Below, piece by piece: positions 1 through 64,000 of a stretch of DNA of 64,000 nt (position 1 is its first letter; every line of letters begins with the position of its first letter). A model generated the notes under the pieces. It was not told where the DNA came from. It saw only the letters and a program-made list of their open reading frames with translations, and ran no database searches. Origin of the DNA: Mobula hypostoma. Its lineage: Eukaryota. The DNA lies in the NCBI RefSeq assembly GCF_963921235.1, contig NC_086097.1:55678001-55742000 (forward strand), read 5' to 3'. Position numbers and translations under genes: made by a program.

Positions 1-1932
1 ACAAGAGAAATTAGGGATAGTATCAATTCCAAAGAAGTAGCATACAAATTAGCCAGAGAAAGTGGCTCACCTGAGGACTGGGAGAAATTCAGAGTTCAGC
101 AGAGGAGGACAAAGGGCTTAATTAGGAAGGGGAAAAAAGATTATGAGAGAAAACTGGCAGAGAACATAAAAACGGACTGTAAAAGCTTTTATAGATATGT
201 AAAAAGGAAAAGACTGATAAAGACAAATGTAGGTCCCCTGCAAACAGAAACAGGTGAATTGATTATGGGGAGCAAGGACATGGCAGACCAATTGAATAAT
301 TACTTTGGTTCTGTCTTCACTAAGGAGGACATAAATAATCTTCCAGAAATAGTAAGGGACAGAGGGTCCAGTGAGATGGAGGAACTGAGCGAAATACATG
401 TTAGTAGGGAAGTGGTGTTAGGTAAATTGAAGGGATTGAAGGCAGATAAATCCCCAGGGCCAGATGGTCTGCATCCCAGAGTGCTTAAGGAAGTGGCCCA
501 AGAAATAGTGGATGCATTAGTGATAATTTTTCAAAACTCGTTAGATTCTGGACTAGTTCCTGAGGATTGGAGGGTGGCTAATGTAACCCCACTTTTTAAA
601 AAAGGAGGGAGAGAGAAACCGGGGAATTATAGGCCGGTTAGCCTAACGTCGGTGGTGGGGAAACTGCTAGAGTCAGTTATCAAGGATGTGATAACAGCAC
701 ATTTGGAAAGCGGTGAAATGATCGGACAAAGTCAGCATGGATTTGTGAAAGGAAAATCATGTCTGACGAATCTCATAGAATTTTTTGAGGATGTAACTAG
801 TAGAGTGGATAGGGGAGAACCAGTGGATGTGGTATATTTGGATTTTCAAAAGGCTTTTGACAAGGTCCCACACAGGAGATTAGTGTGCAAACTTAAAGCA
901 CACGGTATTGGGGGTAAGGTATTGGTGTGGGTGGAGAATTGGTTAGCAGACAGGAAGCAAAGAGTGGGAATAAACGGGACCTTTTCAGAATGGCAGGCGG
1001 TGACTAGTGGGGTACCGCAAGGCTCAGTGCTGGGACCCCAGTTGTTTACAATATATATTAATGACTTGGATGAGGGAATTAAATGCAGCATCTCCAAGTT
1101 TGCGGATGACACGAAGCTGGGTGGCAGTGTTAGCAGTGAGGAGGATGCTAAGAGGATGCAGGGTGACTTGGATAGGTTGGGTGAGTGGGCAAACTCATGG
1201 CAGATGCAATTTAATGTGGATAAATGTGAAGTTATCCACTTTGGTGGCAAAAATAGGAAAACAGATTATTATCTGAATGGTGGCCGATTAGGAAAAGGGG
1301 AGGTGCAACGAGACCTGGGTGTCATTATACACCAGTCATTGAAAGTGGGCATGCAGGTACAGCAGGCGGTGAAAAAGGCGAACGGTATGCTGGCATTTAT
1401 AGCGAGAGGATTCGAGTACAGGAGCAGGGAGGTACTACTGCAGTTGTACAAGGCCTTGGTGAGACCACACCTGGAGTATTGTGTGCAGTTTTGGTCCCCT
1501 AATCTGAGGAAAGACATCTTTGCCATAGAGGGAGTACAAAGAAGGTTCACCAGATTGATTCCTGGGATGGCAGGTCTTTCATATGAAGAAAGACTGGATG
1601 AACTGGGCTTGTACTCGTTGGAATTTAGAAGATTGAGGGGGGATCTGATTGAAACGTATAAGATCCTAAAGGGATTGGACAGGCTAGATGCAGGAAGATT
1701 GTTCCCGATGTTGGGGAGGTCTAGAACGAGGGGTCACAGTTTGAGGATAGAGGGGAAGCCTTTTAGGACCGAGGTTAGGAAAAACTTCTTCACACAGAGA
1801 GTGGTGAATCTGTGGAATTCTCTGCCACAGCAAACTGTTGAGGCCAGTTCATTAGCTATGTTTAAAAGGAAGTTAGATATGGCCCTTGTGGCTACAGGGG
1901 TCAGGGGGTATGGAGGGAAGGCTGGGTTCTGA
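1..1932 (+). CDS. CR1 LINE ORF2 reverse transcriptase (5' part lies upstream of the window; frame open from base 1)
   Basis: Frame 1 has no stop from 1 (TREIRDSINSKE...) to TGA at 1930-1932. It carries the RT motifs [37 protein letters not shown] and KFADDTK, and the CR1 C-terminal motifs LVRPHLEY and FFTQRVVNLWN. Confidence 0.96.
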   Translation, partial: TREIRDSINSKEVAYKLARESGSPEDWEKFRVQQRRTKGLIRKGKKDYERKLAENIKTDCKSFYRYVKRKRLIKTNVGPLQTETGELIMGSKDMADQLNNYFGSVFTKEDINNLPEIVRDRGSSEMEELSEIHVSREVVLGKLKGLKADKSPGPDGLHPRVLKEVAQEIVDALVIIFQNSLDSGLVPEDWRVANVTPLFKKGGREKPGNYRPVSLTSVVGKLLESVIKDVITAHLESGEMIGQSQHGFVKGKSCLTNLIEFFEDVTSRVDRGEPVDVVYLDFQKAFDKVPHRRLVCKLKAHGIGGKVLVWVENWLADRKQRVGINGTFSEWQAVTSGVPQGSVLGPQLFTIYINDLDEGIKCSISKFADDTKLGGSVSSEEDAKRMQGDLDRLGEWANSWQMQFNVDKCEVIHFGGKNRKTDYYLNGGRLGKGEVQRDLGVIIHQSLKVGMQVQQAVKKANGMLAFIARGFEYRSREVLLQLYKALVRPHLEYCVQFWSPNLRKDIFAIEGVQRRFTRLIPGMAGLSYEERLDELGLYSLEFRRLRGDLIETYKILKGLDRLDAGRLFPMLGRSRTRGHSLRIEGKPFRTEVRKNFFTQRVVNLWNSLPQQTVEASSLAMFKRKLDMALVATGVRGYGGKAGF

Positions 1933-2030
1933 GTTGGATGATCAGCCATGATCATAATAAATGGCGGTGCAGGCTCGAAGGGCCGAATGGCCTACTCCTG
2001 CACCTATTTTCTATGTTTCTATGTTTCTAT
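1..2030 (+). mobile_element. Young CR1 LINE, subfamily A (3' end complete)
   Basis: Intact ORF, 3'UTR hairpin GGTGCAGG...CCTGCACC (about 1966-2004) and (TTTCTATG)n tail ending at 2030. Confidence 0.96.
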
Positions 2031-2182
2031 AATTATGTGGCTTTTGTCAGTTTTTTTTTAGTCTTGGTTTGTCTTGTGTTTCTGTGATATCATTCTGGAG
2101 GAATAAATTACATCAGTTCTTAATGCATACATTACTAAATGACAATAAAGGAGGACTGCATGTCCTCATAATCTAATCTAAT
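2031..2182 (+). mobile_element. 3' end of a non-autonomous retroposon interrupted by the CR1 at 1-2030
   Basis: Reverse-complement match to about 31845-31990; ends in (AATCT)n. Confidence 0.75.
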
Positions 2183-2189
2183 ATGATCA

Positions 2190-2436
2190 ACAGAGTCGAG
2201 GCTTTGGGCCTGCTCTGGATGCTCCATGGACTTGGATCTATGGACTCAATTTGGTTCCGAATGCTGTTACTTGCTTCTAGTGTTTGTGCTTTTTTTTCTT
2301 TTTCTCTGTGCATTGGGGGTTAGTCTTTTTTTAAATTTGGTTCCTTCCGATTTCTTGCTTTGTGGCTGCCTGTAAGCAGACAAACCTCAAGGTTGTATAA
2401 TTTATAAATACTTTGATAATAAATGTAATTGAATTC
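2190..2436 (+). repeat. 3' end of a LINE-derived retroposon (Rex1/Babar-like tail)
   Basis: Ends CTCAAGGTTGTAT...TACTTTGATAATAAATGTAATTGAA, similar to the Rex1/Babar 3' end at about 46440-46500. Confidence 0.55.
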
Positions 2437-2439
2437 TTT

Positions 2440-4672
2440 AAAGGGATCCTTTTTGGATTGGCTGCTGGTGACTAGTGGTGTACTACATGAGTGTGCTACG
2501 ACTGCTTCTTTTTACATTGTATGTCAATGCTTTGGATGATGAAGTTGATGGCTTTGTGGCCAAATTTGTGGACGATACAAGGATAGGCAGAGGGCCAGGT
2601 AGTGTTGAGGAGGTCGAGAGACTGCAGATGGATTTAGACAGATTAGAGAATGGACAAAGTAGTGGCAGATGGAATACAGTGTTGGGAAGTATACGGTCGT
2701 GCACTTTGGTAGAAGGAAGAAAAACATAGACTATTTTCTAAACAGAGAGAAAATTCAAAACTTTGAGGTGCAAAGGGACTTGGGAGTTCCCTAAACGTTA
2801 GTTTGCAGGTTGAATTGGTGGTGAGGATGGCAAATGCAATGTTAGTATTCATTTCAAGAAGACCAGAATATAAAAGTAAGGATGTAATGCTGAGGCTGTA
2901 TAAGGCACTGGTGAGGCCTCACTTGGAGTATTGCGAGCAGTTTGGGGCCCCTTGTTTGAGAAAGAATGTGCTGACGTTGGAGAGGGTTCAGAAGAAGTTT
3001 ATGAGAATGGTTCCAGGAATGTAAGGGTTATCATATAAGCAGAGATTGAAGGCTTTGTGCCCATACTCACTGGAATTTAGAAGAAGGAGGGGAGATCTCA
3101 CTGAAACCTATCAATGATGAAAGTCCTACATAGAGTGGATGTGCAGAGGATGTCTTCTTTGGCGGGGTGGGGGGGGGGAGGCGGGGATGGTGGTGTCTAG
3201 GAGTGGAAGGCATAGCTTCAGAATAGGTGGACATCTATTTAGATCAGGGATGAGGAGGTATTTCTTTAGCCACAGGCTGGTGAATCGGTGGAATTGGCCT
3301 GCTGTGGAGGCCAGGTCACCAGGTGCATTTAAGGCAGCAGTTGGTAGGTTCTTGATTAGTCAGGGCATGAAAGGTTATGGAGAGAAGGCAGGAAAATAGG
3401 TTTGAGAAGGAAATGGATCAGCCATGATGAAAAACACATTGATGAAGGAAGAGCAGTAGATGTAGTGTATATGGATTTCAGCAAGGCATTTGATAAAGTA
3501 CCCCGTTCAAGGCTTATTGAGAAAGTAAGGTGGCATGGGATCCAAGAGGACATTGCTTTGTAGATCCAAAACTGGCTTGCCCACAGTAGACAAAGAGTGG
3601 TTGTAGACTGGTCATATTCTGTATGGAGGTTGGTGACCAGTGGTGTGCCTCAGGGATCTGTTCTGGGACCCTTACCCTTCGTGATTTTTATAAATGACCT
3701 GGATGAGGAAGTGGAGGGATGGGTTAGTAAGTTTGCTGATGACACAAAGGTTGGGGGTGTTGTGGATAGTGTGGAGGGCTATCAGAGGTGGCAGAACTGG
3801 GCTGAGAAGTGGCAGATGAAGTCCAACCCAGATAAGTGTGAAGTGGTTCATTTGGTAGGTCAAATATGATGGCAGAATATAGTATTAATGGTAGTGTGGA
3901 GGATCAGTGGAATCTTGGTGTCCGAGTCCATAGGATGCTCAAAGCAGCTGCACAGGTTGACTCTGTGGTTAAGAAGACATACGGTGTAGTGGCCATCATC
4001 AATCGTGGAATTGAATTTAGGAGCCAAGAGGTAATGTTGCAGCTATATAGGATCCTGGTCAGACCCCACTTGGAGTACTGTGCTCAGTTCTGGTCGCCTT
4101 ACTACAGGAAGGACGTGGAAACCATAGAAAGGGTGCAGAGGAGATTTACAAGGATGTTGCCTGGATTGGGGAGCATGCCTTATGAAGACAGGTTGAGTGA
4201 ACTTGGCCCTTTCTCCTTGGAGCGATGGAGGATGAGAGGTGACCTGACAGAGGTGTATAAGATGATGAGAGGCATTGATTGTGTGGATAGTCACAGGCTT
4301 TTTCCCAGGGCTGAAATGGTTGCCACAAGAGGGCACAGGTTTAAGGTGCTGGGGAGTAGGTACAGAGGAGATGTCAGGGGTAAGTTTTTTACACAGAGAG
4401 TGGTGAGTGTGTGGAATGGGCTTCCGGCAACGGTGGTGGAGGTGGATACGATAGGGTCTTTTAAAAGGCTTTTGGATAGGTACATGGAGCTTAGAAAAAT
4501 AGAGGGGTATGGGTAACCCTAGTAACTTTCTAATGTAGGGACATGTTTGGCACAACTTTGTGGGCCGAAGGGCCTTTATTGTGCTGCTGGTTTTCTATGT
4601 TTCTATGAAATGGCAGAGCAGACTCAATGGGCCAAAAGCCCTAATTCTGCTCCTGTATTATGGTCTTATGGT
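2440..4672 (+). mobile_element. Degenerate CR1 LINE, subfamily B, split by a nested CR1
   Basis: RT fragments ([14 protein letters not shown]). The 3'UTR GATCAGCCATGATGAAA|TGGCAGAGCAG resumes at about 4608 and ends in a TGGTCTTATGG tail; the uninterrupted version is at 9644-9725. Confidence 0.88.
3433..4607 (+). mobile_element. 5'-truncated CR1 LINE, subfamily C, nested in the subfamily B 3'UTR
   Basis: RT motifs [21 protein letters not shown] and KFADDTK; TTCTATG tail; ATGAAA duplicated at 3427-3432 and 4605-4610. Confidence 0.92.
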
Positions 4673-5129
4673 GTGATAGCTAGAAAGATTGGAGTTTCCA
4701 TGTGGATATGTAAGTGATTCCTCAGAGGTACTGTACTTTAGTTGGGTGTCAGTTTCTTTCAACTTCACAGTTTTGGCACAGGTTTAGAAACTCCATTCAT
4801 CTCAATTCAGAGGGCTGCAAGGGAAGAAAGGATTCAGGTTATTTATGAACTTACAAGGTAGTGGATTTGAGAAGTATATGCAATTATATAGTGCATTTGC
4901 AACTTCAATCTTTCCCTCATCATCTGTAATATGAAGTTAGCTTTTCTTCCATTGCACATTGTGGAGATCTGACTGATATCTAGAAATAATACAAGGAAAC
5001 AGTCTTCATCAGCAAAGGAACATATTAGGATATAATAGGAAAATATTCAAATACTTAAATACTGTATATGAATCAGCCTTAGCATAAAAAGTAAGACATT
5101 TCACAAGAAAACAAAATAAATGAAAGGTG

Positions 5130-5285
5130 TAATACACACAAAATGCTGGAGGAAATCAGCAGGCCAGGCAGCATCTATGGAAGAGAACAAATAGTTGATG
5201 TTTCCAGCTGAAACCCTTCATCAGGACTATCGATAATTCAGGCTGAGACTCTTGATCAGGAATGTCGATCCTTCATCAGGACTTG
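5130..5285 (-). mobile_element. Penelope-like terminal (pLTR) fragment with tandem degenerate hammerhead motifs
   Basis: Matches the PLE end seen at 11161-11260 and 25597-25759; three CTGATSA-containing units on the minus strand. Confidence 0.75.
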
Positions 5286-6479
5286 AGAGTCTAAGCTAAA
5301 AGTGTATGTGTCTGAAAATGTCCCAGTTAATAGGTTATGAAAATGATTGTGATTAGTATTATTGCATGTAGCAGGCATTTCAGCTTTGTCAGCAGTTGCC
5401 GTAGAAAGATGTGGTTTATGTTTTCTCATCATCTCTTTTGCATGTAAAATTTTTTATAAGATACTATTAGCCAAATTCTTCATTCTGCATCTTTGACATT
5501 AATGCTATTCATAATGTCGACCTAGATATCTATTATATCAATGTGAAGAGCTGCCTTTGCTGTGAAACTAACCTGTCCAGCTGAATTTAGGTATAAATGG
5601 AACTAAGTTTTACATTCCTTTGAAAATATGGTAGAGTTATGATTGGTGAGAGTTTTCTTATTCGAGGTGAAGTGATGCATTAGAAAATGAGACTGGGGAC
5701 CTACAGATGACGGCAATATTTGTTGCTTAAAATGCAATTAACTGAATGTAGCCTTATTACTCATTCTGTTTGCCCCTTTCTATCAGGATGACTGATGGAA
5801 GTAAAATGAAGAAACCTGTTAGTGCAGTGATCAAACCCTTCGCTTTGCAGGTACACTTATCCCAGCATTCCGCAGCCTTGAAAATTGGCTCCTAGAAACA
5901 ATTCACGTTTAGGTTTCCTGATGGGAACTGTAAGATTGGAGCTAAGATTAGATTTCAAAGATTTCTTTCGGGTAAGTGTTTTTTTTGTTATAAACCAATT
6001 TCAGGTTATGAATTCCCAGTTAACTACCTCCCCACCTTCACCACAATCACTTCTGAGTGGAATAGTTGATGCTCAAATATAGCTGGCAGTGCCTATCAAG
6101 TGGACTGCTTTCCAGAACAGTGAATTTGGGAGCAGTGTCTGCAGACCCTCATCACAACCTTCTGTTCCCATTATTCCTAACCACTTCTCATTTGTGTACT
6201 GGAAAAATTAATATGCTAGACTCCAAAGCAATATTTGTCTGTTATTTGGTTAATCAACTAAATAAAATACATTTTGATGATGAGTTCTGAATTGGGTTTT
6301 ATATATAGATGCAGCAGGGGGCACCATAATTAAATAAATGTATTAGAGTCTGCAGTTAGGTGTAATACAGCCAATCATAAGCGGAAATATGAATCATTCT
6401 ATGTACAATCTCATTGCTGAATGAAATATGTTTAAGAGGTACCCTCAATTATCTAGCACCTCTGTTGAATGGCATAAAA

Positions 6480-6660
6480 ACACAGGTACTGGAAATTGGA
6501 AATACAAACAGAAAATGCTGGAAACACAACAGTCAAATGTGAAAAGAGAAGTACAATTAATGTTTCAGGTTAAATGATCTAGACCTAGAATGTTTACTCC
6601 TTTTCTCTTTTCAGAGGTGCTACCTGACTTCCTAAGAATTTTCAGCATTTTCCCTTTGTG
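6480..6660. mobile_element. Old inverted pair of PLE termini
   Basis: AAACAGAAAATGCTGGAAACAC... faces ...CCTGACTTCCTAAGAATTTTCAGCATTTTC; both resemble the PLE end. Confidence 0.55.
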
Positions 6661-7099
6661 TACGTGAAGCTTGGCATCAGAGTATACTGTACCTTTGGAA
6701 TCTTATTTAAATGAAGTATGAGTTTAGTACAAATCATTTTTTGCAATATTCCAAATTAAAATACTTTAAATTAACGTGCCTTTGAAAATTCGTTGAATGG
6801 TCATTGTTTCGGTTATAAACTCCATAGTGACAGTCTTTGAGAGGGGATGAAGTGTGAATTTCCCTGGCATTTTATGGACACTGACTCTTTGAGGTCTCTC
6901 CACCTTCAAAAACCCTGGTATGATCTCCCTCTAGAGACAAGTGCAGTTACTGCAGATTTTAATTATATTTTTGGTTTCTAAAACCAGAAATGTTCTTTCC
7001 GTGTTGCAATATTGTTAAGTTCATCAGATCAAACCCCCACTGATGTCTTTCACGTCGCCTTCCTGATGGTACTGCCATGTCCTCAAACGCTTGATTCTA

Positions 7100-7159
7100 C
7101 AGTACTGTGCAAAAGTCTTAGGCACATATCTAGGATGCCTAAGGTTTTACACAGTACAG
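7100..7159. mobile_element. 60-bp TIR-only Tc1/mariner MITE
   Basis: TA-CAGTACTGTGCAAAAGTCTTAGGCAC ... ATGCCTAAGGTTTTACACAGTACAG imperfect inverted repeat. Confidence 0.7.
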
Positions 7160-7414
7160 GAACACCCTCGGTTATTCTGTTATTGTAATTTTAGCATCTG
7201 TCTGCACTACTTCAGATTGCACTACAATCTTTGCACCATTCTGCTGTTTGCACTTGTTGCTGTATTTATTATTGTATTAATTATTACCATGTGTACTGTC
7301 TACTCCATGAGCTTCTTCTGAAGCAATTCTTAAATTGCACCCAGGTGTAAGTGACAATAAATCTAACTGGTCTGGGATTCCCTATTTAAGTCATGTTAAT
7401 GTTGATGGGCAAAG

Positions 7415-8266
7415 GCCTTAGTCAAAAGTATACCTTCAAGGGTAAAAAGACCCTGATGGGGGTTGTATACAGACCTAGTAAGGATGTGGTCTACAAATTA
7501 CAACAGGAGATAGAAAATGCATGTCAAAAGGGACAATAATCATAGGGGATTTCAATATGCAGGTAAATAGGGAAAGTCAGGTTGGTGCGGGATGCCATAA
7601 GGGGGGATTTTCTAGAGTGCCATCAAGATGGCGTTTTAGAGCAGCACATGATTGAGCCCAGTAGGGCAGTGGTCCCCAACCTCCGGGCCGTGGACCAGTA
7701 CTGGTCTGCGAAGCATGCAAGGGTGCAGTGATAGCCGGGATGCACCCATCACATCTTTAAGAAAAAAGCCGAAATAAACATGCTAATCAATGAGGTGCGC
7801 ACATGGCAATCACCTTTGATCTGGGCCGACATTTACGTGCCGGGCGGCACCTAATTAATTAGCTTGTTTATTTCGACTTTTTTCTAAAGATGTGCTGGGT
7901 CGTTCTGGCTACCGCTGCACCACTGCATTCTTCACTGCCCAGTATCGGTCTGCGGCCCAGAGGTTGGGGACCACTGCAGTAGGGGATCAGCTTGTCTGGA
8001 GTGAGTGCTGTGCAATGAACTAGAATTGATTGGAGAGCTTAAGGTAAAAGAACTGTTAGGGGAAAGGGATAATAATATGGTTGAATTCACCCTGACATTT
8101 GAGAAGGAGAAGCTAAAGTCAGATGTGTCAGTACTACAGTGGAGTAAAGGGAATTACAGAGGCACGAGAGAGGAGTTGGCCAAAATTGATTAGAAAAGAA
8201 CACTGGCAGGGATGATGGAAGAGCAGCAATAGTTGGAATTTCTGGAAACAATTCAGAATGCACAGG

Positions 8267-8298
<32 letters not shown>

Positions 8299-9725
8299 CG
8301 AAGAAGAGGAAGTATTCTAAAGGCAAGATGACATAGGCGTGGCTAACAAGAGAAGTCAAAGCCAACATAAGAACCAAAGCAGGCATGTAAAAGAGAAAAG
8401 AGCAAAATTTTTGGGAAGTTAGAGGATTGAGAAGCTTTTACAAACCAACAGAAGGCAACTAAGAAGGTCATTAAGAAGATAAAGATGAAATACAAAAGTA
8501 AGCTAGCCAATAATATTACAGAGGATACCAAAAGTTTCCTTGGATAAATAAAATGTAAAAGAGAGATGAGGGTGGATTTTGGACTACCGGAAAATGACGC
8601 TGGAGCAGTAGTAATGGGAGACAAGGAAATGGCAGATGACTGAATTTTGTGTTGTCTTCACTGTGGAAGACACTAACAGAATGGTGGACGTTCCAGGTGT
8701 TAAGGGTCATGAAGTGTGTGAAGTTACTATTACTAGGGAGAAGGTTCTTGGGAAACTGAAAGGTCTGAAGATGGATAAGTCACCTGGACCAGATGGTGTA
8801 CACCCCAGGGTTCTGAAAGGGATAGCTGAAGAGATTGTGGAGGCATTAGTAATGATCTTTCAAGAATCACTACTAGATTCTGGAAGACTGTAAAATTGTA
8901 AATGTTACTCCACTCTTCAAGAAAGGAGAGAGGCCGAAGAAAGGAAATTTTAGGCCAGTTGGTCTGACCTCCGTGGTTGGGAAGACGTTGGAGTCGATTG
9001 TTAAGGATGCGGTTTCAGGGTATTTGGAGGCACATGGTAAGCAGGACATAGTCAGCATGACAGCTCTTGGTTTCCTCAAGAGAAAATCTTGCCTGACAAA
9101 TCTGTTGGAATTCTTTGAAGAAGTAACAAGCAGGATAGACAAAGGTGAATTGGTTGGTGACTTAGACAGATTAGGGGAACTGTGAGCAGTTTTGGGCCCT
9201 TTATCTTCGAAAGGATGTAATGACACTGGAGAGGGTTCAAGGGGAGGTTCTCAAAAGCGATTCTAGGATGAAACAGCTTGTCATATGAAGAGTGTTTAAT
9301 GGCTCTGGGCCTGTATTCACTAGAATTCAGAAAGGTGAGGGGGGACCTCATTGAAACCACTCTATGCCTTGATAGAGTGGATGTGGAGAGGATGTTTCCT
9401 ACGGTGGGAAAGTCTAAGACCAGAGGACTTTGCCTCAGAATAGTGGGGCATTCTTTTAGAATGGAGATGAGGAAGAATTTCTTAAGCCAGAGAATGGTGA
9501 ATCTGTGGAATTAGTTGCCACAGGTGGCTGTGGAGGCCAAGTCATTGGGTATATTTAAGGCAGAGGTTGATAGATTCTTGATTAGTCAGGGCATGAAGGG
9601 ATATGAACGGAAGGCAAGAGATTGGGGCTGAGAAGAAAAAACGATCAGCCATGATGAAATAGTGGAGCAGTCTCGATGGGCCAAATGGCCTAATTCTGCT
9701 ACTATATCTTTTGGTCTTATGGTCT
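7415..9725 (+). mobile_element. Degenerate CR1 LINE (endonuclease through RT, internal deletions), subfamily B
   Basis: APE motifs (MGVVYRP, IGDFN, DNNMVEF), KSPGPDG, SCLTNLLEFFE, and 3'UTR with TGGTCTTATGGTCT tail. Confidence 0.9.
7667..7976. mobile_element. hAT-superfamily MITE (310 bp, largely palindromic)
   Basis: TIR CAGTGGTCCCCAACCTC / GAGGTTGGGGACCACTG; perfect 8-bp TSD CAGTAGGG at 7659-7666 and 7977-7984. Confidence 0.93.
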
Positions 9726-10024
9726 CATGATCAACCCAACCACCCCTATTCCAGGAAGTGCAGGATGTATTAGAACAAACAATACTCAAAAGCCAGGAAT
9801 TTCCTTCTTCCACTCACCAACTGCCACTCCAAGGGTGTTAATATTTCAGTTTGATGACATTGCAATGCAGCTTAGGAGTTCTGACAGAAGTTTATTGCAA
9901 TGAAGCAGTTACATTATTTATACAAATTACATTGTTTCTCTCCCATTGGTCTGCTGTGTGTTTCTTTTCATTTCAGATTTACAACGTACACATCATAATA
10001 TTTTCGAAATATAAGAAATGCTGC

Positions 10025-10700
10025 AGTCAACCATATGCAGGATTCCCTAAAGGTTAATTTGCAGGTTGAGCTGGTGGTGAGGAAGGCAAATGCAATGTTT
10101 GCATTTATTTTGAGAGGACTAGAATATAAAAGCAAGGATGTAATACTGAGGATTTATAAGGCACTGGCCAGACCTCATTTTGAGTATTGTTAGCAGTTTT
10201 GAATTTATCTAAGAAAGGGGAAACTGGCATTGAAGAGGATCCAGAGGATGTTGATGAGAATGGTCCCGAAAAGGAAGGGATTAATGTAGGAGAAGCATTT
10301 GATGGCTCTAGGCCTGTACTCACTGGAGTTTAGAAGAATGTCGGGGCATTTCATTAAAACATCGAATATTGAAAGGCTTAGATTGAGTGGATGTGGAGAA
10401 GATGCTTCCTATAATGGGGGCATGTAGGACCAGGATGTCCCCTTAGAACAGACATGAGGAAGAATTTCTTTAGACAGAGGTTGGTGAATCTGTGGACTCC
10501 ATTGCCAAGGATAGCAGTGGAAGCCAAGTCATTGGGTGTATTTAAAGCGGAGGTTGATAAGTACTTGGTTGGTAAGAGAATCAAAAGTAATGGGGAAAAG
10601 GGAGGAGAGTGGAGTTGTGAGGGACAATAAATCAACCGTGACAGAACGATGGAGCAAACTGAATGGGCCAAAGGACCTAAATCTGTCCCTATGTCTTATG
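10025..10700 (+). mobile_element. Degenerate CR1 3' fragment
   Basis: Homologous to the 3' ends of the other subfamily B copies (GCAGGTTGAG...AGGAAGAATTTCTTTAG...). Confidence 0.85.
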
Positions 10701-11222
10701 CCTCCTCAATACTGTACTGTAATAATAGAAATGTTTTATTAGTATTGATTGGAAAATGAATTGACAAATATTATCCATTGTCCTCAGATTGGTGTCATGG
10801 GATTTTACAGATTTAACTAAGGCAGCTTCAAGGCCTCTGGTTGAACAGTGCTCTTGTCAGGAACAGGCCAGTCTTCCTTTGGTTGAAATTCATTCTCTGA
10901 TCTATCAGTGTTTCAATACTCCCCATACTTGAGAAATAACTTTTTTCCAATGGTAATTACCTAGGGTACAGATTCAGAAGATGACTTGTTTATTAATTTC
11001 ACCTCTATCTTTGCACTGCATAAAGGCTAAGATGTACTATTCTGAACAAGTTTTGCTCATTTGTCTTTAAGCTCTCTTTGGCCTGAAGTCAATTTTCATC
11101 TGATTATGCTTGTGTGGAGTGCCTGGGGAAGTCTTGTTAAAGATGCTAGGCATCTTCTTGCAACACACATAAAAGTTGCTGGTGAACGCAGCAGGCCAGG
11201 CAGCATCTCTAGGAAGAGGCGC

Positions 11223-11258
11223 AGTCGACATTTCAGGCCGAGACCCTTCGTCAGGACT
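11223..11258 (-). ncRNA. Minimal type I hammerhead ribozyme motif in PLE terminus
   Basis: Minus strand reads AGTC-CTGACGA-AGGGTCTCGGCCT-GAAA-TGTC-GACT. Confidence 0.75.
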
Positions 11259-11551
11259 AACTGAAGGAAGAGTGAGTAAGGGATTTGAAAGTTGGAGGGG
11301 GAGGGGGAGATCCAAAATGATAGGAGAAGACAGGAGGGGGAGGGATGGAGCCAAGAACTGGACAGGTGATAGGCAAAAGGGATATGAGAGGATCATGGGA
11401 CAGGAGGTCCGGGAAGAAAGACAAGGGGGGGGGGACCCAGAGGATGGGCAAGGGGTATATTCAGAGGGACAGAGGGAGAAAAAGGAGAGTGAGAGAAAGA
11501 ATGTGTGCATAAAAATAAGTAACAGATGGGGTACGAGGGTGAGGTGGGGCA

Positions 11552-11965
11552 TTAGCGGAAGTTAGAGAAGTCGATGTTCATGCCATCAGGTTGGAGGCTA
11601 CCCAGACGGAATATAAGGTGTTGTTCCTCCAACCTGAGTGTGGTCTCATCTTTACAGTAGAGGAGGCCGTGGATAGACATGTCAGAATGGGAATGGGATG
11701 TGGAATTAAAATGTGTGGCCACTGGGAGATCCTGCTTTCTCTGGCGGACACAGCGTAGATGTTCAGCAAAGCGGTCTCCCAGTCTGCGTCGGGTCTCGCC
11801 AATATATAAAAGGCCACATCGGGAGCACCGGACGCAGTATATCACCCCAGCCGACTCACAGGTGAAGTGTTGCCTCACCTGGAAGGACTGTTTGGGGCCC
11901 TGAATGGTGGTGAGGGAGGAAGTGTAAGGGCATGTGTAGCACTTGTTCCGCTTACAAGGATAAGT
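11552..11965 (-). pseudogene. PLE C-terminal Cys-rich linker plus GIY-YIG endonuclease (5'-truncated)
   Basis: Open frame TYPCKRNKCYTCPY...FTCESAGVIYCVRCSRCGLLYIGETRRRLGDRFAEH...LEEQHLIFRLGSLQPDGMN. The Cys-rich linker is typical of Neptune-clade PLEs. Confidence 0.92.
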
Positions 11966-12514
11966 AAGTTACACGGTTACACCTACGCTCTGTCCGCCAG
12001 AGAAAGCAGGCACCTACGCTCTGTCCGCCAGAGAAAGCAGGATCTCCCAGTGGCCACACATTTTAATTCCACATCCCATCCCCATTCTGACATGTCTATC
12101 CACGGCCTCTTCTACCGTAAAGATGAAGCCACATTCAGGTTGGAGGAACAACACCTTATATTCCGTCTGGGTAGCCTCCAACCTGATGGCATGAACATCG
12201 ACTTCTCTAACTTCCGCTAATGCCCCACCTCTCCCTCGTACCCCATCTGTTACTTATTTTTATACACACATTCTTTCTCTCACTCTCCTTTTTTTCCCTC
12301 TGTCCCTCTGACTATACCCCTTGCCCATCCTCTGGGTCTCCCCCCCCCTTGTCTTTCTTCCCGGACCTCCTGTCCCATGATTCTCTCGTATTCCTTTTGC
12401 CAATCACCTGTCCAGTTCTTGGCTCCATCCCTCCCCCTCCTGTCTTCTCCTATCATTTTGGATCTCCCCCTCCCCCTCCAAATTTCAAATCCCTTACTAA
12501 CTCTTCCTTCAGTT

Positions 12515-12550
12515 AGTCCTGACGAAGGGTCTCGGCCTGAAACGTCAACT
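12515..12550 (+). ncRNA. Minimal type I hammerhead ribozyme motif in PLE terminus
   Basis: AGTC-CTGACGA-AGGGTCTCGGCCT-GAAA-CGTC-AACT, with one stem I mismatch. Confidence 0.75.
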
Positions 12551-15500
12551 GCACCTCTTCCTAGAGATGCTGCCAGGCCTGCTGCGTTCACCAGCAACTT
12601 TTATGTGTGTTGCTTGAATTTCCAGCATCTGCAGAATTCCTGTAGGCATCTTCTTGGTTGAGATTTCACTCTTGCAGTTCTGCTCTCTGCCAGTAAATGG
12701 CGCTATTGCACTTCATAAATGAATAAAATTGTGCCGCTGTGGCTGTGGAATATCCATTTCTCTAGCCTGTAGATCAAGAGAGTTTGCTCTCACCACAAGA
12801 AGTCCAATGTGTTTGTGCAATAAAGTGCCAAGGTACTGAATAAACCCTTACATTTTATTAAAAGTATTCCACAGAATGACTAAATTAATTAGTGAGATGT
12901 TAAAAGAAAATATATTTGTCTTGCTATTCGAACAACTCATTAGTTAGCTTAATATTTAATATATTAACGCAGCAAATAACAGACTTTTAACATTAATACA
13001 TGGAATATATTAACATCAACCAATCTGAACTTACTGGTAATTTATTCCTTAAAGAAATTATACTCACGGGGGTGGGAGGCTTAGGGAAGAGGAGGGGCAG
13101 CTCCTGGCTGGGAAGCCATATAATGTTTTATGCAAAAATATTGTCCGTTCTGTATGATTACCTACTGTTCTGAGCTGCAAATGACTCCTCTTAATTATCT
13201 TTTGGAGCTGTTGTTTCACAGTTGTTTCTACCCATATTTAGAAATAATTGATTTATTTGTTTCCAGATAATTTCCCTCCTGCAGTCACAGATAGGCTATT
13301 AGAAATTTTGTTTTCATTTTCTATCATGTTTCAGGTGTCACTGACTAAATTATTTTCCTCGTAATTAAGCAGCTGGGGACTCCATTTCAGGATGTAAATC
13401 TGAGAGGTGAATTAAGAAACAAAATGTTTTTTTTTATGGAAAATGATAATTACAATGCAGCAATTCAATGTGAATTTCCATGGCCTCATTTACTACTGAA
13501 TAAGCTTCTTTGAAGTAATAGAAAGTACTTCATTTCCTCATGCCTGAGAAATGATTTATGTTTGCAAATTTGATCTATTATGTGGTATTGATTGCATAAT
13601 ATTTAAAATATTATTTCTATTCATTAACTTTATATTTTCTCCTTTTGCTGTTCTCTGTGAACTGATAACACCTGCGATTAAGATTTTGTGTGTTTTGTAT
13701 GATTTAATGGCTTTACAAATTAAATAAATCAATGATATAATGTGCCATTTGTCTAAGGAGTCATATTATTAATGGCCCTTTAGTTTGAAACATTGTTAGA
13801 ATTAATTGGTTAACCTCTTCTGGTCAAGTAATTAGCTTTTAGGCCGCAGTGTTCTATTGATGTTCCTGAAGCTGGAGTAACATTTTACTGTATCAAAAAT
13901 CAAACCGAGTTGCAACGTGTCGTGAATTGATTGAATAAGGAAACAGAATTCAGAAATATTTCATGCTAGCAATTTGATTTTACCACTTTGATTTCATTTC
14001 ACTCAATCCATAAGAGTATGAATCTACATTGTTGTCTTTAGCAATGGGGAAGAAGCACAAGTCTGATTGCTGAACGGAGTCTTATAAATCAAAGATGCCC
14101 ATGTCCACGCACAGTTGGTGCTCCTGGCAAAGAGGATGCAGGGGGTTTCCTATTAAATTTCAATGAGATATTGCAGGGATACACAGTAGTTCTGGAAGAA
14201 TATAAAACAGTTGTTGAAATTTAGGTACTTTGCTAAGACTGTTCAGAAAATGATTTGACACCCAACTAGCAACTATCTTTTCTGCTTTAAGATAGTGCTG
14301 GAGCTGCTGTGCACGTAAACATTTTCTGATCATTTCAGACTTTGCTCATTGCTTTTGATGTGCATGCTGAGTTAGACTCATTGAAGAGGAATGCAGCCTG
14401 AGTCTACCAGAGAAGATGAAAGGATAATGACGTTGTTGCTTTTGCAGGAACTTGGCCAAGAATTTTTGTACCCGAGGAGATGCTGAAGTTTTCTGGAGAG
14501 GTATTCCCAAAGAAAATGAAAGATTACTTTGCGTGGTCACACTATCTGTGGAACGAATGTAAATTTGTGGGCAGTGTGGTTATTTCACTAAGTAATTGGT
14601 AAGTTTCCCAAGTGACAGTGCAGATTTATAAATTTATTGCTCCTAACGTCACACTTAGTAAACATTGTGGAATGAAAGTACAGTCCCTAATGAATAGTTG
14701 ACAGTAATACATTAATTTGTAAGATATTTATCTTTTTAATTGGTAGTACACAAGACATAGAGTAAATGCTTCAACCATCCAAGTGCATTATGCACACAAT
14801 TTACTGCAGCAGTACCCTCGGCCATGTGCTGTTAACTGACAATATATTTCAATATTAATGTTTCTTGGAATAGAGTTGACTCCACCTGTGTGTGGTCTAG
14901 GATTATGACGCAGTATCATACAAGACAGAAATAAACTTTTATTAGAATTTAGGAACTTTGCGTTATTCAATATGAATATCTTCTAGCATATTTCTCAATA
15001 AGTGGCGATAAGACAAAAAGGCAGGTATTTTAAAAGAAATGGGATAACATACACAAGGTCAGCAGAGGGAGCTGTATATGTGCCTTTCTATTAAACCAAC
15101 GGCTTTCATTGTCAGCTTAATAGCTCCTCTAAACTAATTCCCTTAATGATTTAGATCAAGTTTAAATGATTTGTGCTCCTTCAATCACACTGTTGACAAA
15201 CATACCTAAGGCAATCTAGATCACTTGTACTGCATCTTACTTTCAAATGCCTCCTCAGCGCTGCTCTGTTCAAAGGTTTGACAACCTCTCATCTTAGGCT
15301 CGGGAATTGTTTCCCTTTATATCCCATGTGGCAGCTTGGACTTTCTTCTGTTGTACCACATAAAATAGGTTTGCTATTTGATTATATTTCATGAGCATGC
15401 AGAATGATTGCCCTTATTAGCTGTGAGACGCTGGCCCTGGGCCTTAATCTCAAGTACTGAAGGGTAGCATAAAAGCTTTCTCCTACCTCCGTTTGCTTCA

Positions 15501-15839
15501 ATGCCAGGTGTGCATTCCATAGTAAGGCTCCATGACAGAAGAGTAGGAAACCACTTTGGGGAATGTTTCTTCCGTCTTCAAATGCAAGAGAGAGAGAGGG
15601 AAGTCATTAGTTTACTTTTGGAAACCAACATTGTTAACAGAGAACATTGTAATCCACATTATGACTTCAGCCTCATTTGTAGTAATTTATTCCAAATAGT
15701 CACTGCTTTTTTGTGAGTTTTTTTGTGGATCCAGGTTGCACCCAGCAGAGAAATTCCTCCTGTCCCAATACCCACTCTAAATTCCCCATATGCGGCACTC
15801 ACAACTCTGTCAAACTCCCCTTTGATTCTATAGGCTCAA

Positions 15840-16130
15840 GTCTACACTGGCAGTAAATTAGAACAGCCAGGTAATCTATCGATATGTCTCTGGGGTGTGA
15901 GAGTAAAGCAAAGCACCTGGAGGAAACCATGAGTGGTCCTGAAGAAGGATCTCGGCTTCAAACGTTGACTGTTTATTCCTCTCCAAAGATGCTGCCTGAC
16001 CTGCTGAGTTCATCCAGCATTCTGTGAGTGTTGACCTGGAGGAAACCACTGGGGGTCTCAGGGAGAGCAATTAACTCCACACAGGTGTCAGAATCAAACC
16101 CAGCCACTGCAACACTAACTGTGGTTCCAC
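15840..16130 (-). mobile_element. tRNA-derived V-SINE (HE1-like), interrupted by a PLE terminal fragment
   Basis: Reverse complement of the V-domain (GCACCTGGAGGAAACCA...GGGAGAGCA...AACTCCACACA) followed by a B-box-like GAATCAAACCC. Confidence 0.7.
15930..16033 (+). mobile_element. 104-bp PLE terminal insertion (degenerate hammerhead plus terminus)
   Basis: 15-bp TSD ACCTGGAGGAAACCA at 15915-15929 and 16034-16048; contains GTC-CTGAAGA-AGGATCTCGGCTT-CAAA-CGTT-GACT. Confidence 0.82.
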
Positions 16131-16211
16131 TTTGATGAACACAATGGACTCAAGATTCAGGAGCTTGAAGACTCGTACGGCCAGATTTGGGAACAGCTTC
16201 TTTCCAACTGT

Positions 16212-16911
16212 CAACACACATCAAAGTTGCTGGTGAACGCAGCAGGCCAGGCAACATCTCTAGGAAGAGGTACAGTCTGTCCACCAGAGAAAGTAGGATC
16301 TCCCAGTGTCCACACATTTTAATTCCACATCCCATTCCCATTCTGATATGTCTATCCACGGCCTCCTCTACTGTAAAGGTGAAGCCACACTCAGGTTGTT
16401 GGAACAACACCTCATATTCCATCTGGGTAGCCTCCAACCTGATGGCATGAACATTGACTTCTCTAACTTCCGCTAATGCCCCACCTCCCCCTTGTACCCC
16501 ATCCGTTATTTATTTATATACACACATTCTTTCTCTCACTCTCCTTTTTCTCCCTCTGTCCCTCTGACTATACCCCTTGCCCATCCTCTGGGTTTCCCCT
16601 CCTCCTCCTTTTCCTTCTCCCTGGGCCTCCGGTCCCATGATCCTCTCATATCCCTTTTGCCAATCACCTGTCCAGCTTTTGGCTCCATCCCTCCCCCTTC
16701 TGTCTTCTCCTATCATTTTAGATCTCCCCCTCCCCCTCCCACTTTCAAATCTCTTACTAGCTCTTCCTTCAGTTAGTCCTGACGAAGGGTCTCGGCCCAA
16801 AACGTCGACTGTACCTCTTCCTAGAGATGATGCCTGGCCTGATGCGTTCACCGGCAACTTTGATGTGTGTTGCTTGAATTTCCAGCATCTGCAGAATTCC
16901 TCGTGTTTACG
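16212..16911. mobile_element. Penelope-like element: short inverted arm (16212-16277) plus forward arm (16276-16911)
   Basis: 13-bp TSD TCTTTCCAACTGT at 16199-16211 and 16912-16924; GIY-YIG C-terminal remnant; close match to 12011-12642. Confidence 0.94.
16775..16810 (+). ncRNA. Hammerhead ribozyme motif with a G-to-A change in the GAAA core (probably inactive)
   Basis: AGTC-CTGACGA-AGGGTCTCGGCCC-AAAA-CGTC-GACT. Confidence 0.7.
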
Positions 16912-17902
16912 TCTTTCCAACTGTGATAAGACTGCTGAACGGATCTTGACCTGGATCCAAATATCCGGACCTGCCTCTCGGTTTTTTTGCACTACCTTAC
17001 TTTCCATTTTTCTATTTTCTGTTTATGATTTATAATTTAAATTTTTTAATATTGTCTAATTGTTACTATTTTTACTATTTTTAATATTTAATATTTGTAA
17101 TCCAGGGAGCGGGAAGCATAGAATCAAATATCGCTGTGATGATTGTATGTTCTAGTATCAATTGTTTGGTGACAATAAAGTATAAAGTATAAAGTAAAAT
17201 GTCCTCCCCCCTTAAGAGCAGGTCTTTGAAGAACACCCATCTGGTGTTCCTGAAACTCTAATTGTTGTTGATTAGGTCCTCTTCTGCTTTCGAAAGTTGG
17301 CAGTGCATACAACACTCATGCTCACTTGGCCATAGAGAGCTTCAAACTGCATGTCAGAAAAGGTTTTCAGAAAAGGTTTTCTGCAAAGTATGGTAACAGG
17401 GTTATAATGCTTCAACCCTTGCACTTATGAGTATATGTTTTCTTCAAGATTTACAAGTAGCCCTTTGATAAAACTTTGACAAAGAAAGGTTTTCAGGATC
17501 ACTTAGAAAAGCAGGTGTGAGAAGTCAGGGTTCATTGTCCGATTTTCCCTGGCACAGTACCACTGTGTTCATGTCTTGGTGTCGTTGGCGAAGGTCAATT
17601 ACTGAATTGTAATTAATACCCCATGTGGTTAATCAAAATAAAATGTGATTTGATGCTGGGTTAAGATACTCCATCACTTTTAATACATTACCCACCCACA
17701 CAGAAAATGAAGCTCTTACAGTGTCAGATTGCTCAGAAGAAGGAAAAGACAGAACAAGGGAGATACAATATCTAACTAAACATATCCTCCCTTGCCAATG
17801 GGAGCCAATTTTATGTCCATGATATGGTTTTTAATTCCCTTCTTGTCAAATTGACATCAGTATCATCTCACTCTGTGTTACATAAATGTTACATATTGAT
17901 GA

Positions 17903-20558
17903 CACTAGATTGCAAATTTTTTTGAAAGTGTTGCTTCCTCATAGACCACTGGAAGCTGAACACAAATATAATTTCAACTACTTGTATCACATAGGAATTT
18001 GGAGAAACAAGAAATTAACTTTTATTGAATATAATGTGTTTAATTGTATAATAGTGCTGATGATTTGCATTAGTTCAACTAAGCTAAAAATGTTTTGTTG
18101 ATGATTTTCATTTCTACTCAGTGTCTAAGGTTTCTCACTTAAGTGTCCAACAATAATCAGCCAGTATTGATGGATTCCAGTTGCCCTGATACCGTTTCTC
18201 CATGACTGCAATATCCTTATGACACGAAGCTGGGTGGCAGTGTTAGCATGACACGAAGCTGGGTGGCAGTGTTAGCAGTGAGGAGGATGCTAAGAGGATG
18301 CAGGGTGACTTGGATAGGTTGGGTGAGTGGGCAAACTCATGGCAGATGCAATTTAATGTGGATAAATGTGAAGTTATCCACTTTGGTGGCAAAAATAGGA
18401 AAACAGATTATTATCTGAATGGTGGCCGATTAGGAAAAGGGGAGGTGCAACGAGACCTGGGTGTCATTATACACCAGTCATTGAAAGTGGGCATGCAGGT
18501 ACAGCAGGCAGTGAAAAAGGCGAACGGTATGCTGGCATTTATAGCGAGAGGATTCGAGTACAGGAGCAGGGAGGTACTACTGCAGTTGTACAAGGCCTTG
18601 GTGAGACCACACCTGGAGTATTGTGTGCAGTTTTGGTCCCCTAATCTGAGGAAAGACATCTTTGCCATAGAGGGAGTACAAAGAAGGTTCACCAGATTGA
18701 TTCCTGGGATGGCAGGTCTTTCATATGAAGAAAGACTGGATGAACTGGGCTTGTACTCGTTGGAATTTAGAAGATTGAGGGGGGATCTGATTGAAACGTA
18801 TAAGATCCTAAAGGGATTGGACAGGCTAGATGCGGGAAGATTGTTCCCGATGTTGGGGAGGTCCAGAACGAGGGGTCACAGTTTGAGGATAGAGGGGAAG
18901 CCTTTTAGGACCGAGATTAGGAAAAACTTCTTCACACAGAGAGTGGTGAATCTGTGGAATTCTCTGCCACAGCAAACTGTTGAGGCCAGTTCATTAGCTA
19001 TGTTTAAAAGGAAGTTAGATATGGCCCTTGTGGCTACAGGGGTCAGGGTGTATGGAGGGAAGGCTGGGTTCTGAGTTGGATGATCAGCCATGATCATAAT
19101 AAATGGCGGTGCAGGCTCGAAGGGCCGAATGGCCTACTCCTGCACCTATTTTCTATGTTTCTATGTTTCTATGAAACCTTTCAACATGCTCGTCACTGAC
19201 AGCGCCAAGATTTGCAGGGAAGCAGTTTAAATAGGAATGCCGAAGATTATCTTTAGTTACATGTTCCACTTAATGGTTTTGTATGTTTGAAGCATGTTGT
19301 CAACCAGCTGCATGTAGTTTGGTGCTCTGTGGTTGCCAAGAAAATTTTCAAGAACATCCTTGAATGTGATGTTCTGTAGTCCCATTAGAAGTTCTTTGAA
19401 TTGCCTGTCATTAATGACTTGTTTGATTTGTAGACCAACAAAAATGCTGTCCTTAATCTTGGCATCAGTGATTCTGGGAAACGACTATCTCAAATATCAG
19501 AATCCTTCACAGAAACTTTTGTGCCTGTTGTCAGCAGATTCCATCCTTGCTGTCTTGAACACAGTAATTCTGCTTTTGCCTTTGACAAACCCAAGTCTCT
19601 GACCAGGTCATGTAAGTCAGATTGAGTTATCAGATGAGGCTCAGTGGACATAAAGGGTTCAAAATCTGTATCAGTATCAGTATCGTTTTCCATTCCTGGC
19701 TCATGCATCGTGACATCTTCGTCTGCCTCCTCTACACTCCAAGTCTCTGGTGGCTTCGGTACTGGAAGATTATCATCATGTGGCACAGTCTCATGGCTGA
19801 AGGGAGATTGGGGTATTCAATGGATTTCTGGTTTTTAGCAGAGAAACCAAACACACTGGTCAGTTAGAAGTAGCAGCCTGTCCATGATCCTTTTGGCTTT
19901 GCCATATCATTGGGACAGCAAATGGCATTGACTTCCGAGTACCTCTACACCAAGCTTCAAGATTGACAGCCCACGTGGCGCAACAAATGTGAGGAGCCCA
20001 GGCTTCGTCTTGGTTGCCAATTTTACACCTAAAGTCGAGTTCATAGGTTTTCCTAATAAGAGGAGTCATACTCTGTCTTTCAGATTTAAGCGTATACTCA
20101 CCATAAATATAACAGAAAGTCCCGCAGCTGTTGCAATATCAGCGAGACATTTTGCTATCACAAATACTCTCGAAAATACAATTACCTTATTATAATGAGT
20201 ACACACAATAGGCTATGCGCGTAGTGCGTGCATATCAATGTGATCGCAAACTGATATACATGTAAACGCAATGCATTGAAGGTGTGAGCGTGATGCTTTT
20301 ATAGCCTTTGTAAAACCTATCCTGCCATGCAGCATCCACTTTGCCTAAGCATGCCTGGACAAGATAGAAAACTCTTCAGCTTACATTGTGGGCAACATTT
20401 TAATTCACTTGAATTATGAATTGAAATAACAAATATCAGTGATTTCAAAATAATGGTGTGCAATAGGAAAATTTCATGGCGATTTTCATGACCAGCAGCA
20501 CAAAGTCCATGAGGTACACCCACAAGTATTCAGAAAGCAAAATCTTTGTTGTCCAGTG
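17903..20558 (-). mobile_element. Internally deleted cut-and-paste DNA transposon (superfamily not assigned), interrupted by a young CR1
   Basis: Minus-strand fragments CKIGNQDEAWAPHICC, MPFAVPMIW, PHLITQSDLHDLVRDLGLSKAKAELL, TDAKIKDSIFVG, FPANLGAVSDEHVERF|HKDIAVMEKRYQG..LADYCW. Imperfect TIRs CACTAGATTGCAAA (17903) and CACTGGACAACAAA (reverse complement from 20558). Confidence 0.78.
18219..19173 (+). mobile_element. Young 5'-truncated CR1, subfamily A
   Basis: Matches 1106-2030 with about 5 substitutions counted by eye; (TTTCTATG)3 tail; 29-bp tandem duplication at the 5' junction. Confidence 0.96.
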
Positions 20559-20712
20559 CTATTAGCAAAATCTGTTATGGCAGAATGATGGGTCACAGTA
20601 TGGCTGAGGGTGTAAAATAGGATTGTACTGGGTGGCCCCCAAATGGCGCCATGTGTCCATCACCAACATAGCATTTCCACAACTTACTACCTCTATCTGT
20701 ACGTCTTTGGAA

Positions 20713-21790
20713 TGAATCTGAATCAGGTTTAATATCACTGGCATATGTCATGATACTTATTGTTTTGTGGCTGCAGTATATTACAATACAGAGGATTAAA
20801 AATTACGGTAAGTATATATAATAAAAATAAATTAAATAGGTAGTGCAAAAAGAGAGGGAAAATACAGAGGAGGTGTTCCTGGGTTCATTGTGCATTCAGA
20901 AATTTGATGGCAGAGGGGAAGAAGTGGTTCCTGAAATGTTGTCTATGTATCTTCAGGCTCCTGCACCTCCTTCTTGATGGTAGCGATGAGAAACGGGCAT
21001 GTCCTGGGTGATGGGGCCCTGAATGGTGGACGCCACTTTCTGAGGCATCGCATTGTGAAGGCGTTCTGGATGCTGGGGAGACTAATGCCTAAGCTGGAGA
21101 TGACTGAGTTTACAACTTTCTGCAGCTTTTTCCAATCCTGTGCAGTGGCCCCTCCACACCAGACTGTGATGCAACCAGTTAAAATATTCTACGTAGTACA
21201 TCTGTAGAAATTTGCAAGTGTCCTTGGTGACATACCAATTTTCCTCAAACTCCTAATGAAATATAGCTGCCGTCGTGCCCTCTTTGTAATTGCGTCAATA
21301 TGTTGGGCCCAGGATAGATCCTCAGAGAAGCTGGCACCCAGGAACTTGAAATTGCTCACCCTTTCCAATTCTGATCCCCCAATGAGGACTGGTGTGTGTA
21401 TCCTCGACTTCCCCTTCCTGAAGTCCACAAGCAGTTTGTTGGTCTTACTGACGTTGAGTATAAGGTTGTTGTTTTGACACCACTCAACCAGCTGATCTAC
21501 CTCACTCCTGTACGTCTCCTCCTCACCATCTAAAATTCTGCCAACAATAGTCGTATTGCTGGCAAATTCGTAGGTGGCATTTGAGCTGTGCCTAGTAGAG
21601 CAGTGGGCTAAGCACGCATCCTTGAGGTGCAGCAGTGTCGATTGTCAGCAAGGAGGAGATGTTATTTCTGATCCACACTGACTGTGGTCTCCTAGTGATG
21701 AAGTCAAGGATCCAGTTGCAGAGGGAGGTACAGATACCCAAGTTTAGAGCTTTTTGATTAGAACTGAGGGAATGATGATGTTGAGTGCTG
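20713..21790 (-). mobile_element. Rex1/Babar LINE 3' fragment
   Basis: DFRK...ERVSNFKFLG...DLSWAQH...RQLYFIRSLRK...LANFYRCT; tail AAACCTGATTCAGATTCA on the minus strand. Confidence 0.85.
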
Positions 21791-23154
21791 ACTTAATTAA
21801 AAAACAGTTATACTATAAATCTGATAAGGAAACAGAAAATGCTGATCTGAACTGAATCTTTAACTGTTTCTCCTTCCATGTGTGCTTACTGAGGCACTGA
21901 GCGTCTAATGTGTTTGCTGTTTTTGTTTCACTAAATTGAGAGAGTATGGTACAGGTCCTCACTGAGTTAATATTTAACTGATGTTTGCTGCATTTTTACT
22001 TTTAGGATGCTGGTGTATTGATGTTTTCACGACCATCTCCAGAGTCAAAGGCATTATGAAAGCAAATACATTAGCAAGTAAAATGAGTTGGTATTTCACA
22101 TGTTATATTTATGCAAACCTTTCCATATTTACTTAGAAAAAATGCAAATTCCACCAAATAGTTCTGCTCGGGTACACGTGATGTGATGTCTTATCTGACC
22201 AGTAGGTAAATTTGGGAGTAATTAAAAGCAACTGGCCTTCACTGATTTTGCCTTCAGCTGTTCTATTAGTTAATTATCTCCCTACTTGGTGTTAAGATTG
22301 CCTGCTCAGTGACACTGAGAGTCAAAGGAAGGAGCTAAATTACTTTAATTATGGAGTAATTGCACACAGAGATGTTAATTAAATCTTGATCAGTTTGAGC
22401 AAGTGAATTGATTTCTCTCACTTAGAATGCAAGCCACAGAGAGAGAAATCGTTTCATAGTTTAATTAATGTTACCAACAAAATCTTATCATATCTCTGAC
22501 ATTCCAAACAGGCACTTAACTGAGTTAGGCCTTTGTGCATTTTCTTCATCTTAAATACACCCATGAGATACTACATCAAGTATGTTTGCCCAGGAGCAGG
22601 AGGACTTTTTTATTATTTTAGTCTTGTAGCCTGCACCGTTCCAATGCAGTGAACACTTCTGTGACGCATTATCATTTCCACAGTTAAATCTAGGGGATGT
22701 GGGTCAATATGACTATTTTGTATGAAGTGCAAGGGGTACTGAGTTACCAGATTGAGTTGCTACAGTGCTCTAACTTTGACTGGATATGAAAGAGCAGATC
22801 TACCATTAGACCATTGGGAAAGGGGGCATTTAATGAGGTTGAAATTAAGTGTGGATACAGTTCTGGTTTAGCTACCTGGTCTGAATTTCAGACTTTGTCA
22901 TAGTTACTTTATGCACGCTGCTCACCCATAACTCTGCACAGAGGTCTTCCATCAACTTCACTACAGAATTTACACTAAAAATAAATAATCACTTTTTCTC
23001 CATCTCCAAATAAGCATTAACTTTGCTTTCCTTTCTCCTTGCCAACAAATTGTCAGCCCCACAGGAGAAAGAGTTAACCCAGGCTCTTCTTGTTCTTGCC
23101 TCCCCCTTCATGGAATGAATTTTAGCCTCATGGTTGAGTTACTGGACTTACATG

Positions 23155-23912
23155 CAGTTAAGTCAAGTTTATTGTCATTTAACTGGATACAGTACACCTA
23201 TACTATCAAACAAGACAACGTTTCTCCAAACCAGGGTGTAAAGCACTGTAGTATATGTAACACATAATAACTTGTGAAAGTAAGGATGAAATCTACAGAT
23301 GGCTTGCATTTAAATAAACAAAATAAAGTGCATAAATTAAAAATATTGTAAGGTACAGAACAGATTAACCAGTGACACTTTGAATGCGATGTGGCAGGGA
23401 GTTCAGAAGCCTGATGGCCTGAGGGAAGAAATTGTTTCCCAACCTAGCCATTCTTGCTTTTATGCGTCGGAGTCTCCTGCCTGATGGTAGAAAGTCAAAG
23501 AGGATGCTGGATGGATAGGTGGGGTCCTTAATAATACTAAGGATCCTGCATAAGCAACGCTTCTGATAAACATCCCCAAAGAATGGTAGAGAGACCCCTA
23601 TGATCCTCTCAGTTGTTCTCAGAGTCCTTTGTAGGGACTTCTGGTCCGATGCTCGGCTTCTCCCATACCAGATGGAGATGCAAACCAGGATTCTTGCAAT
23701 TGTGTTCCTATAAAATATGGTTTAAATGGGGTGGGGGGGAGAGCCTTGCTTCCCTCTGTGCCTTCTTGTTCAGGGAGGTGATATTAAGGGACCAGGTGAG
23801 GTCATCGACGATGTGAACTCTCAGGAACTTGGTGCATTGAACTCTCTCTACATATATATGCAGAGGGGGATGGTTGATCTGCACCTTCCTGAAGTCCACA
23901 ATAATTTCCTTG
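23155..23912 (-). mobile_element. Rex1/Babar LINE 3' fragment (second family)
   Basis: MDFRK...VERVQCTKFLRVHIVDDLTWSLNITSLNKKAQ; 3' end GACAATAAACTTGACTT. Confidence 0.8.
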
Positions 23913-23919
23913 GACCTGA

Positions 23920-24170
23920 ATCATGAATCCAGAGACTCAAGTTACACCGGCTGGTCAATTTTAATTCAGTTAATTAAATAATCTGGAATGGAAAAAGAAA
24001 CTAATGTCAGTAATAGTAATTGTGTTTCTATGGGGTAAAACCCCATCGGATTCATTGGAATCCATTGCGGAAGGAAGCCTGGCCTTGACTATGGGTGACT
24101 CCAAACACATTGCTATGTGGTGAACCTCTGGAAAAGCTGGACAAGCCACTCAGTTTAGAGGCACAGAATA
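23920..24170 (+). mobile_element. Old SINE-like dispersed repeat (related copies at about 38635-38870 minus and 60560-60700 plus)
   Basis: Shared segments GTGACTCCA(G/A)AC(C)CA...GCWATGTG and CAGTAAT...AAAACCC among the copies. Confidence 0.5.
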
Positions 24171-25596
24171 TTTGCACAACCAGTAATAGCCTCTGACTAT
24201 CCACATGATCAATACCCCTCATCATCTTATACACCTCTATCAGTTCACTTCTCATCCTCCGTCGCTCCAAGGAGAAAAGGTCAAGTTCACTCAACCTATT
24301 CTCATAAGGTACACCCTCCAGTCCAGGCAACATCCTTGTAAATCTCCTCTGCAGTCTCTCTATAGTATCCACATCCTTCCTGTAATGATGTGACCAGAAC
24401 TGAACACAATATTCCAAGTGGGGTCTGACCAGGGTCCTATATAGCTGTAACATTACCTCACAGCTCTTGAACTCAATCCCATGGATGATGAATGCCAACA
24501 CACTCCATACGTCTTCGCAACAACACTCTCAACCTGCGCAGCTGCCTAAGATCTTGCTGATCCACCAAACTGCCAAGAGTCTTACCATTAATATTATATT
24601 CTGTCTTCAAGTTTGACCTACTGAAATGAACCACTTCACACTTATCTGAGTTGAACTCCATCTGCCACTTCTCAGCTCAGTTCTGCATCCTATCGATGAC
24701 CTGCTGTAACCTCTGACAACCCTTCAGAGTATCCACAACACCCCCAACTTTCATGTCATCAACAAACTTACTAACCCACCTTCTATTTCCTCATCCAGGT
24801 CATCTATAAAAATCACAAAGAGGAGGGGTCCCAGAACAGATCCCTGTGGAACACCACTGGTCACTGACCTCCATGCAGAATATGACCCATCTACAACTAC
24901 TCTTTGCCTTCTGTGAGCAAACCAGTTCTGGATTCACAAAGCAAGGTCTCCTTGGATCCCATGCTTCATTACTTTATGAATGAGCATTGCAAAGGGAACC
25001 TTATCAAATGCCTTACTGAAATCCATATACATTACATTCATAACTCTACCTTCATCAATGTGTTTTGTTACATCTTCAAAGAATTCAATCAGGTTCTTAA
25101 GGCATGACCTGCCCTTGACAAAGCCATGTTGATTATCCCTAATCAGATTATGTCTCTCCAAATGCTCATAAATCCTGCCTCTCAGGATCTTCTCCTACAA
25201 CTTGCCCACCACTGAAGTGAGTCCTACTGGTCTATAATTTCCTGGGTTATCTCTGCTCCCTTTCTTGATCAAGGGAATGATGTTTGCAACCTATCAATCC
25301 TCTGCTACTTCTCTCATCCCTTTTGATGATGCAAAGGTCATTGCCAGAGGCTCAACAATCTCTTCCCTCACTTCCCACAGTAGCTTGGGGTACATTTCAT
25401 CTGGTCCCGGTGATTTATCTAACTTAATACCTTTCAAATGCTCTTTCTTAATGTCTCTATACTGAAGCGTTTCAGTCAGCTGTAAGTCATCCCCATAATT
25501 GCCAAGGTCCTTTTCACTGGTGAATACTGAAGCAAAGTATTCATTGAGTACCTCCGCTATTTCCTTCGGTTCCATGCACGTGTTTCCACTCTCATT

Positions 25597-25759
25597 ACTA
25601 TCTTACTATCTCTTCTTCCAGTTAGTCCTGATGAAGGGTCTCGGCCTGAAACGTCGACCGTGCTTCTTCCTATGGATGCCGTCTGGCCTGCTGCGTTCCA
25701 CCAGCATTTTTTGTGTGTTGCCTGAATTTCCAGCATCTGCAGATTTCCTCGTGTTTGCA
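25597..25759 (+). mobile_element. 163-bp PLE terminal insertion inside the CR1
   Basis: 14-bp TSD TTTCCACTCTCATT at 25583-25596 and 25760-25773. Confidence 0.9.
25624..25659 (+). ncRNA. Minimal hammerhead ribozyme with intact catalytic core
   Basis: GTC-CTGATGA-AGGGTCTCGGCCT-GAAA-CGTC^GAC; predicted cleavage after C25655. Confidence 0.8.
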
Positions 25760-28037
25760 TTTCCACTCTCATTCCTGATTAGTCTTATTCTCACAAGGCT
25801 CATCCTCTTGCGCTTCACTTACTTATAGAATGCCTTGAGATTTTCCTTAATCCTGCTCACCAAGGCCTTCTCATGGCCCCTTCTAGCTCTCCTAATTCCA
25901 TTCTTGAACTCCTTCCTGGCATCCTTGTAATTTTCTAGAGCTCTAACAGTATCTAGTTTCTTGAACCTTTTGTAAGCTTTTCTTTTCTTCTTAGCTAGAT
26001 CTTCTCCATCCTTTGTACACCATGGTTCTTTTGCCCTACAATCCTTTCCCTGCCTCAATGGAACATACCCATGCAGAACACCATGCAGATGTTCCCTGAA
26101 CATTTGCCATATTTCTGTCATGCATTTCCCTGAGAACATCTGCTCCCAATTTATGTTCTCAAGTTCCTGCCTAATAGCATCATATTTCCCCCTATCTCAA
26201 TTAAATGTTTTCCCAAATTTTCTGCTCCTATCCCTCTCCAGCACAATGGTAAAGGAGATAGAATTGTGATCACTACGTCCAAAATGCTCCTCCAGCGAGA
26301 ATCTGACACCTGACCATGTTCAATTCCCAATACCAGATCAAGTACAGCCTCTCCATGAGTTGGGTTATCTACATATTACGTCAGGAAAACTTCCTGAACA
26401 CATCTAACAAACTCCACCCTATCCAAACCCCTTGCTCTAAGGAGATGACAGTCAGTATTGGGAAAGTTAAAATCACCCATCACTACAATCCTATTATTAT
26501 TGCACCGTTCCAGAGTCTGCCTCCCTATCTGCTCCTTGATGTCTCTGTTACTATTGGGTGGTCAAAAAAACACCCAGTAGAGTTATTGCCCCCTTTCTGT
26601 TTCTGACTTCCACCCACAACGACTCAGTAGAAAATCCCTCCATGACTTCCTCCTTTTCTGCAGCCGCGATACTATCCCTGATTAGCAACGCCACGCCTCC
26701 ACCTCTTTTGCCTCCCTCCCTGTCCTTTATGAAACATCTAAAGCCCGGCACACTCAACAGCCATTCCTGCCCCTGAGTCATCCAAGTCTCTGTAATGGCC
26801 ACAACATCAAAATTCCACGTATTGATCGTGCTCTAAGTCCATCCGCCTTGCTCATGATTCTCCTTGCATTAAAATAGTCACATCTCAGATCATCTGACTG
26901 AGTGCTTTTTTGGTCTATCATCTGGCTGTGCACCAACCACCCCATCTTCTGCCTATTCACTTCGGTTCCCACCCCCCGCAAATCTAGTTTAAACCCTCCC
27001 CAATAGCATCAGCAAATGTCCCTCCCAGGATATTGGTTCCCCTCCAGTTCAGGTGCAACTTGTACAGGTCACCTCCTTCCCCAGAAAAGAGTCCAATGAA
27101 CCAAAAACTTGAAACCCTGTCCCCTGCACCATCTCCTCAGCCACTCATTCATCTGCGCTACCTTCCTGTTCTGACCTTCACTAGCTCATGGCACCAGGAG
27201 TAATCCGGAGGTACCACCTCGGAGGCCCAGCTTTTCAGTCTCCTTCCTAACTCCGTAAACTTACCGCACGGGACCTCTAGCCCTCTCCCGCCTATGTCAT
27301 TGGTACCAACTTACCACGACCTCTGACTGCACACCCTCCCCTTCAAGAATATTCTGCAACCGCTCAGAGACATCCTGGACCCTAGTACCTGGGAGGCAAC
27401 ACACTATCCTGGCATCTCTTTTGCTGCCACAGCGTCTCTTATCTGTCCCCCTAACTATTGAGTCCCCCATGACAATTGCTCCGCCTGACTTCACCCTACC
27501 CTTCTGAGATTCAGAGCCGACCACAGTGTTATTGGTCGGGCTGCTGCTGCCTTGCCCAGATAGGTCACCTTCGCGCGCCCACCCCCCTCCGCCAGCAGTA
27601 TCCAAACAGATATACCTGTTGCTGAGGGGAATGGCCACAGAGGGACCCTGCACTGACTACTTTCTCCCTTTCCCTCTCTCGGTGTTCACCCATCTACTCC
27701 TGAATGTCTGAGTAAATAAATACAAATGCACTAAATGCCACCAAAAATGCATGTAGTTCATGATTCATTGAATTCATCGAGTTAATCCTTCAAAAGCCAT
27801 TTATTTAAGTGTCCGAAAACTCCAACAACCGTGTGAGAAGTCATAAGTAGCAACTGAACTGTTGTCTGAGATGAATAACCAACTATTTAAATTATTGCTG
27901 ATCTTTAAAAAAATGTGAGCTATGTTTCTGATACATAGCACATGATTTATGTATTAAAGCCTGTGTCATTTTCATTTATTATCTCCTTGCTCCACAGAAA
28001 CAATCAACATCCTTGCCAACTCCTCACCCAGAACTAA

Positions 28038-28561
28038 AGGCTGACTTATACTTCTGCATCAAATCGACACCGTAGGTATGGCGTAGCCGCGAACCCTACG
28101 TAGAGCCTACGCGTATCCCTACGCCGTAGCCTGACGCGCACCTCTCCCAAAATGTAACAACGCATTGCAGCAATACAGACCGCAACAACTGTGATTGCAT
28201 CTTGGTAGCATCTTGGTAGCATCGCATTTCCTCCTACGCTGCAATAGCTTCCCATTGGGCGACTGAAGGGCAGGGAAGGAACTCTGGCTGCAATGCTTTC
28301 CATAAAGCTTTACAGACCCCTGAAATTATGGAGGACACATGTCACTCTTACGAAAAAAGACGCTCGTTTTAAATTTGTTTACCCTGAGAAAGACTACCAT
28401 GACCATGAAGTCTTGCACGGGCAGGTGTGTGCTCATGCACGACGTGCCCGAGTTGCAGAGTGACGCAGACACACCAACGCACAAGTATAAATGCTCACAA
28501 CGTGCGTAGGCCACTTGTATAGGTTACGGAGTCGATTTGACACAGAAGTGTAAATCAGCCT
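28038..28561. mobile_element. Non-autonomous PIF/Harbinger DNA transposon (524 bp)
   Basis: About 37-bp TIR AGGCTGA(C/T)TTA(T/C)ACTTCTG...AAATCGAC(A/T)CCGTA; TAA TSD at 28035-28037 and 28562-28564. Confidence 0.88.
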
Positions 28562-30044
28562 TAACTCAGCAGCAGCCCCTACTTTAAGTAAAATGTCTGG
28601 ACCTATCTCTCAACCCCAACAATTCTGCATCTACTGGTGTAAATCACCAGCACTGTCACAATGAGTCATCTTTCCTGTGAAATCTGTTATGATCCATTTC
28701 TTTGCTGATACAGTTTTGGTGTCAAATATTGATTTTTTTGGAAATGATTTTCTACAATGATTGCAACTACACAGTTTGTTAAAGGTTTATAAATTCAACA
28801 ACCCAAGCTGTAATTCTACAAACCATGTTCTGTGTTCTAATCCCAGTTTATTTATAAAATTAGTCATTATTCTTCTCTAATGTTCCATTTGCTAATTATG
28901 CTTGTTAAAGTAGTTGTTGGAGCATTGGAATAAATGACTTCGTGGCTGTTGAACCAACAATCATAGGGCATTTATTTTCATGGATTAAATATATCAAGAA
29001 CAGACTGCGGTCTCCATGAGTCTGAACATACCTTTAAGAACAGAGGGCTCTTTGTGATGTATGTTTGACACATGGCTGTACCAGCCTTTGTTGTGAGGTG
29101 ATGATTGACTACTTTTATTAAAAAGTAGGTTATTGTTAGCTTTCTCCCTGAATCTCACTGTAGTGAGAGCCAACAAATAAAACCTATGGAATTTACTCAG
29201 ATTAAGCAATACATAAACCAAAAATCTGCTGTGTTGTCAAATTGCCCATGCAAATCACTTGATTGCAGTAAATGATTTCACTGGAAATTTTAATTATTTG
29301 AAGAAATGAACATGGATTTATAAAACATCTTCTAGCACTTCATAGCCAACAATTTGCTTTGGAGAACATTTATTGTTGTATAGCATAGAAATAAATTTGT
29401 TCACAGCAAGGTTCTTAACAATTAATTTATGATGGATCACTATATATATCTGTATCACTAAAGAAGACATGTACTCCTTTGCTTTTGCTTTTAATATCTC
29501 TCCAGATTCAGTGCTCCAGAAGTTTGAATGATAGCCTTCTGAGACTAGGACCTACTGAATCAAGCTGACACTTGATGGGTCGGGTCACATACACTGTCAC
29601 AGTGTGTTCTTCAAGTACTACTCCAAAACCAATCCTTGGCACTTAGATTTACTTTAGGGGTAGAGGTGCTGGCTGCAACATAATTTACTAATTGTAGGTA
29701 ATAATTATGAAGAGCAATAGATTAAAGTACTCTGGTAATCAACTACATAAAAATGCAATTTCATCATGAAGAAGAATGCAAAGGATTGCAATCATCACAC
29801 AACGTTTTCAATCTTCCTGAAGCGAATAGCTTTACCATGATTTTACATTTTATTAAAAGGTTTTTGGAAATGTGATGCAGATATTAGCATATGTATACTA
29901 GTAAGTTTGAACAACGTTCCTATGTGTGTAATTGCTATTGAAGCATCGGAAGACCCCGCAGTGGGGGTGCTGGGAATTTAGAGCATAAAATGGGTTTAGT
30001 GACTCCTTCATTCACAAACTTCCTAATGGTAAGAACATCAAAAA

Positions 30045-31600
30045 CCAAACAGTTGCTAATGCTGGAATATAGAATAAGAAAAAAAAACAGAATGCTAGAA
30101 GAACTTATCAGATCAAGCGGCATCTGTAGTTGCAAAAGATCTGTTGAAGTATTGGGTAGGTAGAACAGGGTGGGGGAGGAGGAGGGGAGAGATGAACAAA
30201 CAGAAGAGACTAAATGGACACTTGAGTGTGTGTGGGCTGAAGACCAAGGGTGGGGTGGGGTGAGGGTGGTGGGGGGGATGGGGGGAGGCTTACTTGAAGT
30301 TAGAAAATTCAGTGTTCAGACCATTATCCAAGCAGAATATGAGATGTTGGTCTTCCAGTTTGTGTTTGACTTCTCTGTAGCAATGGAGAAGGCTGAGAAC
30401 GGGCAGGTCGGTGTGGGCACAAGAAAAAAAACTTAAAATGTTGTTCAGCTAAAAGCTTGAGATGGCTATTGTGGACAGAACGCAGGTGCGCTGTCAAACA
30501 GTTGCCCTGTCTAAGCTTGGTTTCGTCCCTGCAGAGGGACCATCTAATGTAGTGGATTAGCTTGGAAGACATAACGGGTAACCCACTTCCTCGCTTGGAA
30601 GGACTGGATGATCATGACGGAGGAGGTGAAGGGCCAGGTTTTATGCCTCTGTGGTTGCAGGGAAAATGCCGGGTGACAGGGAGTGATGAGCAGACCAGGG
30701 AGTCTTGGAAAGAGTGGTCCCTGTAGAAAGTAGAAAGGTGGATGCAGAGAAGGAAAGATGAGACAGGTGATGGGATCACTTTTGGGCAGGTGGAAATGGT
30801 GAGAATGATGTGTTGGATGCAAAAGCCGGTGGGGGTGAAAGGTAAGCACCTGGAGAGCTGCATTGTTGTTCATCTGGGGTGGGGTAACCATGGCAGAAGG
30901 GAAGCCATGTTTCTGGAAGAAGAACAGCATTTTAGCAAGGTCTCATCTTGAAAATAGATGCGGTGAAGATGGAGTAATTGGCGAAAAGGGATAGCACCCT
31001 TACACAAAGCAGGATGGGAAGGTAACTGTGAGAATTGGTTAGATTATGGAAAATGTCAGTGACAAGTCTGTCTCTTGAGATAGAGACAGATCCACAAAAG
31101 GACAAGACAGTTCTGATGAATTTGAGAGCAGGGTGGAATTTGCTGAGTTTAGCACGAATACAGGAGCAGTCACTGATCCAGTCATTGTCATCATGGAGAA
31201 AGAGCTTGGGGTTGTTGGATGTAGGAATAGACTTGAAACAGTGCTTTTTCCACTTACCCAACTGTAAGGCAGTCACAGCTAGGTCCCATGCAAGTGCTTG
31301 TTGCCACCCCTGTGAGCTGCAGAAAGTGGGAGGAATTTAACAAGAAGTTGTTGAGGTTAAGGCCAAGTTCTGCCCTACACTGTTAGTAGAGGGAACTGTT
31401 TGGGACCCTGTTTCAGAATGGAATAGGGAGCCCTAAGGTCATCCTGGTAGCTGACCTGAGGTGCACAGAGACTGGATATCCATGATAAAGATGAGCTGGT
31501 GGAGACCAGGGAACTGGAAGTTATTATAATGCTGGAGGGCACGTGAAGTGTTCTGGATGTAAGTGGGAAGGAACGGGATAAGGAGAAATGTGGTGTAGTC
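30045..31600 (-). mobile_element. Old degenerate Penelope-like element with RT and GIY-YIG remnants
   Basis: Minus-strand MDIQSLCTS, FHPALKF, DRLVTDIF..TNSHSYL, HLRSVHN; PLE terminus at about 30045-30130; forward pLTR remnant with a decayed hammerhead at about 31680-31810. Confidence 0.82.
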
Positions 31601-31829
31601 CAGGTTACCTCTCAGGCACACTCATACAATATCTAGTTTACGCTTCTCCCATACTCTCATCCAGTTTCTTCTCTCCATTTGGCTCCACCTACCAGTCTCT
31701 GTCATAACCTACTTGTTTTGGCTTTTGTTAGCAATCCTTCCTCTTCTCTCTGAGATCTGATGCAGGGTTTCAACCTGGAACATACTTGCTCCTTTTGCCT
31801 CCATAGAATAATTTAAGTATCTCTATTAC

Positions 31830-32487
31830 ATTATTATTATTATTATTATGATTATGAGGACACACAGTCCCCTTTTATTGTTATTTAGTAATTCATGCAT
31901 TAAGAAATGATAAAAATGTTTTTCCAGCATGATATCATGAAAACACATGACAAACCGACTTAAAAACTAACAAAAAACACATAATTATAACATATAGTTA
32001 CAACAGTGCAAAGCAATACTGTAATTTGATAAGGTCAGACCATGGCACAGTAAAAGTCTCAGAGTCTCTCAAAGTCCCGTCATCTCACGCAGACGGTAAA
32101 CTCCCAGCGCTGCCAACTTGCCAATGCAGCATCCCGGAAGCGTCTGACCACAGTCCAACTCGGGAGTCTGACCGAAAAACTCTGAGCCTCCGACCACCTC
32201 CTGACGCTGATGCACTGAGCACCATCTCTGCCGAGCATTTTGATCCCGGCCCCAGCAACAGGCGATACACAAAGCCAAGGATTTGGGGCCTACATCTCCG
32301 GAGATTCTCGATCGCACAGTAGCAGCGGCAGTGAAGCAGGCATTTCAGAAGTTACTCCAGATGTTCTTCCGTGCTTTCATGGCTGTCCCCATCAAATCTG
32401 GATTGATACATGACCCCTAGTTACACATATCGATACTCATTTGGAACGGCCACGCATGCTACGTTGCGCCACCATCTTCTCCTCCCA
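31830..32487 (-). mobile_element. Apparently complete non-autonomous retroposon (about 660 bp)
   Basis: Minus-strand start GGGAGGAGAAGATGGTGGCG and simple-repeat tail (AAT)n; 3' part matches 2031-2182. Confidence 0.7.
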
Positions 32488-32629
32488 ATATTTTGCATAT
32501 ATTGCTAAAATGTCAAAGCAATTATGATAATGGCCTTCACAAAACAGCTGTAGAGGTGACCCAACTCATTCATGTTAGTTCATGTACCATCTGTTATGAT
32601 GCTAAAAGGTTTGTATTCAAGTAGTAATC

Positions 32630-33610
32630 AAAAAGCAAACACCTGCAGATGACCAAAATCTGAAATAAAACAGAAACGGCCAAAATTATTCATCAGGCCA
32701 TGCTGCATGTCTAGAGGGAGAAGCAGAGTTGATGATCTTTAATCAGTATGGTTCTAAAGAGACTGTTCACCCCATAAATTCCTGGTTCACACTCATCTCT
32801 ACCCCCAATCCTCTCATGACATAGTCGCATGGAACTGCAGGAGAAGCAGGCCCTGGTCTTTTACCTCTTCCATTACCATCATTCAGAGACCATAATACTC
32901 ATTTCAGCTGTGGCAAAAGCTCACTTGCACTTCTTTCCAGGTATGTGTCCTACATTCATTGTCTTATCTCTTCTACAGAGGAGAAACAATACAAATTAGA
33001 TAATTCTTTGCAGGACAGCTCTGTCCTGCCTGCAGGGGTGACCCTGAGCTTCCTGTTGCCTGTCATTTCAGTTCTCAATTCCGCTCAGATCAGATTCAGA
33101 TTTCTATTTATCACTTGTGCATCAACATATGTGGCGAAATGTGCCATTTGCATGAGCAGCCAATAGAAGGGTGTGTTGGGGGCAGCCCGCAATGTCGCCA
33201 CACATTCTGCGCCAACGTAGCATGCCCATAATGTTCAGCAGAACAACACAAGCAACATCAACAACAAAAAAAACAAAACAACAAAACAAGCCCTTACCCC
33301 TCTCCCACCCGTTCTCACACCCACCATGTTTTTACTCACTTCTCCTTCCACTTTATACTAACTTCTCCCTACTTTCCATGTCCATCCCAGCCCCACTCTC
33401 ATTCTGACCTGTGTGTCTTTATCCTCTTATCCTTTTCCAAAAAAATCAGATTCTCTCTGGGAATATTACAGCTCCCTGGAAGCAACCCTGAATTCATCAA
33501 TAATAGAAGAATCTTGAGGAACAGTTGTCAACCCGAAATGTTAATTCTGCTTCTAACTCTACGGATGCCGCCTGACCTGCTGAGCATCCCCAGCATTTTC
33601 AGCTTTCAGT
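32630..33610. mobile_element. Old inverted PLE relic with an internal LINE 3'UTR fragment (about 33085-33320)
   Basis: PLE-type termini at both ends in opposite orientation; decayed GIY-YIG-region similarity at about 32870-33080. Confidence 0.6.
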
Positions 33611-33912
33611 GCTTGCAAGCAAGCTGGCTGATCTGAATGGAATTCTGAATGAAAGGAAAAAGCAGGATTTCTTCATCCAAAGTGATGGAGTAGACTGGCT
33701 TAGAGATTAACTGGATGATTAATGTCCCACTGTTTCAATGTTTTAGAATAGATAGAGAGGGAGGTAAAAGGGGAGGGTGGAATTTGCACTATTAATCAGG
33801 GACAAACTCACCGCTGCACTCAGGGGGGACATAATCGATGGCTTGTCCACTGAGTCCATATGGTAGTACTCAAAAATAGGAAGGGTGCAATCACTCCAAT
33901 GGAATTGTACTA

Positions 33913-35019
33913 CAAAGGTTCAAAGGTTCATTTATTATCAAATGATACAACTTCAAAATTCTTCAATTCTCCAGGTAGTCATAACATCAAGAAAGAACAG
34001 AAAGGCAGCATGATCATCACCCCACAAATTCCACCTCTCCCTAAAATAATAAGCAAAAATGGATCAGGCATATCAACTTCCGAATGTCTCCTCCCACACA
34101 AAAAAACTGAACAAAATGGGTCAGACATATCAACCACCAAATTCCCCTCCCACACAAAAAAAGAACAAAATGGATCAGGTACATTGACCCCCAAATTCCT
34201 CCTCTCATACAAGAAAAAGCAAACAAAACTGATCAGGCTAATTGACCACCAAATCCCATTTCCTGCACAAAAAAATGAACAAAACGGATCAGGCACATTG
34301 ACCTCCAAATACCCCTCCTCACACAAAAAAAATCTGAGAAGATCGAGTGAAAAAACACAGAATATAAAAACTATAAGACTGGAAAAAAGAGTCTATAGTC
34401 CAAAGTCCAAATCCAAAATGCAGACAAAACCTGGACAAAAACTCTCCGCGCACAGTGGCAGGCTTTCTGATCAAAAGGCAAGCACTTTGATGCTTCAATC
34501 TCCCTCGTTGCTTTAATCAGCGAACAATGGGAGCTTTAATCAGTGAAAAGGAGTCTACCATCAGCTTGGGCCCTGTCCTGCAGCATGCCCACTTACAAAG
34601 TTCGCACACACTGCCCTTACCTCCCAGAACCCTCGCGGAGACTGCAAAGCACTGGAACACCCAAACGATCTCCATAATTCTGCATTTGCCTTGATGTTTC
34701 AATCACCCTCATCACTTTAATCAGTAAACAATGGAAGGTATAACTGTCAAAATGGGTCAAACATCACCCTGTGCACAATCCTGCTGAGGTTCGCTCACTT
34801 TGCCTCAGCCTTCCAGAGTCCTCTCGGAGACTGCAGAATGCTAAAGCATCCAAGCGATCTCTAATCACCAAAACACAGGTTCCAACGGTTCCAGAAACAC
34901 AATCAAGATGAGAAACAAATGTAAAAGACATAAAAGAAGTGAAAAGGATGGTTTCATGATCAATCCAGAAGATGTCGACCAAAGGAGCATTGTATGCAGG
35001 TGTCATCTTGACCAGAACA
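33913..35019 (-). mobile_element. Non-autonomous retroposon with internal tandem repeats, inserted in the CR1 endonuclease region
   Basis: Minus-strand start GTTCTGGTCAAGATGACAC and tail (TGAACCTT)n; 54-58-bp repeat array at 33990-34330 and a roughly 200-bp duplication at 34490-34870. Confidence 0.7.
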
Positions 35020-35964
35020 CCCCACAATTAGCCACCAGGATATCGAGGAACAGCAATGCAGGCAAAGTTGTGAAAACAATAGGGTTGTTGTCATAGGGAA
35101 CTTCAACTTCCCTAATATAAACTGGGACCTTCTTAGTACAAATGGTTTAGATGGGGCAGAATTTGTTAGGTGTATCAAGGTGGGTTTCATAAATCAATAT
35201 ATAGATAGTCCAATAAGAGGAAGGGCTGTACTGGATCTAGTGTTGAGTAATGAGCTTGGTCAGGTGACTGACCTTCCAGTGGATGAACAGTTAGGGAACA
35301 GTGACCATAACTCCTTAAATTTTAAAATAGCTATAGATAAGGGTAAGTATAGACCTTGCAGGAGAGTATTAAACTGGAGCAGGGAAATTTATGAGAGCAT
35401 TAGGCAGGAACTAGGAAGAGATCATTGGGAACAGCTGCTTTTGGGCAAGTCCACATCTGACATGTGGAAGGGGTTTAAAGACCAACTGCACACAGTAGAC
35501 AACAGGTATGTTTCGATCAGTAGGAAGAACAAGGATGGCAAGGTAAGAGAACCTTGCATGTCAAGGGAGATGATGAATTTGGTCAAGAAGAAAAAGGAAA
35601 AGTTTGCAAAACTTAGGAAGCTAGAATCAAAAACAGCCCTTGAGGATTATAAAGAAGCCAGAAAAGAACTCAAGAAGGGAATTAGGAAAGCCAGGAGGGG
35701 CCATGGAAATTCCTTGGCAAGTCGGATTAAAGAGAATCTCAAGGCATTCGATACATACATCAGGAACAAGAGAATAAGTAGGGAGAGGGTGGGATCACTC
35801 AAGGATAAAGGGGAGAACATTTGCTGGGATGCGAAGGATGTGGATGAGGTCCTTAATGAGTACTTTATATCAGTATTTTACAAGGAGAGGGATGTGGAGG
35901 ATAAGGAGATCAATGCTAAGGTTATTAATATGATAGGGCATTTCCAAGTAAAGGAGGAGGTAGT

Positions 35965-37024
35965 TGTAGTGAATTTAATATTTCAGTAATAGTTAAGTAA
36001 TTTTGTAAATATATTGTTTGATTAAGCATTCTTTGTTTGTTTACAAGTTACATGTAAGAAGCATATCGTTACACCACCACATCGTATGTGAGTGCCTGAC
36101 TGAAGAAAAACCAAGTACATGGGTTATTCTGGGCTCCTGTGTTTTCTTTTGATTAGTTTCTGGAGTTACAAAACATAACAGTAGCTACAAGGAAGTTTTA
36201 AAGAGAAATCAAGATGACTACCAACTTATGGAAGTGGAGCAAGTTTTTTTTTTCTTTGGAAGGGGAGAGAGACTATCGAGTTTTTTAAAAAAGGCAGAAA
36301 ATGGACGAAATTAACAAGCAACTTGTGCAGCTATTGGTTCATAGTGAGTACTGGGTGATGATAATAAAAATGACAAAAAGCAGAAATGACTGTCTTCATC
36401 AGATAGATAGATATGTTCAATTGCACAACAGATATCTGAATGATGTGTACTGCATGAATTGAACAGTATTTTGAAGCAAATGAAACAGCCAATGAGAAAT
36501 GAGTGCCAGTGTTGCTGAGTGCTATAGGTGGAAAGGCATACAGTTTGCTTAGAAGTTTAACTTCTCCAATCAAACCAGCTGAAATGAGCTTTGCCGATAT
36601 CATGAATGTAATGCAGGAACATTTAGAACTGAAACCATTGTTGACTGCAGAATGCTAAGGGTTTTCTAAGTGGAATCAAGAGAAAGGGAAGTTCATTTCA
36701 ATTTATGTGACTGAATTGAAGAAATTGTCTGAGCATTGTTGTTCAATGATGAGCTTAATGATGCACTGATAGATCACTTAGTTCGTGAAATCTTACTAGA
36801 AAGCACTCAAAACCAGCTCTTAACTGAAGCAGAGCTCACATTTAAAAGAGCAGTTGAAATTGTTGTATCATTGGAAACAGACCCCAGAGACACAATTGAG
36901 GTGCATTGTGAGTGTTAACAAAATTGCAACATCTAAACAGAAGCCTGCCTTGCTGAACAAATTGTGGAACCATTGTAGCAGGGGCTCACACAGAGCAGAC
37001 CAATGCAGGTTTAAAGGAAAATCT
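35965..37024 (+). mobile_element. Gypsy LTR retrotransposon relic: 5' LTR (35965-36180), degenerate PBS, gag pseudogene
   Basis: TG...CA LTR followed by PBS-like GTAGCTACAAGG; gag IEQYFEANE, LLSAIGGKAYSLLRSLTSP, LNDALIDHLV, LLTEAELTFKRAVEI, and a decayed CCHC knuckle. Confidence 0.85.
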
Positions 37025-40000
37025 TATGGATAGGGAGAATCAGTATGGCTTTGTGCAGGGCAAGTTGTGTCTTTCTAATTTGACTCAGTTTTTTGACAAT
37101 ATGACGAGGGAGATTGATGAAGGTAGAGTTGTGGATTTTGCTTACAAGACTTTAGTAGGCATTTGACAAGATTTCTCATGGGAGGGTCATCCAGAAGATT
37201 AAGATGCATGGGATCAATGGTGTTTGGCTGCTCGCTCACAGAAGACAGAGGGTGGTGGTTGAAGGGACTTATTGTAGCTGGAGGTCTGTGATTAGTGGTG
37301 TTCTGCAGGGATCTGTACTGGCACCTCTGCTGTTTGTGATATACAGTATATACAAAAATGACATGGATGAAAATATAGATGGGTGGGTTGGTAAGTTTGC
37401 AGATGATACAATAATTGACGGTGTTGTGGATAGGATAGAAGACTGGCAAAGAATGCAGTGGAACATAGATCAGTTACAGGTATGGGCAGAAAAATGGCAG
37501 ATGAAGTTTAACCCAGCCAAGTGTGAAGTGTTGCACCTAGGTAGATCAAATGTAAAGAGACAGTACAATAATAGGGTGAGATCCTTAACAAAGTTGATGA
37601 GCAGAGGGATCTTAGGGTCCAAGTTCATAGCTCCCTGCAAGTGGCTATACAGGGTGGTTAAGAAGGCATATGGCTTGCTTGTCTTTATTACTCAAAGTAT
37701 TGAGTTCAAAAGTCAGGATGTTGCAGCTTTATAAAACTCTAGTTAAGCTGCATCGGGAATATTGCATATAGTTCTAGTCACCCTATTATAGGAAGAATAT
37801 TGAAGCTTTGGGGAGGGTGCAGTAGATGCCAACCAGGATGCTATCTGGATTAGAGGGTGTGAGCTATAATGAGAGGTTGGACAAACTTGGGTTGTTTTCT
37901 CTGAAGCGGTGGAAGCTGAAAGGAGATCTGATAGAGGTTTATAAGATTACGAGAGGCATAGAGGTAGACAGACAGTAGCTCTTTCCCAGAGTTGAAATAT
38001 CTCATACCAGAGGACACACAGTTAAGGTGAGAGGGGATAATTACAAAGGAGATGTGAGGGGCAGGTTTTTACGCTAAGAGTGGGGGAGGTTGCCTGGAAG
38101 GTGCTGCCTGGGATGGTAATAGAGGCAGATACATTGGGGACTTTTAAGAGACATATAGATAGGCACATGAATGTGAAGAAAATGGAAGAATACGGACATA
38201 CTGTAAACAGAAAGGGTCAGTTTAGTTAGCCACTTCATTACTAATTTCATTGAGTTTGGCACAAAATCGTGGTCGGAAGGGCCTGTCCCTGTGCTATACT
38301 GTTCTATGTTCTATGAACGCAATACTTTTCAAGTGAAATGTTGGGAAAATATACCCATGGCAACACAGTGTACAAAGAACAATATTGATCATTTTGTTTA
38401 TAATACAGTATGTGGTTTATGTGAATGAAAATAAAAGCAACCTCTTAGAAAATAATTTTGCAACACATTGGAGCTGGAAATATGGGAAAGTTGGCAGGAT
38501 GACAGCCGTCTTCTATGATGATTATTCAGCAACTTTTTCACACTTAACTCCTTAATGGCATGCAGACATTGCTGATAATCTTAGAACTTACTGTCTGTAC
38601 CTATATGCTTTCCGATTTGTGCATATTTTTTTCAGATCATTTCAAAGGGCAATTAAAATCCAGCACATTGCTATGGGTCTGGAGTCACAAGTTAAGCCAG
38701 ACCAGGTGAAAATGTCAGATTTCCTGCCTTGATGGAAATTACTTTCAAATACACTCTGGTAGTTTAGTGGTAATCGCTATTGATGTACTAACGTTTTATT
38801 CTAGATACATTTATTTTAGTTTAACTTCCCTTAGTTGCAATAGTGGAATTTTGACAAGGTCTCTTAATAATATTCCATTATCCGCGGTCCCCCTGAACAT
38901 GATATGTATTGGTCTGAGTTCGATGTTCTGTGTATGCCATACTTTATAAGTGGAGTTACAAGTTCCCCTGAAGCTGAGATTTTTATATTCGGCCGTGTGC
39001 TGCTGTACATTGTGAACATTGTCAGTGCTCACTAATCCAGCAGCTTTATTTTGCAGATACTGCCAGCTACAAGAATGTGCACCTAAGCTGGCACCGTGCA
39101 CCTCATACAGCGAAAAGAAAAGCAGCTGCTTACTCGGTGCACCAATCTCGGTTCACAAAGATTTTAATAAACCACACACAGTGCTCAAAATAACTGAGGA
39201 TGGGCCTCCTCAGCTCGTTTGGCTGACAGGACTGGGCCACTTTTATCCAAAGCAGCCTGTGTGTTCACAGGTTTATTCAAAGTAACTAGCCACACTGGTG
39301 GTCTTTTACCTTTGACCCTAAGGAATAGACCGTTAACCAATGGGTCATTGCACATTTCTCTCCCTCATTTTCTGAATTAACTTGCATTGTTTGGTGCTCT
39401 GTACATTAAAAACTATATGCCTTGGCCCCAGAGAGGATCAGGTTGCGTGTCATTTATGTGCAGAGTGTGTGGAGTTCCAAATTAGGACAATTTGGTGTGC
39501 CCTTCTGTAAGGGCCACTGAAGTGTGTAATTGGATCTGTCTGACTAGCATGGGCTCTGTCCAAGTGTTGCAGAGCCACTCTTGGGAACATGGCGAGGACT
39601 TCTTCTTTGCCTCGACAGACAGATGAGATTTACGTGCCTGTCACAGATTCATGCCAAATGTTCTTTTTAAATGCAGGCCATTTTCTTTCATTGAATAGTA
39701 GGATTACTTTAATGATATTGTCTTTGATAACAACATAAAAACCATTATAGGAAGCTATTTGAAAGAACATCTTTCACTCAGAATAGTTTATATTGAAAAC
39801 CTCAAACAGTATGCTTAAGGTGTGACATGATAATGGCTGTGATTTATAAAGCCAAGTAAAAATCCTAAATACAAGGTGAATAAACTTCGATATTTTTTTT
39901 GTAGAAAATGACCACAGATTTCATTACTGTTTAATTTTCAGCACCATTTTATGAAAATTATGAAAAGCAGTTAAAGCTATATCTGCACCTTTCAGTCACT

Positions 40001-40719
40001 TATCTATTCTGGAGCCAGAATTCTGATTTTGTTTAGTCAGATGTACTCTTATTTCATTGGGTTTTTTTCTAGCTTTCTTTTTATCTTCATCTTAAAAAGT
40101 GTCAACGGTGGACTACTCCTAACTTTATTCACCTAGCCAATGGGTATGAGGCATGCTGAGTCCCAAATGTAATGCTCTTGTGCTCCCTAATCAATTTTAA
40201 CCAATAAATGGAGAAGGTTAGACAACATTCAACAAACAACTAAACCAAATAATTACATCGCTCCGTGTCTGAGTAAATCTGTTTCCCTTGATTGTTTTCC
40301 CAAATGTAGTGTATCAAAATGTCAGGATCTTTAAGAATTGGGTGTATACTGTATGTCTCAATGGCTTTGATACATTTAGCTGCTGTTAGTTGGGAGCTTT
40401 AGTAGGAAAGTTCCATTGTAGCCCCATCTCTGCCATTTGCCTACCCAAGCAACACTGAAGAGCTACTGAAATAACACTGGTGACAAGGGTGGGATGTTCT
40501 GCTTGAGGGAGTAGCAGGCCAATAATCTACTACACAGTAAATATGGAGCAGGTCTTAACAAGCAAAAGCAAAGATGAATGATAGTGGAAGTGCTAGATAC
40601 ATTGGCAAGCTTATGATGTATGGGTGGGCGCAAACATTTTCACTATGTATGGAATGAATGGTAATGTTCTCGTGGACAAGCAATGTTGTTGACCTTAAAG
40701 GCACAGGGGCATAAAGAAA

Positions 40720-41240
40720 ATAAGATAGTAGCAGAAGTAGGGCAATTGGCTTCTCAAGCTTCCCTACCATTCCACACAGCCATGGCTGATCTGTCACAGT
40801 CCTAATCTATTCTGTGCCAGTTCCCCATGCCACTGAATTCCACATTCCTTCAAAAAAATTACCTGCCTCCTTTTTCAATACCTCCAATAATTTTACCTCC
40901 ACAGCCCTCCAGATTAGAGAATCTCAGAGATTCACCACCCTCAATGAGAAGATGTTCCTCTGCACCTTTGTTTTAAGTGACTTTCCTCTTATCTTAAAAT
41001 GACGTACAGCTGTTCAAGATTATCTCACTATTGGAAGCATATCAACATCTAACCTGTCTTGTCCCCTTAGATCTTTAAATGTTTCAATAAAATCATGCCT
41101 CATTCTTCCCTACCCCAAGGAATAAACCTTTTCTTTCATTCACTGCTCTCGATAGGATTCCAGGAATTAGTGTCATAACTCTTGCTGGGACTACCTCCAA
41201 TGCGAGCATATCCTTTCTTAAAGAGATCAAAAATATACAT
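40720..41240 (-). mobile_element. Old CR1 3' fragment
   Basis: LRKDMLALEVV...LIPG and the reverse complement of the FFSQRVVNLWN region. Confidence 0.7.
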
Positions 41241-42788
41241 AGAACAGAGGAACTGAGATGTACGCTGAAAGAGGAAGGAAAAACTGTTGCTGGTGATAGG
41301 ACTGAGCACACAAGAGATATGGGTAAGTCAGCTAACACCGTGAACTACAGAAAATTGGAGCTACACACCAGGTATATGTAACCAGCGACCAGAGAAAACA
41401 TTTGGCTAAGACATATTCATGGACTGATCATGAAAATCTGATCTCCATGGTGCTTGGAAGATTGCCTCAGTTGATCTCTTGCTGATAAGCTTTCTCTTGC
41501 TTTGCTAGTTTGTGTGGGAAAGTGCAAAGGCAGCATCTAGTGGTAGGGAGATGCTGTGCAGAAAAGGTTCAGTGCTGTTTTTGGCTGGTGTTTCAGGAAA
41601 ATAGGCCCTTGTTATTCTCAGCTGGGCTGGAGCCAGACAGTTAGCTTGACATTGCCTTCGACTTGCCAGTTTAATTTCCACATGGTAGGTTTTATCTCTT
41701 TGATTAGATAGACTTTTAATCACGATCTCATTCAGTTTATCTTGCTTATATTAAAATCACTGTGACTAAATGTAATTTTAGACATTTGTAGTGCTATGAT
41801 ATTTTGGGAATTATATTTTTAAAAGATGTGTGGATTTGTTTTTGAGAACCACCCCTGAAATTTTCAGAGAATACATTTGATGACATGAAATGATAGCATT
41901 TAAAAGCAATTAGATGTTACCCAACTGAGATGAGATTATGCACTGAAGATATTGTACCAGGGGCTGACTATATCAGCTGCCCTCAGTCAGAATGGTTACA
42001 CCTTCTCAATGTGATGTACTACTCCCTTGTGTATGTAACATGTTTGGTTAATAAAAGAGCTCATATTGCTGATTCAGTGTTCATTGTTTTTGGGAACATT
42101 TGCTACTGTTTGACAAGATAGTGTGGTTGTCAAAACACTAACAAATAATTCCCTTGGCCATTTTAGCTAATGGTTTCTTTTGTTTAGCTGTGAAAGCACT
42201 GAGTTGAATGGCACATACTGATGTTTAAGGCATCTATATGTAGCACACAGACAGCTTGGTGCTTTTTTTTGTATTTAGAAACTATTTACTGACACAGTGT
42301 CGAGCTGATCACCTGTCAGATAGTGCAACAACAGATGAACTTGAGCTTTATCCTCTAATGATGCAGATGGATATGCAGTATGTCATCAAGTAAATTATTA
42401 ATTCCATTTAATTAAACCTTACAAAACCAGAGGATCCATGCTCATTATTCAATTTTACATCTTTACTCAAAATTAGTTGTTGAGTCGGCTTCATCTTCCT
42501 TTTTCAGGACCCTATCATATTAACTGACCTCTTAGTATCAGAAACTCTTCCCTTTGACATTGGACTATTTGATGTTAACTATAGTCTGTTCTACTTTGGT
42601 TCAAGATCAGTATACTTTCTACAGAATAGGGAAGGAAAAGTTTAATCTAGTGGAAATATTGATTTTTAAATGTATTGTAGAATCATCAGGAGAGTTTGAA
42701 TATTCATTGTACTGTTGTACCTCTGGTCCATTCACACAATTGATCAACAACAAAATTTTTTCTTTCATAAAATAAAAATCTGCCAGAA

Positions 42789-42790
<2 letters not shown>

Positions 42791-42820
<30 letters not shown>
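42791..42820. repeat. (GT)15 microsatellite
   Basis: Direct inspection. Confidence 0.97.
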
Positions 42821-42823
<3 letters not shown>

Positions 42824-44084
42824 ATTTACTGATATTGCTATTCTTGTAGAAAATTAACAGTCTAAAAAGGTTCTGGAGAATCTCCAAACCACTCCAATGC
42901 GAAGTTTATAAAGTCTGCTATTCATGCCAGGCTATTCATAAGGAAGCATTTCAATAATTATGCATGAGTACTAATATTGTAGGGTTCAGCAACTGCTAAA
43001 TTGGACTTTATTTTCTCTAATACAGTCCCATGGGATTGAGAATGACTTGCTTCCACTCAGATTTTGTAGGTTCTGAAGTAGCTAATGAGGCCAATGTGGC
43101 AACCACCAATTCGTTTCTGATCACTACATTTCATTGACAATGGGGAGATACCTACACTTAGCAAGGATCTGACCTTCCACTGACAAACTCTACTGTTATA
43201 AATGTTCTACTTTATTTGTAATTTACCCTCACTGCTTTCTATGTTCCATTATAACTAGCCAAGTTGCTAAAACTTTTGATAATGGCTGATCATTCTAGTT
43301 AAACTTCAAAATCAGTGTAATACACAGAAAATGTTGGAGGAACTCAGCAGGTCAGGCACCATCTATGGAGAGGAGGTGGTGTCCACATTCAAGATAAGTG
43401 CCAACAAAATGTCGCTTAATTTAAAGGAAATTATTTTTTTCATCCGGATCTTTTCTGAATCTGTCAGCAGGAACTCATGCATAACAAGCAGTGGGGAGTA
43501 AGGGAGAGGCTTGTCTGTTATTGTATTGGGATTTCAAAACATCATGGACTGTAACTCTTCCTCCTCTTCCTGTCTCCTACACACCCCTCCAACACCATCA
43601 CCACACCCCTAAAGAAGAATTGTTGTCAAAATAAATATGTCTATCTGTGTGTTTCCAGACCGCCCTTGCTAGATAATTTGAACAGAGTTCCTGATTCATT
43701 AGGTCCATCTGTGTGTGGTTGTTCCTGTGCTGACAGTCGTCTTGTGAAGTGTATGAATATATTTAGATTTAGGATCTAGGTTTTGAAACACGGTATCGTG
43801 AATGCTGAGCTACTCAAGAGCATGGTCAGATGAAGCAATATGCCTTTATGTTGATGTGTTGTTAGGCAGCATGTTCAGGCTTATTTCTGTGAATTATTTT
43901 GATGGTGTTTCGTTCAATGATCTGTAAGCCTTCTCCTTCTGCTCTGCGTGCTCTTGTGGATTCTATATGCAGTCTCTTTTTCCATTGATAGCCGTCCTGC
44001 ATTTTTCACAAATGATCTCAACATTTTTAATACATGAATCATGTCAAGTTGCAATTGGAAAAAGCAAGTTAAACATAATTTTTT

Positions 44085-46500
44085 GATAAATAATGGTCAA
44101 ACGCCATCTGTTGTATTTACCTAGGAGGTTCTCCTTCATAATCCTGACTGCAGTTTACATACCACCAGCACCCAACCATAATCAAGTGCTTGTGATATTG
44201 CATGATGCCATCTCCAAACAAGTGACAGTCCATCCTGAGGCATTTCAAATCATAGTCATGGATTTCAACCAGGCTTGTTTGAAGAAAACTCTGCCCAATT
44301 ACCCTCAGAAAATAACCTGCAGCACCAGAGGTCCCAACACACTAGTCCGTTGTTATTCTAAGATAAGAAATGCCTACCATACCATGCCCAGCCTGCATTT
44401 CAGTAAATCTGATCCATCTTATCTGCATATAGGCAGAGGCTAATCAAAGCTCCAGAGATTAGGACAATAAAAAGGTGGTCATGGGAGGCAGAGAAGTGGT
44501 TACAGGATCGCTTTGAGTTGGCGGATTGAGCCGTATTCAAGAGCTCATCCATGGACCTGAATGAATGCACCATGCTTATCAGACTTCATTAAAACAGGTG
44601 TAGATGAGTGTGTCCCCACAAAATCATTCAGAGTCTTCCTCAACACGATGCCCTGGATGAACCATGAGATTTGCAGTCTGCTGAGGGCCAGATCAGAGGC
44701 ATTCACATCTGGCGACCAAGAAACTTGCAAGAGGTCCAGGTACAATCTCTGGAAAGCCATCTCATGGACAAAGTGGCAACTCCAGACTAAACTTGAATCA
44801 ACGAAGGATCCTTGACAGTTGTGGGAGGGGGCTTGAATACTATCATCTCTTATGAAGTTAAACCAGGGTGACAAAAGGGCCTCACTTCCAGAAGAGATCA
44901 AAGCCTTCCATGCCCACTTTGATGGTCAAAATTTGGAGGAACCATCACAAATTCCCACAGCCTCCATTGATCCTATGATTTCAGTCTCTGAGGCCGCTGT
45001 GCAAGCAGCCTTCAGAAGGGTGAACCTACGAAAAGCATCTGACCTGGACAGGCTACCTGGATCCATCAACACAATAGTTGCCCACCTGCTTCAAGCAGGC
45101 TTCAGTTATGCTGGTGCCCAAGAAGAACATGGTAACACGTCTCAATAACTATCGTCCAGTGTCACTTACATCCACTGTGATGAAGTGTTTTGAGAGGTTG
45201 GTGATTAAGTATATTAACTCTTGCCAGAGAAGAGACTTGGTTTCGCTCCAATTTGCCTACTGGAGTAACAGGTCCACAGCAAATGCCATCTCATTGGCTC
45301 TCCACTCGACCCTGGAACATCTGGTCAGCAAAGCTGCATATATTAGGATTCTCTTTATCGACTACAACTCAGTATTCAATACTATCATCCCCTCACTAAG
45401 CTTCAATACCTCCTTGTGTAATTGAATCCTCGATTTCTTCACTTGCAGACCTCAGTCAGTTTCAACAACGTCTCCTCCATGACCTCCATCAGCACAGGTG
45501 AACCACAAGGCTCTATGCTTAGGCCCCTGCTTTACTCACTTTACACTTATGACCATGTGGCTAACAGCTCCAAAGCCAAATTCAAGTTTGCTGATGACAC
45601 CACAGTGGCAAATCAACATATGGCAAGGAGATTAAAAATATGGCAGAGTGGTGCCATAACTATAGCCTCTTAATGTCAGCAAGATCAAGGAACTGATTAT
45701 TGACTTCAGGAGGAGGAATCCAGAGGTCTATGAGCCAGTCCTCATCAGGGGATCAGAGGTGGAGAAGATCAGCGACTGTAAATGCTTTGGTGTTATTATT
45801 TCGGAGGATTTGTCCTGGGCCCAGCACATGTGTCCTAGGCAGCACCTTTACTTCCTTAGGAGTTTGCAAAGACTTGGCATGACACTCTATAACTTCCACA
45901 AACTTCTATAGATATGTAGTGGAGAGTATATTGACTGGCTACCTCACAACTTTGTATGGAAACCCCAATGCCCTTGAATGGAAGACCCTACAAAAAGTAG
46001 TGGATACAGCCCAATCCATCATGGTTAAAGCCCTCCCCACATTGATCACATCTTCGTGAAGCATTGTTGCAGGAAAGCAGCATCCATCATCAGGGATACC
46101 CACCACCCAGAATAAGCTCTCTTCTCACTACTTTCATTAGGAAGAAGGTGGACGCCACCAGGTTCAGGAATAGTTATTACCCCTCAACCATCAGGCTCTT
46201 GAACCCACTTCACTCAATTTCACTTGCCCCATCTTTGAAATGTTCTCACAATCTATGGACTCCACTTTCAAGGACTCTCCATTTCATGTCCTCAATATTT
46301 ATTGCTTATTTATTTATTATTTATTTCTTTTTGTTGTCTTTTGCACACTGGTTGAATGCCCAGCTGGTGTGGTCTTTCATTGATTCTATTATGGTTATTA
46401 TTCTATTCTGGATTTATTGTGTATGCCTGCAAAAATGAATCTCAGTGTTGCATATGGTGACATATAGGTACTTTGATCATAAATTTATTTGAACTTTGAT
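44085..46500 (+). mobile_element. Degenerate Rex1/Babar LINE (APE endonuclease, RT and 3'UTR)
   Basis: LYLPRRFSFIILTAVYIPP, NNYRPVSLTSTVMKCFERLV, LFIDYNSVFNTI, GEPQGSMLRPLLY, FKFADDT, TRFRNSYYPSTIRLLN. Confidence 0.9.
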
Positions 46501-46649
46501 TGACATAAATGCCAGTCTCTTCTAACTAGTTGCCTGCTTTCTGGTAAGCATTTTAGCTGCTTTCACAGAACAATATTCAACAATTTAATTGTAGGTTGCA
46601 AGGCACGTCACATAATCTTATGTCAAATTATGTTTTCTAGCAGCCAACC

Positions 46650-47635
46650 AAGTTTCTCCCCTCTCACCCCTTCTCTTTACTTGCCTATCACCTCCCCCTG
46701 GTGCTTCTCTTTCTCTTTCTTCCATGGTCCACTGTTCTTTCTTATCAGATTCCTACTTCTCCTTTAGCCCTTTAGCTCTTCCACCCATCACCTCCCAGTT
46801 TCTTACTTCATCACCCTTTCCTCACCCAGACACCTACCCCTCACCTGGTTTCACCTATCAGCTTGTACTCCTTCTCTTCCCCCCACCTTCTTACTCTGGC
46901 TTCTGCCCCTTTCCTTTGCAGTACTGATGAAGGGTCTTGGCCTGAAATATCAATTGTTTATTCTCCTCCATAAATGCTGCCTGAATTTAAAGATTCAAAG
47001 GTTCAAATATTTCATTTTATTGTCCAAATGTGCATGTACAATACATCTCTGATATTTGTCTTCTCCAGATAGCCATGAAATACAGAAAGGCCATGGGAGT
47101 TGTTGAAAGAAAAGACATCAACTCCCCCGCCATGAGAAAGAAAACAAAACAAAACTCACACACCCCAAAAACCTCTCACCACTTCCTTGCAGCAAAAGAC
47201 AGCAACAGTAGCATCAAATTCCAAACACCCCCCCCCCACACACAAAAAATAGCAGATCCCCATCCGTCTGTTGGCCACAAGAAAGAAAACATCGAACAAC
47301 TGAAGGAGACCAATGTAAGGAACAGTCCAATAATCACATATCAGAATATCAAAAATATCTCTCCGACAGCATACGAAGAGAGTGGCTGCATGAACTCAGT
47401 CCTTCCGTGAAGAGCGACTCCCATGCTGTATCTGAATACTGCTGACCATTGTTGCCCCGGGGCTTCCATTGGGAATGATCGCTGACTCTCTCTGCATTTG
47501 CCTCAATGCTTCAAAATGGAGTCATTCATCACTCCATGCCCCCATCTCTGGTCTTTTCCATGTGTCAGCTCATGGTCTCAGACCGTTTTGGGTCCCTATC
47601 TTGCTGAGTTCCTCCAGCATTTTGTGTGTGTTGCC
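46650..47635 (+). mobile_element. PLE pLTR remnant (hammerhead motif at about 46920-46955) interrupted by a minus-strand retroposon (about 46986-47600)
   Basis: CTGATGA-AGGGTCTTGGCCT-GAAA-TATC; the PLE end resumes CTTGCTGAGTTCCTCCAGCATTTTGTGTGTGTTG; the insert begins with the same TTCAAAGGTTCA tail as 33913. Confidence 0.75.
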
Positions 47636-48199
47636 TAAAATAATGTTTATTTGCTAGATGCTTCTGACAAGATGTACACATAAAAATGTAGTAAAGATTG
47701 TGATAAACCAATAATCCTCTGTTGTAGGATTATTTCCCAGTATAGCTGCTGCCCACCCTCTTCCATCCATTTTACTCACTTTACTTTGATAATTGGACTT
47801 CTGTCAAGCACCCTGTGTAAAAATTAAACTGTTAAATATTCTGAACAAAGTACAGCAGCCAAAACGAGCTGTCCTAATTTCACTCTGTGATGCCAGCATC
47901 TCTTGCAGCTAAAGTGTTGATGTGTCCAGTGCAGACTATGTTAATTCATGTAAGTGGTGGGGGCTCAGCTACTTCATGAATTAGCAATGTAAGAGCTGCT
48001 CCTTTCCCGGCTTCAGGCTGCTGTTAAGTGTGTTACAGCCAATAAGGTCCTTCTGAACAGTACTGTCGCTGCCGCAGTCTAAGGGATCACTGATTTACCT
48101 TGTGATGATGGTCAGGTTGCCTGTTTAAGATGCAGGTTTGGAGAACGACTAATTCCCCTTTTTCACAGAGGTGTCACTGGATCACCTAAGTCCATCCAA

Positions 48200-48340
48200 A
48201 TGGGAAGATGGATCCTTGATTTAAGGTCTAATCCAAAAGACAGCACCTTCACCAGTGCAGCATTCACCCAATGTTATGCAAATATGTCTCCTAAATTGTG
48301 TGATCATGTTTGTAAAGTTCGACTTGAATCTATAATTTTG
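48200..48340 (-). mobile_element. Ancient Deu-domain SINE-like relic (another at about 62005-62200 plus)
   Basis: ATCCAAAAGACAGCACCTTCACCAGTGCAGCATTC...GACTTGAA resembles, from recall, the reverse complement of a SacSINE1/DeuSINE 5' region. Confidence 0.5.
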
Positions 48341-51300
48341 GACAAACTGAGTTTACTTTTAAGCATAACTAGTGTCTTCCGCACTTCCATTCTTGATGTT
48401 GAGCATTAGCTGGTACTCATGAACTATGAGGCATTTCACAGAGTATCAGGCCCTTTCGCTCAACTGGTCCATGCTGACCATGGCAGCCTCCTTGGTAGTC
48501 CCCCTCCATGTATCTGTCTAAATGTTGCAATTGCATCCACCTCAACCATTTCATCTAACAGCTTATTGCAAGTACTCTTTACGCTGTTGTTGAAATTTTA
48601 CTGTCATTCAAGTTCTGATTTAGATTGATGACTCATTGTGAAAGAGTTGTGCATTGAGCAGAGCAGTGACCAATTATAATGGATATTGGGTTTTTATGAC
48701 CACACGATGGAAGGAAGGTTGTAACTAACAGTTTGCAATGTGTTCTGGCCTCCATAGATCACGCCCATCTTCCTTTCTGTTACTTACGACTCCAGCAATT
48801 GAACTTTTTTCTTTTAGCTCATTATTTTTTCTGAAGCCTACTTTGACAAAGAAGAGCAGCTACTTTTGTGACTACACATATTCAGCTGGAGATCTAAGCT
48901 GCGACGGAGAATGGAACTGAGTAGATCATGTGGAACCAGACCTTGGTATCACGCAGCAGATTATTCGTGAGGTGTCACTGCTGATGATTCCGTCCACTAT
49001 CTCACCCTTGATCTGTTTGACCTGTTTTTGGGGCTGGGTCATGCCTTGGCAATCTTTCACATATGTCCAAGTTAAATACTTTACATTTATGTCGGGAATA
49101 AACCCGGATGGTAGGTCACAGATTGTGGTGGTTCAAATTCTGCTGCTTCACAGCACATTACGGATGCCCACTTTTGGGAAGGGAAAAGGTTAACCGCTTT
49201 CAGCTATGAGCGTCATATGTTAACCACTCCATAGATTTGCCTTTGAAGACCAGGGGGAAGGCTGCAGTTCCCGCTTCCCAAAAATGAGCATTCATGATAT
49301 GCTGAGATATGCATCACTTTGCAAATGTGCAGGGCAGCAAAATGATGTGAAATTCAATTCCATGCCAGCTGGCCTTTTACTAATTTTCACTAGCTTCTTT
49401 TTGTAAATTCAACATTCTCTACAGTAGGTGACTAATACCCTTTCCATTATTATTATTTCTAAATGCATCCCCACTACTGAAGTTAAACTGGCTGGTCTGT
49501 GGCTACCAAGCATATTCTTACTGCCCTTTATAAACAAGGGCATCCCACTTTAAATAAACTCCTTGGTACGCTTATCACCTAATGTCGAACATTCTGGGAC
49601 AGGAAGGGAGAAAATATGAGGAAAAATGTATTTACTACATACTCAGGAACACAGCATAAAAAGCAATGGCTATTTGCAGCTTTTTGCATGAATTGAGAAG
49701 TAGTATCCAAACATAATCAGCTACTAAATGTTTATTTAATTCTAAGTAGAGATCTTGAGTGTCAAAAGGTATTTAAGCATCATCTTTTGTTAAAATAATG
49801 GTATCATTTATTAAATACTGAAAATGAAATTGTTTTTTTTTAATGGTTGGTCTTTTATCCTACCCAGAATGAGTAATTTGAAACCAGCAATCCTTCTAAG
49901 TCACCAGCAGGCTTGATTGTGGATTATAATTACGTGTAGGTCAATGAAGACTTGAGGTCTCACTTAGTTAAAAGGTTTTTTCTCCCTTGTGTGCCTCAAA
50001 GAGATTATACAATGATTAATGTACAAATAAAGCAGATTTTGATGTTTTGACAAACCATTTGCTTTTAATATACCATCAAGCTGTAGTGTTTATTCAGATG
50101 AAATTGTAAGGAATTAGTCTTTACATTTTCTCTTATCCGTTTTACTCTACTCTTCCTGGGTTTGCATTTTATTTTATAGATTTGCTTGTGACCTGATTAG
50201 GTGAGTTTAAATCACAAATCACTGAAAAAAGAGCTAATGGACTGATTAAACAACAGCAGAAAACACTGGAAACACTCCCCATGTCAGAGGGAAAACCTAT
50301 TAAACATTTTATGCAGGATATTACAGATTAACAGCACTTCAAATGGATTAGAACAAATGAAATTTAAAAAAAAACATCCTGCAGCTATTCGGTCAGAAGA
50401 ATTCACATTAACACAGGAAAATGAATGCAGTAACTTGCCATGGTCTGCTTGCAGAATAGTTAGGATTTACACAGGGATAGGTACATTTTTTTCAGAAAAT
50501 TGCTATCATTTGTACAGAGAGTAGTTGTGACCTAAAACTCCACCTACATAGATGGTAGAAATTCAGTTAGTCAGGCTTTCATATTGGAATTGGATGAGAG
50601 AAAATAATTTTCAAAGATTTGGGAAAAGAGGAGGGGAATGGGACTGAAGAAATTTCTCTACCTGAAGTCTCAGTGGTCTGAATGGTCAACTCTGTGTCAA
50701 TCCAATGTTGCTATTTTAAGACTCTCTAGTAATTCAAATGATCCCCACTAATTTTGCTTGAAAATGTTTTTCTTTAAGGTGCTCAAGTCCCGCGGAAGAG
50801 CTCCAGACGCTGAGAGGCCAATTGATTGCTCTTGCTCAGATTATCTGTGATCGGCTGAACTGTTTCAGGCCTTTCAGATTTTGTTTCATAGGTCAAACGT
50901 CAGCAGAATTTTACTTTGTGTTCTTCCGTGGTAGAATTTCTTACTCCTGGTGCTCACAATGACTCAGGAGATGCGGGACAAAGATTTATGCCAAATTACA
51001 ATTAACTTGTGGATTTTGAATTTCAATGTATATTTACATCTATGTTAATATGGCATGCCATGATCTACATTGGAATTTTCATTCTATGAAGACTGAGATT
51101 GAAAAGACATATAACGGAATGAATGATTTGCTTAGTTTGCTGTGAGTTGTTGAGAATTGATTGACAGCTTTTCTCCCTGGTGAACGGAACTGGTTTTTGA
51201 TTGGTTTTCTGCAAATTCTCATTAATATATTTGCATGACTAACTTAACTGATGCAGTTTTGTGAAATAGAAACAATGGTTGCCATATGTTTATGCTATTT

Positions 51301-51534
51301 TTCAACTATGATACTCTAAAATCATATGAGCAACACAGAATTGTGATGAGGTATATAAGCAGCTGATACAGAAAATAACAGCATGTGGAGCTGAAAAATA
51401 ATAGGATAGGATTCATGCTTTTTACCAGTAGATGACACTGTTGCATCAAATACATGGGGCATCTATTTTGTTTAAAAGGTATTATTTGAACAAGTGTTTC
51501 ACTCTTCATCAATAACTAGTGTTTCTATGCCGTG

Positions 51535-52010
51535 AAAAGAGACTATAAGACGTAGGAGCAGAATTACACCATTCGGTCTGCTCCACCATTAGATCATGGC
51601 TGATTTATTTTCCCTCTCAATTCCATTCTCCTGCCTTCTCCCTGTAACCTTTCACACTCCTACTAATCAAGAACCTATCAACCTCTGCTGGTAAATACAG
51701 TACACCCAAACACAGGGCCTCCACAGCCTTCTGTGGCAATGAATTCCACAGATCCACCACCCTCTGGCTAAAGAAATTCTTCCTCATCCTTCGATTGTGA
51801 GGCTGCACCATCTGGTCCTAAACTCTCCCACTATTGGAAACATTCTCTCCATGTCCACCACATCTTGTCCTTTCAATATTGGTCAGATTTCAATGAGATC
51901 CCTCCAATGTTTCTAAACTCCATTGAGTACAGGCCCAGAGCTTCGGTCTTTCACTGCCAGGATCATTCTTGTAAACATCCTCTGGACACTCTCCATTGCC
52001 AGCACATGGG
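51535..52010 (-). mobile_element. CR1 subfamily B 3' fragment
   Basis: RMRKNFFSQRVVDLWNSLPQ; reverse-complemented tail GACTATAAGAC. Confidence 0.85.
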
Positions 52011-52891
52011 GCCCAAGACAGAAAATGAGCTGTCGTACTATATGGTGGAGTCCATTATAAAATGGAATGATACTGTAAAATGGTATTCTGTATCACATAG
52101 GTGTTCCTCACATCCAACAGTAGCAGTGTTCTTCAAATTGAATTATTTAGCACAAACCATTTGCCACAACTGGTCTATGCCAGCAAAGATTCCGATCTAA
52201 GCTCGTGTCATTTCCTTGGGTTTGCCCCACATCCCTCTAATCTTTCCTACATGTACCTATTCAAATGTCTTTTTAAAATTATTTGATAACTTTTGATAAG
52301 TTCCTATTTTGTTAACTATCTAGAGCTAACAAAACGTCCTAAACAGGGAATTACATATTTTTACTTATTAATATTTTTTATTACAATTTGGAATGAAATG
52401 CAACTTAAATACAGTGAAATTTGACTGCACAGAACACTTGACTTGGCATTATGATTGCTGGGCATATAGCAAGGTGTTATGCTGGTTTCCATATTGTAAA
52501 AGATGTGAGCATGTCAATGGATATGAGGATATGGAATTAGTGCAGGAAAGGGAGGCTGACATAAAAGACTTTGTGATCCTATTGAATGGGACAGTAGGTG
52601 TGAAGGACCAAATGGCCTACTCCAGCTTCTATTACTTATCTTCTAATGCAGCACACGTGCAGTGTTGACAGATCATAATCTCAATCCTGCTGCAATATTG
52701 ATATGGAACCAGTTCTACCAAATTAGACACAAATGATGCTGCTAATGCATGTGTGTTACCCTCAAGGAGTCCTAACTGAGATTTGCTACTTGCTACAGCC
52801 ACAACCCCATCCGCAGAACCCCATAAGGAAGGACCGTTTTACCAATGGCTGGTAATGTGATGGTTGCCATCAGCTTCAATGGAGCTGAAGC

Positions 52892-53465
52892 AGCTATATA
52901 AGACCCTGGTCAGACCCCACTTGGAGTACTGTGCTCAGTTCTGGTCACCTCACTACAGGAAGGATTTGGAAACTATAGAAAGGGTGCAGAGGTGATTTAC
53001 AAGGATGTTGCCTGGATTGGGGAGAATGCCTTATGAAAATTGGTTGAGTGTACTTGGCCGTTTCTCCTTGGAGTGACAGAGAATGAGAGGTGACCTGATA
53101 GAAGTGTGTAAGATGATGAGGGGCATTGATCGTGTGGATAGTCAGAGGTTTTTCCCCCCAGGGCTGAAATGGCTAACGTGAGGGAGCATTGTTTTAAGGG
53201 GCTTGGAAATAGGTACCGAGGGGATGTCAGGGGTACATTTTTCACACAGAGAGTGGTGGGTGCGTGGAATGCACTGCCGGCAGAGGTAGTGGAAGCGGGT
53301 ACAATAGGGTCTTTTAAGAAACTCTTAGATAGGTACATGGAGCTTAGAAAAATAGAAGGCTATGCAGTAGGGAAATTCTAGGCAGTTTCTAGAGTAGGTT
53401 ACATGGTCGGCACAACATTGTGAGCCGAAGGGCCTGTAATGTGCTGTAGATTTCTAGTTTCTAAG
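52892..53465 (+). mobile_element. CR1 subfamily C 3' fragment
   Basis: Close match to 4040-4607; FFTQRVVGAWN; TTTCTA tail. Confidence 0.9.
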
Positions 53466-55337
53466 CATCCTGTGACAGATCCTGTCATTCCATCTGGCTG
53501 CAAACCATGACGCAACAGAACACCAGGTAAAATAACAATGTGGTTCACAAGGACTGTCACCGTACCCATGGCTGGGGCCCCACTTACTGCATCTGTATCA
53601 CACTGATAAACCCGGAGAGCAGTCACGATGCTTTTGTTTCTCTCAGTCTGCTGGGCCATTGGTATCTGAGATAAAAGAGTGGCCATTGAATTATCATTTG
53701 AACACAAGGCTCCTGATTCTGATGCACAACTCACAAATACAGTGGCAACGTGATATTAATAGAATTTAGAATATCGCTTGGAATATCATAATGAGGTCAA
53801 TAAAGAACAGGTCTCATGGATTTGAAGTAACCTAGTACATGCTGCAGAACTTTGCCTCATGCAGCATGTACTTTGTCTCTACACCAGTTGAATGTTAAAC
53901 ATCTACACGGCGTGTGGAAGAGGAGGAAAGGTGGAGACTATGCAAACTGCGTCTTCCTGGAAAGTTCATCCATGAACAATAAACATGATTGCATGGGTTG
54001 CTTGCCACAAGCAGTGTTCCCCACTACTAGAACAGTTCTCAGGTTTCACTCATCCCATGTTGGACCAGAAGACATACTGTCGGAACAGAATTAGGCCATT
54101 CGGCCCATTGTCTACACTACCATTCCATCATGCCTCTCTGATTTATTATTCCACTCAACCCCATTCTCCTGTCTTCTCCCTGTAACCTTTGACACCCTTA
54201 CTAATTAAGGACCTATGAAACTCCACATTAAATATACCAAAAGATTTGGCCTCCATAAGACTTAGGAGCAGAATTAGGCCATTCAGCCATTTGAGTCTGT
54301 TCCACCATTCCATCATGGCTGATCCCGGATCCCACTCAACCTCATACACCTGCCTTCTCTCCATATCAGGAAACAATCAACTTCCGCCTTAAGAATTTGC
54401 GCGGACCTGGCCTCCACTGCTGTAGAGCATTCCACAGATTTACTACTCTCTGGCTAAATAAATTCCTCTTACCTCTTTTCTGAAGGGTCACCCCTCAATT
54501 TTGAGGCTGTGCCCTCTAGTTCTGGATACCCCCACCATAGGAAACATCCTTCCCATATCGACCCTATCTAATCCTTTCTACATTTGGTAGGTTTCAATGA
54601 GATCCCCCTGCATGCTTCTAAATTCCAGTGAGTACAGGCAATGAATTCCACAGACTCACCACTCTCTTGCTGAAGAAATTTCTCCTCACTCCTGTTCTAA
54701 AGGGATGTACTTACATTATGAGGCTGCACCCCCTACTCCTAGACACCCCGCTATAGGGAAAAAAACTCTCAGCTTTTCAATATTCTGTGAGTATCAATGA
54801 GATCCCCCCTCTATCTACTGAACTCCAGTTGGTGCATTCCCTGAGCCATGAGATGCGCCTCAGATTCCTTCATTCTCGGGATCATTCTTATAAGCTTCCT
54901 CAGGATCCTCTCCGATGCCAGAACATCCTTTCTTAAATAAACTGTTCACAATACTCCAAGTGCAATCTGACCAGCATCTTATAAAGCCTCAGCATTATAC
55001 TCTTGCTTTTACATTCTAGTCCTCTTGAAATGAATGCGCTGACATTGCATTTGCCTTCCTTACCACCAACTCAATCTGCAAGTTGACCTTTAGGGAATCC
55101 TTTATGAGGACTCCCAAGTCCCTTTGTACCTCCGATTTCTAAATTTTCTCCCCACTTAGAAAATAGTCTGTGCTTTTATTCCTTCTACCAAAGTGTATGG
55201 CCATACACTTCCCTACACTGCACTCAGTGTCCACTTTATTAGGTACACCTGTTCACCTGCTTGTTATTGCAAATATCCAATCAGCCAATCATGTGGCATC
55301 AATTCAATGCATGAAAGCATGCAGACATCACCAACAG

Positions 55338-57714
55338 TATGGAAAGGAGGATAACAGAAAGGTTATCATATGAGCTTGAGAAAAGGGGAATGCTGGCAAG
55401 TTATCAGAGTGGTTTTAGAAAGGGAAGGAATTCCATGGACTCAGTGATTATGTTAGAGACTGAAATAAGGAAGGCCCAGGCAAATAGAGAGTCAATAGTG
55501 GCAGTGTTCTTTGACATTGAAAAAGCCTATGATATGATGTGGAAGGAAGGATTATTAATTAAACTGCACAAGATGGGGGTTGGTGGGAGAGTTTTTAATT
55601 GGATTAAACATTTTTTGTTTGGTAGAAAAATTCAAGTTCGGATTGGATCAGAATTATCAAAACAGTACATAGTGGAAAATGGCACACCTCAAGGTAGTGT
55701 GATTAGCCCGTTACTTTTCATCATTATGATCAATGATGTCTTCACAAAGGTACCCGTGGATATAGGTAGGTCACTGTTTGCGGATGATGGGGCCTTGTGG
55801 AAAAGAGGCAGGAACATGGACCATATAATCAGGAAACTACAAGAAGCAATTAATGAAGTGGTGGAGTGGGGTTATGATTGGGGATGTAGATTTTCAGTAG
55901 GTAAAACTCAAACTGTATTTTTTACCAGGAAAAGGGTTGAGGTAGGGAAGAAGTTAAGGATGTATGGGGTTGAATTAGAAAGGGTTGCATCAATTAATTT
56001 CTGGGAGTTATATTTGATTCACGATTAACATGGGCAGACCATATCAGGAAAGTTGAGGAGAAATGTAAAAAAGTAATAAATGTGATGAGATATTTGACTG
56101 GTAGGGAATGGGGAGCAAGTTGTTCAGCTTTGCAGAGAATGTATGTGGCTTTAGTAAGATCTGTATTGGATTATGGAAATATAGTATATGGATTAGCAGT
56201 TAGGTCTCTTATAAGGAAACTGGATGTGATTCAGGCTCAGGCCTTGAGAGTGTGCAGTGGGGCTTTTAAAACGACACCAGTGTCAGCCGTACAGGTAGAA
56301 ATGGGAATAATGCCTTTGGAACTAAGAAGGATGCAACTGATGGCAAACTACTGGGCTAACTTGCAAGGGCACAATGATTCTCGCCCTACTAAAGGAGTGT
56401 TGCAGGAGTGCTGGGAAAATGGGAGGTTTCAGAGGGATACCTTTAGTCAGGTAGGGAATGATATCGCGAAAGAATGTGGAGTGTTTGATCTGAGGATAAG
56501 TCCTTCAGTAGTTTATCCGGTTGTAGCTCCATGGAAGCTTGTATGGCCTGACATAGACTGGCATTTGTTAGAGGCAAAAAGGAAAGAAAGATATAAAACA
56601 GATTTGGTAAATGCATTTAAGTGTCATGTGATGGAAAAGTATAGTGATTATACTCACATTTATACGGATGGTGCGAAGGAACCTGATACAGGAGTGACAG
56701 GGTTTGGGGTGGTAATACCAGCAAAAGAATTTGGAATCAGTAGAAGAACATCTAATAAGTTAGGGGTGTTTACAGTGGAGATGCTGGCAGTGTTGGTTGT
56801 GTTGCAATGGGTGCAGAAAGCCAGACAAGCCAAAGCATTGATATGTTCAGATTCATCCTCAGTTCTAGCAAGTTTAAGGTCTTTTCACACAAACAGTCGG
56901 CAAGATGTACTTTATGAAGTCCTTCAGTTAGTTACAAGAATTGCAAATCAGGGAGGTCAGGTAAAATTTCTATGGGTTCCAGCACATGTAGGGGTGAAGG
57001 GGAATGAGAGGGTGGATGAGTTGGCAAAGAGGGCGTTAAAGAAAGAAAATGTGGAAATGCACATTAGTATCAGTAAAGCAGAGGTTAAGTGTGTAATCTG
57101 GGAAAAAGTCAACCGAATGTGGCAAGAAAGATGGGACAGGGAGGGGAAAGGGAGGCATTTATATCAAATACAAAAGAGTGTTGCAGTTACTAGGGTAGGT
57201 AATGGAAACAGAAGAGAGGAAATTGTGTGGATTAGGTTAAGGCTGGGGCATTGTGCATTAAACAAAACATTGAAAATGATAGGGAAACACCAGACAGGAT
57301 TGTGTGAGGAATGTCAGGAAGAGGAGTCAGTAGAACATGTAGTTTTGTGTTGCAGGAAGTATGGGAGACAGAGATAGATGATGAGAATTAAATTAAGGGA
57401 GTTGGGGGTGCAGGAATTCACATTAAAAGGGTTGCTGGGCATGGGTGAGAGAGCACAAGTCCGGGTATTTTTAGCGTTCTTAAGGGGTACAGGGGTTTTT
57501 TTATAGAATATGACGAATAAACAGGAATAGGATACTAGGATGGTCAAAGATGGGAGGGTGAAGTGTAGGTTTGTATATATATATATATATATATGTGTGT
57601 GTGATTGGGTGAAGGGATTTAGAATGTATGTCTAGTGCACATTCTGGAGCAGAGGGTGGCGATAATGCACCATTAAGCTGGATGCCAACCGCCGTAAAAC
57701 AAGATACAGACAGA
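55338..57714 (+). mobile_element. 5'-truncated I-group (Nimb-like) non-LTR retrotransposon with RNase H
   Basis: 16-bp TSD CAGACATCACCAACAG at 55322-55337 and 57715-57730; (CAGA)n tail. Confidence 0.9.
55339..57513 (+). pseudogene. ORF2 with RT, RNase H and C-terminal CCHC finger (frameshift at about 55995, premature TAG at 57375)
   Basis: FFDIEKAYD, GTPQGSVISPLLF, LFADDGALW; RNase H IYTDGAK, EMLAV, ICSDS, WVPAHVGVKGNERVD; RLRLGH..CEECQEEESVEHVVLCC. Confidence 0.92.
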
Positions 57715-59314
57715 CAGACATCACCAACAGGTTCAGTTGTTATTCAGACCAAGCATCAGAATTGGGAAGAAATGTGAGTAAAGTAACTTTCACTGTGGAA
57801 TGATTGTTAGTGTCAGACTGGGTGGTTTGAGTATCTTAGAAACTACTGATTTTCATGCACAACATTCTAGAGTTTACAGAGAATACTGTGACAACCAAAA
57901 AAAAAAAAATCCAGTGAGTGGCAGTTCTGTGGATGAAAATGTCTTGTTAATGGGAAAGGTCAGAAGAGAATGGCTGGATTGGTTCAAGCTGACAGGAAAG
58001 ACACAGTAGCTCAAATAACCATGCATTACAATGATGGTGTGCAGAAGAACATCTCCAAATGCACAACACATTAAAGCTTGAAGTCAACAGGCCACAAACA
58101 TACCCTCAGTGGTCCCTTCATTAAGTATGGGAGGTATCTAATAAAGTGACCACTGAGTATATATTTCATCTGCCACTTCTTTGCCCATTCTCTTGATCTG
58201 TCTAAGTGCTTTAGCAGAAACCCTACTTCTCAACACTATTGGCCCCTCCACCTACCTTTGTATCATCTACAAACTTGGCCACAGAGCCATCAATTCCATC
58301 ATTCAAGTCATTGACCTATAATGTGAAAAGAAGCAGTCACAACATTGACTTCTATGGAGCACTACTAGTCAGTAGCAGCCAACCAGAGAAGACCCCTTTA
58401 CTCCTGCTCTTTGCCTCCTACCAGTCAGTCAATCTTTTGTCAATACTAGTATCTTTCATGTATCTCATGTACAGCACCTTGTCATAGGCCTTCTGAAAAT
58501 CCTAGTAAACAACATCCACTGACTCCCCTTTGTCTATGCTACCTGTTATTTCCTCAAAGAATTCCAACAGATTTGTCAGGCAACATTTCCCCTTAAGGTA
58601 ACCATGTTGACTTTGGCCTATTTTATCACATGCTTTCATATACCCAGAAACCTCATCCTTAGTAATGGACTCCAACACTTTACCAACAAATGAAGTCAGG
58701 CTAACTGGCTTATAACTTCCTGTCTTTTGTTTTCTTCCCTTCTTAAAGAGTAGAATGACACTTGCAATCTCCTAGTCCTCCAGAACTATTCCAGAACCCA
58801 ATGATCCTTGAAATAGCACTACTAATGCCTCCACAATCTCTTCAGCTACCTCTTGCAGAACTCTGAGATGCATTCCAAGTTCCCAAGCACCTCCTTCTTA
58901 GTAATAGCAACTACACTCACTTCTGCCTCCTGACACTCTTGAATTTCTGACATACTGCCCGTGAAGACTGATGCAAAATACTAATTAAGTTTGTCTGCCA
59001 TTTCCTTGTCCCCTATTACAACCTCCCCAGAGTCATTTTCCGGTGGTCTGATGTCCATTCTCACCTCGCTTTTACTCTTTATATATCTGAAAAAACTTTT
59101 GGCATCCTCTTTTATATTATTAGCTAGCTTACTTTCATATTTCCACTTTTTTCTTATTGCTTTTTTTAGATCCCTGTTGGATTTTAAAAGCTTCCCTATC
59201 TATATTGCTATATTATATGCCCTCTCTTTTGCTCACATTTTCACATCTCAACAAAAGACATTTGGATAAATACATGGCCAGGAGGGGTTCAGAAGGGTAT
59301 GGGCCAAATATACA

Positions 59315-59503
59315 GGCTAATGGTGGGCACCTTGGTTGGACTGAGCAAATGTGATTAATGTGGTGAGCACCTTGGTTGGACTGGGCAAATGGGACTAATG
59401 TGGTGGGCAGCTTGGTTGGTGTGGGCAAATGGGACTAATATGGTGGGCATCCTGGTTGGAATGGGCAATTAGGACTAATATGGTGGACACCTTGGTTGGT
59501 GTG
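59315..59503 (+). repeat. 40-bp minisatellite (about 4.7 copies) inside a CR1-type 3'UTR (59255-60510)
   Basis: GCAAAT/GCAATT recurs at 59345, 59385, 59425 and 59465. Confidence 0.9.
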
Positions 59504-60460
59504 AAGGTACCTCTACTTTTCGTGATTTTTATTAACGACCTGGATGTGGGGGTAGATGGATGGGCCAGCAAGTTTGCAGACGACATAAAGGTTGGTGGTG
59601 TTATAGATAGTGTAGAGGATTGTCAAGGATTGCAGAGAGACATTGATAGGATGCAGAAGTGGGCTGAGAAGTGGCAGATGGAGTTCAACCTGGAGAAGTG
59701 TGAGGTGGTACGCTTTGGAAGGACAAACTCCAAGGCAGAGTACAAAATAAATAGCAGGATACTTGGTAGTGTGGAGGAGCAGAGGGATATGGGGGTACAT
59801 GTCCACAGATCCCTGAAAGTTGCCTCACAGGTAGATGGGGTAGTTAAGAAAGCTTACGGGGTTAGCTTTCATAAGTCTAGGGATAGAGTTTAAGAGTGGC
59901 GATGTAATGATGCAGCTCTATAAAACTCTGGTTAGGACACACTTGGAGCACTGTGTCCAGTTCTGGTCACCTCACTAGGAAGGATGTGGAAGCATTGGAA
60001 AGGGTACAGAGGAGATTTACCAGGATGCTGCCTGGTTTAGAGAGTATGCATTATGATCAGAGATTAAGGGAGCTAGGGCTTTACTCTTTAGAGAGAAGGA
60101 GGATGAGAGGAGACATGATAGAGGTGTACAAGATAATAAGAGGAATAGATAGAGTGGACAGCCAGCGCCTCTTCTCCAGGGCACCACTGCTCAATACAAG
60201 AGGACATGGCTTTAAGGTAAGGGGTGGGAAGTTCAAAGGGGAAATTAGAGGAAGGTTTTTTACTCAGAGAGTGGTTGGTGCGTGGAATGCACTGCCTGAG
60301 TCAGTGGTGGAGGCAGATACACTCGTGAAGTTTAAGAGACTACTAGACAGGTATATGGAGGAATTTAAGGTGGGGGGTTATATGGGAGGCAGGGTTTGAG
60401 GGTCGGCACAACATTGTGGGCCGAAGGGCCTGTAATATGCTGTACTGTTCTATGTTCTAT
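59504..60460 (+). mobile_element. 5'-truncated CR1 subfamily C nested in the minisatellite
   Basis: KFADDIK, FFTQRVVGAWN, TTCTATGTTCTAT tail; GTGTG on both sides. Confidence 0.9.
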
Positions 60461-63400
60461 GTGTGGGCAAATTGGGCCAATGGGCCTGCTGCCATACTGT
60501 AGGACTCTATTTCTCAGCCTCTGGCTAGTGAAGTGCAGGTTCAGTGATTGATTTACTGAGAACACCGTTCATATCCTGACAATGAACCTGGGGAATTTAA
60601 TTGTGTTGAATAACCTGCACATCAGTAATGATGACCACAAAACCAATAAATTGTTGTAAATACCCAGTATGCAGTAAATTGGAAGAAATACAGAGAATAG
60701 CCAGGAAACAAAGTATCTCAGGTGGGGTGCCTCAATATCCATCACTAAAGGTGGCTTGGTAGTGCCGGCAATAACCAAGCTCTGCTGTGTTTTGAAGACA
60801 TAGCAGTCATTTAAAGTGTGTGGCAGTATAGGGTGAGCCTACACATCCTTGACATCTCGTCAATCAAGTTGTTATCATGCATTGCTTGGTGTATACAGTT
60901 CTTATGCAGAGAAGCCTGCCTTCACACCATGGGCACCCACATTTCATGTTATCTGGCATGATTATTGCGATGTTTTCATTCAATTTACTTGCAAAATTTC
61001 AAGAAGATGTAATCCAAATTCATCTCTTGGATATTGAAAGAAAATCTACATACATATATTTAACCATCATATTTGTTTCAGCTGAATAACAACTTTTTTT
61101 TCCAGATGTATGGGCTGACTTGCAATGTAAACAAATAAATGCAATTTATTTCCCCCTATTGAAACAAACTAGAATTAGAATGCTGGTCTGATTCTTTCAA
61201 TCATCGCTTGGAAGGTTCACTGCTATTAAGATGAATTCGTGACCATTAATATTGCATTTGCAATGAACTCATCCTCATTTCTTGAACAATCCTCTAAGTA
61301 TTAAACATCAAGATTCTACAATTTATTTGAAACATGGAATTCGTAATTCAAAGTTAAAAGCTTATAGACAAACTACAAAACGGGTGGACCGAATCTTCCA
61401 TATTTCACATTGGCTGCTATTCTATTTTCATGTAATTAAACCACATTGGGAGCTCTAGTCTTATGCATTTGAGATGAGGCTTGAGAATTTTTGTACTCTC
61501 GCGTATTTCAGCAGATCTCAGAGCAGTGATTGTTTTTCTCATTCTTCTGAAACAAGAAGCAATTTTACAATCTTATTTAATCATTTGCATTGACTGAGTC
61601 CTGATCTGTACTCAAAGCTGGATTGTTGAGAAATTAATGATTGAATGAAGTGTGAATGATATGTGTTTAAATTTGTTACAAACTTTTTTTAAAAAATGTA
61701 CTATTTAAATTTTCTATGTAACCTTTCTGATTGGTTGATATAGTTACAGGCAGGCTGCTATTGTGAGCATTTTTCAAACATTCTTTACATTGTATATAAT
61801 GAAACTCCATAACGGCAACATTGAGTTGGAAAGAACATTTGGTGGAGTGGGTGTTGAAGATTCAAGTGGGTGTTTCATGGAACCAGTGAGGCAGAGTCTT
61901 TATGTGGTGAACTGGTGAAAAGGAACCACAGAGTGGCCAACGTTCGGGGTTATTTTAAAGGGCTGGTTATTGGCTACTTGCTGTTTTTCAATTGACAGTT
62001 TTTCGTTAGAATCAGTAGGTTTCGGTTCAAGTTCCATAGTAGAGACCTGATGGCAAAAAAATTAGAGTGTCATTGTCGGCTAACATTCCAATGAGGTACA
62101 GTTGGAGATTCAACTTTAAATTGAGAGTGCAAGTGGAATCCTATCTAATCTCTTAAATAATGACCCCAGAACACCTTTTCAATGAAGAACAAGGCAGCTA
62201 AAATGCTAGAAATACTTTGCAGGTCAAGCAGAATCAATGGAGGAGGAAAGAGTTAATATTTCAGTTTATCCCTGTTTCTTCTTACAGATTTCGCAGCATT
62301 TTCTGTTTCTGTTCAAAATTTTCATCTGTTGCAGTATATAGCTTCAGAGTTACCACTTTTCTTTCCTTATTATTTATCCCATGCTGCACATTAGGGAACA
62401 GGTTATCTGATAATTATCACGTTGTAAATCATGGGAGATGGTTCTGCCTAAACCATTTGTCAAATTTCCTCCATTGTAGCACTGATTACATTTTTCAAGG
62501 ACTTCATTCTTGTGCCAACCTGAAAGAGATGTGAAAAACTATATAAATGCAAATTAAATTCAATTTATTTACTGTTTCTTTTCTTTTCTCACTTTCTTTT
62601 GATGTTTCAAAAATTCCTGTTAAATTGTGATTTTATAAGTTGCTATAAGAGCCTGCTAGTTGGACTTCTTGCATGTTTAGCATACTTGCCATTTTCCAAT
62701 CTTGTGAATGGTAAAGATCTCCTTTCATTTTCCTTCAATTTAATAAAGATCTGTAATTTTAATTGCTTTCCTAGGAGTACAGTAACCCATCAAAAAAATC
62801 TTTCTTCAGTCAATCATAAACAGCATATGTGGCAATTGAAATAGTGGCCATGTCATTTCAGATTCTTTCACCTTGTCCTTTCTTCTTGACCATCCTTGTC
62901 ATGTCTCTCTGCTAAGATGGAAATCTATTGGTGCTGATTGTCTCTTGCCTAGGCTCACATGCAAACTTTCATTGACGGCAACAGACAATGAACTTCGGGC
63001 GTGCCAAAAGTCTTGACCATGTACTATTTAATGTATGAAATTCTACTGAGTTGCTGGGTAAAACTGAGAAGATGGATGCTGGCTACATTTTTAAAATCTT
63101 TTTTCTAACTATTGCGAATTGGGTTCAGTGACCATAAAACATTCAACTGATCAATGTAGTGCAGATAGATGATTCATATATATGTGGCTGACTTGGTAAC
63201 ATTCAGGGCCATAAAGTAATCAGTAACATGCTTGAAAAAGTTCCCGTGCAATTTTCTTCGTTTCTCTTCTGAAAACACTGATGTGTGCTAGAATCTTGCC
63301 AGTACAGACTATTGCAATGGGTGAAGATGTGGATTTGCGTGACTGGGCTAACTCACTATGGATATATGTGGAAATCACAAAGGAAATTGTGAAAAAAACT

Positions 63401-63550
63401 TAATCATTTCTTCTGTGACTTTCATCCATGCTGAAGCTTCAATATACAGTAGATTACAGGGAGCGTAATTAAGAGCTTAATACCTTGCTAACATTACTCT
63501 CACCTTCCCAATCTGTTTTGTGATCTGTGGTCATAAAGAAGGTTATAATA

Positions 63551-64000
63551 CTGTGGATTCTGGTCAATTGGGATACGTCAGGACTAGTTCATTTTGGCCC
63601 AATTAAGTGACTGCCCTAATTAGCTGTAGTTTCATAGAAATAGTAAAAAAGGTATAAAAAGACAAACTACCATTTAACTGAGTAACAAGTTATGCATTTG
63701 AATGAAATATAGAACAAATGATAATAGTATCAATATTACTACCGTGCTATAAAACTGTGTATTAGTTCCTAATAGTTATCGTTGGAGGAATTCATCTAAA
63801 CTAGCTGCTGTATTCTTTTGATTGATTGTAAATGAACAACATCAGCACAGACACCTGGTGTAGATAATGGACTGCCCTCATACAATACTATTGACAATTG
63901 CATACTTCAAATCTTCATTTTCATTGTAACAATGAAGATGATTGTCAATAACTTCAAATTATTTGTAGTCCCTAACTTGTTGAAATAGTGAAATCATTTC
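63551..64000 (-). mobile_element. Pogo/Tigger-like DNA transposon end (continues past the window)
   Basis: TA followed by CTGTGGATTCTGGTCAATTGGGA, a Tigger-like terminus with a subterminal CCCAATTAAG/CCTAATTAG repeat; acidic C-terminal remnant on the minus strand. Confidence 0.55.

Follow-up and report, generated by a model that had tools for sequence, protein, structure and literature searches.

A short motif that recurs in the DNA of Mobula hypostoma analysed here (NCBI RefSeq assembly GCF_963921235.1, contig NC_086097.1, positions 55,678,001 to 55,742,000 of the forward strand; this stretch of 64,000 nucleotides is called the window) raises the question of whether an RNA whose third stem has shrunk to a loopless palindrome can be a self-cleaving ribozyme and, if so, with what partner. 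A sequence-only reading of the window had placed about eight minimal hammerheads at the ends of PLEs and had held that each must pair with a second copy. We assign a probability of roughly three in four to the following answer: the motif is the min-HHR of a Neptune-type PLE pseudo-LTR which, as a domain-swapped dimer and likely with the help of protein, would trim the element's RNA, the copies in the window being relics of such elements. The hammerhead copies are these:

25624 to 25659, plus strand: minimal type I hammerhead, the best-preserved copy, with a G10.1-U11.1 wobble and a 3-bp stem I.
11223 to 11258, minus strand: hammerhead copy in which C15.2 has become T and the palindrome is gone.
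12515 to 12550, plus strand: hammerhead copy in which G1.1 has become A and the closing pair of stem I is gone.
16775 to 16810, plus strand: hammerhead copy in which G12 has become A, with loss of the general base; the sole copy with C11.1.
15935 to 15970, plus strand: older-subfamily hammerhead copy in which G12 has become C.
5193 to 5228, minus strand: older hammerhead copy with G.G at 10.1-11.1.
46920 to 46955, plus strand: older copy, terminal in a pyrimidine-rich remnant of a pseudo-LTR, with its core kept, ATAT as stem III and the closing pair of stem I gone.
31753 to 31788, plus strand: degenerate copy, its core broken by the loss of G8 and A13 (profile E 0.048).
About 33510 to 33546, plus strand: degenerate copy with an old GIY-YIG remnant upstream of it, at 32824-33075 (E 5e-9 including the 3' flank).
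5193 to 5283, minus strand: tandem of the older copy and two decayed head-to-tail units upstream of it (units of 36, 35 and 20 nt).

Five of the eight positions named by the sequence-only reading (25624, 11223 on the minus strand, 12515, 16775 and 5193 on the minus strand) were exact, while three had to be moved by 1-4 nt, to 15935-15970, 46920-46955 and 31753-31788; the degenerate copy at about 33510-33546 (plus strand) and two partial units at 5229-5283 (minus strand) had been missed. One of the eight named copies, 31753, has lost its core. The motif was correctly parsed into stem I (AGTC/GACT), CUGAYGA, an extra A, a stem II of 3-4 bp, GAAA, ACGT and C17, and the differences among the four young copies are indeed of the CpG type, since all six variable columns are transitions and five of them lie at CpG. 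The CCC given as the consensus of stem II is, in contrast, a reconstruction and not the majority: T stands at 11.1 in three of the four young copies, and C in only one of the eight.

The boxes lie in type I order with a UH cleavage triplet, and the complete set is found in the copy at 25624, where cleavage is predicted after C17 (position 25655). Across the eight named copies CUGANGA is intact in seven and GAA in five; stem III reads ACGT in four and ATAT in one and shows single-transition decay in the other three; G10.1 and the extra A between 9 and 10.1 are present in all of them. CUGANGA, GAA, ACGT and the 1.1-2.1 pair are intact together only at 25624. A strict descriptor of a loopless hammerhead found two matches in the window (25624 and 11223) and none in any of 200 dinucleotide shuffles. 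A profile built from seven copies, each comprising the motif and 70 nt of 3' flank, gave 20 matches when the window was searched at E values up to 1; the seven seeds scored 2e-18 or better, and the other matches were 31753 (E 0.048), pieces of the tandem and further 3'-end fragments. With a pattern anchored on the 3' flank no match was obtained in metagenome contigs or in viral contigs. The check by covariance models that had been proposed came back empty: no Rfam hammerhead family matched at E values up to 10, either in the whole window or in two short stretches. Rfam hammerhead models expect a closed stem III.

The relative conservation of the core is a direct observation. At the non-CpG positions of the core, the extra A and stem III, four older copies, which were selected for their resemblance to the motif and cannot count as independent, match the majority of the young copies at 38 of 40 positions, against 49 of 60 in the stems and loop and 45 of 68 in the next 20 nt downstream; upstream and far-downstream comparisons were set aside, some copies being truncated there. 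The difference between core and 3' flank is significant (Fisher p 4e-4), whereas core versus stems and loop of the motif itself falls short of significance (p 0.07). The advantage of core over flank to which the sequence-only reading had tied its case is therefore present, subject to the same selection bias.

The location of the motif and the anatomy of its carrier can likewise be read off the window:

11555 to 11968, minus strand: C-terminal piece of a PLE ORF with a C-X4-C-X2-C linker and a GIY-YIG endonuclease (from translation, Pfam and the ESM Atlas).
11161 to 12642, no single strand: two-armed inverted PLE insertion, its arms 96% identical over 603 nt, with a 30-nt tail on the right arm only.
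16212 to 16911, no single strand: second two-armed inverted PLE insertion, with a short minus arm at 16212-16277.
15930 to 16033: solo insertion of 104 nt that carries the 15935 copy, between 15-bp target duplications (15915-15929 and 16034-16048).
25597 to 25759, plus strand: solo 5'-truncated PLE 3' end (27 nt of upstream sequence, hammerhead, 3' hairpins and tail) in a putative CR1-like LINE remnant.

The ORF piece matches Pfam PF01541 with an E value of 4e-4 and 21 bits, below the cut-off of 22.6, and GIY-YIG clusters of the ESM Atlas at 0.96. It ends about 295 nt upstream of the 11223 hammerhead on the same strand; the same ORF end also precedes the copies at 12515 and 16775, and older remnants of it lie at 32824-33075 and 30293-30569. 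This ORF piece and the layout of the motif uphold the assignment to PLE-terminal minimal type I hammerheads. Inverted arms, tails and the Zn linker are hallmarks of PLEs, and a CX2-5CxxC linker before the endonuclease marks Neptune and Nematis (Craig et al. 2021, PMC8557442); the PLE groups reported from vertebrates are Neptune and Poseidon (Li et al., bioRxiv 10.64898/2026.07.22.740005). We therefore call the host element a Neptune-type PLE, an assignment that takes the linker and the GIY-YIG domain as its signature.

In the young copies the 5' truncation falls inside the linker or downstream of it. Clean target duplications of 13-15 bp are found at four of the seven insertions examined; those of the two-armed insertions measure 14 bp (11147-11160 and 12643-12656) and 13 bp (16199-16211 and 16912-16924), and the segment 25597-25759, homologous to the long copies, lies between 14-bp direct repeats (25583-25596 and 25760-25773). 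At three old insertions (5127-5283, 43315-43415 and 6505-6655) the duplications are too decayed to call. Six 3' ends fall at two places, +98/+99 and +128 to +137 counted from where stem I begins, and for this reason the tails are 30-39 nt long; they occur on one arm only (30 and 39 nt in the two two-armed insertions). The sequence around 25597-25759 appears from its ORF to be a CR1-like LINE, and the flanks of the 25624 copy are 84-87% identical to the young copies. The copies of the window are dispersed, 5'-truncated insertion relics, neutrally decaying and mostly decayed already, without host function.

Several other observations concern PLE insertions. Where the two arms meet, at 11969-12050, there are about 15 nt of filler of unexplained origin and a direct duplication of 31 nt, such as a template jump would leave. 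Two further old PLE relics, at 6505-6655 and 32688-33600, resemble inverted arm pairs of an older subfamily. The region from the hammerhead to the 3' end (12551-12642 and its equivalents), conserved among subfamilies, forms nested hairpins when folded; it is a candidate for the binding and start site of the reverse transcriptase.

That the motif has no standard monomeric stem III is also observed here. In the monomer the A15.1-U16.1 pair would enclose only two bases, under the minimum of three, and the standard monomer fold is for this reason impossible, as the sequence-only reading had maintained. Nearest-neighbour folding of a CpG-restored unit predicts a monomer rod that buries the core (-11.9 kcal/mol), and for the dimer an inactive duplex at -32.1 kcal/mol versus an active dimer at -14.7 kcal/mol (-9.5 kcal/mol with U11.1). 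Inactive folds dominate in the monomer, in the dimer and with flanks. Pairing with a second copy is necessary, as had been claimed, but probably not sufficient, the active dimer lying 17-19 kcal/mol above the inactive duplex. These figures exclude tertiary energy, and because that energy is uncounted, the folding points to a need for help, not to inactivity. The 5193-5283 tandem was considered as a ready-made cis dimer and rejected, the cores of units 2 and 3 being broken; these two units are identical at 25 of 35 positions, and none of the three is complete. An intact tandem built in silico is also predicted to prefer an inactive rod (-28.7 vs -10.6 kcal/mol). As a separate matter, the shortest tandem unit (20 nt, within 5229-5283) resembles a deletion between two GTC words, and runs X1 and X14 each contain a single joint that leads back to 12515, which suggests similar head-to-tail duplications elsewhere.

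Cleavage by dimers of this kind is reportedly announced in the title of a paper by Lunse and colleagues from 2017. That paper is cited in two reviews (PMC6765202, PMC7761336). The class itself goes back to Cervera and De la Pena (2014, PMC4209133), who defined the min-HHR as a motif that requires neither helix III nor loop 3 if two motifs pair, gave as its emergent features an extra base 9/10.1, G10.1-C11.1 and a palindromic 15.2-16.2, and reported it in Xena, Poseidon and Neptune PLEs of fishes; the dimer proposal of the sequence-only reading is the hypothesis already published there. In their schistosome min-HHR the monomer did not cleave, and dimers and trimers cleaved at a low level (PMC4209133), while the hammerhead of an anole PLE required the element's protein for cleavage (Frangieh et al. 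2024, PMC11167929). The help that the folding model calls for agrees with this published weak and protein-assisted cleavage; both properties are carried over from other PLEs as described in these papers, and by analogy with the anole element the activity of the present motif probably needs protein help.

The window motif has in common with the metazoan min-HHRs of PMC4209133 the type I order, CUGANGA plus one base, G10.1, GAAA-C-G-U-H, a loopless stem III, the palindromic 15.2-16.2, a stem I of 3-5 bp, a U-rich upstream stretch and its place in a 3' pLTR, mostly as dispersed single copies. The nearest layouts in Fig. S3 of that paper are those of Acropora digitifera Neptune, Nematostella (two), Ixodes (one) and Xenopus (two), and in layout both the published consensus and the Acropora Neptune row match the window motif almost letter for letter. 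The window motif differs in a stem II of 3-4 bp, at the short end, and in the commonness of U11.1. Its sequence family is absent from the rows of Fig. S3 and Table S1 that were examined, in the parts of the supplement consulted no name of a shark or skate turned up, and a search of mostly open-access literature found no cartilaginous-fish PLE ribozyme. The motif is a genuine PLE min-HHR of the kind described in 2014, to which it adds one family; the class has been described as universal in canonical PLEs, so that one more family matters little.

Double hammerheads in ASBVd and newt satellite 2 were reportedly described by Forster and colleagues in 1988. They likewise act as a domain-swapped dimer with a shared stem III (via PMC4209133, PMC6765202 and PMC6155905), but they keep a short stem III with its loop and occur in short tandem repeats or in viroid RNA. 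Animal non-LTR retrozymes (Cervera and de la Pena 2020; Li et al., bioRxiv 10.64898/2026.07.22.740005) are also of type I and related to PLE pLTRs, and a single chondrichthyan genome has been reported to contain them; they differ in forming tandem arrays in which successive units (51-972 bp) carry complete motifs. We rejected a retrozyme identity for the present copies, which are dispersed PLE ends and whose only tandem (5193-5283, with a 35-nt unit) is broken. PAc, the Poseidon element of Anolis carolinensis, has like the present family a hammerhead in its pLTR and, beyond it, two alternative 3' ends separated by 30-40 nt, and in PAc two start sites of reverse transcription make the tail (PMC11167929). 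PAc belongs to another clade, without the Zn linker (PMC8557442); its hammerhead has been assayed and its ORF starts at stem II (PMC11167929), whereas here an ATG-led frame appears to stop in the tail region and the young copies read ACG.

In contigs aligned to the 12515 copy, whose depth is a rough measure, C at 11.1 makes up 20% and 18% of the depth in two runs of organism A (20% in X1), in which the neighbouring CpG G at 1.1 is kept at 82% (X1) and 95%; since C11.1 is rare while the neighbouring G1.1 is kept, a young subfamily has probably fixed U11.1. With this base the pair at 10.1-11.1 becomes G.U, or else the extra A is consumed in an A-U register. In two other organisms C at 11.1 amounts to 69% and 55% of the depth. 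At 80% likeness the hammerhead bin has 8.1x (X14) and 5.4x (X15) the depth of the upstream bin, and 12.3x and 4.0x that of the 3' bin at 12560-12584; the peak over the 3' bin is absent in X1 (1.2) and X16 (0.6). X14 and X15 are runs of two other organisms, and X15 and X16 may be RNA runs. Among the 40 differences listed, out of 128, two lie inside the 36-nt motif and none in the core. Taken as evidence for retention of the core, these patterns of depth and difference are supportive, not conclusive.

The same data may be read to mean that the motif is a hammerhead by descent which no longer cleaves, and which is either kept as part of an RT-bound structured 3' region or carried along; we regard this as improbable. 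The dominance of inactive folds in monomer, dimer and flanked forms is what it would predict, G10.1-C11.1 is replaced by the G.U or A-U register in 80% of the X1 depth, and the 3' hairpin region is conserved between subfamilies just as the hammerhead is. Core mutants of the anole hammerhead leave insertion in vitro unblocked, and no RNA reads were found to end at its cleavage site (PMC11167929); Naiad PLEs thrive without canonical hammerheads (PMC8557442). Nonetheless, it is the core letters that are best kept between subfamilies, G10.1.U11.1 also occurs in published min-HHRs (the cichlid, Xenopus, Clonorchis and Latimeria rows of PMC4209133), and the anole motif does cleave, with rescue of C3/G8 (PMC11167929).

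That anole element, whose hammerhead cleaved only with protein and for which PMC11167929, in the parts consulted, does not state a need for a second motif, also suggests that a single motif might cleave once the element's protein refolds the RNA. We consider this quite unlikely here: A15.1-U16.1 would have to close a 2-nt loop, the anole protein is predicted to be a dimer that could hold two RNAs (PMC11167929), and the 15.2-16.2 palindrome is kept across metazoan min-HHRs (PMC4209133), which makes sense only as pairing between copies. Domestication of the 25624 copy, with a role in some transcript of the host, is very improbable: although it alone of the eight has core, palindrome and closing pair of stem I, it sits in a LINE remnant between target duplications, its flanks have diverged like those of any old insertion (84-87%), its nearest same-strand partner is 8.8 kb off and without G12, and one survivor among eight is expected.

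The preferred reading, a min-HHR that acts as a domain-swapped dimer, would work as follows. The hammerhead sits in the pseudo-LTR, about 295 nt past the stop of the ORF, and the two alternative 3' ends follow it at a distance of 66-105 nt. The catalytic fold could arise in the source element only by domain swapping between two copies: CUGANGA, stem II and GAA of one copy would act on the GUC of the second, ACGU would pair with ACGU, and both stems I would form between the copies. The two copies may be the two pseudo-LTRs of a tandem transcript or two RNAs held together, the element's own protein would most likely help them to pair, and cleavage would trim the element RNA. We infer catalytic activity for this PLE family. 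Whether min-HHRs cleave in vivo, and why PLEs keep them, are open questions of the field (PMC7761336, PMC8557442, PMC11167929), and a young family of very high copy number such as this one is a good test case, in which the 5' ends at the cleavage site can be counted from genome sequence.

One insertion in the window offers a lead of this type. The short arm 16212-16277 (minus strand) starts at position 33 of the motif, the first base past the predicted cut, with a 2-nt microhomology that widens the range to 33-35. For this single case, spotted after the fact, the chance of coincidence is about 2% if the six mapped 5' ends are spread evenly along 800 nt, and about 13% once the clustering of three of the six within 65 nt is taken into account. 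Among the 24 loose ends listed, out of 2399, no 5' end fell at the cleavage site. A second lead lies immediately upstream of the motif:

12492 to 12516, plus strand: putative splice acceptor, made up of TACTAAC resembling a branch point, a pyrimidine run and an AG that adjoins stem I on its 5' side.

Equivalents of this stretch precede 11258 (minus strand), 16775, 25624 and 46920, and for each of the four young copies folding predicts that the stretch pairs with the CUGANGA core. No joint ended at the site among the 15 joints listed, out of 243. The intron of D. virilis Penelope ends at the same place, and several published min-HHR rows have an AG after a U-rich run just upstream (PMC4209133). 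The two leads could be combined in a doubtful scheme in which two RNAs sit on one protein dimer, their hammerheads pair and an arm made from the cleaved RNA starts at 1.1, the acceptor-like stretch masking the core until it is spliced out. If 5' ends proved to be in excess at the predicted cut genome-wide, this would count as direct evidence for the action of min-HHRs in transposition.

The window contains other features. The best Rfam match in it, mir-9256 at 58098-58164 (minus strand), scores 41.5 bits against a gathering score of 80 and was set aside as unrelated to the hammerhead; the sequence is an inverted-repeat hairpin, probably a small foldback transposon. On the same strand, 55315-57377 holds open frames of 237 and 459 aa that may represent the end of an RT and an RNase H-like domain of a relatively intact LINE. 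Finally, the 220-aa open frame at 33854-34516 is composed of repeats of ~22 aa and corresponds to a minisatellite with a unit of ~66 nt.
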